This document shows, piece after piece, positions 1 to 64,000 of a DNA stretch of 64,000 nt; positions within the stretch are counted from its first letter, which is position 1; every line of letters starts with the position of its first letter. Below the pieces are notes generated by a model. That model searched no databases and had not been told where the DNA came from. It was given only the letters and a program-made list of their open reading frames with translations. This DNA is from Paraspadella gotoi (lineage: Eukaryota > Animalia > Chaetognatha), in contig CM119268.1 of NCBI GenBank assembly GCA_051294375.1, positions 8,737,008-8,801,007 on the forward strand, read 5' to 3'. The translations under genes and the position numbers were made by a program.

Positions 1-50
1 AATCCTTTAGGTTGGGAGGAGCTCGCGCTACCTCTGGCGCCAAAGGTACT
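1..50 (-). mobile_element. Fragment of a tRNA-headed LTR (family C), cut by the window edge
   Basis: The reverse complement TGGCGCCAGAGGTAGCGCGAGCTCCCTCCCAACCTAAAGGA aligns with 43703-43743 (TGGCGCCGCAGGTAGCACGAGCTCCTCCCAACCCAAAAGGA). Confidence 0.7.
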
Positions 51-1412
51 TTGACTTGGTATTTGGACAAGTAATAAGAAAAAATTTATTCTAGTGCTAT
101 TTTGTTTGTTTTTTGTTTGTTTTTTTTAGTTTCAATACAATGTATTAAATATTTTGGCTTTCTTTGAAATAATAATAAAGTCAAAACGACATTTATTATT
201 ACATTAATTATTTTTTTCCTTCATACATGTGTACGAAAATTAGGAAAAAAATCTAGCATAATTTTTAGCACATTGATTAAAAATTTTAGCCATTTCTGGC
301 ATAATTTCAGACGCCATCTAACATATATTTTTTCAGCCGAGTTTTAACCAGAGACGGTAAAAACCCATCCTCGCTAGATTTTGTTTAGGTTTAGCTTCTT
401 TGTGACCTCGTTGTCGTCGTTGTCATTGGCATCACGCTTTTTTATTATATAAAAACTACTACGGTTTATATAGTTTTGGCTGGGGCTTAGTTTTTTTTTA
501 AATAAAAATTATTATGAATTACGATAAATTTTTATAAAAGCGTGCGATCATAGTAAGTTAAAAATTTAGATATGGTTTCTCATCTTGAAATAGCTTTGAA
601 ATTTTCATATTACATTTGGATTAGTATTTTTTGATTTTGATCATTATGATTTACTACAATATGCAAATTAGATTATAGTACTCATTATAATATCCAAATT
701 AGTATATAGAAATATTTTATTCTAATTTACATATTGCAGTAAATAATAAGATGAAATTCATAAAAAATATTTGAATCAATATAATACACGTGATTTCAAA
801 AAACCTTTTTGATGAGAAGCTATATGTTAATTTTAATACAAATAAAAATAAAAACTTTTACAACTTATGATTGGAAAAATTGTAACAATTTTCAATTGTA
901 AACAATTGTAACATTTTTTGCCTTTCTTTTATTTCTTTAAATTATATATATTTTTTTTCTTTTTTTGTTAGGCGCTGAATTGTTTAAAAACGAGTTCAGG
1001 CTCTGCAACGACTGTACAGCGGCTGTCCAGATTTCTCTCTCTTTCTATTTCTCTCTCTCTCTGTCTTTATCTTTCTGTCTCTCTCTCTTTCTCTCTGTAT
1101 GATCTCTTGCATGATTTTTTGAAAAATTCTGATTATTTTTTTTTTTCTAAACACTTTTATTATCGCCATTTTTCCGTGCTTTTTTTTCAATACAAAATCC
1201 CAAATTTATATCCAAGATTTTTGTAGATTTATTTTACGGCTCTGAGATTTAGTCAGAATACGCTTTATGTTTGGAAACAAAGTTCGTACACCTGTCTTTG
1301 TCTCTCTCCGTCTTTCTCTCTCTCTCTTTCTCACTCATACGCGCGTTTGTTTTATTTACAATAAATGACTCATCGCATCAGTGAATGACTATCATCAAAT
1401 CAGTGAATGACT

Positions 1413-1509
1413 ATCAATAATTGGTTATCATCGCATCAATAATTGGTTATCATCGCATCAATAATTAGTTATCATCGCATCAATAATTTGTTATCATCGC
1501 ATCAATAAT
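1413..1509. repeat. 22-bp minisatellite, about 4.4 copies, within a longer ATCA-rich tract
   Basis: The unit ATCAATAATTGGTTATCATCGC starts at 1413, 1435, 1457 and 1479, with single substitutions. Confidence 0.9.
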
Positions 1510-2368
1510 CAATTCCTATTACATCAATAAATTATTATTACATCAATCAATATATCAATATCAATCAATATATATATAGATTAAATATTAAATCCTTCAT
1601 AAAATATAAAAATAGAAAATAGTGAAACAAGTAATTTGCAAATTTTCATCAATCAATTAATATTACATCAATCAATTACTATTTCATCAATAATTCGTTA
1701 TCACATCATTCATTCGTTTTTTTCCGGATTTTTTCATTAATTTTCTTTGATAGTGGGGTCTGGCTCGATCATGAGTCTTTTAAGATTTTCATATATGATT
1801 TTTAGTGAAATTATTTGGTAAATTAACTAGCTTCGAATCAGTTGGTCACTCCATACCACTTGGGGTTAATAGGTCGGACTAATTTCAAGCGGTTACTGGG
1901 CTTAAAATTTTTATGCCAAAACTTTACATATATTACTAGAAAAATTACTTGTTAAATTTGAATGGAAAATAAATTTTAATCCTAATTCTTTACTTGCTTG
2001 TATCTACGTCAATTATACCAAAATGACATAGGCTCAAAAAATTCCTTAACAAATAAATATAAACATAAATAAATATAGACATGTCTGCATTTAATTCCAT
2101 AAAAACTAAAAAAATTGCTATTGACAAAACCAAACAAACTCTTCTTTATTCTAAGCTCAAACGCAACGAGAAGAAAGAACAATATACTTGGAAAAATATA
2201 TCTTGAAAAAATTAAAAAATTGTACTCATTTATCTATCTCAATAAAAAGGCAAACTACAGGATCTAAATTACCTTTAATTATAAGTTTTCCGTTTTTGCA
2301 AAGCTATTACGGTTTTCTCTTTTTCCCCTGGTCAAAGTGCGTGTAAAGATGTCAATAATTATAACATT

Positions 2369-3964
2369 TTGTATTCAGAAAATGATTATTGTTTAAGAAA
2401 GAACAATTGCCAACAGTGGGATGCCAGGTATTATATGTCAGTGGAAGGACTCAGTACCGAACCTGTTACTTGGGGACTGGCACATCTAAAATATGACAAA
2501 ACCGCAAAGATCATTCACTACAGTCATCTCTGGAATGAAAAGGTGAAAAACAATAATATGGAATGTATAAAACTCGATGGAATCATCATCAACGCATGGA
2601 AAAACTCTTTCAAAAGAGTCAAACAGTTTAAAGGATTTAAGCTTTATGAAGATCCAATTTGCAAGGATCACAGTACTATCGACTTTTTATCTAGCTTGAG
2701 ACAAAAAACGATTATGAAGAAAAAATACCCTGTTCCATATAGTATTGTCAAACTTGGAAACTATTATCATTTGCAGCCAGAGTTCTTCGTAGTTTGTTGT
2801 ATATTAGCTGTTGATGCGTTACTGGCTATTTTGTATTTCTATTCATTAAGGATTTTTGTTTCGAAAAAAAATTTGACTGAACCATTGCCGTTTTTAACAT
2901 TTGTGACTGTTCTGGGCATCATTGTTACAAATGTTTATTTTAATTTTGTACGACAAAATAATTTTAAATTGGCCAGGCCTGTGTATCGACTAAGGGATTT
3001 TATGACACCATATTATAACTTATGGGGATTTGTGATACAACAATTTAAAAAAAAAGTTTATTTGACGTACAGAGCTTTTGAGATGATATTATTTTTGTTT
3101 TTTGCCATTGTTTATCTTTGGATATGTACAAAACTCCTAAAAAATCCCAAAACCATTTCAAGTAGGTTGGCAATGTGTTTTTTTTGCTTGGGTTCTATAT
3201 GTTTGCCCGGGTTGGTGTCCACTTGGTGTCCAGCGAGGTACCTCTTAGAAGACCTCCTCTTTAAGATATTAAATTATTGTGACTTGGACAATTCATACAA
3301 TCGTACGGAAGAATTTTTTAAAATCCAATGGCAGGATATTCATAAAAGTCTCTTCACGTTTGTCTATATGAAAGAATATTTCTATCCTCTGTTAAGCGCA
3401 TCTTTTTTGCCACTGATAATCAACTTTGTGTTTTTCTTAAGATGCATTTTCTACAAAAACGGATTTAGTTTGGTATCGAAAATATCATTGGGAGTTTTTG
3501 TTGCGGTTTTTTATTTGGGATTGCATTTTATAGTCACAAAGACTATTTGGACACAGAATCAAAAAAGTACCCTGAAAATCTCTATCTGGGGGGGCACCTC
3601 GCCACAGGACTTTGCCGAGTCAGTCAAATACACTGAGAGTAGTTTAATATTCTCTTTACCAGCACCGTTTGATTACAATTTTTTTGACAAGGAATTCGCC
3701 TTTTTTTTACACTCGGGTATGGAATCTCAATCTCCGAGTTTTCATGCGTTACTGCCAATTAGCAAAATATTATTTGGTTGCAGATTTTATCAGAGCCATT
3801 TTCGAGTTTATCTCAAAGAAGAAATGAGATACGTGACTCAGAATTTTCCTTTGATTCTGAATAGTTTCGTGAGGCAAATAGAAATCTACAGTAAAATTGA
3901 ATGGAATGTATTGTACTCGCTTTTAATTACCGTGCCCATAATTTTTGTTACTTTGAACTGGTAA
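2369..3964 (+). CDS. Orphan multi-pass membrane protein (about 7 hydrophobic segments); true start uncertain
   Basis: A 1.6-kb uninterrupted frame (open from 2285) in very AT-rich DNA. The N-terminal part is hydrophilic and contains Cys; repeated hydrophobic stretches follow (FFVVCCILAVDALLAILYFY, MILFLFFAIVYLWIC, LGVFVAVFYLGLHFIV). No family recognised. Confidence 0.55.
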   Translation: MYSENDYCLRKNNCQQWDARYYMSVEGLSTEPVTWGLAHLKYDKTAKIIHYSHLWNEKVKNNNMECIKLDGIIINAWKNSFKRVKQFKGFKLYEDPICKDHSTIDFLSSLRQKTIMKKKYPVPYSIVKLGNYYHLQPEFFVVCCILAVDALLAILYFYSLRIFVSKKNLTEPLPFLTFVTVLGIIVTNVYFNFVRQNNFKLARPVYRLRDFMTPYYNLWGFVIQQFKKKVYLTYRAFEMILFLFFAIVYLWICTKLLKNPKTISSRLAMCFFCLGSICLPGLVSTWCPARYLLEDLLFKILNYCDLDNSYNRTEEFFKIQWQDIHKSLFTFVYMKEYFYPLLSASFLPLIINFVFFLRCIFYKNGFSLVSKISLGVFVAVFYLGLHFIVTKTIWTQNQKSTLKISIWGGTSPQDFAESVKYTESSLIFSLPAPFDYNFFDKEFAFFLHSGMESQSPSFHALLPISKILFGCRFYQSHFRVYLKEEMRYVTQNFPLILNSFVRQIEIYSKIEWNVLYSLLITVPIIFVTLNW

Positions 3965-5220
3965 TATTGATTTTAGTTTAAATCTTTTTTCAACATTTGG
4001 AACCAAAATCTATGATTTTATTTCTAATTATTATTATTTTAAAAATTATTGCAGAAAAGGATAAATTTTCTAATCTTTTTCCTCAAGTTACATGTCCGCA
4101 TGTTGTAAAAGTCAGTGTGATGACTTACCGTGAATGATTAATTGTTATAGCAATCTCTAATCATTTCGATCAGTTTTCAATAACTTTTTAAATAGTGAAA
4201 GAAGTATGTAAATTTACTACAACTTTTAACTTTTTAAAAATTAAAATCCCATCAACCAAAGAAAAATTTAATTTTCATTGTGGTGTCTACTGGTTATACA
4301 AGATCTAACCAACAACTACCTTGCACAGACTCATGTAATTTATTACATCTGCATTGCACAATGCACCTGTTTTCCGATTATAATGATCATTTCATTCAGT
4401 GCCTTTTTTATATTAATTATTTAATGATTAACAAAATATCTTTATTTTCGTATTATTGTAAAAATCAAATTTTTTTAAAATTATTTCTTATATGTATATT
4501 GTATTGTAAATTGTAGATTTCTTTTGCAACTTTTCTATTTCTTTTGAAACTTTTCTATTTGAAACTTTTCTATTTGAAACTTTTCTATTTCAAAATTATA
4601 TTGTATTTTATAACGATAATCTTATATATACAGACTACTACGAAAATTAACTACAAAATTAGTTTTATAAATTTATGTTCACTTGTAGAATATTATTCAA
4701 TATTCATGATTTACTTTTTATTTTTTTACTCAAATTATACTTCGCTTTCTCTCTTTAAAATAAAAAGAATCTTTTCAGTGAGCGACTTTTTGTTTACCGA
4801 TCTCGCAGAAGAATTTCAGGAATCTCCTTTCCCATTCGAGAAAATCAGAGAGAGCGGGGCTCCGAAGGGCGGGGCGGAGACTTGGCGGCGGGGCGTTGAA
4901 GCGAGAAGCAGGGATAGAGAGGAGGCGGGGTGACGACTTGAAGGCAGTTTAAATGGCAGGGTTAAGAAAAGAGGCCAAGAGGCGACGAGGCTGAAGGGAA
5001 GCGAGCGTAAAGGCAAACAAAGGGATATGAGACTGGAACACGGAAGGGGGGAGGGGCGAAACGGCTAAAGAGGCAGGGTGAGATAGGAGGCGCCGAGGCA
5101 GTGAGTCGACGCGAGAGAGAGCAGCGGGATGGGTTATTTGGTCAATTTGTCCCTATAACTCATGGGGAAAAATAGGTAATAGTAGAGAATAATAGTAAAG
5201 TAATAGTAGAGAACTTACAA

Positions 5221-5252
<32 letters not shown>

Positions 5253-5818
5253 CGAACTGATATCTGATTGGTATCATTAGTCTATTTAGGAGACAAATGG
5301 TCCTTACTATTTGGAACTACAAGAGTCGCGAGAATTTTTCAGAATTTGTCTTTATTATGTTCAACAATAAAGGATGAAGGCTTTGAAAGCGAAATAGCTG
5401 AAAAAAAAAGTAAAAAATAACTCTAATTTTAATAACGAGAGGAAAGATACGATATGTACAATGTACATCCGCAGCAGAAGAAAAGAAGACTTCGTCCGAG
5501 AACCGCAACTGTGACATTTGTTGTCGGCAACAGCGGCACCACTTACCCAATACGGATATAAACAAAAGGGTGGTCGCTCGAATGGCCATATTATATTTAT
5601 ATTACCGACACTTCACTTAGTCTTACTTTTCTCTTAGTTTTCGAATTCTCGAACTCCGAAAGTTCATTACCGAAATACATTTTTTGAGAGCCTTGTAAGC
5701 TAGTACGTCGATTGCTTTAAAGATTTCAAAAAATAAATATTTCGCTTTTTGTTGTATTTGTAATTCACTGGATATATTTAACTTATGTAGATATATATTT
5801 TGCTTTTAATCTCCGGCG

Positions 5819-8051
5819 ATGGCTCAAGCCTTTCCCGAAATCGAGATGGCTTCGACCCTCAAAGAGGAAAACTTTTGGTACCCGAAGCGCTACGTTGTTG
5901 TGACCAAACGGACCGCCACCGGCTCGTTTCTCTGCGACCAAATGCGATCCATGATGCAGGATCTCGTCAACCTCTACTCCAATTTCGCCGAGGGAGTTGA
6001 AGCTTGGAGCCGCGCCTGGAAAGCAAAGATCGAAAAAAGCGGCGAGTGCGGGACGACGGTGACCAGCGCCATGCTGCGGTTCATCGAGGCCAATCAGTCG
6101 GTGGCGGCGGCTCACTCGGGCGTGGCCACCGATCTCAAGAAAGACGCGGTGACCGCCACTAAAAACTGGCATCGCGCCAATTACCACAAGAATTTCGTTG
6201 GAGTCATTCGCGAGGCGGACGAGATCGACGATGGTTTCGCCGACTCGCAGGCGCCCTGGCGAAAGCTGCTGCGCAAAGTGGACAAGGCCAAGCTGGCTTA
6301 TCACAACGCCAGCAAGCGCGTTATCAACGCCAAACACCAAGAATCTGTGGCTTGCCACGACACCTCCAAAGCCCCCGACGATTTGGAGCAGCTCCGGCAA
6401 AAGATCGTCGAGCTTGAAATGCAGGCCGACGACGCGAAGGACAATTACGGCGCAACGCTCAACTCGCTCGTCGGTTACCGTCAGAAATATCAGGAGAACA
6501 TGGAGTTTCACTATGCCAAGGCCGACGCCATCGAAAGGAAACGACTGGGCTTTTTCGAGGGTGTCCTGAAATCATCCCACGGCGCTTTGATCAAGCTGAT
6601 CTCCGGCGCAAATCTGGAAAGAATTCGCAGCGCGTTCGACTCCTTCGACGGTTCCATTGGCGCCATTGCCATCGAGGCAGATCTCGACCGATATCGCGCC
6701 GACTTCGGTGCGGGAATGCCGCTTCCCCTGCCACTGTTCGAGGAGTATACGGAGATTCTTCACCAACTAAGTCGTGGACAAAAACTCAGCAAGAATCTGC
6801 GCAAGAACTTCGTCGGCGGAAGATCGGTCACCACCTTTGGTCTATTTCAGAAGTCATCCTCGACGCTCCCCTCGCCCAGCGCCTCGCCGGAGGAGAATGG
6901 TCCGAAGCCGGCGTCTTTTTCCGGCGTCACCATGATTCGCTACGTCAATAAAGATCTCGAGGAAGACGAAGGCGACGTCGTAGATCTAAACAGCAACGTG
7001 ATTCCAGGAGAGAAGGACAAGGCTCAAATCGATCGCATCATCGAAGATTTGAAAGGGCACGTAATCTTCAAGGAAGCTCGGGTCAAGAAGGTCGGACCCG
7101 TCTCTCCCAGCGTCCGTCGAGTCGACCGCAGAAATGAAATGGATTCTTCACCCGATATCGACCGTGAATTCTCCGAGTCCAGACCGCCAAAGCCGAAACG
7201 CGATATCGGTGCCGCCTCTGAGACTCCACCACAGCTCGCTCCCTTCGAAGCCCTCATGCCTACTGTGATATTGACGAAGGCTACTCCTCCCGGAGATGGG
7301 GAAGACCAAAGCGAAAAAGATGACACGGCCAGCAAATCGCTCCCGGCTACGCGATCCGCGGATCCCGAGATTCCCGACGATCTTACCGAACCGGCCGTTG
7401 CAAATCTGCGCTTCGACGAAAATGAAACCTGCGATTCGGGACCGCTCGCCAGATCCAGCGCCGCTTCTGAGATCCTAACCGATCCAGTCCCCACCGATCT
7501 AGATAATTCCGTCTTCCCGGCAAAAGTCCTAGCGACGCGGGACGCCGAGCCCTCGTCATTTATCTCGTCGCGGTACTTAAAGGAAGACGGGCTTAGCGAG
7601 ACCGATCCGCGGATGCTGAGCACTTGCTGTGCCGAGCTGACCGAATCAGAACCGGAAATCACTTTGGCCCGCGGAGGATCCATAATGGGCGGCTTCGTGG
7701 ATTCCTTCGACGAGAACCTCACCATGCCCAGCAACGGCTCGCCCATACAGGTTTCCTCCAACGTCAAGACCCATCATCCACAAATTAGGGTTTTAAAAGG
7801 TAGGCATTGATCAATATTCAATTCTATTTTGCTTCTTTTGAGATAATTTATTTCTGTGTGTACATACTTTCAACGAAGGAAGTAGGCGTAAATATAATTT
7901 CTCTCGAATTCCTTCAGAAAAACCTCAAATCTCTCCCCGCGGGGTCAGAGCAGCACCTCTGTTTACTTTTTGCGGGAATGAATCTTCCAACGATCAACAA
8001 GAGAAGGAGACTGCATCATCCGTCGGACCTGTTGAGGCTTTAGCTTCCTAA
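5819..8051 (+). CDS. PACSIN: PACSIN/syndapin-like F-BAR protein with long acidic tail and degenerate SH3 remnant (exons 5819-7799 and probably 7918-8051)
   Basis: ENFWYPKRY...LCDQMRSMMQD, FADSQAPWRKLLRKVDKAKLAYHNA and YQENMEFHY...ERKRLGFF match the PACSIN F-BAR. A GTAGGC donor at 7800 and a TTCAG acceptor at 7917 join in frame; the unspliced frame stops at 7810. Confidence 0.8.
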
Positions 8052-8411
8052 TTCTTATAATTCATTGCTTTTTTGTTTGATTTTTGAATTATTACAAATA
8101 ATCTTTTTTCGCCGTTCTTTATTGGTTAATTTACTTCGTATGCATTTTGAACCCGAGAAATTTGTGATTTTCAATTCGGAATAAACCTTACCCTTTTATT
8201 GTGATGTTACACTTTTCTTTCCATCACTTCGCAGGTAATTTTGTCGTTTTGACGTTTTTAATTAAATAAAAGCAGAACCTTAACATTTTTTTATGTTACA
8301 TTTTGGTCGTTTGAAATTATGAGGGTGAACTTTAAACTTTAAAACAAATAAATTGAATCCCAAGGCTAAGTCGTGGAATAAGCCGCCTCTGTTGGTTTAT
8401 TAAAGTCACAT

Positions 8412-8628
8412 TATGGCACGGGGGAATACTATGATACCGGGGCGCGGAGTATCTCACCAACTGGAGTAGGAGCTGCGGTGCGCGGACCTTGTGACCGCCT
8501 CCTGTCACTGGCATGTTAGTACCGGCTCCGTCACATTTTAGCCAGAACTGGGATAACTCCAGGGATTGAATCCGGGACGCACGTTGAAACGAGATGATTT
8601 AGCCTGCTCAGTGCTCGGCCATTCAGAC
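8412..8628 (-). mobile_element. Degenerate 5'-truncated solo LTR (family D): tRNA-like head plus decayed P5 twister
   Basis: On the minus strand: A-box-like TGGCCGAGC, B-box-like GGATTCAATCCC, then AA-ATGT-GACG...TA-ACAT-GCC-AGTGAC-AGGAGGC-GGTCAC..GGTCCG. It ends GCCATA, like family B LTRs. Confidence 0.6.
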
Positions 8629-11142
8629 TTTTTTATATTTTGAATTTTCACTGACTAACAAGAATGTTTAATATCTAATTAAAAACTAGGGCAGAAAGTA
8701 ACTTTTAACCTTGTGTTGTATAGATCTCTCTCTATTTCCAGAATACAAACCTAACATCCCTCTCCCCATTACATTACTAAAGAACAAATATAAGAAAGAA
8801 TAAAGCATATAAAAGAATTAATAATTAAATCTAATATATAGTAAATTATATTAAATGTTTACATTCATTTAGTACAATTTAGTCTAAATTCTAATATAGT
8901 AAAACAAGTAATCTTGCAATTTTTCATAGTTATGGTGAAATGGTTTTGCCCGTTCTGCACTAAACCGCGGTGACTTATTTGAAATATTATACTTGGGGCA
9001 AAAACGCGAATACGGCCTTTCTTAATTTTCAGTCTGAATAAAAGAAAAAAAATCGACGGATTTTGTTTTCATTCGTCGAATTCTTTCGATCTTCAAATAT
9101 TTTATCTCGCTCGAGTATTTGTTTTATTTTCATAATTCTACTGTTTATATTTTTCTTTGTTGGACCGAAGGTCACGGACTTTTTTTTTCAAAAAATAGGG
9201 GGGGGGAGAAGACGGAAGCGCGATGTTGCCGTTGGATGATGGATGATGTTGATATTTGAAGGCGCATTCCGCGATTCGAGTTGGATGGATTCGATGGGTG
9301 ATCCTTCGCCCCGACTGTTTTTCGCGACAGAAAAATAAGTGAGATAGAGAGAACGAAGCATTTCTCTTCGCATATTTTAAATAATGATCATTGCTTCTTT
9401 TGTTTGGTTCATTTTGAATTAAGAAATTTTCTCGAACGTTTACATTTCTGTCATTCTTTCATTCTCTCTGGAACGCTCTCTCGATCCAACTAACCCGTCT
9501 AGAGGGAGTGCCCGCGTGACTGGTTTTCCGTTTGTGAGCTTCAATGAAAACACATTCGTCTTTACCCCCAAATATCGCGTCTATTCTGTCAATCGTCACA
9601 AAGCTCATATCTTTTCGGGGTGTTGCTTCCGACGATCATGGATGAAAAAAATACAAAAATTAGCAGGCAAGACCCATCAGACTACAAATGAAAGACTATT
9701 AAGTGGCGTAGAAACTAGAAAGTTTCAGTAATATCATCGCCCACCAAGCAAGTCGGATAATCGGATCTAGAAAAAACATTTTCGTAATGAATTGGGGAAA
9801 TTCCGGAACGAAATAAAAACCGTAAAACAACTCGGAAAAAGTCAACCGAAAAAAGGGGGAAAAAGACACGATAAATCAGAGAATTTGGGGATTTTTCCGA
9901 TCTCCCGAAGTGCAAATATTCGAAGCGAAATAACTCGATAGATCCAATCCAAGGACAGTGACGTTCATAATAGCTAGAAATTGGAAACGTTTCGCGACAA
10001 ATTTGTGGGAGTGTTGAAACGTGATATATAACTGACATTCCTTCTTAGTTATTCATGGGCAGTCAAATCGAGCTTAAAAGACAAAGCAATGCTATTTGAT
10101 ATTTGACATTTTGTTGCTCGTTTTTTTTTTCGCAATTTAAACTTTTAAAAAATCAAAGATGGTTTTCTGCATACTATGCAGTATGCATTTCATAGATAAA
10201 ATTAATTAAATACCTTTACCTTTGTAGTTTGTTTCAAGTCATGATTATCGTAATAATTTCTTAACACATTCCTTCATGTTCTGTATAATTTAATTTGCAG
10301 AGACAAGATTTACAAAGACTGAAAGAGTACATCAAATAATAATTCACAAGCACGATTTAAACTCTTAAATATGATTTACTGAGACTGACTCATTTTTTAG
10401 AATTAGCTGGAAACAACATGTCACAAGAAAAAAGTTTGCTAAAATCTATTGGACAAGAAATGGTTACTCTTTATTAAACTCTTCATTTAATTATATCAGG
10501 AAGAATATAATGACATATCACATAGACCTAGCATATGAGACAAAATGACAATTGAGAATAATTAGTGCGATCATACAGGAAACCAAAAATTATTTTCCAT
10601 CGCTTGGGCATTGTCAGTTTGTAACTGTCTTTGGGAAATTGTTACAACCAATATAAAAATCATTCATTCCTTCAATAAACTAACTACCTTGGCAAGATAG
10701 CTTGTTTCTTGCTAGATTCTTGCCCCTGACTTTGGACTGGCTATTTTATTTTTGAAAAGTTTCCAAAAGTGGCGTCTGGCTCGGGATAAACGAAAAAAAC
10801 AAAACAAATGATTCCGCCGACTAAATGTCACACATTTCAAAGAGGCTGTAACTGAAACGGCTGTAAGTGAAACGGCTTTATATTCCTGATGAAATTGAGG
10901 CTTAGCTATTTTTTTATCACGAATTAATTGAACAAGGAAATGTTCATGCAAGCCCCTCCGCCTTTTCTATCCTCTTCCGCGTCGCAATCGTTTCATTCTT
11001 GCACTTTTGTCGGCGTTGAAATCCGGCCCCCATAACTGACCGACTTCTAATGGCGCTGCACATTCTGACAACGGAAATGTTGTTACCTTTATTAATCTAC
11101 TAGACTGACCTTCAAATATTCTACGATATCCGATTTACTCAC

Positions 11143-11725
11143 GTTTTGCAATCTCTGGTTCCCTCTTCTCGAGCGGTATCCATCGGGTCACCGAAAAACC
11201 CCATCTTTTTTCTGTACACTGTTCCCAAAGGAACACCGCCGGAGTAATCCTTAAGAGGAGCTTGTAAAAATACCGTTACTTTTGTTTACATTTTCCAATA
11301 AATAAGCTAAGCCTGCCTCTTCAATAACCCTTACCTCTGGGCTTTTCCTCGCCCTTTTTCACGGCATCCTTGTACTCCTGCCTCCTGTGAGCTTCGGCTG
11401 TGAGCTCCCTGGCCTTCTCCCAAGGATAGCAATAGTTGCTGTAGTAAATGGACATCCAAGGAGAGGACGGAAGATGGGGTCTAGAGTAGTAAAAAAAGAA
11501 GAATAAGTGACACTACTAAGAAGAATCTTTACCAATTGCTATTGTTGTTAATTAAGCAATTTAATGTCATGACAAAGACGGCGACCTCAAATCTTTGAGT
11601 CGATGTCTTCCGCAGCTGTAGACGCAGACGTGCATAGGGTGATCCGCGCTGAGGTCCAACATGTAAGAGTAATCGTGGTGGTGAGGATCTCCATGATCTT
11701 TCTCTTCGTGTTCATCGTGAGTCAT
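11143..11725 (-). CDS. SAXO/FAM154-like microtubule-binding protein (exons 11725-11586, 11480-11335, 11260-11143; possible further exon to about 10967)
   Basis: In-frame GT-AG splicing gives ...HVCVYSCGRHRLKDLRPHLPSSPWMSIYYSNYCYPWE..., which resembles the SAXO N-terminal CxCGRH...PHLP...SxYxxNY pattern. The 3' end is uncertain. Confidence 0.55.
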
Positions 11726-12100
11726 GGCAATGTCGTTGCGAGGTTTGAGGTTCAAAGAAAAACTAAGTTTAAACCAAGATAAGATACAAATCTTTGGCAA
11801 GTTTTTTTTCGTTGACAAACGTTTCAGTTCAGTAAAGATTTTCTCTTTAGGGTTTCTTTTCTAATTTTTTTTTAACAATTAAAAAAATTATTGTTTTAAA
11901 CAGACTCAATAATTAAAGGAACAATGAGAGTGATCGAAAATGAAAGCGCTACATCTAAAGTTCTCAGTGGCTTATTAAAATCATGAAATCATTAAAATCA
12001 TGAATCATAAAAGTTATAGGCCAAATCTTTTATTTATCCTTGTATGGCTTATGCAACAGCGGGTTTGCCTGTGATGCCCATTGGGATGGGGCATCTCACT

Positions 12101-12178
12101 GTTGGCTTTGGGGCTTCCGACCCTCAGTGACGCCTCCAGTCATGGCGCGGTTACCCTAGGACGTCTCGCTTTGCCAAC
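12101..12178 (-). ncRNA. P5-type twister ribozyme, family B 3' LTR copy (predicted cleavage 12153/12152)
   Basis: P5 GTTGGC/GCCAAC, UAA at the cleavage site, P3 TGAC/GTCA, P4 GGG-TCGGAAGC-CCC. There is a one-base deletion in the GACC strand. Confidence 0.65.
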
Positions 12179-12579
12179 GAGAGGAAGTTAGGACTGTGGA
12201 TGGAACACTACGCTGGGATGGTGTGTTCCCCCTCTAGCCATGGATTGGCTGAACGGATGTGGACGTGAGGCGGTGTGAATATACCGCCACAGGATCCCGG
12301 GCCAAGACATCACTCAGGTTCCTCAAGCCTGAGAGGTGTCTGACAAGACTGTTACCATAGTGGGAGAGAGAGAGAGAGCGCGAGTTGTGGGGGCATAGCG
12401 TTTGTCGTAGCGTACTCCCAGGGGCATAGGCGTTTGTCGTAGCGTACGCCGAAGTCGGCAGGCATAGGCGTTTTGTGCGTAGCGTACCCTGAGAAGGGCG
12501 TGGTTCGAATAGTAGGGCCTCACCACTTATGGCAACAGCCGGGTTGCCTGTGATGACCCATTGGGTGGGGCATCTCACT

Positions 12580-12661
12580 GTTGGCTTTGGGGGCTTCGCG
12601 ACCCTCAGGACGCCTCCAGTCTACTGGCGCGGTTACCCTAGGACGGTCTCGCTTTGCCAAC
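12580..12661 (-). ncRNA. P5-type twister ribozyme, family B 5' LTR copy (predicted cleavage 12635/12634)
   Basis: GTTGGC-AAA-GCGA-GACC-G-TCCTAGGG-TAA-CCGC-GCC-P3-GGG-TCG(C)GAAGC-CCC-..-GCCAAC. There is a one-base insertion in L4. Confidence 0.65.
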
Positions 12662-12964
12662 GCAGAGGGAAGTCCGTTAGGACTGTGGATGGAACACTAC
12701 GCCTGGGATGGTGTGTTCCCCCTCTGAGCCAATGGATTTGGCTGACGGATGGTGGACGTGAGGCGGTGTGAATATACCGCCACACTTGTCCCTTTTCAAG
12801 AGCGAAGACTCAAAGGAGCTGTGCCTCCCAACTTAAAAAAAAAATCGATTTTGATGTTATGGTGAACTAAAAATATATATATATCATTTATATTTTATAT
12901 TATATTTTTATGATCATGCAAATTATAAAATTATGATCCTATTAAAAAGTGTTAACTTATAGAC

Positions 12965-13187
12965 TGTGGCGGTATATTCACACTGCCTCACATCCATCGA
13001 CGTTCAGCCAATCCGACTGGCTTAGTGAGGGAACCCACCATCCCAACCGTTGATTTCCATCCACTTCTCTCTGCTTTGGCTAAGCGAGACTGTCTTAGGG
13101 TAACCGCGCCAATGACAGGAGGCGTCACTGAGTGTCGAAGCCCCCAAAGCCAACAGTGAGATGCCCCATACCCCGGCTATTGCCATA
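12965..13187 (+). mobile_element. Solo LTR, family B (diverged)
   Basis: Termini TGTGGC...GCCATA; flanks AGAC/AGTC (3 of 4 TSD match); aligns with 12528-12784. Confidence 0.85.
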
Positions 13188-13295
13188 AGTCATCATATAA
13201 ATGCCTTTCAAGGTCCCTGAAATTGTTAAAAAAAACCATTTCAAGTTAAAAAAACTAAAATGAACGTTTAAATTAAATAGTCAATATTTAGTTTC

Positions 13296-13449
13296 TGACA
13301 GCTTGTAGCTTAAAGTTTGACAGTCTGTCTGTGTACCATAATGGAAATTTCTAAGTATTTTGTGACAGGTGTCAGTTGACAGATGACAGGTGTCAATAGA
13401 ATACGACCATTGTGCAAATTGACTTTCTGACTTGATTTTATATAAAAGG
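13296..13449 (+). promoter_or_regulatory. Putative promoter of the lectin-EGF-vWA gene: TGACAG cluster plus TATA box
   Basis: TGACAG at 13296, 13318, 13363, 13377 and 13384; two of these are full TGACAGGTGTCA. TATAAAAG at 13441, then a GTAAGT donor at about 13507. Confidence 0.55.
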
Positions 13450-13622
13450 ACCAGCGGATCGAATCAAGTAATTTTATTTTCAAAAAGATTAATTTTTTTT
13501 CTGACGGTAAGTTTAAGATTTTTCGTTTATATTACAAGTATATTATTAACGAACTCTAAGAGAAACGGTTATTCCAAGTATGACGTTTAAAAAATTTAAA
13601 TAGTTTAAAAATGACCTCCACA

Positions 13623-16600
13623 ATGTGGTCGCACCTTGTTTCCGTTGTCGTCGCAGCAGCATTGGTCAATGGACACGCGCCGACGTGGCCAAAATACTTT
13701 CGGTCTCCCGTCAAAGTTTACTACAAGTAACAACTAACATTAAATTTTCTTTTATTATTTATCGCACTTGAATTCTTTAAGAATTTGTCCTTGAGCTTGT
13801 ACTGTTCGCGAAATGTTACCATGAAGTTCTCAAAATTATCCAACAAAAGTTATTTTCTCTCAATGTCGTCTCGAATTACTTTGTCTTTTCACCTGCTAGG
13901 TTCTACGGCGAACCGATGGACTGGCAGTCGGCTCAGGAAAGATGCAAGAAAGATGGGTCTCACTTGGCCATTGTCGACGACGACGTCCCAAAGAAGCTCA
14001 ACCAGAAGCGTCACTACATCATGAGGAAGCTGGAGGAAGACGCATGGATAGGGCTACGAAATGGGAAGTGGGTCGACGGTGAGTTGGTACAGATGTATAA
14101 CTATAAGCCAAGAGAATCCCTTGCTTCTTTTGGACTCGGAAGCGTAGTTTGGGAGTCGGCGTTTTAAAATTTTTATTCGTATAAATATAATTATATATAT
14201 ATAATTAATCTATTCATTCAGATTTTCATTAGATTAGTGTATTTGTAATTTTTTTTATTGGCACATCGTGATCGTTTATAATCGTTTAATTGCCAGGAAA
14301 AAATATGAGGCATTCTAATTATATGCCGGGATCTTCGTCGGGCGAATGTGTCTTTGCTCAACACGGAAAAGGCGGCAGCAGAAGCGACGACGGAAAATGG
14401 CGAGGCGAAAATTGCGCTGCGAAAAAAGTATGAATCTTTTTTTCATACTTAATAAACTAATGGTATCAATTAATTGTAAAACAAAACGTCAAAGCCACAA
14501 ACAACTCTATCATCTATGAGCTAATATCTTGTAATAATTTTAGTGCTTCGTTTGCGAATCGGACAGCTTTTGCGTGGTTAAAAATAAGTGCAAGAACGGC
14601 GGTCAGTGTCAAGGTGTCGGGGACCGTCAGACTAAGTGCGTTTGTCCGGACGGATTTACGGGAGACGATTGCGGGAATGACAACCGTCCTTGCATTGCAA
14701 CTAAGCCTTGTTTGAATGGTGCACAATGTGTCCCTCAAGGCACGAGCTACCACTGCAAATGCAAAGCTGGATTTCAAGGGGTGAATTGCGAACATGATGC
14801 ACGTCCCTGCATTGCTTATAACCCTTGCTTGAATAAAGGACAATGTCTCCGTAATGGTGTTGGATTTACTTGCAAATGCATGGATGGTTTTAAAGGAAAT
14901 AAGTGTGAGAAGGATGTACGTCCTTGCATTGCCTTTAATCCTTGTAAAAATGGAGCGAATTGTGTCCCAAACCGATTAACATATACTTGTAAATGTCTTC
15001 CTGGATTCAAAGGAAAGGATTGTGAAAAGAAGTGTGTCAGCGTGAGTAAAGGTGTGCATAAAGAACAAAGTAGTTTATTTACTTTGTTATTTATTAATTT
15101 ATTAAATGAAAATATAAAATTACATATTTTGTCAACATTTCTCACTCTCATCGTCTTAATTTGCTTTATCAGGAGGTCTTCCCGAGAAGTTGGATTTGGT
15201 TTTTGTTGTAGATGGCAGTAGAAGTGTGAAACCCGGGCCGTTTAAAAAATGTCTTGAGTTCATTGACAAGATCGTGGAAAGAGTGGATGTTTCTCCAAGT
15301 AAAGCAAGAGTTGGTTTCATTGAGTTTTCTAATAAGGTAAGATAAAGCTTGGTTTTATACTCTTTATTTACCCTACCAACACACCACATAAATAAATTTC
15401 CTTTCCTCTGTTTTAATTTCTGTCTTGACCCTCTTCACCTCTTGACCCGTTTTATTTTTCCAATTCTTGTTTTAAAAAGAATTTTTTCCTCTCTCTCTCT
15501 CTCTCTCCCTCTCCCTCTCTTTCTCTGTTTACACTAATGTATCAACAATAGAACGCTTGTTGGGGTGGGATCGGGTTTCCAACAAGAATGTCTGCTTATA
15601 TTGTGAGTTAGAAAGAGCCCATGCCCATTGTCCACTAGAAAATTAGAATTGTTCAGTTGTTAAGTACCATTTATGAAAACTCAAAAATTGAATAATAATT
15701 TTTGTTCACTGAAATCAAAGTCACATTATAAAAGTAATTGATATTAATTAAGGTTAACGAAGTAGATGTAATCGACTTTAAAAAGTCAGAAGACCTTGGA
15801 AAGGCCGGTTTAAAAAGTGAAATATCTCATACGCATTATCACGATGGAGGAACGCTCATTAGTAAAGGTCTGAACCGCGCGATCAAAATGTTTCAAGAAG
15901 AAGGTAATGATTAAGAAAGGTGTTTTTTTCAAATGTATCTTTTCCTTTTAAAATTAATTATATTAGTTATTAAGCAGAATGTTGATATTCGAATTTGTTT
16001 AGGAAACAGTGAAAAACACGCTATTCAAAATAAAAGACTTACGAATGTATAAATGTAAATACAGCTAATAATAACTATTTAAACTTTTTTTCGTAACAGG
16101 CCGAAAAAACGATGCTTCTGTTGAGAAGTACATGGTGCTGTTATCCGACGGTGCCAGTTATGAATCAGATGTGAAAGCGATGTCGTTGGCGGTGACAACT
16201 CTGAAAAATCTACGCATCAAAACTTTTGTCGTCGCAGTTGGTGACGAAGCGAAAACCGAAAGAGCACGGTACTGTCTTTTGACGAATTTCAAGTCTTCTT
16301 GAATTTGCCTTAGAGTCATCGTATATGCGGTATGAGTACATAATATTAGTGAATAACATGTGTTATTATGAAAACGCATATTATTTTTATCCCACCCGGT
16401 CCTCATCAAACTCACAAACCGCAACCAACTCACAAACACTCGGCAAATAAATATATCCACAACCCAGCTAACACTATCTCAACCAACACAACCCCAACAA
16501 CGACAACATAGCTTAATAACTTACATACCAATTACCATCTATTGGTAACAAACTTAGACAATAGACATGCATTTAAAAACATTATTGCGTGGCGGTATAT

Positions 16601-18288
16601 TCAGTTTTTTTATTCACACCGCCTCACATCTACCATCGTTCACCATATTGGCTCAGAGGGGGAACTCGCCATCTCAAGCGTTGCGTTCCATCCACAGTCC
16701 CAACGAATTCCATCTGCATTGGTAAAGCGAGACCGTCCTTGGGTAACCGCGCCAGTGACAGAACGCGTCCAAAGGGTCCAAAGCCAACAGTGGGATGCCC
16801 CATCCCAATGTGCATCACAGAAGGGTCAGGACCAATAGTTGCCTAATTGTGGGGGCCCCACCACTATTTGTTAATAGAAAAGGGGTTTATAAGCTTTCTT
16901 GTAATTGCCAAACCCGACCCAACAACAACGCCACTTCTTACGTAAGAAAAACAAGCGTTTCCATAAAAAAAAACGAACAGAACAACATCGAAGAGATTCC
17001 GCATCATCACAAGAACCTGTAGTCCTTGTAATTTTTTCGAACAAAAACCCAAAAAAAAAACAAGCTTAAATTCGATTTGCATGTTCGTGAGAGCCTGGAA
17101 ATTCGTCGTCAAGGGATAGAAGCGGGAAAATTCTTCGACGACGATCTCTCTAAATACGTAAAAACACACGCATGGAAGCCCCTTCTACAAAAACTAAAAG
17201 ACTATGGTGGACTAAAATCCACCAACCGTTCATCAGCGGCCATTGGTGCCGAGGCAAGTCATTCGCCTCCCAACCCAAAGGTCCGGGGTTCTAGCCCGGT
17301 GGTCGTCTGGCAGTTAAGAGGGACGGGGCGCTTAACCCGCCTGTAACATGGTGTTACAGCCTGATCCGAAGCTCAGGGACTGCTTATATTGAACGGTTCT
17401 GTCATTAACATATATCAATAATCACTGTCTCTTCATTGGTGAGCCCGACTTCCGAACACAACAGCAACAACAACACTTTCAGGCGACATGCCTCAACCTG
17501 GCGATGCACTTTCCGCCCACAACACATCAGGCGACATGCCTCAACTTGGTGACGAACTTTCCACCAACAACAACAATTCACAGAAGAGACGCAACAGACT
17601 TCTCCCTACGGGAGGGGGGATGTATGGTGGACTAAAATCCACCAACCGTTCATCACGGCCATTGGTGCCGGAGGCAAGTCATTCGCCTCCCAACCCAAAG
17701 GTCCGGGGTTCTAGCCCGGTGGTCGTCTGGCAGTTAAGAAGGACGGGGCGCTTAACCCGCCTGTAACATGGTGTTACAGCCTGATCCGAAGCTCAGGGAC
17801 TGCTTATATTGAACGGTTCTGTCATTAACATATATCAATATTCAATAATCACTGTCTCTTCAAGACTATTGAAGATGGGTCGGGGTTCTTCTCTTTCTTT
17901 CTCTTGAACTTTTGTCCTCAACTTTGACCTCATGCCTCTTTTCCTCTTTTCTCTCTCTCTTTCAACATTTTTTTTTACATTTTGGGGTCTATTTTTCTCG
18001 CATTTACTTGTACCATGAACTATGTTAACAGAAATATATTGCTCAGTTAAAAATAATATGCGTTTTCCTCATAACACGACGTTAATCACTAATATTAAGT
18101 CTTCTTGAACAAAAAAGGTTTGTTTATATAATATTTATTTGATAAAATAATTGGAATTCGTTTCACCTTTCAGAACACAATTGAAGATGGTGGCAATGGG
18201 AAAATCAAGTCATGTTTTCGAGGTAGACAATTATGATACTTTAAACAATGAAGTCTTATCGAAGGTGATCGTTTCACAGTGTGATTAA
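13623..18288 (+). CDS. Secreted C-type lectin + 4x EGF + von Willebrand A domain protein (multi-exon)
   Basis: Signal peptide MWSHLVSVVVAAALVNG; C-type lectin motifs MDWQSAQERC and AWIGL; four six-Cys EGF repeats; vWA motif LDLVFVVDGSRSV (MIDAS DxSxS) and MVLLSDG. The last exon ends SQCD-stop at 18288. Confidence 0.85.
16500..17202 (+). mobile_element. Decayed Penelope-like element, C-terminal GIY-YIG endonuclease region, in the last intron of the lectin gene
   Basis: Frameshifted peptides LPSIGNKLRQ, KGVYKLSCNC...YVRKT, RESLEIRR and HAWKPLL, typical of Penelope/Poseidon endonuclease C-termini. Confidence 0.7.
16588..16845 (+). mobile_element. Solo LTR, family B, nested in the Penelope remnant
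   Basis: CGTGGCGG...GTTGCCTA flanked by a perfect 4-bp TSD ATTG (16584-16587 and 16846-16849). Twister P4/L4 is partly deleted. Confidence 0.85.
17236..17306 (+). other. tRNA-like (Gly-CCC-like) Pol III promoter module inside the family A LTR (second copy about 17656-17726); not a functional tRNA gene
   Basis: Acceptor stem GCGGCCA/TGGTCGT, A-box-like TGGTGCCGAGG, anticodon loop CTCCCAA and T arm CCGGG-GTTCTAG-CCCGG. The anticodon stem is unpaired. Confidence 0.75.
17309..17384 (+). ncRNA. P5-type twister ribozyme, family A 5' LTR (predicted cleavage 17333/17334)
   Basis: P5 GGCAGTT/GACTGCT; general-base strand GACG at 17322-17325; UAA; T2 GC/GC; P3 TGTAACA-TGG-TGTTACA; P4 CCTGA-TCCGAAGC-TCAGG. 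The L4 CG pairs with the CG of GACG (T1). Confidence 0.75.
17729..17804 (+). ncRNA. P5-type twister ribozyme, family A 3' LTR (predicted cleavage 17753/17754)
   Basis: Same as the 5' copy except for one G>A in the P2 strand. Confidence 0.7.
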
Positions 18289-19021
18289 AAACTTACCGAG
18301 TTTGTTATCAAGATATTATTTCTAGAATTGATTTTCGCAAATCTATAAATTATAATAACTTTTGATTTTAGATTTACTTTGCTCTTTGCAGTTATAGACT
18401 TTTTATTTACAAGTTATTTGAAAATCATGACTGTAATGGGTATAGCTGTGTATTATTATTAATACATTGTTGCTCAGATGGTATTTTAATTTTTAAAAAC
18501 TTACGACGTAAGTTACGTTTCGCAACCAAACCTGTCTTTTGTTTGAGTTGTCGCTCTTTTCGACGGTGCTGGCCTCTGCTAACGAAGCAATTGAACAGCG
18601 GATTCTATATTTTCTCTTTTCATTCTCGCGCACATATAAAGTTGTTGTCCATCTATTTTCTTCCCATATATTCCAACGTATATATATTATATAATATATA
18701 TATATATATAGTTTGACTGAGATTGAGAAATGAGAAAAATTTTAAATATAATTTGCATTGATATACGGTTCCAACTTCCAGTTACTACTAGCAGCCAAAT
18801 TTTTATTTCAGTTCAGCTTACGCGAAAACAATTGCTTCAAAAACAAAATTGATAATCGTAATTATTTAGAACATTACCTACAATATCTTTAGCGATTCTC
18901 AATGGAACGGCATTATTGAGATAGGATCAGTGTCTCTTAATCAGATCTTCGTTAATTTTTTCCTTTTTTGTTAATTTCTTTTTTCATTGCAGAATTATTA
19001 ATTAATTTTATAATTGTCACG

Positions 19022-21781
19022 ATGGGATCCCTCTTCCGCTCGGAGGAGATGGCCCTCTGCCAGATGTTTCTACAGTCTGAAGCAGCATATGCTTGCGTAT
19101 CCGAGCTTGGTGAGCTGGGCCTTGTCCAATTTAGAGATTTAAATCCCGACGTTAACGCCTTTCAGCGAAAATTTGTCAATGAAGTCCGGAGGTGTGATGA
19201 GATGGAAAGAAAATTACGTTTCATTGAAAAAGAAATACAAAAAGATGAAATTCCGATACTTGACACCAGAGAGAACCCCGATGCGCCTCTACCAAGAGAG
19301 ATGATCGATCTTGAAGCCACCTTTGAGAAGCTTGAAAGCGAGCTTAAAGAAGTCAACACCAATGCAGAAGCTCTAAAGAAAAACTATCTAGAACTTACCG
19401 AGCTTAAGCATGTTTTGCGTAAAACGCAATTATTCTTTGACGAGTCGGAGCGCAATGTTATTGACGTCGCTCAAACAGCTTTTGTGCATGATGGCAGCGA
19501 TGGCTCTGCTCCAGGAGGCGGTGGCGGATCCCCCTTGCGATTGGGTTTTGTTGCTGGTGTGATACTCCGAGAAAAACTGCCAGCGTTTGAGCTCATGCTA
19601 TGGCGGGCGTGCCGAGGAAACGTTTTTCTGAGAACCGCAGAAATTGATACCCCGCTGGAAGACCCTGTTACAGGAGATGAGGTTTACAAGTCCGTCTTTA
19701 TAGTTTTCTTTCAAGGCGACCAGCTGAAAACGCGTGTCAAGAAAATATGTGAAGGATTTCGAGCCACTCTATATCCCTGTCCAGAAACGCCGGCTGAACG
19801 GCGAGAAATAGCTGTCGGCGTGATGACGCGCCTCGAGGACCTCAATACAGTTTTGGCTCAAACGCAGGAACATCGTCATCGCGTTCTATTAGCGGCCGCC
19901 AAGAACATCAAGGTTTGGTTTATAAAAGTAAAGAAGATTAAGGCTATTTACCACACCCTAAATCTATTCAATCTCGACGTAACTAATAAATGCTTGATTG
20001 CTGAGTGCTGGGTTGCAGTCTCCGACCTTGAAAAGGTTCAAAGAGCTCTGTTACGTGGAACAGAGTCATCTGGGAGTTCTATCCCTTCAATTCTTAATCG
20101 GATGCCAACCAATCAAACGCCACCCACCTTCCACAGAACAAACAAATTTACAGCTGCTTTTCAGGAAATTGTTGATGCTTATGGCGTTGCCAACTATCGG
20201 GAAGTGAATCCTGCGCCCTTTAGTATCATCACCTTTCCTTTTCTATTTTCCGTTATGTTCGGAGATGCTGGCCATGGCTTTATTATGTTCCTCTTTGCGC
20301 TAATTATGGTACTGAGAGAACGGTATTTTCTCGCAAATAAAGATGACAACGAGATTTGGAATATTTTTTTCGGCGGACGTTATGTTATTCTTTTGATGGG
20401 TCTCTTTTCCATTTATTCTGGTCTACTTTATAATGATGTATTTTCTAAATCTGTCGACATATTCGGTTCATCATGGATACCTAGTGATGAATACAGCGAA
20501 AAAAGGCTGGCAAAAGAAAAAGAATCCATCATGCTTAATCCTAATGACTCTTATACCATGACTCCTTATCCTTTTGGACTCGACCCCGTCTGGCAAATGG
20601 CTGAAAATAAAATCCTTTATCACGATTCACTTAAGATGAAATTGTCTGTTATTTTTGGCGTCTCGCAGATGCTTTTTGGGACAACTCTTTCATTATTCAA
20701 TTACAGGTCACTTTTTTTGAGGTTAATGATGTTGTTGAGACAGGTTTCTAAAAAATATCATTATGATTAAATTTTTTTATAACAATTTTATTATTTTTTA
20801 TAATTGTAGTCTAATCGGGCATAATTTTACTTTCGCCGACCGGGTTTGAGGGGGTTTAGAGGTAGGGTTAAGAGGGTTTAGGGTTAGGGTAATTAAGTAA
20901 TAATTCTTGTAAAAATTTTTAAGTGATTTTTCAATTTTTTAAAAATTTTCAGATACTTCAAACAGCCTTTAAACATTGCGTTTCAATTCTTCCCGGAAGT
21001 AATTTTTATCAGCGTCACTTTTGGTTACTTGGTCATATTGATTTTCGCCAAATGGCTAAGCGCTTTTTTCTTTGAGTATTCAAACCTTGCGCCATCCTTG
21101 TTGATTGGTCTCATTAATATGTTTCTCTTTAAATATGGTGATGATATGCCTGATTCCGCAAAACCTTGGTTCCCTGGCCAAAAGGCAATTCAAATTACTT
21201 TTGTCCTCGTGGCACTGGCTTGTATTCCGACGATGCTCTTTATCAAGCCTTGCATGCTTTACAAAAGGCACCAAGCGAGGAGAACACATATGTCTGGGTC
21301 AACGAGCATCGACGAGAATGCGGAAGTGGTTCACCATGATGAGCTGCAGCCGCAGGATGAACCCGAGGAGGAGTTTGACATCAGTGAAATTGCAATCAGG
21401 CAGGCGATTCATACAATTGAGTATTGCCTTGGTACTATCTCTCATACTGCTTCATATTTGCGGTTGTGGGCCCTCTCTCTTGCCCACGCTCAACTGTCCG
21501 AGGTGCTGTGGAACATGGTCTTGCGAATCGGACTCTCCTGGCGGGGGTGGGTCGGAAGTGTAGTGCTTGCGGGGACCTTCGCTTTCTGGGCTGTGCTAAC
21601 TGTCGCCGTCCTTTTACTCATGGAGGGGCTATCGGCTTTCCTTCACGCCCTTCGTCTTCATTGGGTCGAATTTCAGTCCAAGTTTTATACAGGGGAAGGC
21701 TACAAATTCCAGCCATTTTCTTTTGCTATAATTATAGATGAGGTTAGATTTTCCATTGGCAGTGATTCGCAGGAGAAATAA
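19022..21781 (+). CDS. ATP6V0A1: V-type proton ATPase V0 subunit a (exons 19022-20706 and 20953-21781)
   Basis: MGSLFRSEEM, FRDLNPDVNAFQRKFVNEVRRC, FPFLFSVMFGDAGHG, SHTASYLRLWALSLAH and HALRLHWVEF. Single phase-2 GT-AG intron. Confidence 0.96.
20817..20890 (+). mobile_element. Partial MITE related to 48022-48151, with TTAGGG-like interior, in the V0a intron
   Basis: Shares AATTTTACTTTCGCCGAC(C/T)GGG and a GGGTTAAGAG/GGGTTAGGG interior with the 48022 element. Confidence 0.7.
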
Positions 21782-22280
21782 TTCTTAATTAATAATTGTA
21801 AATCACTTTAGTATAACCCCTGAAATTTTTTTTTTTCAATTTTTTTTTCATCTAAATAACTCTTCCTTCTTATTAGGAGGAATTGTCCTTTACTTTCTCT
21901 ACTAAGAGCATTTTCCCTTTAATTTCTATAGAAATTTGTTGTTCTGTCTAGATCTTTATTTTATATATGAAAGTTGCAAAATTACTTGTTTCACTCTTTT
22001 TATTTTTTAGATTTAAAATAACTGTTATTTATGATTTTATTTATTTGTTAAAATATTTTTGTGTTAAATATATAAATATATTATTATTTATTTGTTTGGG
22101 ATGAGGATGTTAGTGTTGTCTTCTGGAAATAAAAGGCGGTACAAACAAAACAAAAAATTTAAAAACAAAATAGCAATAAAATTTAGTTTAAGTATATCTA
22201 CCAAAGGTTTTAATCTTTTTTTCTTTGTGTTTTTACCCTATTCTACTAGAGGGCTCTACAAAGAAGGAAGCTTGGATATT

Positions 22281-22507
22281 TGAAGAGACAGTAATTATTG
22301 TTATGTGTTAGTGACAAAACCGTTCAATATAAGCAGTCCCTGAGCTTCGGATTAGACTGTAACACCGTGTTACAGGCGGCTTAAGTGCCCCGTACCTCTT
22401 AACTGCTAGCGACCAACGGGCTAAAAACCCGAACTTTTGGGTTGGGAGACAAATGTCTTGCCTCCTGCACCAATGGCCGCTGATGAATGGTTGGTAGATC
22501 CACCATA
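22281..22507 (-). mobile_element. Solo LTR, family A (diverged; twister general-base G mutated to T)
   Basis: TATGG...CTCTTCA on the minus strand; flanks TATT/CATT (3 of 4 TSD match). Confidence 0.88.
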
Positions 22508-22960
22508 CATTCAAAATAAACTTTATCTGTACCCACAAGATCTTCACTTGCACCTGGTCTTTAACAAAATAGCAATTTTTTGGGGAAAATTGTTATTATT
22601 TTAAATCTTTTTTAAACAAACACAACAAAAGAGAAAGGATTTATACACAATCTTAATATTTTTTAATAAGTATTTTATAAGGGGTAAAATATTATTAGTA
22701 CCGCATTAACAGTTCAGTTTAAGCCTTTGAAAGTGATTTACATATATTGGCGCAGCCACTGGTTGATTATTTAACTTAGGAATGAGGATAAGATAACCTT
22801 TGCTATTGCTTGTGAAGTAAAGTGAATTCTAATTGACAATGCAAATTAGTGTTATAATTAAAATTATTAATTGCATATGTAATAATTTCCAAATATTCGG
22901 GAAAGGTTTGAGCAGTTATCGCGGTTTAGAAACGTTTGCCTCACTCAGTTAGGTCCGCAT

Positions 22961-23264
22961 NNNNNNNNNNCGGGCTAAAAACCCGAACTTTTGGGTTGGG
23001 AGACAAATGTCTTGCCTCCTGCACCAATGGCCGCTGATGAATGGTTGGTAGATCCACCATACATTCAAAATAAACTTTATCTGTACCCACAAGATCTTCA
23101 CTTGCACCTGGTCTTTAACAAAATAGCAATTTTTTGGGGAAAATTGTTATTATTTTAAATCTTTTTTAAACAAACACAACAAAAGAGAAAGGATTTATAC
23201 ACAATCTTAATATTTTTTAATAAGTATTTTATAAGGGGTAAAATATTATTAGTANNNNNNNNNN
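22961..23264. other. Scaffold gaps enclosing a 284-bp duplicate of 22417-22700 (probable assembly artefact)
   Basis: N runs at 22961-22970 and 23255-23264; the enclosed sequence is identical to the upstream segment. Confidence 0.85.
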
Positions 23265-25294
23265 TATTTATTCTATTGAACTGTTGTAATCAGTGATCTT
23301 GTCGGACTGTTGGCATACTTTTTACTATATACTTTAATGTTTGTAACTTTATTCAATTCTCAATTTTTAATCCAGTAGTACGATTTGTTATGGAGCTCTA
23401 CGTTAAAATAAAAAGAATTTATTTGCAGATTTTTTTGGTAAACTAAAACAGGTTAGCTGTTAGGTTATGATTATCCGACCGCCATTCTGTTGCATAAAGA
23501 CACTCGCCGCTGTGCTGATCAGTCTCCATTCCCATTATAAAGGAACTGCTAAGTTATCACTTAAACTGGTCTACATAATAAGTAGCAACTTGATATTAAT
23601 TATTTGATTTCATGTACTAGTAAGGTAGGCGTGGTTTATTACGGATAAATTGAAATTTTATTAATATAAAACGAGGAGATTTAATCATAATTATGAGAGG
23701 TGATGTCGATTAAAACAAGAATTTAAAAGTACTGAGGAAAGTTTCTAAAAGCAGCGCTTGCCGAACAAATTTGAATTTTTACGGGAACAGCATTAAACAA
23801 ATCCATTACCGGTATTCAATATTGAAACATGTCTGCATTTAAAATAAATTCGTTATGAGAATCAAAGTTCTTCTTGTTTTATATATAATAATCATAAAAA
23901 AAAGCTCGGGTGTATTTACGGTTTGTCCTGTGACCGCGCATTCACAAGTCAGTTCACTCTTTCTCTCCTCTCTCTCTTCCGAAACATCCGCGATTGTTTT
24001 CGTTAATTTCCTCCAAACAAGATTGCCGATAATTACCAACGTCACTCATAAATCTTCATCCCTGGTTTCCTCGTTATCTTTCCGGGCAATTGTCCGAATT
24101 ATTCCGATAAACCTTCCCGCCCCTATTGGCGGCAGAGAAAGAGATCGGAGAGGTTGGCGTGAATAGCAACAGAGGTTCGGATCTTAGTTTGTTTTTTTTT
24201 GTTCTTTTTTTTTCACCCTCGAGAACGGTGGAGTGTCGTCGTCTGAACGATTCGCACGGCCTCGCTGTTCGCTAATACAACGTCCCGCGATGTGACGCCA
24301 CGTCGCCGAGTTTAAATATTCCGCGTGATTCGACGAAAACTTAAGCGAGAGAGAGTGCGAAATGGAAAAATCCGGTTTGGGAAAAAGTCGTAAAATTCCG
24401 TATCTGTCAACCGTGGCGCGCATGGGCCCACCACGGCGAAAGGGCCGCCGACCCAGCCACTGCCGATGCCTCGTCTTTGATTTATCTTCGTTGGAGAGAT
24501 CGAAGGCGAGCCTTTGTTCGCCGATCCTTGGGGCGATCGATGTGGAATAAGGAAATAAATCTCCTCTCTCCGTTTCCACCCTCTCTATCTCTCTCTCTCT
24601 TCGGAGAAGGAGAGAGAAAACGGGGCAAGCCCGAGGATCGGTGACTACAACAGTTCTAACGACGTGAATTTTTCGGACGTCCATGAGATTTACGTCTTGG
24701 CTGCGGGAGGAACCGTTATGCCTTATGGGAACGCCGGGTTACGAAGTGAGTTGGTTGCGGCAAACTGGTTTTTGTTGGACCACCCTTTCTACTCATGTTC
24801 CTCTTCGCCGATTCCCTCAGTATCCAATCAACGATCCATATCTGCTTACGGGTTATTGCGCTTCCCGACCAACTATGTGAGTCAAGCAGCTCGAATCGAA
24901 TCGTTACGTAGTTAACGGAGTTAAGTCAAGAAAACGAGGAACGGTTATTCCAAGGTGTTGCGCCGTATTATTTTTCTTTTTACTTACATTGATCTTATTT
25001 TTTTTATAATGGATATTTAAATTTTATCAAACTTTGTATTCATATGATATTAATACCATGTGATTACGTGAAATTCTTATCCCATGTATTTCCGTATATA
25101 TACGATGCGCTCTGTATCGGAAATACTTCTTTTATTCCTTAAAGATTATATGATTTCATTCAAACAAAAGGCGGCGCTAGTAGTTGCTTAGATTTGAGGT
25201 TTTTTTCTGTTTTAACAAATGAGCAACAAATTATAGGCACATTATACTTATATAACGCTTATAAGCGTTTTTAACAACAGATATATTGAACGAC

Positions 25295-25352
25295 AGACTG
25301 ACCGAAAAGTGACTGAGAGCTGCTCCGCGAGTACTCGCGGCGCAACCAAAAA
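25295..25352 (+). repeat. Helentron/HINE-like repeat end with palindrome CCGCGAGTACTCGCGG (inverted copy about 43480-43540)
   Basis: The same 16-bp palindrome lies next to GACC/GACA-type microsatellite and a T/A run at both loci. Similar HINE-like ends occur near 28310-28520 and 40395-40460. Confidence 0.5.
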
Positions 25353-25494
25353 CAGACCAAAATTCATGGTCTTGGAAAGTTCATTGAATTCAACGAGAAA
25401 TAACGAAAACGATAAGAGAAAAATGGTTTAAATATTGAACTCTTTTGGAAAATGGAAATAAAATTAAAACTCCAATTATAGTTTAGCTATGTTT

Positions 25495-25760
25495 TGAAAT
25501 TGGTACAACTAATAAAAATTATTCATTCATTTAATAAATAAGCTCTCTTGCCCCTGACTTTGGACAGGCTTCGATGGTTTAAGGCCTCCATCACTCTTAC
25601 AAGATAATGACATAGCAAATCCCTGCAAGCTTGCAATCAAGACTCTCTCACTCACGGAGTACCTGGCTTCCCTATCAACGAACTGGTATAATGTTTCAAA
25701 GAAAGTTTCGATTGTATGAAAAGACCACTTTCTTAGGTATTAGATCGGTGAATACTATAT
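25495..25760 (+). repeat. Unclassified interspersed repeat (inverted copy of 40980-41265; short piece at about 10715-10742)
   Basis: Shared blocks CCCTGACTTTGGACAGGCTT, GGCTTCCCTATCAA and TGTATGAAAAGACCAC. Confidence 0.8.
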
Positions 25761-26611
25761 TATATAAGACTTTTATTGAAGATTAATATGCAGCAATCGT
25801 GAAAAGGACAATTGATTATTTATAAGTGGATTGATTCGATACATCTCTCAATAGTTATAGATTACCGATTTTATCTGAAGAGCTCTTTAAACCTCGGGTA
25901 CGATTTTATACCCTGAAAACTTTTTAACCACTGTATAATTCGGGAAAAAAAAGAAAATCTCCGTGATCCTCCGTCGAAGGCCCGCCACCAAGAACGTCAA
26001 CAATCGCTAAACCGTCCCAATCCGGGAATTCTCCGGAATGTCCCGCCGTTTCGTCAAGCAACTCTTCCACTGTTCGCCGACCGGGGAATTTACAACCGCT
26101 TCTTACATTTTTTTTTCGGGGGAAGGCCGTCCGAAAGTGGGGCATTGGGGCGCCAGACATTTGCGAAACGGATGGAATGGGGAAAGCGACGGAAGGAAGA
26201 GAGTGGGAAGAGACGAGAACAAGGAAAGAAGAGAGATTTTGTGTACGTATTCGCTTTTCGGGACGATTGTCATGTCCATCGTTTGATTCCCCTAGTATTC
26301 TGTGACAGCTCGACGCCGAATAAAGGGAATAAAAAAAAGAGGTCCAGATGGTTTTCCCCTTTATTCGCCGGACTCGTGTTTTTTTCTTATTTTATTCTTC
26401 CGGAAGGACGGTTCCAGCTTCCACTCGCTGGGGTTCTTTTTTTTTTAATATTATTTAGTACCTTAGTTACTTAGTTAGTTAAAAAGCCTCGTTGAAAAAT
26501 GGTCGCACTTTTGCACCCGTTCCAAACTGAGTACTAGTGAGTAGTTTATGGAAACGTAAAATTTTGCTGATGGTATTTTTTCCGGGTCGGCTGGTCTGCA
26601 AGCATCTGCTT

Positions 26612-26616
26612 TCTCT

Positions 26617-26690
<74 letters not shown>

Positions 26691-26716
26691 TTCACTTTCT
26701 CTCCCACTCTCTCTCT
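26612..26716. repeat. (CT)n microsatellite
   Basis: Long pure CT run at about 26621-26685 with degenerate flanks. Confidence 0.95.
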
Positions 26717-27744
26717 CATTAGCGACCAAATGAGCGGGACCAATAGTCCGGCCGGAGACAATGGACGCCCCCGATTGCCAGCTTCCGGACCCCTGACAGG
26801 GAACACGTCCTCCTGTCTCCCTTCCTCTGCTTCCCTGGGGGGCGAATCGCGGCCCCCGTCTGTCAGTCCCCCGCCCTGCGGTCAGTCGATGGGTGTTGCG
26901 TCGCGTTACGCCATTGGTTCCGTGCGACGGCGCCAAAACGGTCGAGGTAAGCAGAAACGGAGGCAACCGCCCAAATCGGCTCAATGGTCATTACGATTGG
27001 AGAGTATGACGGCGAAACGATCTCGTTAGATATACTTTCTCCCGTTCGCCAGTAATCTCCACCCTCATCGATACGGTTAATTTCACAATTAACTTTAAAG
27101 GTGATTTTTTATTTATATTAACTAGCAGTAAAGTTTGAATTAAATTATAAAAGAATTTGTCTTCGAAGTCAAGAACTTATGAACACATACGTGCACATTT
27201 AATGAACTTTTCATTGGGTGGGGATGTACGCTAAAATATTGCTTGCAAGTATAAATTTATTTCGTTTCGTGGTTTTGAATTTCTGGTACGTGGACGAATC
27301 CCCAACGGCTGCAGAAGAATCCAGATGCCATTCATTGGTATTCCATTGCTAGGTAATGAGATTTTCAATGCCAAAAAAACTTTCATGGTGGAAAAGAGCG
27401 AGAGTGATCGATGGGGTTGCGTTCGCGCGAGGCGACATTGATCCGAGAACCCCCGTCCGGGAAAACAGGAAAGAGGGAGGGGCTACCCTTGACAACCCGT
27501 GATCGATGGACGAAAAGCGTCCAGAAAACAAAAACAAAAATATAAAAACAAAAGGGACGTTTGCGTAGCAACGAGATAAACACGAACGCGTTACTAATTC
27601 GTGGAGAGAGAGAAATGACCAATAACGAATTTTAAGGGAGGGAAAGTCAACACGGTTTTTGAATTCATTATCGTTTATAGGCAGGTGAGCAAATAACTGA
27701 TCTTCTTCCTAAGCACAATAAGAAAACTGGGGCAATGAAAACGG

Positions 27745-28140
27745 ATGAAAACAAGTTTGAGCAAACAATGTCGGATCTGCCCACGATCAATAGCGGTAAT
27801 TAATTATTTTTTAAATTAATTCAAGCTAATTTCAATGTTTGTTTTGAGGTCTTTTCGTTACTGACCACGACAAAAGCAACGATGATGATGATGGCGACGA
27901 CGACAATTATGCCAAAAACGATTGACTTACTTGATTGACTGATTGCTTAAATAATTAATTAATTGATAAATTGATTGATTGAATAATTAATTATTAGATA
28001 AATAAATTGATTTTTTGAATAAAAAAATGATTGTTTAATTGACTGATTAATTAGTTATTTATTAATTAATTGTTTGATAAATTGATTAATAAATTGATTA
28101 ATTATTTGATTAATTAATACATCTTGCATTTGCATTTAAT
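27745..28140 (+). repeat. Interspersed repeat with (ATTG/GATT)n tract; inverted copy at about 41670-41875
   Basis: The TGAGCAA..CAATG.CGGATCTG.CCACGATCA.TAGCGGTAAT and GATGATGGCGACGACGAC blocks are present at both loci. Confidence 0.75.
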
Positions 28141-31100
28141 ATAAAAAGAAAACTAAGCAAAATTAGTGAAACAGGTTTTTTTGTTTTTTCCATTTAAACT
28201 CATTTCCACTCAAACGATTCCATCAATCACACACTTCCCTACCCACACACAAAATTTCATTCAAATCCAACCATCCAATCATGAGTATTGGAAGTTTTTT
28301 GCTAAGGGGGGACAGACGGACGGACATCTTTTTTTTTTTTTTTACATAATTTATCTTTTGTGATAATCCTTTCGTTTGTTGTTTAAAATAGAGTAAAGGA
28401 AAAACAAAATTTTCCTTTACATAATTTATCATAATTCGATGTTTTGACATGATATGAGTGAATGCCCGACAAAATTGAGGGGGCGGACCGACGGACCGAC
28501 AAAGTGGATTATAGAGTCGGGAAAGGAACGGCCTCAGGAAAAGAGAATAGTAAAGAAAAGCGGATGGAATAGAGAAAGGTCAAGATTGATTAAAGGAAAA
28601 GAGAAAGGAAAGGAGTCACGGGAAGGGGAAAAATGTCAAAACGATGGTAATGCAGTAAATTTTTCTAGTTTTACGGTCGGTTTTTGTTTTTCTTTCTTGC
28701 AATAAATAAAATTTTGTTATATTGTCATAATAATCAATCAATAAATATTTTTATGTAAAATTTCTCATTATATATAAAAGCATCTTTTTGCGTCGTCAAA
28801 AGTGAGCCAAAGATAAAATATTTTTTGGTGAGAGTTTAAAATAAACAAAGATAATCGTAACATAAACACATCCTTATCTCAAATTATTTTCGGCTGTCTT
28901 ATTTATAGATTCCACAATGTGTATTACACATATAGTTAAAACAAGGTATCTTTCTTACTATTAAAAGAATAACAACGACAATAGTTTCGTGACGAAATAA
29001 AAAAAATCTTTTTTGTTGACTCCAGGATAGTAATTTATCATTCAAGAAAGTTAAAAAACAGAATAGCCTAAAATATTCATTAGGGTGGAGTGATGAAAAG
29101 ATTATTATTTTTTGCTGCCGATGGAGATTTAATTAGCATAACAGTATAATAAATTCAATTATGTAGTAATAATCTTATAAAATAATTAATTTTTTATTTT
29201 TAAGAACCGATTTGAGTTCTTTTTTTAAAAAAATTGTATAAAACATGATATATGATGTTTTAATATTTAAACCACAAAAAATTATTAAAATATTTTAACA
29301 TATATAAGTTTTTACTACAGAGAATAAAAAAGTCATGAATGTTTACATTTTTTTCTATTATAAATGCTGAAGATGACAGAATTTTTGATAACATGTTTTA
29401 TATTTTTGATTTAACTTTTTATAAACAATCTCAATCTTTATTAAAAGTTTAAATTTTTTTTTAAAATATACTATTTTATAAAAATATTACTACAAATCTA
29501 TTGTATTTTAATATTCTGTTCCCGAGACAAAATGAACAAAATATTTGTTGTACTAGTTAATCATACTATCTCATGTTTATATCCATGTTTGATCACTCAA
29601 ATATTTTTTTTGTTCGTGAGAGCTCCACTCTAATGGTTATTTGTTCAAAGAGAGGTATTTTTGTTTGTCCGAAAGTTTTTAGGTACATTCTGTACTCTTT
29701 TTATTCTTCGGTGTATGATCTGGGCAAAATGATTTTAAATTCTGTAAAGGTGATAATAATTAATCAGTTATACACAACAAACAGTCGTGTGAATTGAACG
29801 AAGTTCTTTTTTAGGATATGATATATACATATATTAAATATATGTCGAAAATTGTTTTTCGTATAAATGTTCTGGAACTATTGTAAATATTACATTATTA
29901 CGTACTTATTTTTCTAAATACTTCATCAAATTTATGAATGTTTTGGCTACAACAAATAGTTTATAAAATAATATTGACACAACCGTGTCTGTCAAGATGA
30001 AAAGTCTAGAAAAGAAATTAACAAATTAATAAGTTTTTATTATTCAAAAAAATTATTACGTAATTTTGAATGGATACAAATTGTGGAATGTTTAAAGCAG
30101 AGATAAGTTGTTGCATAACAAAGATGGTACCACGTCCCAGAAAAAGTGAATTAAGACGAAAATTACATAAGATTATTACGTATTATTACATTAATTTCAG
30201 TGCAATGTTTATATCACTTGCATGGTATTATAAAAGGTTTTTCATAGTAATTTCTGTTGAGTTTGAAACCAAAAGTAAGGTACTTCATTATAAGTTAAGA
30301 GCGGCTGTCTATTTCCAACTCTCGCATACGGCCAATACATTCGGGAGATTGGATTCCTTTCTTATCTAATGTGGATGAATGTCAATCAAGTTACTGTAGT
30401 TGCTTACAATGAAAATCTAGCTAAAATCTAGCTAAAGTAAACAGCCTTTTTAGAGTTTTGGTGCATTAAATTATATTTTTTACTGCCAATAACTCTAAAA
30501 GTTTTAAAATATTTAAAAGATATTAATTTTTGTCTTCATCATTTAATTACTTTTCTTATTTTATTGTAAAAGATGGAAAAGTAAAGAGAGGAAATGGGGT
30601 AAAAATGTTAAAAGAAAGCTTATGTTAAGAGAGAGAAAGAAATTTAGAGCTGGATTCGGCGGTCAGTTGATCTTCGAGCGGCGAATCGAGAAATACATCG
30701 AATGACGACGACGACGTCGAGAACGAATATAAAGACGACGACGACGAAGCGGCGACGGTCGAAGTTCGCGATCGAATCGTTTTCGGCGGCGTTTTTTCCG
30801 CATAATCTCGTCTTTCTTCTTCCCGATCTTCATTTCCCGAAACATCGTTATTCCGAAACGCACGGATTCTATGTTTTTTTTTTTGTTGCCACTTTGGTAA
30901 CACACACGATAAAAACGAAAACGGTTTGGGAATTTAAACACAGAAAATCTGTCTTCTCTCGTTGCTTGTATAGAAGAGTTTTTATTTTGTCAATGATATC
31001 CCATGTACCCGTTGGCCAAAATTTTTGGGGGGCCAATCAAGAAAAATTGTTAGGTCAAAAAAAAAAAAGTATTAAAAACAAACAAACAACAACAATCGTT

Positions 31101-31259
31101 TGAAAACGCGTCGATCATGATGGAACACCCACATTCCCCGGTTCCATCCGCCTAGCTTGCGGAACCTCACGATCTTTCGTCAAACAACGACGTCTTGAGT
31201 GAAAAGGAAAACCTCAAAAACAAATCTCTCCTTATGAGGACGACCGTTTTCTAGCCGGG

Positions 31260-34153
31260 ATGGAAATGACGCTCCTCCGTCCCCGCACCGGCGCCGCCCA
31301 CCTTTCCTCGCGCTTTTCCGCGAATTCGGGGACACTGTCTTTGGGTGCGCCGGCGATCGACGCCCTCTCCCCTCTTCCCGATGTCCGGGTGACCGTTGGT
31401 CGTTTTCGTCGTCGTCGTCGTTGCGACCGTCGTCGAATTTCCACGTTCTCGCTCGTCGCTAATCCTCCTCCTCCTCTTCATTCTGTTCCCCTCGGTCCGG
31501 CATTTCAAACTCTCCCCACCGTCTCCTCCACCCTTCGTTTTAAAGAATCGGAATCCCTCTTCCCTTCCCTTCCTTTCGACGCCTCGCCGCGCGTTCGTCC
31601 GGAAAGAGACGTTGACTCGCTTGACGCTCGCCGACCTAAAAACAAAATGACGTCTCGAGAACGTCTCTCCCCCGTCCCTTCCTCTTCCGTCTTCCGGCAA
31701 GTCGCGCGCGGGAGCGCCGCCCTTTACTCCCGACGACACTTGCTTTCCTTCGCAACTTCCATTTTTTTCGCCGCGGCGGTGGCAATTTTGAGCGGCGTAG
31801 TCGTCAGCGGCGCCAACCCTTCGAACTCTGTACTAGACCCCCCCTCCTCGATCCGGGCGACGCGCGTATCCAACAACGAACCGCTCGCCACGGATGAAAA
31901 TGACGACTTCCAGGACGAAGACGACGCCGACGACGTCTACGGCGACGCGTACGACGATACGTACGTCTACGACATTCCTTTCGCCGATGAAGGTTTAGCG
32001 GATCCCGAGGCGACGGCGTCGAGGTCTCTGGCGGAAGAAGAAAGGCGCCGCTACGATTTTTGCCCAGAATGTGAGCGCCGACGGAGGCTAGAGGCCAAGC
32101 TGACAGAGTCGGAGATTCGCAAGGCGCGAATCGAGATGATCAAGAATCGAATTCTCAGCAACTTGCGGCTGCCGCATCGACCGAACATCACCCGTTCCCG
32201 CGCTACAATACCGAGTCAACTACTTAAGGTGCTGGAATTTGGCGAATACGCCAGGAGAAAGAGACCGCGGAACGACGAGGACGGACCCAAGACCACCCAA
32301 GTTTACATTTTTGGAGAAGGTATGGATTTTTAAATGGGAACAAAGTACTTATCTGCAGTACAAAATATAATTTTTCGTACTGATTAAATTCGACTGAAAG
32401 TAAAACTATATTCGGTGTAATCTGCCTGAAACCGGTCTCTCTTTCTTTTTCTTTATTTGTTCTTTCTTTCTTTCTCTCCATCCTTCGATTTTGCGTCTCT
32501 CTCGAAAAAGAATTACCATTAACTACATCAATTACAGCCCAACTATTACATTAAAAAAATATAATCGAAAAGAGTTTAAAACTTTGTGTCACATCCTTCT
32601 TTCGGGGTCGACAAAAATGGGAAAAAAGTTACAAACTCAGCTGCGACTACATTCAAATATATCAAACGGTCGGTAACGTTCTTCCTTCGCCGATCTCGTT
32701 ACATTATTTATCGTGGTCAGCAAAAACTAGAGAACGAGCGAGAGAGTCGATGATAATTTGAACTTTCGAAGAAAGGGACCTCCTTTGCTAAAAAGCAATA
32801 AATTTTGTCAGTATACGAATGCCAATGTATCAACAACGAGGGTTTTTCAACTCTACCATGATGGGTTCGAGCTAGACAGTTACAACCCCTAAAGAATTGA
32901 CTTTTGACCACTTCGAAACTGGGGCATATTATCGAGTAGAGTGACGTTTACAGGTTTGAGGGAGGTGATTTAATGGGCGGCGCGATTAAGAAATCGAATG
33001 CGAGCCATTCAGTGTTAGGAGTCTCTTTGATTTGACGTTTTTTGATTTATTTCTCCAAATATTTTTTTTAAATTGAGCAGATAAAGAACAATAAAAAAAT
33101 CGTTTTAGAAAATGACCATCTGCTTTATCCTTTATGTTGCTTCTTGGAATAGAAACAAAAACTTTAGTTTAATAATAAAAAAAACGCTTCACACACCAGG
33201 CCTCGCGGAACCCTGCTACCAATACCAATCGACGGTGGGACCCCACGCCACCTGCTTCTACCTTCCCTTCAAGGATGAGCTTTTCGGGAAGAGAATCAAG
33301 TCCGCCGAGTTGTTCGTCTTCCAGAAACGCGAGTCTGCACAGCGAAAGCCGCAGCTTTCCGTCCTCCGAGGTCACGTGACCGGCGAGAACGGCCATCACC
33401 ACCACCATCGTCGGGGACGAACCTCGCTGCACAAGACCCTTGCCAATCAGCCGCAAACGATCAAGAACAGCGGCTGGATCAAGTTCGACTTAAAGCGGGC
33501 CTTTAAACGACTCAACGACCGCTATAACGTCAATGTTTCCCTCGTCATCAACTGCACCAACTGCGACGGAGACGTCCTACCTTTCCCCGTAGGCTCGGCC
33601 GAAGGGGAACGCCCCTTTCTCAAACTGCACACGGTGGATTCCGGTGGGCGACAAAAGCGAAGCTTGGAGTGCACGAAGAACACGCAGGCCTGCTGCCGGG
33701 AAAAGTTCTACATCTCCTTCGCCGAGATCGGCTGGGACGACTGGATCATCGCCCCCAACGGATACTGGGCCAACTACTGCACCGGAAGTTGCGCGGGTGA
33801 GTTTCGCGCGGGAGTTGGGCAGAAGAGGGGTTCGTTTGGTAGAAAATGATATTAACCCCACGTAACAGTTACCGAATACGGAATATTTCTAATGATTGTT
33901 TGATGATTCCAATGAGTCTATTTATTTTTTTTTAATTTCTAAATCAGGTCTTACGGAACCAATTTTTCACCACTCCAGTCTACTGCTGAAAGCTAAGAGC
34001 CTTGAAATAAACTCGCGGTTGCGACAGTCCTTGGCTCCGTGCTGCACCCCGAAGAAGATGGCGCCAGCCTCGTTACTTTACCGCGCCGATGGTGAAAAAA
34101 TATTTCAACAGAATCTCCACAACATGGTCGTTGAGGAATGCGGATGTGCGTAG
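31260..34153 (+). CDS. Activin/inhibin-beta-class TGF-beta ligand (exons 31260-32319, 33200-33796, 33948-34153; start codon uncertain)
   Basis: Prodomain CPEC and RIEMIKNRILSNLRL..RPNIT; furin site RQKR; nine-Cys mature domain SLEC...CCREKFYISFAEIGWDDWIIAP...CCTP...EECGCA. Confidence 0.9.
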
Positions 34154-37100
34154 CGTCGAGGGACGGAAGTAGTGATAGCCAGAGAGAAGAAAAGATAAAG
34201 CGATATGGAGATAAGGAGATATGGGTAACCACGGATGTCGCTTTGTCAGAAACTTAAGATGAGGGGGTGATAATGGGGAGACCAAATTAAAGACGAACCG
34301 AGTGCTAAATAACATAGTGAAAACATTGAAAAGATTTGATAATGATAAAAGAAAAAAGTATCTAAAGAAACTTAGCGACCTCTTCGCTTTTCTTTCTCTC
34401 TTTTGGGTTTTCGCACTTTCTCGTCCATTGCTAGACTTTGTCACATCGAAAAACACCAATCTTCACCATTGTGCCAAAATTTTAAAATGAATATAAGCTT
34501 TAACAAACTGTTGAAAACTACCAAAGTAATATATCGTTATGAGAATTACTTTAGCGTGTTCTCACATTTATACTTGTACTTTGAGCTTTAAGAAGGAAAT
34601 AACAATTCCGATCACCTCCGGCTCAAAGTTTACTGAACCAACTTAATACTATTGTTCGCATTTGATTATTGTAATATTGATGTTTAATGTCTGTGTGTTA
34701 CATTTCACAAAAATTCGTGCACCTAAAAATAATTCTTGATTTAAAAAAGTTTAAATGCTTTTATTTTGTTCAACGTTTACTAGCTACTATTTTTAAACTA
34801 TGAAATATCATAACAGTCCCATTGAAATTGAAAAATAACGCTTGAGCAAATAATTTTTTTACACTTTTCTGCTGTTATTTGAAATGATTCCAGTCTCAAT
34901 TTTAATTATTCGTGCCATACTTAATATCTTTCTTTCCCTTGAGTTCCTTTTTGTGAATATATTGATTCAAAATTATCGAAGTGTTTTTTGTAAAATAAAC
35001 CTTAATGTAAATTCCACCTTTTGTACATAAACAATCGGAATCTGTAATTTAAAAACTGTGATTTTTTGACGTAGAAATCATGTGCTTTAATTGTTCACTT
35101 GTTTTTCTAATAAATGTGTTTATATCATTGCATTTGCTATGATAACCGTAGAAAAAAATCTTTTACAATCCTGTTAGTCAGAACAATGCAGAAATAAGTC
35201 GCAAAAACACGCGATAGTTATGTAAGCTTAAAACTTTGAAACGCTGACGCAAACTTGAGTTAAGGTCAGGAAATTTTGGCGACGAAGTGAGTTCAAAAAT
35301 TTATTTTCATCCGCAAAAACTTTTCTAATGGGCTGAAGTCCACAATCGGAAGAAAGTAAGGTAAATAATAATATAAATATAGTTCAACTAGATAATGAAA
35401 TAAGATATTAATTACGAGTTATTTAGGGAAAAGGAATTATAACACTTAATCTATGATCTGACATTTATTTTTTAATTACTGCATGAAGTCGGGAGGGAAA
35501 AAAATGAAACAAAAGCCTTTGCGTGACGCAAAAAACCAAGGATAAAATGTATATTTATAATTATAGAAATTAAAGGCGAAGCGCGAATAAAGACCCCCTC
35601 AACGCTCTCTTGTTCAATTGAACTCCCTCAGCGCCGCGATTTATATCACAGAAAAAGCGGAGATACAGTTAGGTCTTCCAGGTGTTCGAGGTACTCAAAC
35701 AGACAACCTTGCGAATGTTAATGCAAATGCTAAGCCTGGAAATGTAAGCCATTAATTTTATAATTTTTAACTAATAAATAACGATTTGACATTTCTTACT
35801 ACAATAGTACAGTACTAGTACAGGTAATTGGAAAAATGAGAAAAACTATTTCAATATTTTTTTAGTTTTTGAGTAATGATACAATTTCCGTCAACCGTTG
35901 TTACTTAAGTATTGAACTGATGTTAACCTTTTACCGCAAAAAAACTCTTTTATGTTACCATGATTGATGATTTTGTTCAGCGATTCACAAGAGTTACACT
36001 CTTCGTTTGAGGACGTTGGGTGGGGGAGACGAGAAGAGAACAATGAAAAACGATTTTCTGTGACCACGTCGAATAAATCATCCTTTTCATTACGTGGTAG
36101 CGTATACGCGACTCTCATCTCCGTTACAACGAAACCCATAAAACAAAGTGACAAGAGATCAGTTTAGACATTCGGGAGCGATTCACGCATTCATGGTCGC
36201 AGGCATATTCGTGTCGGCGTTTCCTCTTAATAAAGCCACAAAGGAGGCGTTGGACGAAAATTTATTGGATCTTCATTCTTCATCCTCAAAAACTGTCGCG
36301 TTTCGACCCTTCCCTCTACTTCGAACGCGACTGCGGCAGGAACAAACAAACTGTGCGTTGCGAAGAGGAAATCAGCGGGAAAGTGACCTTAATGTCGTTA
36401 ATACCAGTACCGAAATTGTTGTTGTGCTCATTTTATATTTTTATTTAATTTCATCGCGAATTTCCTTTCGTTTCGTTGTGTTTGAATTAGTAGAAGAAGT
36501 TTGAATTTGTTAACAACAACGATTTTATTGGTACATATGTCCCTATGTACCAAAAATTCAGTTAATTTAAAATTTACTGAATTTTAGTAAATGGGTAACA
36601 CAAAATATTATATTTTTTAAAGCTTGGTACAGGTTTTGTTTTAATGCGTTGAATAATAATATGACGAATGCTTAACTACTCTTTAATGATCTTGATTAAC
36701 ATTTTTTAGCTGTCAGGGGTATTTTAAAATTTTAAGTACTTTTTAATCATCAGAAATAAATTGGAGAACCGAATTGAAGAAGTTTCATATTTGACCTCCT
36801 ATTAATAATCAGTCACTAAATAAATGTTATATTATACATCATAGGAAATGATAAACCGAGACCTTCAATCTGACTATCATTGAACTCTTTAAATTGTACC
36901 GTTGCATAGATATGCTGTCACGAAATGTTACAAATGAAAAAAATCATACTGTAAGATACATTGATTTTATTTCATTCAAAAAAGGATGATGAAGTAATTA
37001 CCAATTTATTGTGGATTTATATATTACTTTCAACGTTTCCCAACATAACTGATGACACAACAATATTTTAAATTTAACTGGTTGATCTGCTAAATTGCAC

Positions 37101-37163
37101 TGATGCGTTGGATTCAGGAATCAGTTCTTAAGTCGAACTTGAAAATATTTTCATGATTCGATC

Positions 37164-39306
37164 TTATTTTTTCGCATAAGGTTTAAAACAATGTCGTTGA
37201 ATCAGTTCTTTCATGATTTCATTGCTTCCGCCATAAATTGCTTGAACTCTTGCGTCAGCCCAAGCTTTGGCAATCGGATATTCCCACATATACCTAGCAG
37301 TGTTATGGATATTAGGTATTAGTTGCTTTCCAGAAAATAAAATTATAGGTCAAGATGACCTAAACTGTCTTGGGCACACTTTTCGTTGGTAGCTTACCCC
37401 CATCCACCGTGCATTTGCAGACACTTGGTGGCGATTTGATTCTGTATCTCAGAAACCCAGTATTTTGCCATAGAAGCAGAGTTCGAATCAAGTCCGCGCT
37501 CGTTGTGTATCTCGTTACACTTGTCTACGAAGGTTCTAGCCACAACCGTATCTGAATGAAAAAATTATTCATAGTTACAAGTTGTTTTATAGTTATTAAT
37601 ATAAGTAAATATAAAAGTATAACTGGGAGGTGGGACGGATATGGTAGAATTAATTTAACAACGAAAAAAGTGTTTTATCGCCATCATTGTCTTTGTAAAC
37701 ACAAAAAACTAGAATGTACTAAAATGGGCACTATTAAATGGATAGTATTAGACTTGTATTGGCAAGAATAGACTAAGAGCCAACCTGTGTAGACTTCGGC
37801 TATTTTGTGCTGTATCGTCTGCAGGTTGGAAAGGGTCCCTCCAAAGGCTTTCCGCTCGGCGACATAATTTCGCGTCGACTCGAACATAAATTCCATAGAG
37901 GAGGCACACATTGTAGCGATAAGAAGACGTTCTTGAGGCAATTCGTTCATCATCATGTAGAATCCTTCGTTTTCTTTGCCTTGACGAAATTATCAAGAAA
38001 TTTGTATCAAGAAGTTAACTAAGGCGAATCTTTTTTGGGATGCTAACCCAACATGGCGGATTTTGGAACCCGAACGTCGTCAAAGAAAAGTTCGGCTGTA
38101 TCCTGCGCTTTGAGGCCCAATTTTTTCAACTTGGAGCCTTTTTTAAAACCGGACATTCCTTCCTCCACCAGGAATAAAGAAATGCCGTGAGCGGGCGTCT
38201 TGGCCGAAGGATTGGTGACGGCGACGACGATGACGACGTCAGACAACCAACCATTGGTGATGAAGACTTTGCTTCCGTTGATGATCCAATCATCACCATC
38301 TTTCTTAGCCGAGGTTCGAATTCCCTATGACCGTTTTTTAAATTAAAAAAAAAATAATTTCACTAATCAATTAGACGCTGAAATTAAATTCTCTCTAAAA
38401 TTTAATTCAAATACAAGCACCTGAAGATCGCTCCCGGCGCCCGGTTCCGTCATCGCCAGAGCTCCGATTTTTATTCCGGCAGTCATGTCCGGAATAAATT
38501 TATCGATCTGTTCTTTAGTGCCGTATCTAACAGTATCATATAACATTGCTTAATCTTTAGAAGGAGGCGTAATATTAATAAGGAAAATGACTTAAGCCTT
38601 TAGCGCTTAAGACCTGTGGATATATGGCATTACGATGTCATTGTGCAAAGCCCAGCCGGGTCCGGAGCAATTGGCATAACTCAACTCTTCCATGGGAATG
38701 GTTGTAGCAAGCCAGTCGCCTCCTGCAAGATTCAGTCAAAGGGCTGTGAAAGGGAGACTCCGTCGGAGGACAGTGGAACCAAAGTGAAAGATTGCTCACC
38801 CAGTCCTCCACTTTCCTCGGGAATGTTGATGCCCAAAAGCCCGTTTTCTCCCGCCTTCAGCCAAAGTTCTCTATCAACCTCGCCTCGTTCCTCCCATTTG
38901 TCATGGTGCGGTACCACCTCTTCCTGAATGAACCTGCAAATCGGGCAGGAGTTGGAAGATCAACCCATTGTAGACACTTTTGCCAGGCATCAATTTCCCC
39001 GACCTTCGAATGTTGGCTCGGAGCATATCATGCTCTTCGCTATACACCGATCGCGTTCCGATTTCCATCAAATTAGTCGTTTCCCAATTTTCCGGCCGAA
39101 TCGGAGTTCCGTCTTCTCTAACCGCCGGGCGAGCCTGTTGGCTACAAACGACAGGGTACTGTAGTAAGGAAAACGACATAATTTACAATTATATGAACCA
39201 ACCTCTTCGACGAACTCCCAGAAACATGGCGAGCCGCGGTAGCACCAACTCGGCTCTTCAAACCACCCAACAAGCGTTGAGAAAGGCGTCCGATGGAAAC
39301 CGACAT
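37164..39306 (-). CDS. ACADL: Long-chain acyl-CoA dehydrogenase, mitochondrial (multi-exon)
   Basis: Basic presequence; AMTEPGAGSDLQG, INGSKVFITNG, AQDTAELFFDDVRVP, catalytic ELPQERL and IYGGSNEIMKELI. All introns are GT-AG. Confidence 0.93.
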
Positions 39307-40801
39307 CTCAAAGAATTAAATTTTAAAAAATTAAAAAAACAAGACTCCTTTTAATATTAAATAAACGCCGATTCTTCACGCTTCAAATTCGTACGAATTA
39401 AGTGGCAGGCAGACAAATCCACAATCGTGTTTAATTTCCGACTGTTTTGTGTATGCTGGTTTTCGTTAGGTAGGGTCTAGGGACTAGGGTCTAGGGACTA
39501 GATTTTAGAAAACAGGTTTTTCGACGGATCGACGATGCGACCATCGACATAAAAGATGAAAAAGAAATTTATTGGTTTAAAATGCTTTTAATGGTTTCAG
39601 TGGTTGCTAAAGAAAAAACCGCGTAAAATTCAATCAAATCCTCAATTTTTTACGGGTAAAACTCCTTTAACAACGGAAAAAAGAAATAAATTGCGATCTT
39701 GACAGGAGAGATGTCCTGACCCATTTTGTTCATTTGTTCATGTTTGGGCGGCGGCGCGCGCGTCGCTCCTCCACCTCCTTTTCCCTCTGTACCAAGTCGT
39801 CCTCATCGTTGTCGTCGTCGTTCTCGGCTTCTCTCCCGCCACCGCCACCGCCGCAGCCACGCCTCGGCCTTACCTTCTCCCGTTCTCGTCCATCCCGACC
39901 TGTTCAAGCCTTTTTTTATTTATATAATTCGCGGTACGTAATCTCAAATATTTAGGGTTTCGGTGTTTGGTCGAGGAAGTTGAGACTCAAAATTCTTCGT
40001 CTCTCGTCTGCTTTTTTGTAATTTTTTTACGTCGTAACTGAAAATATGGGCGGTTGTCGGTGTTGCGTAGGCGGAATGCCAAGCCCGGTGATCGTCAAAA
40101 TTTTAATTCATTTCTGGGAAATTTGCTGACAATAATAGAATTGAATTCCTAATTTGACTTTTATTTTGTAGATCCGCCAAATTAACCCTTATAACAACCA
40201 CTAACCATGAAAATAAATCTTGGAAAATACTGGAGGTAAAGGATTGCCCAAGGACTAAAAGTTATCATATGATTTTATTATTAAATTACTTAACCAATTT
40301 TTTTAGCGTTTAGAATTCTGTTACTATATTTGTCATCATTCCAAAAAATTCAAAATAGACGCCACAGGAAACCTCTGTTGAAGCATCAAAATATTTTTAG
40401 CCGGATCTGCTTACAGTAGATCCCGGCTCTATAATTCACTTTGTCGGTTCATCGGTCCACTCCCACAATCTTGTCAGTAAGTCACTTAAATCATGTCAGA
40501 ACATCAAGTTATGATAAATTATGAAAAAAAAATTGTCTATCAGTCTGTCCATCTCTCCTTAGCTTTGAACGCTATTACTCAGGAGTTGAAAGGGCGATTT
40601 ATGTTAGGACCCGCCGGTCCGTCCCTCCAGAAAAACGCCCCGAGAATCTTTGATTCGAGGAACTTCTATTGGCGAGCCGCTTCGGTCGTTCAGGGAAACC
40701 CTCAAAGGCAAGAATTGGCGGCCGAAGTGGATCGACGATGATATCAAACAGTTTATCTCTTTGAGTTTCTGAAGAATTCTTAAAAAGGGTACCCTTAATA
40801 C

Positions 40802-41268
40802 CTTGCAGAAACCTGCTATGTTATTATCTTGTAAGTGTGATGGAGGCCTTAAACCACCAAAGCCTGTCCAAAGTCAGGGACAAGATAGCTTATTTATTAA
40901 ATGAATGGATAATTTTTATATTGGTTGTACCAATTTCATAAAATTCAGCTCCTTGTATTTTGATGCTAGTGCGGAGTACAATATAGTATTCCCCGATCTA
41001 ATACTTAAGGGAGTGGTCTTTTCATACAATTGAAACATTCTTTGAAATATTTATACCACTTCATTGATAGGGAAGCCAGGTTCACTGGGAGTGAATAAAT
41101 AAGACTGTGAGAGAGTCTTGATTGAAAGCTTGCAGAAACCTGCTATGTTATTATCTTGTAAGTGTGATGGAGGCCTTAAACCACCAAAGCCTGTCCAAAG
41201 TCAGGGACAAGATAGCTTATTTATTAAATGAATGGATAATTTTTATATTGGTTGTACCAATTTCATAA
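40802..41268. repeat. 327-bp-period tandem duplication (about 1.4 units) of an interspersed repeat
   Basis: CTTGCAGAAACCTGC... starts at 40802 and again at 41129, identical for about 140 bp. Confidence 0.85.
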
Positions 41269-43061
41269 TCAAAGCATATAGATATTCAAACAGTACACAA
41301 AATAATATCAAAAATCATTATTTAATCATTTAAAAGAATTACAATGTATTATATAAAGAAAACGTAATGATTCAGAACGCAATGAAATAATACTGAAAAA
41401 ATACTGAATTTCGACAAAAATAACTGAATCACGACGATGACGAATGTAGAGAAAAGATCATAAATAAACGGTAAATCCTTGTGACGACGTAATAAAGTTT
41501 AAACACAGATATCACGATTTGTGAGTCTTTGGATCTAACATTTACTCGAAATTTTGTTGGTGAGGAAAGTATGTAATTGAGCAGGAAATCAATTTCAATG
41601 GAATGAGTGAAAATGGGTTTAAATGGTTTGATTTTTTGGTTTTTTTTTGTATTAAATGTAAATTCAAGCTGCATTAATTATTAATTAATTTATCAATCAA
41701 TCAAAAACTAATCAATCAATAAGTTATCAATCAATTAGAAAAAGTCGTCGTCGCCATCATCGTCGTCGTTGTTTTTTGTCCTTGCATCATTTTTGCAACT
41801 TGCATCCTTAATTAATAAATTACCGCTAATGATCGTGGACAGATCCGTCATTGTTGCTCAAACTTAGTTTATTATCTGCTTAGCTTTAGGGTTAAGAATT
41901 CTGTAGAAGTAGTTTGAGTAGAAATAAGAAAAAGTTTAGAGCAATTTACGCGCAAACAAATTGTGCTGATTTATTTCTGACGATTTGGGTCGGTAATGTG
42001 AATTAATATGATATTATGGACTTGTATTTACCGGATGTTCTCCCTTTTTTTATCGTAGTTTTCCTTTCCGCTGGTTTTGTAACAAACTTTTTGGTATAAT
42101 AAATAATCTTAAAATTTTAGCCCAAAATATGTAATTTACTGTAAAATGGCATAATAACGGCCCATATTTCTTTCCCCTTATATGTTGTTAATCCTTTGGT
42201 GTGAATCATATATAGTCATATATAGTGTTTTCAACAGTGTTTTTCTGGGAAAATTTTCCCTATTAATTCCCTGGGGGCCGCCAACATTATTCATCGAAAC
42301 GATGGTCTATTTGCCAAAGAACCAAATCGAATTTTATGCCTCGCAAACGCAGAACAAACACCCTTTGTTTTTTCCTTCCCTTTCAAAGACAAAGTGAAAA
42401 ATTCCCTTTGACAAGTCTGGATAATATTTTATGAAAAACTAACCCCTTTAGATGTTATTTTTTTAACTATACTCTCAATGTTCTGTTACTGAGAAAAATT
42501 CTTTCCCAATTTTTAGGCTTTTCAATCGTAACAGCACAGATGACTGAAGTTGTCTCACTGGAGCGGTAAATCAAAAATTGTGGCAATTTCCGGCTTCTAA
42601 CTTAGAACGAAGGAAAGATTTGATGCAATGTGTATCATGCCATATGCGTTGCAGATTCACCAGGTAAATTACAATCAATTTCTGATTAAAATTTGAGACC
42701 CGAGTTTTTCCCGTGTATTTACGGTCGATAACTCCTTGTAATGAGATGTTTTTATTCATATCAAGTTAATGATACAGATGCACAATAACAACAATCATTA
42801 CAATAAACAATACAGGAGAAATAAATATAAGAGAAACGATTAGGTTGTAGAAAAATTATTTCTAAGTATTTACAGGAATTCGAAATCAATATTCAACTGT
42901 TTACTATTTAAAAAAGCTCAGTTTTTCTTATTCTGAATCGAAAAAACGAAAAACTAAAATCCTAGATTATTTTACCAAACATTGTGTTATTTAAAATCTT
43001 TTAAAACCATTAATTCCTCGCCTGCCCGCTTTTCCCCACAGGTTCTTTTTCCTCTCGTGTC

Positions 43062-46000
43062 ATGGACGTGGCCGTCGCGGAATTCGTCGCGCACACCGGG
43101 TCTGACCCCGGTTTAGCTCGTGACATCCTGGAGAACGCTAAGTGGGACCTTCACGCCGCCTACAATATTTTCAACTCTCTACAACCGTTGGAACAATCGA
43201 GAAATGGATTCTTGGCCAAGATTCCAACGTCGACCGAGCGCGACGATGGCGACGACATCGACGAAGAATCTTATACGTTTCCCCTGAACTCCACCAAAGA
43301 CTCGGTGAAGGAAGACGAAGAGGAACGTGACCCCTCCGAGGATGAGGACGCACCTCCGTCTCCGCGGGAGGATCGTCGATGCATCGACTGCATCAAGTCG
43401 GACAACCTCGTCAACCTTAAAGCCAAGTCCGTTAAAGTAAGTCGAAGTTTACGAAGCTGAGTTCATTTTGCTAACTAGTTTTTAGTTACGCCGCGAGTAC
43501 TCGCGGGGCAACTCAATATAAGTCGGTGGGTCGGTATATTGGTCGATTGGTCGGTTTATCTCACTTACGTTAAAAATGTTCAGAATTCAGGTAATGCTTC
43601 AATGCTTCATCAATTTAGTTCACATTTGGTTGGAAGGAATGGTACCATATGTAGCGGTAGTATTTCATACCCCGTTACTCGTCCGAGAATCAGCAGCACC
43701 TATGGCGCCGCAGGTAGCACGAGCTCCTCCCAACCCAAAAGGACTCGGATTCGCGCCCTGCTGATTCACACAAGAAAGCGCGACAGTGCGTCTAACCCAG
43801 CTGTAGTGACGGACTACAGCCCGACCCTAAGTTCGAGACCTTGTGTACAATGGAAGGTGAACTGCTCGCGGCATCGTCGTGTTACCTCCATCGCCATAGG
43901 TGCTGCTAATTCTCGGACGAGTAACGGGGTATGAAATACTACCGCTACACATAAGACCTTTAACGTGCATATGTATCATACTTGTGCCGTGTTCACCTTA
44001 AAAAAAAACCATATGACCTAAAATTGAATGCAGCATATCTCATAAAATACTGAGGTACTTGTAGACTAGTATAGTATCCGTGAAAGATTGTTGTGCTTAT
44101 TTTTCATACTTGTGCAATGTGCAGTCATGTGACCGCGCAGAACTACGGTCACGTGATCACAAAGTAAATGTTTTAGTTGAAACTTTGCAGATAAGTCATC
44201 AACCATTAGAAGTTTGTTGCATGTCTTTTATGAAAAATTGCAATATTACTTGTTTTACTACATTAGACTTTAATATTAGAGAATTGACAAAGTTTTTGTT
44301 TGCAACGAATTTTATTTATAGTTGAACAGACATGTTTCGACTTGTTTTACAAGTCTTCATCAGCGTTTGATGAAGATGAAGACTTGTAAAACAAGTCGAA
44401 ACATGTCTATTCAACTATAAATAAAATTCGTTGCAAACAAAAACTTTGTCAATTCTCTAATTAATAGTAACAACTAAAAAGAAAGGATTACTTCAATATG
44501 ACTTTAATATTAAAATTTTAAAATAAATGTATTTTATTATTTTAAATAAAATAAGGTTTATATCCGTGCAATTGTATTTTTTTATTATATCATTGTAATT
44601 ATTAAAAAACTTAAATCCCATTTTTCTTAAATCTTTATATTTATATCCTTGATTTTGTAGTTTTTTACTTACAGCCCTGGCTGAAAAATCTGAAAGTCTG
44701 AACAAATTCTTGCATATCTAATTAACTGACTAGTGAAAACTACAAAAGCTGCTTTCCTCGGAATACAACTGTCCATATATGGATAATTAACAATATCAAA
44801 ATTAAAAGCATCTCTTTTATCATAAACGAAAAAAATTAAATTTTGGTTCTGATTTAATGTTTATATCTAAATAATTAACATTTTTATCTGGATCATTTGA
44901 TTTATTTAGGGTCAGAGCTGCTGGATATATACTAGAAAGATGTGTTTGAAGTTCCTGAATATCTGCTGAAAAAAGATCATCTATATATCTGTAACAATTT
45001 TTAAATTTTCTAGCTACTATTAGATTATATTTTGATAAATTTTCTATATAACATGATTCAAAATAAAATAATAATAATTTAGCTATATCTTGACCTGAGT
45101 CTAATCCAATTGGTATACCTAAAGTTTGCTTATAAATTAAAGACCCGAATTTGACAAAAACATTATCTAAAATAAAATTTAAAATAATATGAAGGTCTTT
45201 CTCGGTAAAAGAAATATAGTTCTTTTTTTTTATAGATGAAAAGTATGCTTAAAGTTTACATTAATATATTGTTTATTTTCTCTTGCAAAAATATTTTTGA
45301 ATAATATTTTTAATTTACTTTTTATTTCATTATGTGGGAGTGAGGGATATAATGTTGAAAAGTCATAGCTTTCTAAAAAATCAGTTTTTAGTTGTTTAAT
45401 ATTTACTTATCTTTCGTGGTATCATTTTGATCACAATTGATTTTCTTAGCTTTTATGAGTTTCTTATAAATTTTGACCATTCCATTGCATTCTGCATTGG
45501 TATGCCATTTTAAAGTTAGATTTGAAAAGGCTAATTCAAAATGCCTCGCCCTGGCCCTTGTATTTTAAATGAAGAGGTGAAATTCCTATTTAACTCTCTC
45601 CTCTCTCTCTCTCTCCTTCCCTTCTTCCGATCTTAAAACTTGTTTTACTAAATTTAGATCGCTCAAAAAAATTGGGTTAATTGATCGTCAATGGCTCTCT
45701 ACTTGGAAGGAATTTTGAGGAGTTCCTCCGAAGCTTGTAATCTATCTTACATCCGAGCTCAACTTTTTTTTACCGCTCAACTTTTAACGAGTTTAACCGA
45801 CTCGTTCGTTATCAATTTTTGCTAGCCTAAGAACTCGAAGGCTGAAATCTGATAACATCGGGCGTAAAGAATTATGTCGATACTTGTTAGTATCACCTCG
45901 TGTCATTCTGAAATTGGTTTTATCGCTGGATTTTACCAATTTTTTAATCTTCTCTCCAGTTCAGTTCCTCTAGGCTGCTCCTCTGCAGCTCTCCTCTTGT

Positions 46001-49000
46001 GTTAGGCGGAAAACCAGTTGAGCGTAGAGAGAATATCAAGGGGGGAAAAATTCGGAGAGAGAGAGAAAATACTGCTTTCCCCTCCCCCCTTTTTCCGCTT
46101 CCATTTTTCTCTCCCAGTTCGAGTCGACGCTCATTTGAAAACGCAAACACGCTTCTCGCTCTCACTCGTCCGGGACGAGTTTTTTCTCTCGCTTCGCTCC
46201 ATTCGTTCTTTTTTTTAAAAAAAAATTGACTCCTTTTTTTCCCCGTTCAGGACTGGATCACGTCTGACTGTCCTCACATCGAAGCTTTTCATCCCGGAAA
46301 CCTAATCACCCCGCCCTCATCCTACAACGGATCCTATTGTGACGAAGTTTTTCGTATTCACCGCCAACACCAGCAACAGCAACGTCGTTCTCCTTCCTCG
46401 GGGACCGCTCGACCCAGTAGGACCTCGTCCTCTCCGCGACCTATTTTCGATCCTCGTTACTTGCAACCAACCTTCGAAGGGGAGGAGGGAGAAGAGGAAG
46501 AGCGACGAGGGACGACAGAAACGTCGCCCGCGCCAACCTCGAAACCGCGCCAACGTCGAAACGGTTCCGAAGGCGAGGAGGGCTCGCGCCGTTTGGCCGT
46601 TCCGCCCGTGGAGGCTCGCCAGAAGGCCGCCTCTGGCCCCGGCAACATTAATAATCCCTTTGATCCTAACGTCAAAGGACAAGCGGCCGGGATTTCCGGT
46701 GCCGCGTCAGCGCAATCCTCCATCCGGAATAAATGCGGGTCCGCGCCGAGCGTCGTTGGTGAGTGGAGGATAGGGAAAAAGTGGGAGAGGGATGCGGCTC
46801 GGGTTGGCTCTTCGGAAAATTCTTCCATCATCGTGCTGATCTAGTAAAGTTCGTGTCCTGATATTTGCTCGTTAGGACACAATGAACACATTCGTTTTGG
46901 TCACCGTAACCTTTCCCTGAAATCTACGTACTTTTTGTCCATCGTCTCTTTTCTAAGATTGAAATAATAAATTTTACCGATATCGGACATGGTATTAATG
47001 GTATTTGAGTTCGAGAAAGTTCGTCTTAGAAGATTCCAGTTAATCTATCTGTTTAATGATATGGTGATTTATATTTATTTTTACATTTGCTTTGTATTTT
47101 TGCAACGAAAAAAAATCTTCAGAAACAATTTTAAAAAGATGCAAATCTTTAGTATATTTCAAGGAGAACTTTTTAAATGTCCTTTCCAGAACCGGCGATG
47201 ACCGACGCGACGGTATTAGGATCGTCTCGTCTCGACGACGCCGGATTCGAATCGCCGGCATCGGACAGCGACGCAGAGAGAGCGGCTCCGGTTGTGGAGC
47301 AGCTCAATGGCACCCTCACGAGGAAATTTGCCAGAGGTAGGGTTTTTCGACACGACGGGGGTGTTGGGATCGTTAGTGCCCTTTCTTTGAAGGTCCGATT
47401 TTTTTATTTAAAAGAAAACTACAATAATTGTGGCTTCATTCGCACCCAATCCAACCCCTTTACCGCACTGAAGCTTTGACCGATAAAGAGGCCAAGATCC
47501 TTGCCTTCTGTTTGGACCAATTTGATCGGTCGCGACGTAAGTCGTTCAATATGTCGCTAAACTGTTGTTTGGTAAATCCGCCAATCCTCTGATAATTATT
47601 CTCGCTTGGGTTAGTTAAGGAAATTTGGGTATAAAAATAAAATCAATGCATCTTGAGCTGGCAAAGGGGTAGACTTAGGTTTTCCAGTCACGAAAATGTT
47701 TGTTCCATTCTTTTTTCACGCGTTCACCTTTTTTTTTCCAGGCATCTCAGCCATAGCCGACAATCGTCCGTTGGTGTTTCAAGCTCGATTTCAGGTATAC
47801 TTTTTTTTTCGGGTAAACTTTTGTAAAATTGCGAGTCTTTGACCATTGACCAATCTTCATTAAATATATTTTATATTTTAACATATTACAACAATACCCA
47901 GGTTATGCGAGATATTCAAGAAGATGAAGCCAGCAACAGCCAATACTTTGTCGAAACTCCGCACTATTCTTTCATGCTCCCCGACTTGAGACGCTATGCT
48001 GTCGACTTTCAGGTAAAACTGGAAAACGCATTGGGTTAATTTTACTTTCGCCGACTGGGGTTATGGGGGGGGTTAAGAGTGTTTTAGGGGTGGTAAGAAG
48101 TTTTCTCAAAAACCCCGGTCGGCGAAAGTAAAATTTTACCAATGCGTTTTCGTTATGCAGGAATTTTTGCGGAAAGACCTAGTTGAGACATCTACACTCG
48201 TGTCCTTGGAGAACGCGGGTCGTCTAAATTGGTGGGTGGATAAGGGCGCAGGCCAAACACTACTTCCATTGGCTACATCTGGAGATGGGAATTGTCTCTT
48301 ACACGCAGCGTCATTGGGTGAGTTTGCAATTGCTCTTTTTCTACCCTTATCTGTTAGATAATAATTTCTCTTCCTGTATTTCTCAAGGAATGTGGGGTTT
48401 TCACGACCGTCTTCTTACCCTTCGGAAAGCGCTTCATCATACTTTAACGGCGTCGTCAGCAAAAGGAGCGCTTTGGCGTCGATGGCGATGGCATCAGACA
48501 CTGCAGAATAAGCAAGTCTCGCTGGTGTACAGCGATGCCATTTGGGAGGAGGAGTGGAACAGTCTGGTTAAACTTTCCTCCACCATTCCACGGTTTGTTT
48601 GTAGTTCTGAAAGTTTTGAAACCACAGCGTTATTGCAACGTACTAAAACCCTAATAAACGTAATAAACAGATCGAAACCCGAGTCTTCCGGCAGCTCGGC
48701 CAAACAGGGCACTTCTCCCAAGTTAGTGGGTGGTGGCGGTTCTACGGCGGCGTCTCTCCCGTCCTCCGAAAGTGCCTCCAAGGCGGCGACGTCGCCCAAC
48801 GACCGTAAACCTGAAGATGTTCGCGTGTCGGCTGATCCCGACGGGGGATCGTCGGCTTCGGTCAAGCCGAAGGAACCCGACCCGACGTTTTACGAATCGT
48901 TGGAAGAGTTTCACGTCTTCGTCCTCGCCCACGTCTTACGAAGACCCATCGTCGTCGTCGCCGACACCATGCTCAAGGTTGGGAAGATTTAGGACGGTTA

Positions 49001-51174
49001 CGTCGGTCAGCAAAAAATGTATATCTGTATTGTGCATTTCATTCGCGAACATCGTTTATGTCCAGGATTCACACGGCGAACCATTTCAGCCGATCCATTT
49101 TGGTGGCGTCTACCTCCCTCTTGAATGCGACCCGATCAGCTGCAAACGCTCTCCATTGGTCCTCGCCTATGATGCCGCTCACTTCAGCGCAGTGGTGGCC
49201 ATGGAGGGCCACCCCCCTTGCGACCCCGACGACCCCAAGCGTCGTCTACTGCCCGTCGTTGTGCCCATCGTTGCGCCCGACATGTCGCTGCTTCCTTTGC
49301 ATTTCGCCGTCGATCCTGGTTAGAAAAATTCGAGCTCGTGATTTAATACGATTTCTTCTCACCACTGTTAAGAACTTACAAAAACTTTGTCTTATGAAAT
49401 AAATTTTTTAAACAAATCCTTAATAGCGAAAATTAAACTATGCTTTTCGTTGCGATGTTAGGCGTTGACTTCGATTGGGAAAAGGAGACAAAAAATCCTA
49501 AAATCGCCAAACGACTGGCTCTGACAACGCGAGACAAGCTTGATATGTTGCTCAAATATCTTGACATCGTTAAAATTCCCTTCCCCAAAACCGCTACAAA
49601 GAACGGAACCCTAAAGAAAGGAAACTCCGCCACACCGAAACAGGTAAAGTATGGATTTCAATCGTTATAACTTTAGTATTTATAAATCTGACTCGGTCCA
49701 CTTTACCAAACTTCAGGTTGAGCCTGGCGAGAATCAAAAAAAGTTTTGGATTTGGGGCAACGACGATAAATCGGCTTACGGCGAGGTCGAGTTCGATTCG
49801 AGCGATCAATCAACAAAATCTGTGAGATATTCGTTACCATCCGTCCGTTGCATTTCTTCTTTTATTGCATTCACCTTAGATATTAAATTTTCTCAGATCG
49901 ACAACGATGTCGTGGACTCTGGTTCTCCCCGCCTCGCTCCAGCCCCTACTCCGGAACCACATCCGAATCCACAACCATGTCCGACTCCACCCCCGGAATC
50001 CCATCCCTTATCCCCTGCAGAACTTCCCCCTCCACATCCATTGACATCCCCTTCATCTTCCATGTCGTCAGCGTCCTCTTCCTCCTCCCACCGATCAAAA
50101 ATCGCCCGCGGTTTTGGCAGCATCGGACGATCTGTGTCTAAGAGACTCAAACGTAACTTTGGCTTCGCCTCAAAAAAGTCAACTGTGATTTCGACGACGA
50201 CGCCCTCTGGGGTGGATATCGCCGCGGAGGCGGTCGCGGGCCAAAGAGTCGACGGGGGAATTAACGGGCTGTCAGCGTCCTCCGAGAACATTCTCAAGTA
50301 CGCCGCCGTGCCTGACGAGGAGGCGACGACCGAATCCGGTCTGGCCGCTCGTTTGAGCGACGTGAGCGTGACGACGTCGAGTGGCGCAGAATCCGTCTCG
50401 CCTCGTCGCCACCGACGCTTTTTGTCGTCGGACGAGGGACGCAGCGATGGAAACGTCGCGGTCGGCGCCGACGAAAAATCCAAAACTCTGCCCAAGAGTC
50501 TCCCGGCGTCGCGACGATACGGCGTCACGCTACGTAATCCTTTCTCCACGCTGGAAAGGCAAAAGAACAAGGAACGATTGGCGCCGTCGTCCTCCGTTCC
50601 GACGCTGACGACCCAAATGGTCGGCGACCCCAACAATCTGCTAGCCGCCAAGTTTTGTGCTAACAAGAGACACGAATATCAGAATGAAATGCTGCAAAAT
50701 TACTTGCAGAACGTCAAGGCGAGGTTTGCGGAAGAGAGAAAGAGCAAAGGGACTGAGGAGACCGACAGCAAGAAAGGCTCGACAATGATGAGTCCCAGGC
50801 ACGGATCAAACGCGGAGGTGGCTGTCGATGGCGGCACGTCAACGCGGAACCAGTCAGAGACCGAAACAGTTGTCGACGCTCGGAAAGTTACAGCCTCTCG
50901 TCTCCCCTGCGTATCAACTGGGTGTGCCCACTACGGAACTCCACTCTCCTCGTACCTCTGCGACCATTGCTTCGCTAAACACAAAGAGGAAGCCGTCAAC
51001 GTCGAGGGCGACATTCGAAGACTTAACTCTCCAGTGAAAAAGCAACCGGTTCTCGCCGCCGCTGGAAGGTCGCGGGCGCCGCAACGGGCCGCGTCTTCAA
51101 ACTCTCTTACTGCATCGACGTCGAGCACGGCGAAACTCGATCATGCGACGAGTCATTCTTTGCCTCGAAAATAA
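43062..51174 (+). CDS. OTUD7: OTU deubiquitinase OTUD7/Cezanne-like (UBA-like, OTU and A20 zinc finger; multi-exon)
   Basis: N-terminus [23 protein letters not shown]; GRLNWW; catalytic [12 protein letters not shown] and AYDAAHFSA; [21 protein letters not shown]; zinc finger [10 protein letters not shown]...CDHC. Confidence 0.92.
43650..43949 (+). mobile_element. Family C tRNA/twister LTR derivative with 58-bp terminal inverted repeats
   Basis: TIRs 43650-43707 and 43892-43949 (57 of 58 match), TG...CA ends, TSD CATA on both sides, CTCCCAACCCAAA tRNA-like core and a decayed twister at 43768-43846. Confidence 0.8.
44275..44461. repeat. 87-bp inverted repeat (86 of 87 match) with a 13-nt spacer, Penelope-type inverted terminus
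   Basis: Arms 44275-44361 and 44375-44461. The 13-bp direct repeat GACTTTAATATTA lies at 44266-44278 and 44500-44512. Confidence 0.85.
44325..44367 (-). ncRNA. Minimal type I hammerhead ribozyme (Penelope-associated type)
   Basis: Minus strand AACG-CTGATGA-A-GACTTG-TAAAA-CAAGTC-GAAA-CAT-GTC-TGTT: intact core, palindromic helix III ACATGT, GUC cleavage triplet and a 4-bp helix I. Confidence 0.75.
44513..45420 (-). mobile_element. Decayed Penelope-like reverse transcriptase with C-terminal RT (Naiad-type), in OTUD7 intron 1
   Basis: Frameshifted motifs [40 protein letters not shown] and [15 protein letters not shown]...[10 protein letters not shown]. No endonuclease follows the thumb. Confidence 0.8.
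48022..48151. mobile_element. MITE with ~41-bp TIRs filling most of OTUD7 intron 48013-48160
   Basis: GAAAACGCATTGG...AATTTTACTTTCGCCGAC.GGGGTT is inverted at both ends (37 of 41 match). Confidence 0.8.
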
Positions 51175-52792
51175 TTATTTTTTTAAGAAAAAAGAACGCT
51201 TACAGTCAGAAGAATGATTCGGATAATAATTAGAAAAGAGAGAATCTAGTTTTTTTTTTTTCTGTTTTTTTTTTTCGAGCTTATACGTGTCGTGTAGCTA
51301 TGATTTCGCCTCGGAATCGTTTTTTTTCCTTTGCGCTAAGCGGATTTTCTGTTTCTCAGTTTATCTTCTTCGTCGAGTGTTGTAGCCGAACAATTAAATT
51401 TGTTTTACTCTGTAAAATTTCAAAACAAAAACATAGGACTCTGGCTCTTTTATGTACGTTTTTAAGTGAAAAGTAATTTTTTACTGAATCAATAGTAAAA
51501 CTAAGTCATTGAGACTCCGGAATTTCCATGCTGTTAGTTTTCATGTATGCATCGATAAAAAAGGTATATTTTTACAGTGAAAAAAAGATTAAAAAATGAT
51601 TTATTTGAAATCCAGGAGACTTATGTTTTTGATTAAAAATTTAAAAGAACGAAAAAGAGAGCACCTTTTGGATGCCAAAATATGGAAAATAGATTTTTGG
51701 AAGTGTTTCAAAAGAGTAGTTCCCATTGGCCCCAGTCTATTTTTACACAGTTTTATTTATCTTGTTATGAATATAACTTATTTAAATCCGGTATAAATTG
51801 AATGAATCAGGTTTTTACTATTTTAATGTTTAAAGCCGAAGTTTTATAGAAACTAAGTTAATGTCACGATTTGCCTTAAGATTGCGTTAAGAATCCCTAT
51901 TTTGGGGCCCTTTATTTGCAACAATTGTAATTTTGGGCTTTTTGCATCTACAAATTCCAGAAAACTTGTGAAACTAATATGTTAATATTTTACTTTGTAT
52001 AAGAGCCAGTTATCTTGACAATTTAGATATCTAGACAGAGGATTTCAGAAAACTTTGGGGTTAAAAAATGGTTGTGAAAATCCTGGGATTTCCACTTGGC
52101 AACCAAAATACAAAGAGTCTATTAAAGGTAAGCATCTGTATTCTTCTTTTCAACTCCATGCTCTGCTATAACTTAACATAACATAAGTCGCAGCTAAACC
52201 TTAAATTGTTAACCTAGCTAACCATTGCGTTAACCAAATTCCTAAAGTTTCTTATCTAGATATTTACTCAGTATGCTCAATCCATCAATGAAATTTGCAT
52301 TGCATAGGCATTTTTTTCTTTGACCGTTACTGGTCGGGGGAACTAAAATCTCCCTTTAGGGCATCATCGGCCCACCTTAACGAAAGGGTGTGAGATTTCA
52401 ATCTCTTTGCCGCCTGGGGATTTTGAAAAAAAGCTGAGAAACGCTATCTTGTTTATATCGAGCCGGGTCTAACCCAGAGTTCCGGGGGCAGGCCTATTTG
52501 TTTTTGTACGTTAATGGTCGTCGTTTTTCTGGGCCTCAAAGCGTAACAACAACAAACTCTTTCCACAGCCTTATGTTTGCGAGTGGTCTCGGACATGGGA
52601 TGTATATTGTATATTGAGCTTTTTCATAACTGGTCAAGACATGGTGGCGACAAGAATTTGGAATAATTCAATCCAGACTTTTTAGGGGGGTCGTTTGAAC
52701 AAAAAAAATCAATACTAATTGCGGCGGCGAATCATATGAATAGGGGATGGATGGTAGGTAGGGTGCAGCGAAAGTAATGATAACTGATTTAT

Positions 52793-55482
52793 TCACAACA
52801 ACGACACTTTAGACAAGTTTTCCCGGATAATTGTGTCCATGACTGATTGAAAAACGACTTGAACGTTCGACGTATCTGTGGCGCATGTGAAGTGAGAGTA
52901 GACGACGCGTTTCGCCGTCGATCGCCGCTGGCGCATCAAAAACAGGTTCTGAATATATCTGGCCGCCCTCTCCACGTCGAGGTCCGGTCCTTGGTAGTCG
53001 GGAAAGTAGTATCGCAAGTGTCGCCCTGAGAAGCGAATCTTGTCTTGAAAAAGGTCCGTTTTGTTGAGAAAGAGGATCATGGCCGAGGAACGAAAGTAAG
53101 GGTTGTTGACGATCTGTGAAAACATGCGAAGGCTCTCCTCGAGACGGTTCTTAGATCCGTCTTCGTAGAGGGTCATATCGTAGCCGGAAAGGGCGCTCAC
53201 GAAGAGAAGGGCTTTGACGTTGTCGAAGCACTGAAAGAAAGATTTAATATTTTATGGGGTCGTCATGTTTTTTGGTCAGGCCATAACATTTTTGAGGTCT
53301 GTACCTGAATCCACTTTCGTCGCTCTGACCGTTGACCGCCAACGTCGAACATGCGAAAACATATTCTGTTAATCCTGAATCGGGTCTCGATGACGCCGGT
53401 GGTGCGCACTCGAGCCCGCAGAACGTCGTTGGGCGTCGGACTGTACTTTTCCGAGCAAATCCTCTCCATGTTTTCAAAGTAGTAGACGGCAGAGTCGTTC
53501 AGTTCGTACTCGTAACCTCGAGACACGCACAGTCTGACGCCCTTGTCGTTCCACAGGGATCGAAGCGCCGCTCCGACAAGCGGCTGCATCCGATGAAAGG
53601 CGTCGTAGCATCGCTGGCAAGCCAAGATTGTCTGGGCGTGATACTTGTTTTTGGGGTTTTCCAAGTTGACTCTTAAGAGGCCCATGCCGTTGAGCACGTA
53701 TTTCATAGATTGAACAAGATTGTCCAGGATAGTAGGTTTGAAGGATTCCAGTTCGTCTGAAAGGATTCGATGCTGCGTTATTCGAATTTGAATGGAATCC
53801 GATTAAAAACATTTAAAGATTTTTTAAAAAATTGTGATTTGGCGACTTTCGAAATATGAGATGTTTATTTACTTACCCTCCTTAAAACCGGCGTTGTGAA
53901 TTATTTTCATTTGCTTTACTAACGTGCTCTTTCCACTTTCGCCCGCTCCTAATAAGTATAAAAATAATACGTATTGTAGTTACGAAAAATAATAATAATA
54001 ATAATAATGATTCTTTTTATATTGAAACATTTTGTATGCTTTTGTTCCTGTAATTTCACAATTAAAATTTTTTCAAAGTCAAAAATTCAATTTTATGGGG
54101 AATAAATAAGATTTTGACAATATCGGTAATACTTGAGTAAATATCACTTACACGTGCAGTCTTTTAATTTTTGCCTGTTGTATTTAAAAAAAAATATTGA
54201 CTATTGTATTCTTTTTATTTTTTTTTTTTGAGTTTTGTATTTCCTTAGTTTGTATTCCAGATACTTGAGACTCAAACTTCACATTCTTTCCTCCCCGTCC
54301 GACTTCTCGTCTTTCTTACACCAACCATGACAACGGCCACTCAGCGATTTTGACAACTTTCCGATTCTTTTCGCGGCTAATTCTTTTCTCAACGAATTCG
54401 AAATAACTAAAGTTTGGTGCCAAAAATTGTTAAAAAATCACGTTCTTATGCAAATTCATTGGCCAGCTGCAAATCGTTGAACGATGCCCACTTCCCTCTG
54501 GGCACCCCGCCGCATTCTTCCGCAAAATGGTTTCACTAGTGCCGATCCCTCTGTTTACATAATCCAACCCTAACCGCCCTGCATCCTACCCTCTTTAATT
54601 CCCATCGCCCTTCGTGTCTCCGCCCCTTGGTTCTTGTAATTCAGGAGCGGGTTAAAATCGTGATTGTTCGCTCGAATAATTCTTTTAACAAATACTAATC
54701 GATTATAGTAGACTACGGGACTACAGGTCGAATCGCTGGTTTAACTACGTACTGTATTAAAAAAATAGTTCCAGCACAATTTTTTTTTTGTTTTGAATCG
54801 GTTCCCCTCGAAGTCTTTTCATTAAACCAATTAGGGATAGCATTCCTGACTAGTAGTGGGCGGAAAGAATTTTTCGTTTCTGTTTCACCGTTCGAGGGTG
54901 AAGCGAATGTTTTTATAACATCGACTCCGCCTCGACAAGAAAAAGAGACATCAGTTAAGGGGACTTATTCCCCCCCAATATTTACGAGTTTTTTTCTTGT
55001 AATGAAATTGGTATTACTAATATAAATTATAAAAGTTATACAAATTTTATAAATGAGCTTTTTTACTAAATAATAACATAACAGGGCTCTTCTAGCTTTC
55101 GATCAAGACTTAAACTGCTATAAAGTGAAATAATATTTTCATAAACTGTTTTAATTGTATAAAAGAACCTCTGTATAGTTCAGACTGGGTATGTTGGGTT
55201 AAACACTAAATCGAAGGATTAAGATGTATAATTGTATTGCACTGTTGCTGTACTGTACTGTACTGTTGCAACCTAATCATTTTTATTTAGTTAAAATATC
55301 AAAACTAATATTTCGAGAATTATTTTAAATCAAACTGTTTTTATTTTCCCTTTCTCACCGAGCAAAAGAATCTTAACGACGTTTTCCTCTTCACGGGCTT
55401 CCGCCTCCAACATCCGGTCAATCGCCTCGGAACGCAATCGCGCTTTCTTTTCTTCCTCGTCTAGACTGAGGCAGCCTCCCAT
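52793..55482 (-). CDS. GNAV: Heterotrimeric G protein alpha subunit, Gv class (exons 55482-55359, 53948-53877, 53756-53305, 53230-52793)
   Basis: [24 protein letters not shown] and TCAT motifs. Gv-like signatures [35 protein letters not shown] and C-terminal ENLSKVSLL. Confidence 0.85.
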
Positions 55483-57402
55483 CATAACGCTGAATCTGAT
55501 GGTCGCATTCTAAGAACTTTTACATTCTGTTAATAGTTGAGGTTTTCAATGTTTAAATTAGATTGCTTGTTGAATTTATTTCATTCCATTTTCCAGGCAT
55601 TCACAGAATTTTTTCGTTTGAGGACTTCGGGGTTGCTTTTCGGTTTTTATTAACGAAAAAAAAAGCGAGTGACCGAGGTTTTGTTTTGAGGGTCTTTTTT
55701 AGGACGACGATACCGAAACGAAGATCTCATTCAGCGAGAGATACCGAAAAAATCGAGGGATGAGTCCCCGCCAAGATCAGTCTAGTCGCATTCCTTTTAG
55801 GGATGAAGAAAAGGATGTGGTCTCTTTTCTTATCGTGGTCATCGACTGGTTTTTTTTCCCCTTCTTCAAAATAAAGAAGGCGCTGTTTTCACGGCTTCTG
55901 GTCTTCGTTCGTGAATGGAATGTTCGAAAAAAGAAAAACAATGATCGAAAGATAGGCTGCGTAAAAGAAAATGGTTTGAAAGTTCAAAGGAAAAGCACCA
56001 AATTGAATTTAGTCTAATTAAAATTTTATTCGAGGTGAAGTTTGTCTTTAGTTTAATTACTTGTGAGGTTAGGTAAGATAAAGCAGTAATACGTTTTTCC
56101 GTTGGCGGGTAAAATTTTTATCAGTAGGAATCACCTCAGGAAGTTATCGAATGTATTGTTTCAATCGCATGAAAACATTTATTTTTCGACAATGGCGTTA
56201 ATCGAGCGGACAACTCCGAACAGTAAAGAAACGAGTCGAGACGAGGAACGACAAAACGATGATCGAGAAGATTTTGGCGATGCGAGGCCAAGGCACTGCC
56301 TGGGCTCTTGAGCCTTCGATAAATGCAGAGGGATCAGAGCGAGAGGGTGAGGAAGAGAGAGAGAGAGAGAGAGAGCCCGAGATACTCGGGCTGCACTTTC
56401 GTCGCGTTTAAAACCAACTTGATCGAATCGAAGGTATTTCTTGTCTTTAAAAACGGGAGCAGATATCAATGATAGTGGGACACAAGATAGAGAAACCAGT
56501 AATTTTTTTTGGAATGCCACTTGCCAAGTTTATGGAATTAAAGTGTCCTATTGGGGGTGGGGGGGGGAATATAAGTACAGTTTGCTGTTATTTATGAGCC
56601 TTCGAATGTTCACGTTCACACATAATTAAAAACATTCTATTTTTTATTTGTGCCAATTAAATTCAGGTCTTGGACTAAAATAATATTTTGAACTGACTCA
56701 ATTAAAATCTTAAAACGTTTCCGCCCTACGTTTTATCGCCTGAACATTTTGGTTCTTGTTCCCTCGCCTTATCGAATCAACCAGCACGCAAAGAGAGCCA
56801 TTTCATGCTGAGACGTAGGTCGGTACCCTTTTTTTTAAAGTCGATCCTTGTATTTTCCCGCCACGTCAACAAAAAAATGGAACATGCCTAGACCGTAGCA
56901 CGCGTTCCTCAGCTTTCTCCTTGTAAACACTCAACAATGTTTAAACTTCCCTTCCAACAACTACAACCTCTACTTTTCGTTTCGTCTTCTGCTTTAAAAA
57001 CCTACTTTTCGCGTTAGGTTGTGAATCTCCAACCCGATTCGGCGAAGAGTCGGGACGAAGAGAGGTGATTCGTTGCTTCCTCTCTCACGCAAACGAGAAA
57101 AAATGCCTTGACCCAAATGTTGGAGATCGGCAAACGCGGCGTTTTTCTCTGAATCGCTTTTGTTTTATGGGCTCTCTGCTTAGGCCTGGCTTCTTGACTT
57201 CATTCAAGCGACTCGACCCATGCATTTACGGTTGGCAATCTTATTCCCGGGAAAAAACTGGTAAATTTCCGCCCTACTTTTTTTTTAAAAAACTCGTGTA
57301 AATTTAAAGAAAAAACCATCTATGCAGCTGGACGCTCTCTCTGATTCGGTCTGGTCATCGAATCCTGATCGACCAACTCGATCACCTGTCGGGCATGGTG
57401 TT

Positions 57403-59198
57403 ATGGCACTTGACTTTGCCGCAGGCTGTGCAGGAGGTGAGTTCTACTTCTAATGATAAACCTTCAGCATTAACATAATATTTATCATAGTTTTTTTCAT
57501 CACTTGAGCTCTTTCTCGTAGTTCTGACCAAGCTCAATAGTCAATAATCTAAATGTTTCTCCTTTTGTTGTCATCTAGGAGTCGCCGGTGTACTCGTGGG
57601 ACATCCTTTTGACACAGTCAAAGTACGCTTACAATGTCAAGATTCTCAAAATAAAATTTACCGCGGAACCTTCGATTGCTTACGAAAAATCGTTGTCAAA
57701 GAGTCCGTAAGTTTGACGTGCTAACTGTTTCAATTCGGTAAAAATTATCGTACTTAGACCGAATAACATTTTTACAAAGAAAGAAAGATGATTTTAATTT
57801 CTGTTGATATTTTTCTTTGCTCAGCCCCTTGGTTTGTACGCCGGCGTCACATCTCCCTTGTTCGGACTCGCCTTCATCAACGCCGTCGTTTTCGGCGTAC
57901 AGGGAAATGTCGGACGTCGCTTTTCCGAACCCAACTCTCTCAAGTCTCTCTTTATTTCCGGTGGGGTGGCGGGATTCGCGCAAACATTCATCTGCTCTCC
58001 CATGGAGCTGACAAAAACTATCGTGCAGGTACATGCTAGGATTCTTTTTTATATTTTTTCAAAAAATGTAAATCAAAATGTAAATCATATACTAGGTAAA
58101 AATAAATTTGAGTTGCAAGCACTATGTAATAGCCGTAGGCCGATAAATGAAACTTAACCCCTGAAAAGACAGTAATAATTGTGACAGAACCGTTCAATAT
58201 AAGAAGTCCCTGAACCCCGAACCCCGCACCAATGGCCGCTGATGAACGGTTGGTGGATTTTAGTCCACCATACCCCAATTATTTATTATTAGTTAACTAA
58301 TGTTTGTTAACATAAGAACGGAGACGATAAATTTTATTTAACTACATCGTCGAGAAAGGGGGGGCCTGGAGCTGCAGTTTCGGATCTAGCAGCAGCCCAG
58401 CAAGTTATCCTTAGCATTTCTAAATTGAATTTCTAAAATGAATTTTTTGAATTATTACTTGTATGACAATATATCATTTATATTGCGATTAATTAAGGGC
58501 ATTAATACTGCCATTATTGATTTAAGGAATCCAAAATTATAATGCCATGAACCTATAGTCACTTGCTTACTTCTTCAGGTGCAGCACGATCACCCCAACG
58601 CCCCACAGTACAAATCTCCCCTCGATTGCTTCATTAAACTTTTTAAGTCTTCTGGATTCCGCGGAGTTTTTCGCGGGTTCGGACTAACAACGCTGCGAGA
58701 AGTTCCTTCATTCGGAACCTATTTCGTCAGCTATGAGGTGCTCTGCCGTAACTCTCCAGACCCGGCCTCGATCAAGGTATCATAATTTAACAAAGTTCAT
58801 TATTGTTGCGAATAATGTTGCGTTTTTGTGGTGATCATAGCAGCCCAAGCTCAAGCTAAAGGAAAAATTGTTCTAAAATTTAATTCTGCTTCTTTCAGGG
58901 ACTCTCATATCTCCTCCTGGCGGGAGGTTTGGCCGGCTGTTGTTCTTGGGTGGTCACTTACCCAGTCGACGTGATAAAATCTCGCTTTCAGGCCGACGCG
59001 GCGTGTCCGAACCCGATGTACAAAAACGCGCGGGACTGCGTCATTCAGTCCTACCGCGCCGAGGGATGGCGCGTGTTCTTCACGGGCCTGGCGCCCACGT
59101 TAGTTCGGGCTTTCCCCACCAACGCCGCCACTCTCACAGTCGTCACCCTCATTCTCAAATATTGCAAGAACGATTCGGACGTGGATACGAACTGCTGA
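57403..59198 (+). CDS. SLC25A29: Mitochondrial carrier SLC25A29-like (basic amino acid/ornithine carrier; 5 exons)
   Basis: MALDFAAGCAGGVAGVLVGHPFDTVKVRLQ, SPMELTK, YPVDVIKSRFQ and RAFPTNAAT: three carrier repeats. Confidence 0.85.
58162..58272 (-). mobile_element. Internally deleted solo LTR, family A
   Basis: Termini TATGGTGGACTAAAATCCACC...TTTTCA with TSD CCCC at 58158-58161 and 58273-58276. Most of the tRNA and twister is deleted. Confidence 0.88.
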
Positions 59199-60454
59199 CC
59201 GGCTCTTCGTTGCCGATGCGATCAACTAACGACGCGAAAATCGGTGCTATGAAGTATTTATGGTGATTACCACTTAAATACAATAATATAAAATAAAAGT
59301 GGATCATCATGACAAATCTGCGGGGCGGTAATTTAAAATTAGATGACAAACGAAACTAATATTTGGTCGAAATTGAGACAACCTAGACAAGTAGACATAG
59401 GTAGATATGAAAAAGGACATTTTACAATAAGAAATACGTATTAGGACTAAGTAATAAAACAAGTTAGACGCCGTTAGAGATTGACATGAGGATAAGATGA
59501 ATGTTGGAAATTATAGAGTGAAAAAGAGAAACGACATAATATTAGAGACAATTTAGACTGAGTTTCTGACAGTTAAACATGATTGTTCTCTATATTTACA
59601 AGGCACAAATCCTATTTAGATTATTGAATAGTTTTTATTCGGCCTAGACAAAATTCTCAAAATTTCTCAATTTTCCTACCTTTTGTTTTTCATCGTTCAA
59701 TTATCAAAATAGCTTAAATTTGACGAAAAATTCTATCAATCAGGATTTTACAATGTTTAATTGTCTTTTTATAATTTTTTTTTCTTATTTAAACTCAGTG
59801 CCCTACCAATTCAAATTTTTTTAAAATTTAAATTTATAGCTTGATATAGATGTGCAATGTTAAGTGTTTTCTCCCACAGCTTTGCGCTTACGACAAAGCT
59901 TGTGTATACATGTATACATGTTACAAGGTTGTGCTACTGTTATGAGGACTAAAAAACTTCATGCGACTAACTAAGGCGTAATAACTATCATGCTTACACA
60001 CATAGTTAATTTTATTTTTATCGCCTTCAAGATTTTTATCTAGTCTTTTCTATATCTAAATTTACATTGTCGACTAAAATAACAATTTTATTTTTTCCTT
60101 CAGAACTTGGGCACTTTTCAGTTTTCATCTTTACGTTACTTGGGAAAATAAATAGTAATTGACTTGCTAATTAATATCAAATTAAGTAGAGAATTTATTT
60201 GAGTTCATAGAAAAATCATAGGAATTTAATTTTATCATTTTTTTTCTCCCAATTTATACTGAAATTTGTAGATGCTTGTTAATTACTAGCTGTTGCTGTT
60301 AGTTAACATATACACTTGTTGAAAATGTTTTCATTAGTTCTATATTTTTTCGTTCATTTTAACCAAAAATGTTTCAGCGAGGTTGAATAATTAGGTATAA
60401 ATTTATATAAATTTACTGCAGCTAGTTATTGTTATTTTATTCTCTATTTATTGT

Positions 60455-61172
60455 TTATACTGTCGTATCAGTTACTTCACGTTCTATCCAGCCCTTGTAA
60501 GCAGAGACTTCGGTATAAACTCCGGGCAGATTTTCGCATGTGGAGGTAGCGAACGAAGCCACCCCTGCGACATTCCACCGACCCCTTTGGTCTTTGCAAA
60601 CGAGAGCGCCTCCTGAGTCCCCGCTGCAAGGACCGTAGTCGGGCCATCTTCCGTCGTGACCAAAACCCAACATTTCTGAGGATAAAAAAAGATACTAAGG
60701 AATGATCTAAAAAGGAAGGTTTCAGTCGCGAATACGACTTCTCACCCGACCGTATCTTCTTTCCCCAAGCCTTCGTAAGCGGTTCACGTGTCCAAACTCT
60801 CCCGGCCACCTTTTGCATGACGTCCGGGGAATCCCATATTCTTGCGTTGACGTATCCCCATCCAGATATCCAGCAGTTGGTGGAGCCCCTGAAATCCACC
60901 CCTGACAAAGGGAGACATACTGGGCCGACGAATTGGCTCGTCAGGTCAATATTTCCGGAAACCTAGGGCCAATCAAATGTGTAATGGACAAAAATGCCGA
61001 GTGCCTTTAAAGTTTAAACGCCCTCGGTCTTCATGACCTCACCTTGATCAAAGCTAAGTCATTTTCTAGTTTTCCCCGTTTGATTCCACTGAGGATGAGG
61101 AAGTATTATCTCGGCTGCGAAATCTTTTTCCGTCGAGTCTTTTTCGTACAAGTGAAGTTCCCCGATGCGGAC
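60455..61172 (-). CDS. S1 serine protease, 3' part only (catalytic Asp and Ser exons present; His exon not found)
   Basis: VRIGELHL...ENDLALIK, VGPVCLP, CWISGWG, PCSGDSGGALVC and PGVYTEVSAYKGWI, with intact GT-AG introns. Confidence 0.8.
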
Positions 61173-61483
61173 CTGTAAATGTGGGCTAGTATTGGCATTC
61201 TCTCTTGTTCCGTAATCTGTAATTTGTTTATTAAGCTCCTTGAATCGTGTGCATTGCTTTTCAAGGGATTTGATTTCGTTTTATACCTACGTACCTCACT
61301 GTAAATTTCCAGATAAATGCATCGACTAAGTAATTTAAATTTATCTTGTATTTATGACGCAATTTTTTTGTTCTTATTGGCTCTGCTTACGCAAACTACT
61401 ACTGATCGACTAAAAAGGAAATATCCTCAACCTTCCTATGTAAAATTTTAAAAAAAGAAGAAAAAATTGGACGCTTTTTTATT

Positions 61484-63201
61484 TCAAATACTTTTGAAGA
61501 ATAAAAACATGAAAAGGAAAAAAACAGGTTGCCAAGCTCGGAGTTTCATCCCACTATTGCACGCGCTTTGACTGCAGAAACAATGTTCGTTCCACTGCCC
61601 GTCGATCGTACATTCCGCACGCTTTCTCCTCGCTACCGGATTTCTCAAGCATCCCCGGACGACGTTGCCTTCTTTCCTGTAATCTTTGCAGCCTTTGCAG
61701 CTGCAATGACTCTCGCTGTCGCCACACCAACCGTGAGCGCTGCAACACGGGAACAGACCCTGCGGGTTGCACTCGAAACTTCCGCTTTGATCTTCGGGGT
61801 CGCATTTCATGTCCGGCCGCCAGCGGCGTGACCTTTTAGTTTAGGAAAATGGCAAATAGGGCGAAAATCATATTAGGCTGAAAAATCAAGTTTTAAATCT
61901 CTTTCCCCCTTCCCGCTCTCAAACCTGAATTTAATCTTAAAGCATTTTCCCCGACATGGAATGTATCCTCGCTCTTTCTTCGCCTTGTCGCAACTTTGAA
62001 AAAAAGGTTTCCGATTTTTGTCGAAAACCCGAAAAACTTGGTCCGATTCCATGAGGCGTCGCCATAAATCTTCGCCCTCGCAAACACAGTAAATAGTTTT
62101 GGGTTTGCGACGCTGATTCTTGGTAGTGGTGGTGTTCTTTGTGGTGGTTTGGATAGTAGAAGAATTAGTTGTCGGCGTTGTGACGCTTTCCGAAGTTTTC
62201 GAAAAAGGAAATGTTCCACTAGAGGAGACGAAGGAATACTTTGAATTTGATATAGATCCAGCAGACACGGTTGGAGTTGTCGATGGCTGTGTGAAAGAAA
62301 AAGTTACGCTCGTACTTCGGAAAATGGAAGAAATCGAAGATGGAGAACCAAACGACGTGTACGGGTGCGTGCCACTGCTGTGAGAGTACGGAGAGGCTTT
62401 GCTCGAGGACGATCCCTTCACTGTGAAAGGCCAAGTTACACTTTGGGAGAATCCATCTCCTCCCGTGACGGAAATAACTCCTTCGGTATCTTCTTTGTCG
62501 ATAGTCCAAGGTCGAACGTTTTCTTTGCCCGTCGTTACGATCGTCGCTTGACTGGAACCTTCCGTAGAGTCGACTATTGTGGCTTCTTCCGTCGCCCGCT
62601 CCGTCAGTTGTTCCGTCGTTGGTTCCGTCGCCCGCTCCGTCAGTTGTTCCGTCGTTGGTTCCGTCGCCCGCTCCGTCAGTTGTTCCGTCGTTTGTTCCGT
62701 CGCCCTCTGCAACGCCCGCTCAGTCGTCCAACCGCTCGAAAGCGTCGCAGGTTCAACATTTAGATTTGGGATGACTTCCAACTTCGATTTGGAATCTGGC
62801 GCGGATCCAATCGACGGCCCACCCGAATCCAACGAAACTTCCTTTCCCGCCGCGTTCTTTCGTTCTTGGTCGAATGACGACTTTAAATTTGTTTCCGTTG
62901 AACCTCCTTGGGTAAACGAAATCGTGGAACTCGGTCTCTCCGTCGCTTCTGCCTCGGTTCCGCGCGTGGCAGCAAAAGTGGATAAAGAAACGAATCTGGT
63001 TAAATTCGCTTTGTCTTCGAAGAGAGACGAAAATCCCGAAGTGGCAGAGCCTTCCTCATTGGAAATTGGCGACGTCCTCAGATCTTGCGTGATCTCGGGC
63101 GCCTCTGTAACGAACGCCCTCTTCGTGAGCGACGCAAGAATAGTCAGGAGGAAGATGCTGTCGAATTTCCTAATCCACTCTCTCCGCTTTTTCGTTCTCA
63201 T
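61484..63201 (-). CDS. Mucin-like S/T-rich protein with a Ly6/three-finger-like domain interrupted by a hevein-like chitin-binding module; GPI-type C-terminus (exons 63201-61925 and 61832-61484)
   Basis: Hydrophobic N-terminal segment, long Thr/Ser region, YCVC...C...CRGKCFK, CNP...PCCSAHGWCG....HCSCKGCKDYR, VVRGC...CFCSQSACNSG, then a hydrophobic tail. Confidence 0.75.
62589..62706 (-). repeat. Coding 36-bp tandem repeat, 3 copies (ATEPTTEQLTER)
   Basis: CCGTCGCCCGCTCCGTCAGTTGTTCCGTCGTTGGTT repeated on the plus strand. Confidence 0.9.
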
Positions 63202-64000
63202 GTTAGTTATTGGCTTTAACCAATTAACTTTTTTATGATTTTTCAAGTGAGTTAATCAAAATGGGATGAAATCGAAGGCAGAATGTTCTTCCGTCCCAAC
63301 TCGAAGGTGCGTCCCTCTTTGTTCGTGGCATAGTCGTCGAATGTGAATAGGTTCGGAGTATTTTCTTTTCGGCTGTTTGTCCTGTCGCGTCACCGAGGGT
63401 GAAAAGAAGAACTTTTTTCTTTCCTTTGGATGGCGTGGATGGAAACTCGGATGAGATTGAGAGATCTTTCTTGGGACTCGATTTAGTGGCGAGAAATGAG
63501 ATCAACGGGGAAGAGCAAAAAGGGTCTTAAAAGATCAACGACGAAACGAAAGAAAAAATAACAGAAAAGGGAAAACCTCATCGGAACCCCGCGACTCGAT
63601 GGAACCGAGAGAGAGAGAGATAAAATTGTAATAATTTGTGAAAGGGATTTCGGGAATAATTTCGGTATGGTGATGAAATATTAAGAGCAAACATAGGATG
63701 TGTGACATTGGATGTTGTTGTTGTTTTATTAAATGAGTTTAAAAAATTTAGCGATTTCTTTCCCATTCTAAAGGATCTTTTTATTAGTTTTAATGAAAAA
63801 AATTTTTTTCATAAAACACCACCTTTTTTTTCTTTAATAGGGCGTTTGGTTGGGAAATAAGGTACTTATGGGCGGATGTTCTTAAAATTCCTTAAGCAAA
63901 GAGAAAATATTCAAACAATTTAAAAAAAACTTAAACAAATACACTTTGATCAAAAATAAATATTTTTTTACAAAATTGTCGATGTTCTGAATCTTTAAAG

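Follow-up and report, generated by a model that had tools for sequence, protein, structure and literature searches.

The window analysed here is a 64,000-nt stretch of the genome of Paraspadella gotoi; its genes, including TGF-beta, EGF-repeat and V-ATPase genes, are those of an animal genome. On its minus strand lies a short repetitive element, representing a family that we call B, which is composed of a 257-nt LTR, a 236-nt non-coding interior with a putative primer-binding site, and a second LTR (Table 1). This bears out the LTR-interior-LTR structure proposed in the initial annotation. The element contains no open reading frame of at least 130 aa, and its LTRs end with TA, not CA. The initial annotation had also noted the lack of a clear polypurine tract; indeed, none is found ahead of the 3' LTR, whereas one is present in a second TRIM family of the window, family A. 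The primer-binding-site-like sequence is presumably of the tRNA-Trp type. In the predicted folds of both families, the end of the LTR is base-paired to a part of the interior close to the 3' LTR.

Table 1. Features of the family B element and of the related copies in its vicinity
Feature	Position	Strand	Comment
CAAG, upstream copy of putative target-site duplication	12785..12788	-	
5' LTR	12528..12784	-	257 nt, TGTGGC...GCCATA
5'-terminal hairpin of the LTR	12762..12781	-	fold prediction; family A has an equivalent at the same place
A-box-like pol III motif TGGCTCAGAGG	12721..12731	-	one mismatch to the consensus
B-box-like motif GTTCCATCC	12687..12695	-	one mismatch to the 9-mer consensus; 36 nt from the start of the A-box
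P5-permuted twister-like motif, 5' LTR	12580..12661	-	upstream half intact; P3/L4 broken by indels
Palindromic P1 segment TCCTAGGG	12636..12643	-	self-duplex -11.0 kcal/mol; forced hairpin +2.7
Predicted cut site U/A, 5' LTR	12634..12635	-	placed by analogy with the twister layout in Table 1 of PMC8501958
Interior	12292..12527	-	non-coding; short direct repeats, (CT)n run, no polypurine tract
Primer-binding-site-like sequence	12512..12525	-	starts with TGG, 2 nt past the LTR (after AG); same start as in family A
Interior stretch complementary to LTR end and primer-binding-site start	12351..12363	-	predicted circular fold
3' LTR	12050..12291	-	242 nt; mostly 1-nt deletions relative to the 5' LTR
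Twister-like motif, 3' LTR	12101..12178	-	P4/L4 (12123-12110) intact; T1 strand and P3 broken; predicted cut between 12153 and 12152
7-nt repeat of the LTR end, then CAAG (putative target-site duplication)	12039..12049	-	
Solo LTR	12965..13187	+	older, decayed; flanks AGAC / AGTC, 3/4 match
Damaged LTR copy	16588..16820	+	P4/L4 deleted, no clean 3' end

Some details of the flanks had to be revised. A CTTG target-site duplication had been proposed, and CTTG (CAAG on the element strand) is found on both sides, but the LTRs end at 12528 and 12050 with GCCATA, and the two copies stand at the borders of the element only if 7 further nt (12049-12043), a repeat of the LTR end, are counted in; a CAAG duplication is plausible, if not clean. 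Related copies do occur at both positions annotated as solo LTRs, but the one at 16588 lacks P4/L4 and a clean 3' end. The assignment of family B to the TRIMs is supported by the sharp LTR ends, the putative primer-binding site and the 4-bp flank duplications in related copies, and with box B, the polypurine tract and the duplication all imperfect, the family is best called Helenus-like.

The region is represented in nine public runs of one organism, in each case by assembled contigs, and those from four of the runs (X1, X4, X5, X9) were compared with positions 11900-12860. X9 may be an RNA run, but its contigs include some with flanks, and it carries no information on expression. Contigs with unlike, AT-rich flanks end at 12784 in 102 (X1), 105 (X4), 89 (X5) and 27 (X9) cases, and others diverge at 12053 (78, 83 and 66 contigs in X1, X4 and X5, respectively), where the majority reads CATA followed by AT-rich sequence and the window copy is one base short. 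Since contigs with unlike flanks break at these two points, family B occurs as dispersed copies with sharp ends, and its LTR terminates in GCCATA. None of the contigs listed spans the element locus itself. The majority letters flanking the insertions in X1, X4 and X5 are AT-rich on both sides, mostly with ATAT adjoining the ends, a weak hint at a target preference (agreement about 0.4-0.5).

Aligned at one gap cost, the two LTRs of the element show 20 gaps and no substitutions; three other gap costs give 16-18 gaps with 2-4 substitutions. Almost every gap is a single base. The LTRs of an element start out identical when it inserts, and their later divergence is normally by substitution; a pair that differs almost only by gaps therefore looks like a young copy with uncorrected long-read errors. 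The summed contig depth in X1 (these are sums and not copy numbers) collapses where one window LTR is broken, whereas the corresponding stretch of the other LTR is deeply covered, with 623,844 at 12626-12658 against 1,889 at 12164-12196, and 519,762 at 12098-12130 against 42,572 at 12593-12625.

The head of the LTR had been described as tRNA-like. The A-box-like and B-box-like motifs are confirmed, but the head amounts to these two boxes only, and neither ARAGORN nor Rfam called a tRNA in family A or B. The family B head has TRGCY and neither YGG nor GGTTC. The boxes are spaced by 36 nt in family B versus 44 in family A, and such a pair arises in 0.9% of 1000 shuffles at thresholds that were chosen after the motif had been seen. 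One loose-end majority of X4 reads the B-box without a mismatch.

Downstream of the boxes, the LTR holds the strands of a P5-permuted twister-like motif. Some of the strands were taken from the 5' LTR and the others from the 3' LTR, following the layout of the Rfam consensus and of Table 1 in PMC8501958. The U/AA cut strand (the slash marks the cut), the GA strand and the 8-nt L4 occur in the P5-permuted order. The strands given in the initial annotation pair throughout in T1 (3/3), T2 (2/2), P4 (3/3) and P5 (6/6), T1 and T2 by Watson-Crick pairs, but P2 pairs at only three of its four positions, and the mismatch adjoins the active site. In tested twisters P2 mismatches and a short P1 are tolerated, and natural twisters withstand flaws in P1, P2 and P4 but not changes in the pseudoknots or catalytic positions, according to the available part of PMC11662667. 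A mutational scan likewise found T1 variants active mainly when the change created another pair, i.e., when changes were compensated (PMC9901934, in the part available). No other natural permutations of the twister are reported in the accessible portion of PMC10085705.

Both halves of the motif are present in contigs of other copies, and so are, taken together, the GACC strand (as GA-CCG) and the 8-nt loop that the initial annotation had combined in its consensus. A failure to recover these two together, which the initial annotation had named as refuting its reading, is therefore not what the contigs show. Contigs that join the 3' LTR (to 12141) with the 5' LTR (from 12623) number 11, 15, 12 and 2 in the four runs, the shorter of the two matching sides reaching 49-52 letters at most. 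Among the loose ends, the majority sequences at 12142 (30, 29 and 6 contigs) run on into the GACC half. At 12623 the majority leads into the 8-nt loop in X1 (40 contigs) and X5 (30); in X4 (54 contigs, median loose length 13) it does not read the loop at its far end. A descriptor of the P5 permutation, written after the motif had been seen and loose at the scale of the window, matches four times in the window, namely in one family A LTR and three copies of an AT-rich repeat, family C, and in none of the four family B copies, in agreement with the core indel reported for each of them. One hundred shuffled windows gave a mean of 0.53 matches and a maximum of 3, and shuffled LTRs gave 0/20,000 (family B) and 1/20,000 (family A). 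A twister fold at the level of the family, broken in the assembled copy, is a well-supported reading of the sequence.

Two further families of the window allow comparison. Family A (17203-17855, plus strand) is an LTR-interior-LTR element with near-identical LTRs, the duplication AGAC on both sides (4/4), a primer site, a polypurine tract and a better tRNA-like head than that of family B; partial copies lie near 22281-22510 and 58226-58272 on the minus strand. Its twister matches the descriptor within a single natural copy (17319-17375), and its predicted unit is 420 nt; it is the better test substrate. Family C, at 40795-41268 (plus strand) and 25489-25764 (minus strand), is an AT-rich repeat in a partial tandem with a spacing of 327, a compact P5-type twister and weak Rfam twister-P5 matches; its layout recalls pseudo-LTRs as seen in Penelope-like elements.

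The middle pairs of T1 are CC:GG in canonical reference twisters, CG:CG in family A, GG:CC in family B and CA:UG in family C, all of them able to pair, so that T1 of family B is swapped relative to both family A and the canonical form. The difference in T1 and the other helices that differ yet pair support the compensatory change across families claimed in the initial annotation. To call it independent was too strong. The best local match of the A and B LTRs is the head region with the promoter boxes (score 27, P 0.051), and this similarity, together with the shared terminal hairpin and the shared start of the primer-binding site, points to common ancestry. The covariation of A and B, as read from the sequences, probably arose after descent from one ancestor.

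A feature common to all three families, overlooked in the initial annotation, is the self-complementarity of P1, which reads UCCUAGGG in family B, GGCGCU in family A and AGGCCU in family C. By fold energies P1 of family B does not close as a hairpin and pairs only as a two-copy duplex; over the three families the hairpin costs +2.7 to +5.6 kcal/mol and the two-strand duplex yields -8.3 to -11.0 kcal/mol. Three inner 4-mer palindromes would occur by chance with a probability of about 3e-4 if the families were independent, which A and B may not be. In two older copies the palindrome is broken, namely in that at 16588 and in that of family A near 22300. Cleavage in the form of a dimer is described for hammerheads whose short stem III is palindromic (available parts of PMC6765202 and PMC7761336), and a palindromic P1 whose duplex is stable but whose hairpin is not suggests two-copy cleavage of the same kind. 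On the other hand, P1 is dispensable in tested twisters (PMC11662667 and PMC8501958, as far as available), and hence a monomer might cut alone. The two-strand minimum-energy fold of two family A cores, computed by a program that ignores pseudoknots, forms inter-strand pairs other than P1:P1. We put forward a need for two LTR copies in cleavage only tentatively, as slightly doubtful.

Taking the anatomy, dispersal and pairing pattern as observed, we infer the activities of family B as follows. A transcript, probably made by pol III, would start from the boxes of the 5' LTR and read through both LTRs. The twister of each LTR would cut it, between 12635 and 12634 and between 12153 and 12152, to release a unit of 482 nt; the monomer length given in the initial annotation is recovered as the distance from one predicted cut site (12635) to the other (12153), as against 420 nt in family A. 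Such a unit would have no terminal repeat, and the full element would be restored only after circularisation; the unit would be ligated into a circle and then copied by the reverse transcriptase of a putative partner, probably of the Gypsy type. Circularisation before copying has been proposed for plant retrozymes (PMC4918200, in the portion available). The two LTRs may combine into a double twister, in which each 5' half pairs with the 3' half of the other copy, which would create two active sites and delay cutting until both LTRs have been transcribed. Transcripts of solo LTRs and the circle itself, with one copy each, would cut poorly, and the circle would be stable.

In these terms, family B is a non-coding, widely dispersed TRIM with a P5-permuted twister fold in its LTR, and its operation as a retrozyme has about an even chance. 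The route through a circle is equally balanced; the predicted circle of the family B copy folds no better than shuffles (z -0.96), that of family A having a z of -2.7. In its fullest form the proposal would describe an animal LTR retrozyme with a pol III promoter, whose twister works only as a two-copy fold through the palindromic P1, so that cutting senses the full element and spares the circle, the same design recurring in two or more diverged TRIM families and also in a repeat unrelated to them. Taken as a whole, this is rather unlikely.

An active twister could also serve merely to form the 3' end of a linear transcript, in place of the T-run terminator of tRNA-headed TRIMs. The RNA would then extend from the promoter of the 5' LTR to the cut in the 3' LTR, retaining a terminal repeat of about 100 nt and following the normal LTR route with no circle. 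The absence of TTTT from the sense strand, reported in the initial annotation, is real but not significant, being expected in 57% of shuffles of the unit; the unit, however, has no T run longer than 2, which holds for 3.5% of shuffles, and the first TTTT lies 38 nt past the 3' LTR. Helenus LTRs in the supplement of PMC10886601, as far as available, often have a T run just past the tRNA-like part, at the position held by the twister here. Family A, in turn, shows no unusual depletion of T. Moreover, the same ribozyme is present in both LTRs, and its 5' copy would have to be silenced, whereas a double-twister fold would activate both sites. We consider the terminator role unlikely.

The twister might instead be a passenger, introduced with a SINE- or Penelope-derived piece that was incorporated into the LTR, and by now neither cut nor play a role. 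None of the four window copies is intact, the P2 mismatch lies beside the active site, P1 forms no stable hairpin, and a related twister sits in the unrelated AT-rich repeats of family C. Nor does Rfam give family B any score: the twister-P5 profile search proposed in the initial annotation (RF02684) returned no match at E <= 10 for the broken window copies. It likewise missed the intact copy of family A, and the Rfam twister matches are confined to family C, where they are weak (25.6 bits against a threshold of 37.6). Against a passenger stand two observations. MAFFT could not align the twister cores across families; although the cores of A and B are not alignable in sequence, all their helices and both pseudoknots still pair. 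In addition, no substitution at or above 10% is found between 12626 and 12658 among the contig-comparison rows listed. A passenger is accordingly improbable in our judgement; family B very probably carries a real twister under selection, and this twister probably cleaves.

Finally, the unit may be a tandem repeat, either a non-LTR retrozyme or SINE-like, that a Penelope-type or LINE enzyme has spread from a circle; its two "LTRs" would then correspond to one and a half circuits. This would fit the missing polypurine tract, the TA end and the animal retrozymes known so far, which are non-LTR and linked to Penelope-like elements (10.64898/2026.07.22.740005, in the part available), but is very improbable given that both ends are sharp in about 80-100 contigs per DNA run and do not lie at the cut site, that a TGG-type primer site begins 2 nt past the LTR, and that family A has a polypurine tract and a 4-bp flank duplication (AGAC), with 3/4 in the solo LTR.

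Several known systems are close to family B when it is read as an LTR retrozyme. Among them are the LTR retrozymes of plants, in which each LTR holds a ribozyme and which show 4-bp duplications and form circles (Cervera et al., 2016, PMC4918200, as far as available). Like these, family B is non-coding and TRIM-like, with a predicted self-cleaving ribozyme in each LTR, a putative primer-binding site, solo LTRs, a plausible 4-bp duplication and a monomer set by two predicted cut sites. In contrast to them, it resides in an animal, uses a twister and not a type III hammerhead, has a unit of about 480 versus 600-1000 nt, carries tRNA-type promoter boxes, lacks a polypurine tract, and has a circle that is only predicted. 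It would work like a plant LTR retrozyme, as far as the predicted cycle goes, but is not a member by the hammerhead criterion; no Rfam hammerhead match was found in the family B element. The LTR of a plant retrozyme can also hold a promoter (PMC12029980, in the part available).

Among animal elements, family B resembles Helenus and TRIMp3 (Kojima, 2024, PMC10886601, in the available part) in being a TRIM of less than 1 kb with A-box-like and B-box-like motifs in the LTR, a putative primer-binding site and a plausible 4-bp duplication, and differs from Helenus by the absence of GGTTC, YGG and the polypurine tract. The available text of that paper does not mention the twister, and ribozymes appear in it only in the title of one reference. 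Four L4 octamers were compared with its consensus file, where they occur 6 times; the 5 occurrences listed are all in interiors.

With the type-P5 twister (Rfam RF02684), family B shares the strand order, the U/AA site, the GA general-base strand, the 8-nt L4 and both pseudoknots, and it differs in T1 swapped to GG:CC, an extra P3 hairpin, a palindromic P1 with no stable hairpin, and a score below Rfam detection. The T-variant twisters of Perere-3 in Schistosoma mansoni (PMC8501958, as far as available) also combine a weak P1 with a retroelement, but in that case the twister is of the P1 type and generates the 5' end of a non-LTR element, whereas that of family B is of the P5 type and lies inside an LTR, with element ends that are not at the cut site. 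The palindromic, too-short stem next to the cut site and the tandem copies recall the dimeric minimal hammerheads of Penelope-like elements and newt repeats (PMC6765202, PMC7761336, available parts), whose ribozyme is of another class.

In the available parts of the sources, the only LTR retrozymes described are those of plants, all with hammerheads, and animal retrozymes are described only without LTRs (PMC4918200, PMC7761336, 10.64898/2026.07.22.740005). The last of these treats animal retrozymes as non-LTR hammerhead elements, and its accessible text does not mention the twister; twisters are known from exogenous plant circles (PMC12542633, in the part available). Among the full-text literature matches listed, judged mostly by title or the start of the abstract and with subscription journals and Repbase outside the scope, there is no twister in an LTR or TRIM and no dimeric natural twister; such elements could sit in the supplementary twister lists of Roth 2014, in Repbase, or in bioRxiv supplements.

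If the retrozyme reading is true, a twister occupies the ribozyme slot of an LTR retrozyme, which would make the retrozyme cycle independent of ribozyme class and kingdom and give twisters a second defined role in retroelements. A natural double twister would be a counterpart of the double hammerhead and would account for the failure of profile searches to find such motifs. The family is abundant and short, so that these predictions are testable with two in vitro transcripts.

Scans of metagenomes with two family B patterns gave 0 and 0 matches. A loose pattern returned five loci in viral contigs, none with a 3-bp P4, and these were judged by eye to be chance matches. Several other repeats were observed in the window. 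The TRIM interiors at 12400-12510 (minus strand) and 17479-17572 (plus strand) contain short direct repeats, unrelated in sequence between the two, which are possible packaging or protein-binding sites. A 142-aa open frame at 44820-45248 (minus strand) with a YIDD motif and no Pfam match looks like a fragment of a retroelement reverse transcriptase. A 284-nt perfect duplicate located between N gaps (22417-22700 and 22971-23254) is likely a scaffolding artefact and not an LTR pair. Long inverted repeats at 43638-43961 and 44275-44461, with arms of 85-87 nt, are MITE-like.

What the first reader, a model, noticed from the sequence alone, without database searches (positions are those of the whole stretch)
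17203..17862. Pol III-type LTR mini-retrotransposon with a permuted twister ribozyme in each LTR (candidate twister retrozyme)
Seen: TSD AGAC, LTR, PBS, 187-bp non-coding interior, PPT, LTR, TSD AGAC. Each LTR has a 71-nt tRNA-like module followed 3 nt later by a P5-permuted twister fold: P5, GA general-base strand, UAA, P3, P4 and L4 UCCGAAGC. Relative to the common twister (L4 UCCCAAGC pairing with GAGG), the T1 pseudoknot has a compensatory swap (UCCGAAGC with GACG), and the inner P4 pair is A-U instead of G-C. The sense strand has no TTTT run in 660 bp. Established: tRNA-containing TRIMs with 4-bp TSDs (Helenus/TRIMp3) are known, and plant LTR retrozymes use hammerheads to make circRNA; I do not know of a described LTR element combining a Pol III promoter with a twister. 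Inference: Pol III read-through and cleavage at 17333/4 and 17753/4 release a 420-nt monomer with 5'-OH and 2',3'-cyclic phosphate ends, which could be circularised and copied by a Ty3/gypsy helper. Caveat: P2 is only about 3 bp, with a bulge.
Basis: partly seen in the sequence, partly recalled or inferred. Interest (0 to 1): 0.95.

Follow-up and report, generated by a model that had tools for sequence, protein, structure and literature searches.

The report
Twister ribozyme in animal mini-LTR retrotransposon
A tiny, gene-less, highly repeated jumping element of an animal carries in each of its two terminal repeats a tRNA-like piece and a twister-type RNA fold that likely cuts itself, possibly only when the two repeats pair, which would free a 420-base unit to be copied as a circle; cutting is untested.

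Summary
The anatomy is confirmed: AGAC target duplication, two LTRs (233 and 240 bp, 95.9% identical), a tRNA-Trp-type PBS, a 187-bp interior and a PPT. Sequencing contigs end at the LTR edges and point to thousands of copies. Each LTR has a tRNA-like Pol III module followed by a P5-permuted twister layout. Rfam does not recognise it. However, two other repeat families in the window carry the same layout: both change pseudoknot T1 compensatorily, one also changes T2, and one is itself an LTR element with Pol III boxes. A model trained only on phage twisters ranks this motif first in the window (E about 0.09, weak). New here: in all three families P1 is a loopless palindrome of 6-8 nt, so it would form best between two copies. 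This suggests a twister that cuts when the two LTRs pair, releasing a 420-nt unit for a retrozyme-like circle cycle. Against: cleavage, Pol III transcription and circles are untested; a competing hairpin is more stable; this copy's 3' LTR has a P2 mismatch; the no-TTTT argument is weak. Ten literature searches found no twister in an LTR element. Verdict: new variant of LTR retrozyme/TRIMp3.

The parts
17199..17202 (+). left 4-bp target-site duplication AGAC
17203..17435 (+). 5' LTR, 233 bp, TA...CA ends
   Evidence: contig loose ends at 17203 and 17435
17236..17306 (+). tRNA-like module: 7-bp acceptor-like stem, degenerate A box 17244-17254, B box 17287-17296, 5-bp T-like arm; predicted Pol III promoter
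   Evidence: not called by ARAGORN; promoter activity inferred
17309..17384 (+). P5-permuted twister fold: P5 17310-14/17379-83, P2 17318,20,21/17336-38, G17322, T1 strand 17324-26, P3 17341-59, P4 17360-64/17373-77, L4 17365-72; predicted cut 17333|17334
   Evidence: top hit of the phage-trained model
17327..17332 (+). loopless palindrome at the P1 position; self-duplex -8.3 kcal/mol, no hairpin
17437..17449 (+). primer-binding site, tRNA-Trp type
   Evidence: interior start 13 of 14 identical to that of Helenus-2_SyJa; Trp assignment from recalled tRNA-Trp ends plus the paper's list of hymenopteran primers
17436..17622 (+). 187-bp non-coding interior with a 48-bp tandem duplication (17479-17572)
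17610..17620 (+). polypurine tract (11 purines)
   Evidence: sequence
17623..17862 (+). 3' LTR, 240 bp
17729..17804 (+). second twister fold; A at 17740 breaks the middle P2 pair; predicted cut 17753|17754
   Evidence: third hit
17334..17753 (+). predicted 420-nt unit between the two cut sites
   Evidence: inference; circular fold -128.1 kcal/mol, z -2.7 against 40 shuffles
17863..17866 (+). right target-site duplication AGAC
22281..22507 (-). diverged solo LTR of the same family (88.6%); flanks AATG/AATA; general-base G changed to T; palindrome broken
58162..58272 (-). internally deleted solo LTR of the same family, TSD GGGG; most of the ribozyme is missing
12043..12784 (-). family 2: separate LTR mini-element (LTRs 12528-12784 and 12043-12291, TSD CAAG, PBS, Pol III A/B boxes, no clear PPT) with the same twister layout and an 8-nt palindromic P1; no single copy is intact
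41152..41214 (+). family 3 twister fold (also G at 40839 + and 25592 -) with compensatory T1 and T2 changes and a 6-nt palindromic P1

Best explanation
This is a high-copy, non-coding miniature LTR retrotransposon whose LTRs each hold a tRNA-like module and a P5-permuted twister fold; the fold likely self-cleaves, probably best when the two LTR copies pair through their palindromic P1, and would release a 420-nt unit that is predicted to be circularised and copied by a Gypsy-type helper. Shown: LTR/PBS/PPT/4-bp TSD anatomy, high copy number, twister core residues with intact T1 and T2, compensatory pseudoknot changes across three repeat families, palindromic P1 in all three. [quoted passage not shown] Pair-dependence would spare host transcripts that contain solo LTRs.
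For: Anatomy and ends. Three family-1 insertions in the window have flanks AGAC/AGAC, GGGG/GGGG and AATG/AATA. T1 pairs: CCG/CGG (this family), CGG/CCG (family 2), CCA/UGG (family 3), against canonical CCC/GGG; T2 GC/GC against AC/GU; P5 differs in sequence but pairs in all three. Descriptor 4 hits against a mean of 0.076 in 1884 shuffles. A model built only from 58 phage P5 twisters puts 5 predicted copies among its top 6 hits in 64 kb. P1 linker fully self-complementary in 3 of 3 families, with different central dinucleotides (CG, GC, UA) and duplex energies of -8.3, -9.1 and -11.0 kcal/mol; phage linkers are 14-22-nt stems in 57 of 58. Among the 40 listed variant sites (11 more not shown), those carried by a fifth or more of the depth in X3 fall outside the ribozyme or in the P3 loop. 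Literature: P1 and P2 imperfections are tolerated and pseudoknot integrity matters; Watson-Crick double changes in T1 restore activity; the retrozyme cycle without an R region is described; animal Helenus have 4-bp TSDs and Gypsy-type PBSs.
Against: No cleavage, transcription start or circle was observed. Rfam gives no twister hit, and the phage-trained model gives only 13.7 bits, E about 0.09. In nested-fold calculations P2 has probability 0.0 and a hairpin pairing the T1 strand with P2a/T2a is 7.8 kcal/mol more stable (pseudoknots are not scored); in the full transcript the two palindromes pair with probability 0.0. The family-1/family-3 changes are also compatible with that alternative hairpin; only family 2's T1 change and the canonical comparison single out the pseudoknot, and no family-2 copy is intact. 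The C27-G47 swap was not seen with full helices among 110 viral pattern matches. This copy's 3' LTR has a P2 mismatch. P1 is reported to be dispensable, so a monomer may cleave and the dimer gate may be unnecessary. The A box departs from the Helenus consensus (TRGCY...YGG). No covariation within family 1 could be shown, and no helper element was found.
Confidence: 0.5

Rival explanations
1. The twister is active but serves as a 3'-end cutter in place of a Pol III terminator. Molecules cut only in the 3' LTR keep a ~98-nt terminal repeat (17236-17333) and replicate as ordinary linear LTR RNA, with no circle.
For: No T4 run lies inside the element and the first one downstream is at 17910. The competing hairpin could make cleavage partial. 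Cassandra, the validated Pol III TRIM, makes a linear RNA with a short terminal repeat.
Against: A shared P1 helix would activate both sites together (inference). The no-T4 signal is weak. Plant LTR elements with ribozymes in both LTRs accumulate circles.
Confidence: 0.25
2. The twister fold is a passenger taken from a donor retroelement tail (family 3 may be such a donor, possibly Penelope/Naiad-like). It is silent in the TRIM, which moves as an ordinary Helenus element.
For: Family 3 lacks evident LTR/PBS structure and shows a partial tandem copy, an arrangement described for Naiads. The misfold is more stable. The solo LTR at 22281 has lost the general base. Eight of nine frog non-LTR retrozyme dimers tested in one preprint did not cleave.
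Against: Two different LTR families keep the fold with compensatory changes, and common family-1 variants avoid the core. The donor is unproven: the 28-aa upstream frame had no Pfam hit.
Confidence: 0.15
3. The motif is not a twister. The conserved structure is a simple hairpin with a palindromic loop (for example an RNA-dimerisation signal for packaging) plus P3, P4 and P5 stems.
For: The minimum-energy fold has this hairpin. Rfam is negative. The family-1/family-3 changes keep this hairpin paired too.
Against: It does not explain the conserved GA, UAA, U...AAG core, family 2's T1 change, or the ranking by an independent twister model.
Confidence: 0.08

Closest known systems
Plant LTR retrozymes (Cervera, Urbina, de la Pena 2016, PMC4918200; review PMC7761336; passages read)
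   Same: Non-coding LTR element, 4-bp TSD, PBS and PPT, a self-cleaving ribozyme motif in each LTR, unit-length RNA without an R region, Gypsy helper proposed.
   Different: Animal host; twister instead of type III hammerhead; tRNA-like Pol III module in the LTR; Trp-type rather than Met PBS; 420-nt rather than ~600-1000-nt unit; circles not shown here. The review states that metazoan retrozymes lack LTRs, PBS and PPT.
Helenus / TRIMp3 (Kojima 2024, PMC10886601; parts 1-4 of 6 read, supplement searched by motif)
   Same: TRIM under 1 kb with a tRNA-like piece in each LTR, GGTTC in box B, PBS, PPT, 4-bp TSD, solo LTRs; a Trp-type PBS as in some wasp families.
   Different: No ribozyme is described there ('twister' 0 occurrences; 'ribozyme' once). 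Twelve motif searches of the consensus file showed no twister loop in an LTR context among the passages returned. TA...CA ends; degenerate A box.
Type-P5 twister ribozyme (Rfam RF02684; Roth et al. 2014 recalled, not read)
   Same: Strand order, GA general-base strand, U|AA site, T1 with A.A, T2, P4/L4 of 8 nt, 3-bp P2.
   Different: P1 is a loopless palindrome rather than a hairpin; P2 has a bulge; the conserved T1 pair is swapped; long P3 and a real P5 helix; below Rfam thresholds.
Twister T-variants of Perere-3 in Schistosoma (Liu et al. 2021, PMC8501958; passages read)
   Same: Twister with a degenerate P1 used by an animal retrotransposon.
   Different: Non-LTR autonomous element, P1-type topology, single ribozyme at the 5' end.
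Dimeric type I hammerheads of Penelope-like elements and non-LTR retrozymes; Schistosoma SINE-like promoter-plus-hammerhead repeats (PMC7761336, PMC6765202; passages read)
   Same: A weak helix rescued by pairing of two tandem ribozymes; promoter plus ribozyme in a short repeat.
   Different: Hammerhead rather than twister; no LTR/PBS/PPT.

Membership tests
TRIM / Helenus (TRIMp3) | two LTRs, under ~1 kb, non-coding interior | tested here: met
   660 bp, 187-bp interior
TRIM / Helenus (TRIMp3) | PBS and PPT at the interior ends | tested here: met
   13 of 14 identity to a Helenus interior start; 11-purine tract; host tRNA gene not available
TRIM / Helenus (TRIMp3) | 4-bp TSD (animal Helenus) | tested here: met
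   AGAC, GGGG, and 3 of 4 for the third insertion
TRIM / Helenus (TRIMp3) | tRNA-derived piece with boxes A and B | tested here: inconclusive
   B box and acceptor/T-like stems present, A box degenerate, ARAGORN and Rfam negative
TRIM / Helenus (TRIMp3) | transcription by Pol III | not testable with these tools
   only contigs available; starts cannot be seen
twister ribozyme, type P5 | match to Rfam RF02684 at gathering score | tested here: not met
   no hit at E<=10; the same library gave 21 Twister-P5 hits above gathering in 20 control loci
twister ribozyme, type P5 | catalytic G and A, U|AA, 8-nt L4 | tested here: met
   G17322, A17323, U17333|A17334-A17335, L4 17365-72
twister ribozyme, type P5 | pseudoknots T1 and T2 complementary, with covariation | tested here: met
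   all pairs Watson-Crick in family 1; compensatory changes in families 2 and 3; few independent sequences, no R-scape-type test
twister ribozyme, type P5 | P2 and P4 helices | tested here: met
   P4 5 bp; P2 3 bp with a bulge in the 5' LTR, 2 bp in the 3' LTR
twister ribozyme, type P5 | P1 hairpin | tested here: not met
   6-nt loopless palindrome with no hairpin fold; P1 reported dispensable
twister ribozyme, type P5 | site-specific self-cleavage | not testable with these tools
   needs a cleavage assay
LTR retrozyme | hammerhead (type III) in each LTR | tested here: not met
   no hammerhead Rfam hit; twister layout instead
LTR retrozyme | LTR/PBS/PPT/4-bp TSD with a ribozyme motif in both LTRs | tested here: met
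LTR retrozyme | unit-length circular RNA in vivo | not testable with these tools
   a circle and the genomic LTR give the same joint in contigs

The most novel reading that the evidence does not exclude
A class of animal LTR retrozymes, at least two families in this genome, driven by internal Pol III promoters and using an obligately dimeric twister. The palindromic P1 forms only between the two LTRs of one transcript, so complete elements cut out a 420-nt circle while thousands of solo LTRs inside host genes stay silent.
Probability: 0.3. Interest if true: 0.88.

Novelty: new variant of a known kind. Interest (0 to 1): 0.72.

Why it matters
LTR retrozymes are described from plants with hammerheads, and twisters in animal mobile DNA from non-LTR elements. 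An animal LTR element with a twister would extend the circle-based retrotransposition route to a new ribozyme class and kingdom, and would give a twister a testable biological job. It would also suggest how a Pol III-driven LTR element defines its RNA ends, which is open for Helenus. A twister that needs a partner copy would be a new ribozyme variant that Rfam misses, and would explain how a genome tolerates thousands of ribozyme-bearing LTRs in introns. All key steps can be tested with short in vitro transcripts.

Tried and rejected
No whole genome was held, so copies could not be aligned genome-wide. Rfam scans of the element: no twister. The viral scan for the swapped-T1 pattern gave 110 chance-level matches, none with the full helices among the 40 best printed. 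The metagenome scan for relatives gave 1 match, L111, which lacks the helices and has no Rfam hit. Run search: no RNA holder listed on record. X9, guessed as RNA, proved to contain spliced RNA (GT..AG joint 20703-20950), and its contigs cover all 29 bins of LTR and interior. That shows presence only. My RNA-to-DNA depth ratios for the LTR (about 0.01-0.03) resemble those of unrelated repeats (about 0.007-0.045), and contig depth cannot give level, strand, start or cut site, so I draw nothing from them. The lower CpG-variant share in X9 may be an abundance-filter artefact. Organisms B and C hold only the LTR 3' part and interior in 2 and 1 contigs, too little for covariation. The MAFFT alignment of families 1 and 3 was out of register after P3, so I did not run pair counts on it and read pairs from parsed elements instead. 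No-TTTT as evidence was rejected. A Naiad identity for family 3 was not established. An LTR start at TG (17621-type) was rejected: ends pile at 17203 and the TSDs fit a TA start. Roth et al. 2014 could not be opened. bioRxiv supplements were not seen, and Repbase/Dfam were not available; a prior annotation there cannot be excluded. The Helenus consensus file was searched with 12 motifs, not read whole, and line breaks could hide a motif.

Full report
Context. The window is animal DNA: it carries V-ATPase subunit a, TGF-beta, OTU and EGF-repeat genes. No whole genome is held. By my reading of the sequence, the element lies in sense orientation in the last intron (about 16270-18173) of a gene with EGF repeats. 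An RNA contig joins that gene's last exon at 18173 to sequence outside the laid stretch. The element sits between the arms of an inverted repeat (16338-16389 / 18048-18100).

Observation. Two LTRs, 17203-17435 and 17623-17862, are 95.9% identical and enclose 187 bp; AGAC flanks both ends. The interior opens with a PBS that is 13 of 14 identical to the start of Helenus-2_SyJa and closes with 11 purines. Two more family members lie in the window: a solo LTR (22281-22507, flanks AATG/AATA) and a deleted solo LTR (58162-58272, GGGG/GGGG). In DNA run X3, loose ends pile at 17203 (175 contigs) and 17435 (117). Summed depth over the LTR is 2-5 million and over the interior about 1 million, against 155-240 on single-copy exons. 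The tool warns that this is not a copy number, so I take it only as 'thousands to tens of thousands, with many solo LTRs'. Twelve runs hold part of the stretch, nine of them from one organism.

Pol III module. 17236-17306 has a 7-bp acceptor-like stem (the last pair is mismatched in this copy, while most depth in X3 and X9 carries the pairing base), a 5-bp arm around the B box, and a degenerate A box. ARAGORN and Rfam do not call it. It fits 'tRNA-like promoter' as in Helenus, but activity is inferred. The lack of TTTT carries little weight: 27% of dinucleotide and 51% of mononucleotide shuffles of the 420-nt unit also lack it.

Twister test. All core elements are present and both pseudoknots are Watson-Crick, yet Rfam finds nothing. 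To get a yardstick I collected permuted twisters from viral contigs. Of 96 pattern rows, 58 had full P2 and P4, and 20 loci checked gave 21 Twister-P5 and 4 twister-P1 matches. Of the 58, 43 have a 3-bp P2, so a short P2 is normal; 57 have a 14-22-nt P1 linker, so the 6-nt linker here is not. A covariance model built from these 58 alone ranked the 5' LTR motif first in the window (13.7 bits, E about 0.09), the 3' LTR third, and three copies of another repeat fourth to sixth; the second hit is unrelated. No score is significant by itself; the ranking is the evidence.

Independent covariation. Two other repeat families carry the same layout. Family 3 (G at 41166, 40839, 25592; two of these are identical over 140 bp) changes T1 to CCA/UGG and T2 to AC/GU, and keeps the bulged P2 with a U-A top pair. 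Family 2 is a separate LTR mini-element (12043-12784, minus strand, TSD CAAG, PBS, A and B boxes, no clear PPT; two solo LTRs) with T1 CGG/CCG and a 4-position P2. No family-2 copy is intact, so its fold is read by comparing four copies. The window's assembly shows indel differences from two DNA runs even in a coding gene, so some of these breaks may be assembly errors. A pair-based descriptor found 4 window hits against 144 in 1884 shuffles (max 2); it was written after seeing the data. Within family 1, common variants avoid the core (40 rows shown, 11 not), but the family is too uniform for covariation.

The palindrome. Unchecked AI notes on Naiad elements in other genomes led me to look at the P1 position. 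In 3 of 3 families the linker is self-complementary end to end with no loop, with different central dinucleotides, and forms a 6-bp duplex with a second copy but no hairpin. Three of 58 phage linkers also passed the palindrome test, all long hairpins. With this criterion the descriptor gives 4 hits against 1 in 1884 shuffles. In monomer folding a hairpin between the T1 strand and P2a/T2a wins by 7.8 kcal/mol (pseudoknots unscored) and leaves the palindrome core in its loop; one family-3 copy folds the same way. This suggests an off state that pairing would switch on, but it is also a rival reading of the covariation, and a nested model of the full transcript did not pair the two palindromes. 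Since P1 is reported dispensable, monomer cleavage is not excluded.

Mechanism. Most likely (0.5 for the whole chain): Pol III read-through, paired cleavage at 17333|4 and 17753|4, ligation to a 420-nt circle, Trp-primed reverse transcription by a Gypsy-type helper. My estimates by step: TRIM 0.97, real twister fold 0.9, active in the family 0.8, circle route 0.55, pair-dependence 0.45. This particular copy has a P2 mismatch in its 3' LTR (17740) and may be impaired, though P2 mismatches are often tolerated. Rivals: 3'-end cutter with linear replication (0.25), silent passenger (0.15), not a twister (0.08). RNA data do not decide: X9 is RNA and covers the element, but only as contigs.

Prior art. 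Ten full-text searches returned no paper describing a twister in an LTR element or a dimeric twister. I saw: PMC10886601 parts 1-4 of 6 plus two motif searches of its supplement; passages of PMC6765202, PMC7761336, PMC8501958, PMC5680766, PMC6154101, PMC9901934, PMC8557442, PMC4918200, PMC9695139 and bioRxiv 10.64898/2026.07.22.740005; passages and half of one section of PMC11662667; the rest as listings only. The 2026 preprint still places LTR retrozymes primarily in plants and has no mention of twister. Roth 2014 and Kosutic 2015 are known to me by recall or through citing papers. Subscription journals, Repbase and Dfam were not searchable. Earlier scan notes held no look-alike sequence and none combining these features.

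Verdict. Real feature. It works most likely like an LTR retrozyme but is not a member by the hammerhead criterion; it is Helenus-like in anatomy; its ribozyme is twister-like but fails the Rfam and P1-hairpin tests. New variant of a known kind, interest 0.72.

Noticed in passing
window 12043-12784 (-), solo LTRs ~12965-13172 (+) and ~16590-16830 (+): Second LTR mini-element family with TG...TA ends, 4-bp TSD, PBS, Pol III boxes and the same palindromic-P1 twister layout; it lacks a clear PPT.
   Followed up: partly
window 40977-41268 (+), 40802-40941 (+), 25492-25764 (-): Third repeat family with an intact twister layout, no evident LTR/PBS, and a partial tandem copy; possibly the tail of a Penelope/Naiad-like element and a possible donor of the ribozyme (unproven).
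   Followed up: partly
window 16338-16389 and 18048-18100: Inverted repeat (89%) bracketing the element and a family-2 solo LTR; probably a DNA-transposon-like host element. DNA depth is raised at 17900-18187.
   Followed up: no
window 20703-20950: V-ATPase subunit a intron confirmed by an RNA joint; two DNA runs show indels against the window at 20711 and 20720, suggesting assembly errors.
   Followed up: partly
window 22417-22700 and 22971-23254: 284-bp exact duplication next to N gaps, including part of the solo LTR; likely an assembly artefact.
   Followed up: no
window 44275-44461: 187-bp near-perfect palindrome (94%); a weaker one lies at 48022-48151.
   Followed up: no
L194, L192, L164, L200 and neighbours (viral contigs): Phage contigs with clusters of up to five or more type-P5 twisters a few hundred bases apart, many followed by ribosome-binding-like sequences.
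   Followed up: no
window 17479-17572: 48-bp tandem duplication with hairpins in the interior; it is the part also held, with deletions, by organisms B and C.
   Followed up: no

Follow-up and report, generated by a model that had tools for sequence, protein, structure and literature searches.

Twister-like motifs with self-complementary P1 linkers in retroelement families of the chaetognath Paraspadella gotoi: a candidate double ribozyme

Twister ribozymes are described in terms of the helices P1 to P5, and a conserved G and a conserved A play catalytic roles in them. The closest described counterpart of the elements reported here belongs to another ribozyme class, the double hammerheads found in Penelope elements and in the satellite-2 retrozymes of amphibians (PMC7229834, PMC4209133, PMC6765202). 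In these RNAs one helix is reduced to 1-2 bp and capped by a palindromic loop, and tandem copies can share that helix; the rationale given (PMC4209133) is that cleavage occurs in multimers and monomeric circles are spared. For example, in the axolotl hammerhead, whose reduced helix has a single base pair capped by a palindromic tetraloop, 6% of the monomer was cleaved within an hour, and the dimer was cleaved much more (PMC7229834). Taken as an analogy, this closest precedent is graded and not all-or-none. Plant LTR retrozymes are non-coding elements with a type III hammerhead ribozyme in both LTRs, a 4-bp target-site duplication, a PBS, a polypurine tract (PPT) and a unit-length RNA between the two cuts (PMC7761336). 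The same review describes metazoan retrozymes as having no LTR, PBS or PPT, and mentions truncated twisters in RTE elements. Twisters with a weakened P1 are also found in animal retroelements, as the T-variants of Schistosoma Perere-3 and RTE non-LTR elements (PMC8501958). The T-variants differ from the cores described here in that they are type-P1 and single, lie at the 5' end, and have a P1 that is completed by target DNA.

In this study, a 64,000-nt stretch of P. gotoi DNA (the window) was analysed. Twister-like cores of five families, A to E, were distinguished in it (Table 1), and a profile of 11 aligned cores found no further core family in the window. As in the double hammerheads, one helix is reduced to 1-2 bp with a palindromic cap that tandem copies could share; unlike them, the cores have a twister-like fold, P1 is the helix that is shortened, and cleavage is predicted only. 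The cores resemble the type-P5 twister (Rfam RF02684) in strand order, the G-A and T1 strand, the UAA, the T1 and T2 pseudoknots and, in part, P4/L4, with a weak match of family E. They differ from it in a P1 of 6-8 nt, compared with hairpins of 15-26 nt in phages, and in a 2-bp P2 with a 3-nt junction in families A and E. The LTR elements share with plant LTR retrozymes the features listed above, including a predicted unit-length RNA, and differ from them in their animal host, the twister-like ribozyme, a unit of 420-480 nt and, in family A, the TA...CA ends.

Family A shows the structure of an LTR retrozyme: two LTRs, a 4-bp target-site duplication, PBS-like and polypurine motifs, and no ORF, the only stop-to-stop frames being short (80-107 aa). 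The PBS-like motif may be of a tRNA-Trp type. The two LTRs are the same in 231 of 232 aligned letters, and the duplication is exact at two of three sites, with three of four letters kept at the third. The predicted cuts would delimit a 420-nt unit (17334-17753). Family A is abundant in the genome; 18,881, 3,206 and 1,095 contigs matched it in three runs from the same organism (figures that are not copy numbers), and the ends of contigs matched to the element piled up at 17203 and 17435. In a second organism two contigs matched the element, neither covering the linker. No variant was seen in 17310-17347 among the best 40 of 92 rows, and the weaker rows could include CpG decay. At position 17309, about half of the depth carried a variant that changes a G.U pair of P5 to A-U. 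In one run, the T1 strand carried C>T at 17324/17744 (9.5%) and its L4 partner G>A at 17368/17788 (12-14%), the C>T being rare in two others; the similar levels perhaps reflect a U-A compensated subfamily, or else CpG decay. The LTRs of family A start with TA and not TG, with the 4-bp duplications adjoining, and the homologous LTRs of families B and C start with TG.

Table 1. Positions of the elements, core helices and P1 linkers in the window (+, forward strand; -, reverse strand)
Feature	Position	Strand	Remarks
Family A element, non-coding, 660 bp	17203-17862	+	LTR, internal region, LTR
Family A 5' LTR	17203-17435	+	TA...CA ends; target-site duplication AGAC at 17199-17202
Family A internal region, non-coding	17436-17622	+	PBS-like TGG motif from 17437; polypurine tract 17610-17620
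Family A 3' LTR	17623-17862	+	followed by AGAC at 17863-17866
Family A twister-like core, LTR1	17309-17384	+	descriptor scans, 0 violations
Family A core, P5	17309-17315/17378-17384	+	helix coordinates
Family A core, P2; G-A	17320-17321/17336-17337; 17322-17323	+	helix coordinates
Family A core, T1; T2	17324-17326/17366-17368; 17339-17340/17371-17372	+	helix coordinates
Family A core, UAA	17333-17335	+	predicted cut 17333/17334
Family A core, P3; P4	17341-17359; 17360-17377	+	helix coordinates
Family A P1 linker GGCGCT, 5' LTR	17327-17332	+	G.U, G-C, C-G self-duplex; central GCGC
Family A P1 linker GGCGCT, 3' LTR	17747-17752	+	predicted cut 17753/17754
Family A solo LTR	22281-22510	-	linker GGCACT (22389-22384) broken, as is the conserved G before T1
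Family A solo LTR	58162-58272	-	ribozyme core deleted; target-site duplication GGGG
Family B two-LTR element	12048-12784	-	linkers TCCTAGGG at 12643-12636 and 12161-12154; PBS-like motif at 12525; unit 482 nt
Family B solo LTR	12964-13175	+	linker TCTTAGGG (13093-13100); pairing kept via G.U
Family B solo LTR	16590-16830	+	linker TCCTTGGG (16736-16743) broken; P4/L4 deleted
Family C decayed LTR	43638-43961	+	inverted copy of own 5' part; in-register linker TGCGTC (43787-43792)
Family D LTR copy	8435-8625	-	8-nt linker AGCCGGTA at 8527-8520, inner GCCGGT 8526-8521; cleavage triplet and L4 broken
Family E tandem element	40795-41268	+	147-nt repeats, 327-nt unit; linkers AGGCCT at 40844-40849 and 41171-41176
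Family E single copy	25489-25764	-	linker AGGCCT (25587-25582)

On paper, the fold resembles a type-P5-permuted twister, from which cleavage is predicted. A descriptor of the P5-permuted twister matched the window at four places without violation, LTR1 of family A and the three copies of family E. A stricter descriptor recovered three of those loci together with one A+T-rich chance locus, and five shuffles gave 0, 0, 0, 0 and 1 matches. The T1 pseudoknot covaries (CGG/CCG in A, UGG/CCA in E, CCG/CGG in B; GGG/CCC in phages), as does T2 (GC/GC and AC/GU), and no two of families A, B, C and E share a P5 sequence. The G-A strand and the UAA at the cut site, in P5 order, are present in A, E, the intact B copy and the majority of D contigs. 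The L4 motif U-NNN-AA-GY in the P4 hairpin fits A, E and one B LTR; in family D a C replaces the first A of AA, and the loose-end consensus reads CA. P1 did not form an intramolecular hairpin of at least 3 bp, the linker being 6-8 nt long, and Rfam aligned the P1 of family E as 3 bp with a zero-base loop. P2 has 2 bp in A and E, not 4 bp. Against Twister-P5 (RF02684), family E scored 25.6 bits, below the gathering score of 37.6, and no Rfam twister match was obtained for A, B, C or D. The motif is not filed under RF02684, since P1, P2 and the score all depart from that family; as the Rfam threshold misses such motifs, a large class may be unannotated. No hammerhead match was found in the window at E-values up to 1, or in families A and E at E-values up to 10. 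Unit-length folding z-scores were modest, at -2.56 (A) and -1.82 (E).

These departures could indicate a twister-derived structure that does not cleave or needs a protein, kept as a scaffold for end joining or reverse transcription. The scores under the Rfam threshold and the short P2 agree with this reading, as do the L4 change in D, a competing hairpin in A, and the poor cleavage of Penelope minimal hammerheads even as dimers (PMC4209133). We consider it very unlikely, given that the G-A, the UAA, T1 and T2 are kept across diverged families whose flanks differ.

The segment that would close P1, between the T1 strand and the UAA, is 6-8 nt long in all five families when read in register; in the 5' LTR of family A, 17325-17335 reads GG-GGCGCT-TAA. 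The initial annotation had described this segment as self-complementary in each of families A to D. For family A, GGCGCT was found in register in both LTRs. The CCTAGG of family B (12637-12642) proved to be the inner six letters of the 8-nt linker TCCTAGGG (12643-12636, minus strand) in both LTRs of the two-LTR element, and the GCCGGT of family D is likewise the inner six, with an A.A mismatch flanking the inner duplex. The GTGCGT reported for family C (43786) is off register by one base, its first letter being the final G of the T1 strand; the in-register linker TGCGTC forms only a weak duplex with itself (-3.3 kcal/mol), with U.C mismatched at the ends, and T1 and P2 are broken in this copy. 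A parse of family C as an ordinary 14-nt hairpin was rejected, as it costs P2, P5 and the alignment to family A. Family E, absent from the initial annotation, has the linker AGGCCT in three of three copies, from two insertions. Conservation across families thus held for A, B and D, and for the added E: a palindromic reduced helix with compensatory change was found in four of five families, C failing in a decayed copy.

The tetramers at the linker centres, GCGC (A), CUAG (B), CCGG (D) and GGCC (E), are all Watson-Crick palindromes and all different. For a phage control, 46 loci with the P5 pattern were taken, 39 with at least three of four P2 pairs being kept and 7 set aside. Their P1 segments (23 distinct) were hairpins of 15-26 nt, and none of the 18 even-length linkers had a palindromic centre. 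A loose mini-P1 pattern matched at least 120 loci in viral contigs, a set that serves as a null alone; among the 120 matches listed, a Watson-Crick central tetramer occurred in 5, and all three positions paired (G.U allowed) in 6. Palindromic 4-mers make up 3-8% of the 4-mers in these LTRs. The statistics rest on four scorable families. Four different palindromic tetramers would have p 1.5e-5 to 9e-5 if the families were independent, and the innermost pair alone gives p 0.004-0.01 across families. Because the families share ancestry and are not independent draws, we prefer the cautious p of 1.4e-3, obtained when the same palindromes are counted as three compensatory double changes. The self-duplex energies of the linkers (computed as -8.3 kcal/mol for GGCGCT of family A) rank within the top 0.5-1.2% when compared with all 6-mers or with sampled 8-mers, and within the top 0.4-4.7% when GC content is matched. 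All three copies with broken linkers (the family A solo LTR, family B at 16.7 kb, and family C) also carry other lesions in the core. Judged by sequence comparison, the compensatory differences among four families indicate that the linker palindrome is real and is selected at the RNA level for self-complementarity. A protein site at the DNA level was rejected, given that the families have different tetramers and that G.U pairs occur at the linker ends. In metagenome contigs, 81 loci showed a pattern of the family A type, but none matched the window by BLAST and they look like chance. One of the at least 120 viral matches to the loose pattern passed T1 and P4; its 6-nt linker CAGTTG self-pairs with G.U, and it may be either a chance match or a phage mini-P1 twister.

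According to the initial annotation, the linker is too short for a normal hairpin loop. This is correct only if all of its pairs form; as drawn, 1 bp with a tetraloop is available in A and E, and 2 bp with a tetraloop in B. A monomeric mini-twister may accordingly be envisaged, in which 1-2 bp and a tetraloop, or a two-base loop, suffice and the palindromes are inherited or incidental. P1 is described in a review as dispensable for cleavage of the env22 twister (PMC6154101), engineered twisters work with a shortened P1 closed by GAAA (PMC5052635), and P5, with its 5-8 bp, would tether the 5' strand locally and form first during transcription. Twister without P1 is reported to cleave inefficiently (PMC8501958), and the T-variants found by relaxing P1 are active (PMC8501958). 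Such a monomer is nevertheless unlikely to account for the linkers, as there are four different palindromes whose innermost pair changes without constraint from any monomer hairpin, and, within a solo repeat, closing a 1-bp hairpin is predicted to cost 3.6-3.9 kcal/mol relative to leaving the linker open.

The alternative, in which the linkers of two repeats pair with each other, could be scored because the cross-repeat double twister is fully nested in a two-repeat transcript. Constrained folding was limited to families A and E, since the differences between the B LTRs are probably sequence error. The constrained ensemble was -213.1 (A) and -114.4 (E) kcal/mol for the cross-repeat fold with the linker duplex, -209.5 and -106.2 for two open monomers, -204.5 and -105.0 for the swap without the linker duplex, and -201.7 and -99.0 for monomers with 1 bp and a tetraloop. 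Relative to two open-linker monomers, the cross-repeat fold thus gains 3.6 kcal/mol in A and 8.2 kcal/mol in E; relative to two monomers with a 1-bp hairpin, the gains are 11.4 and 15.4 kcal/mol. Without the linker duplex, the swap loses to open monomers by 5.0 and 1.2 kcal/mol; the cross-repeat fold is therefore predicted to win only if that duplex forms. In the free fold of family E the linker-linker duplex had a probability of 0.99, with P5 swapped. In that of family A it had a probability of 0, as a local hairpin traps the core, while P5 and P3 swap; in family B, whose LTRs are ridden with indels, it was 0.02-0.03. Compared with the free ensemble, the competent fold is higher by 22 kcal/mol in A and 13 kcal/mol in E. 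Pseudoknots do not enter these scores, so the energies indicate feasibility only. In the predicted unit RNA of family A the two ends are held together, which would suit ligation. The P3 of family A (17341-17359), which has 8 bp and a 3-nt loop, likewise exchanges strands between the LTRs when folded freely and could act as a seed for cross-LTR pairing.

In our judgement, the linkers probably pair across two repeats, which would make cleavage much faster than in a single repeat. Each repeat would adopt the type-P5-permuted twister-like fold with P1 cut down to a self-complementary linker of 6-8 nt. In a two-repeat transcript, the linkers would join as a helix common to both repeats, with a catalytic core on either side of it. 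One core, a type-P1 twister whose P5 loop is the spacer, would consist of the 3' half of repeat 1 (LTR1) and the 5' half of repeat 2; the two remaining halves, 5' of repeat 1 and 3' of repeat 2, would form the other. A shared P1 requires a palindromic linker because the repeats are identical. Double cleavage would release a unit of 327-482 nt, which may be ligated to a circle as in retrozymes. The single ribozyme of the circle, with a P1 of 1-2 bp and a tetraloop, would be slow, and the template for reverse transcription would thereby be protected. In the initial annotation, the two LTR ribozymes were proposed to swap P1 strands. A cross-repeat fold is indeed predicted, with the modification that the whole 5' strand (P5, P2, G-A and T1) changes partner. 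The further proposal that the ribozyme fires only when both LTRs are transcribed was too strong, since twister tolerates the loss of P1 and the monomer precedent is graded; monomers probably keep weak activity. An animal class of twister retrozymes, LTR and tandem alike, that uses an obligate double twister, active only with two repeats per transcript and leaving a circular RNA that cannot cut itself, is conceivable but somewhat doubtful; such an element would in effect count its own ends. Protection of the unit circle would explain the palindrome better than the sparing of introns suggested earlier, because solo LTRs no longer replicate.

A palindrome selected in RNA might instead serve as a kissing or dimer-linkage signal that packages two RNAs in the particle of a helper element, as in Ty1 or retroviruses, the ribozyme being active as a monomer. 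This would equally explain the covariation; the GCGC of family A lies in an 8-nt loop in the free fold, and the RNA of LTR retrotransposons is packaged in dimeric form (PMC6844567, PMC5454406). We regard it as quite improbable, because the palindrome sits exactly at P1, by the cut site, where cleavage would separate it from the 5' end of the unit RNA, because it is also found in family E, which has no LTR features, and because its position matches that of the helix III palindromes of hammerheads (PMC4209133).

The LTRs of A, B, C and D are homologous, B, C and D being distant homologues of A. The family B two-LTR element has a PBS-like motif and no clear PPT or target-site duplication. Its LTRs differ at 21 gap positions, many of them single-base indels, compared with 2 mismatches, and these indels are probably sequence error. 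Family D was matched by 204, 199, 99 and 21 contigs in four runs, with no variant of at least 5% at 8521-8530. Nearly all depth is canonical at the cleavage triplet, unlike the copy in the window, which is thus a broken member of a family that keeps its linker. Family E shares little with family A outside the core. It is a tandem repeat in which no PBS-like motif was found, so the palindromic linker is not confined to LTRs; its sequence resembles a non-LTR retrozyme with a twister-like core. The family E copies (40795-41268, 25489-25764, 10630-10691) have a fixed 3' end and varying 5' ends. Inverted 5' parts of LTRs occur head to head in family C with its own (43638-43961) and in two family B copies 180 nt apart (12685-13064).

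Dimer gating by a palindromic helix is known for the hammerhead, and no description of it for twister was found in the literature searched. Titles and the starts of abstracts mentioned neither a twister that is dimeric or palindromic nor one located in LTRs, although published alignments and supplements may hold short-P1 sequences; nor did the available portions of PMC6765202, PMC7761336, PMC10085705, PMC13725137, PMC5052635 and two preprints. The terms "dimer" and "palindrom" do not occur in the main text of PMC8501958, as far as it was available. If the double twister is real, hammerhead and twister reached dimer gating separately, twister being the second class with the switch of the double hammerheads, and gating by a palindromic helix may be a general strategy of retroelements whose copying passes through small circles. 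Retrozymes would then extend to twister-bearing LTR-type animal elements, which are absent from reviews (PMC7761336, in the portion available). A natural twister that senses copy number would also be a useful switch for RNA circularisation tools.

Some other features of the window were noted. An exact 284-bp duplication at 22417-23254 adjoins two N gaps and, like the gap-rich family B LTRs at 12048-12784 (21 gap positions and 2 mismatches), is a sign of assembly noise. A gene resembling V-ATPase subunit a, named by eye, spans 18956-21781 in two long frames (604 and 284 aa) with one short gap, and lectin-like and EGF-like frames were also recognised by eye. A MITE-like inverted repeat, 87 bp long and near-perfect, lies at 44275-44461, its arms separated by 13 nt.
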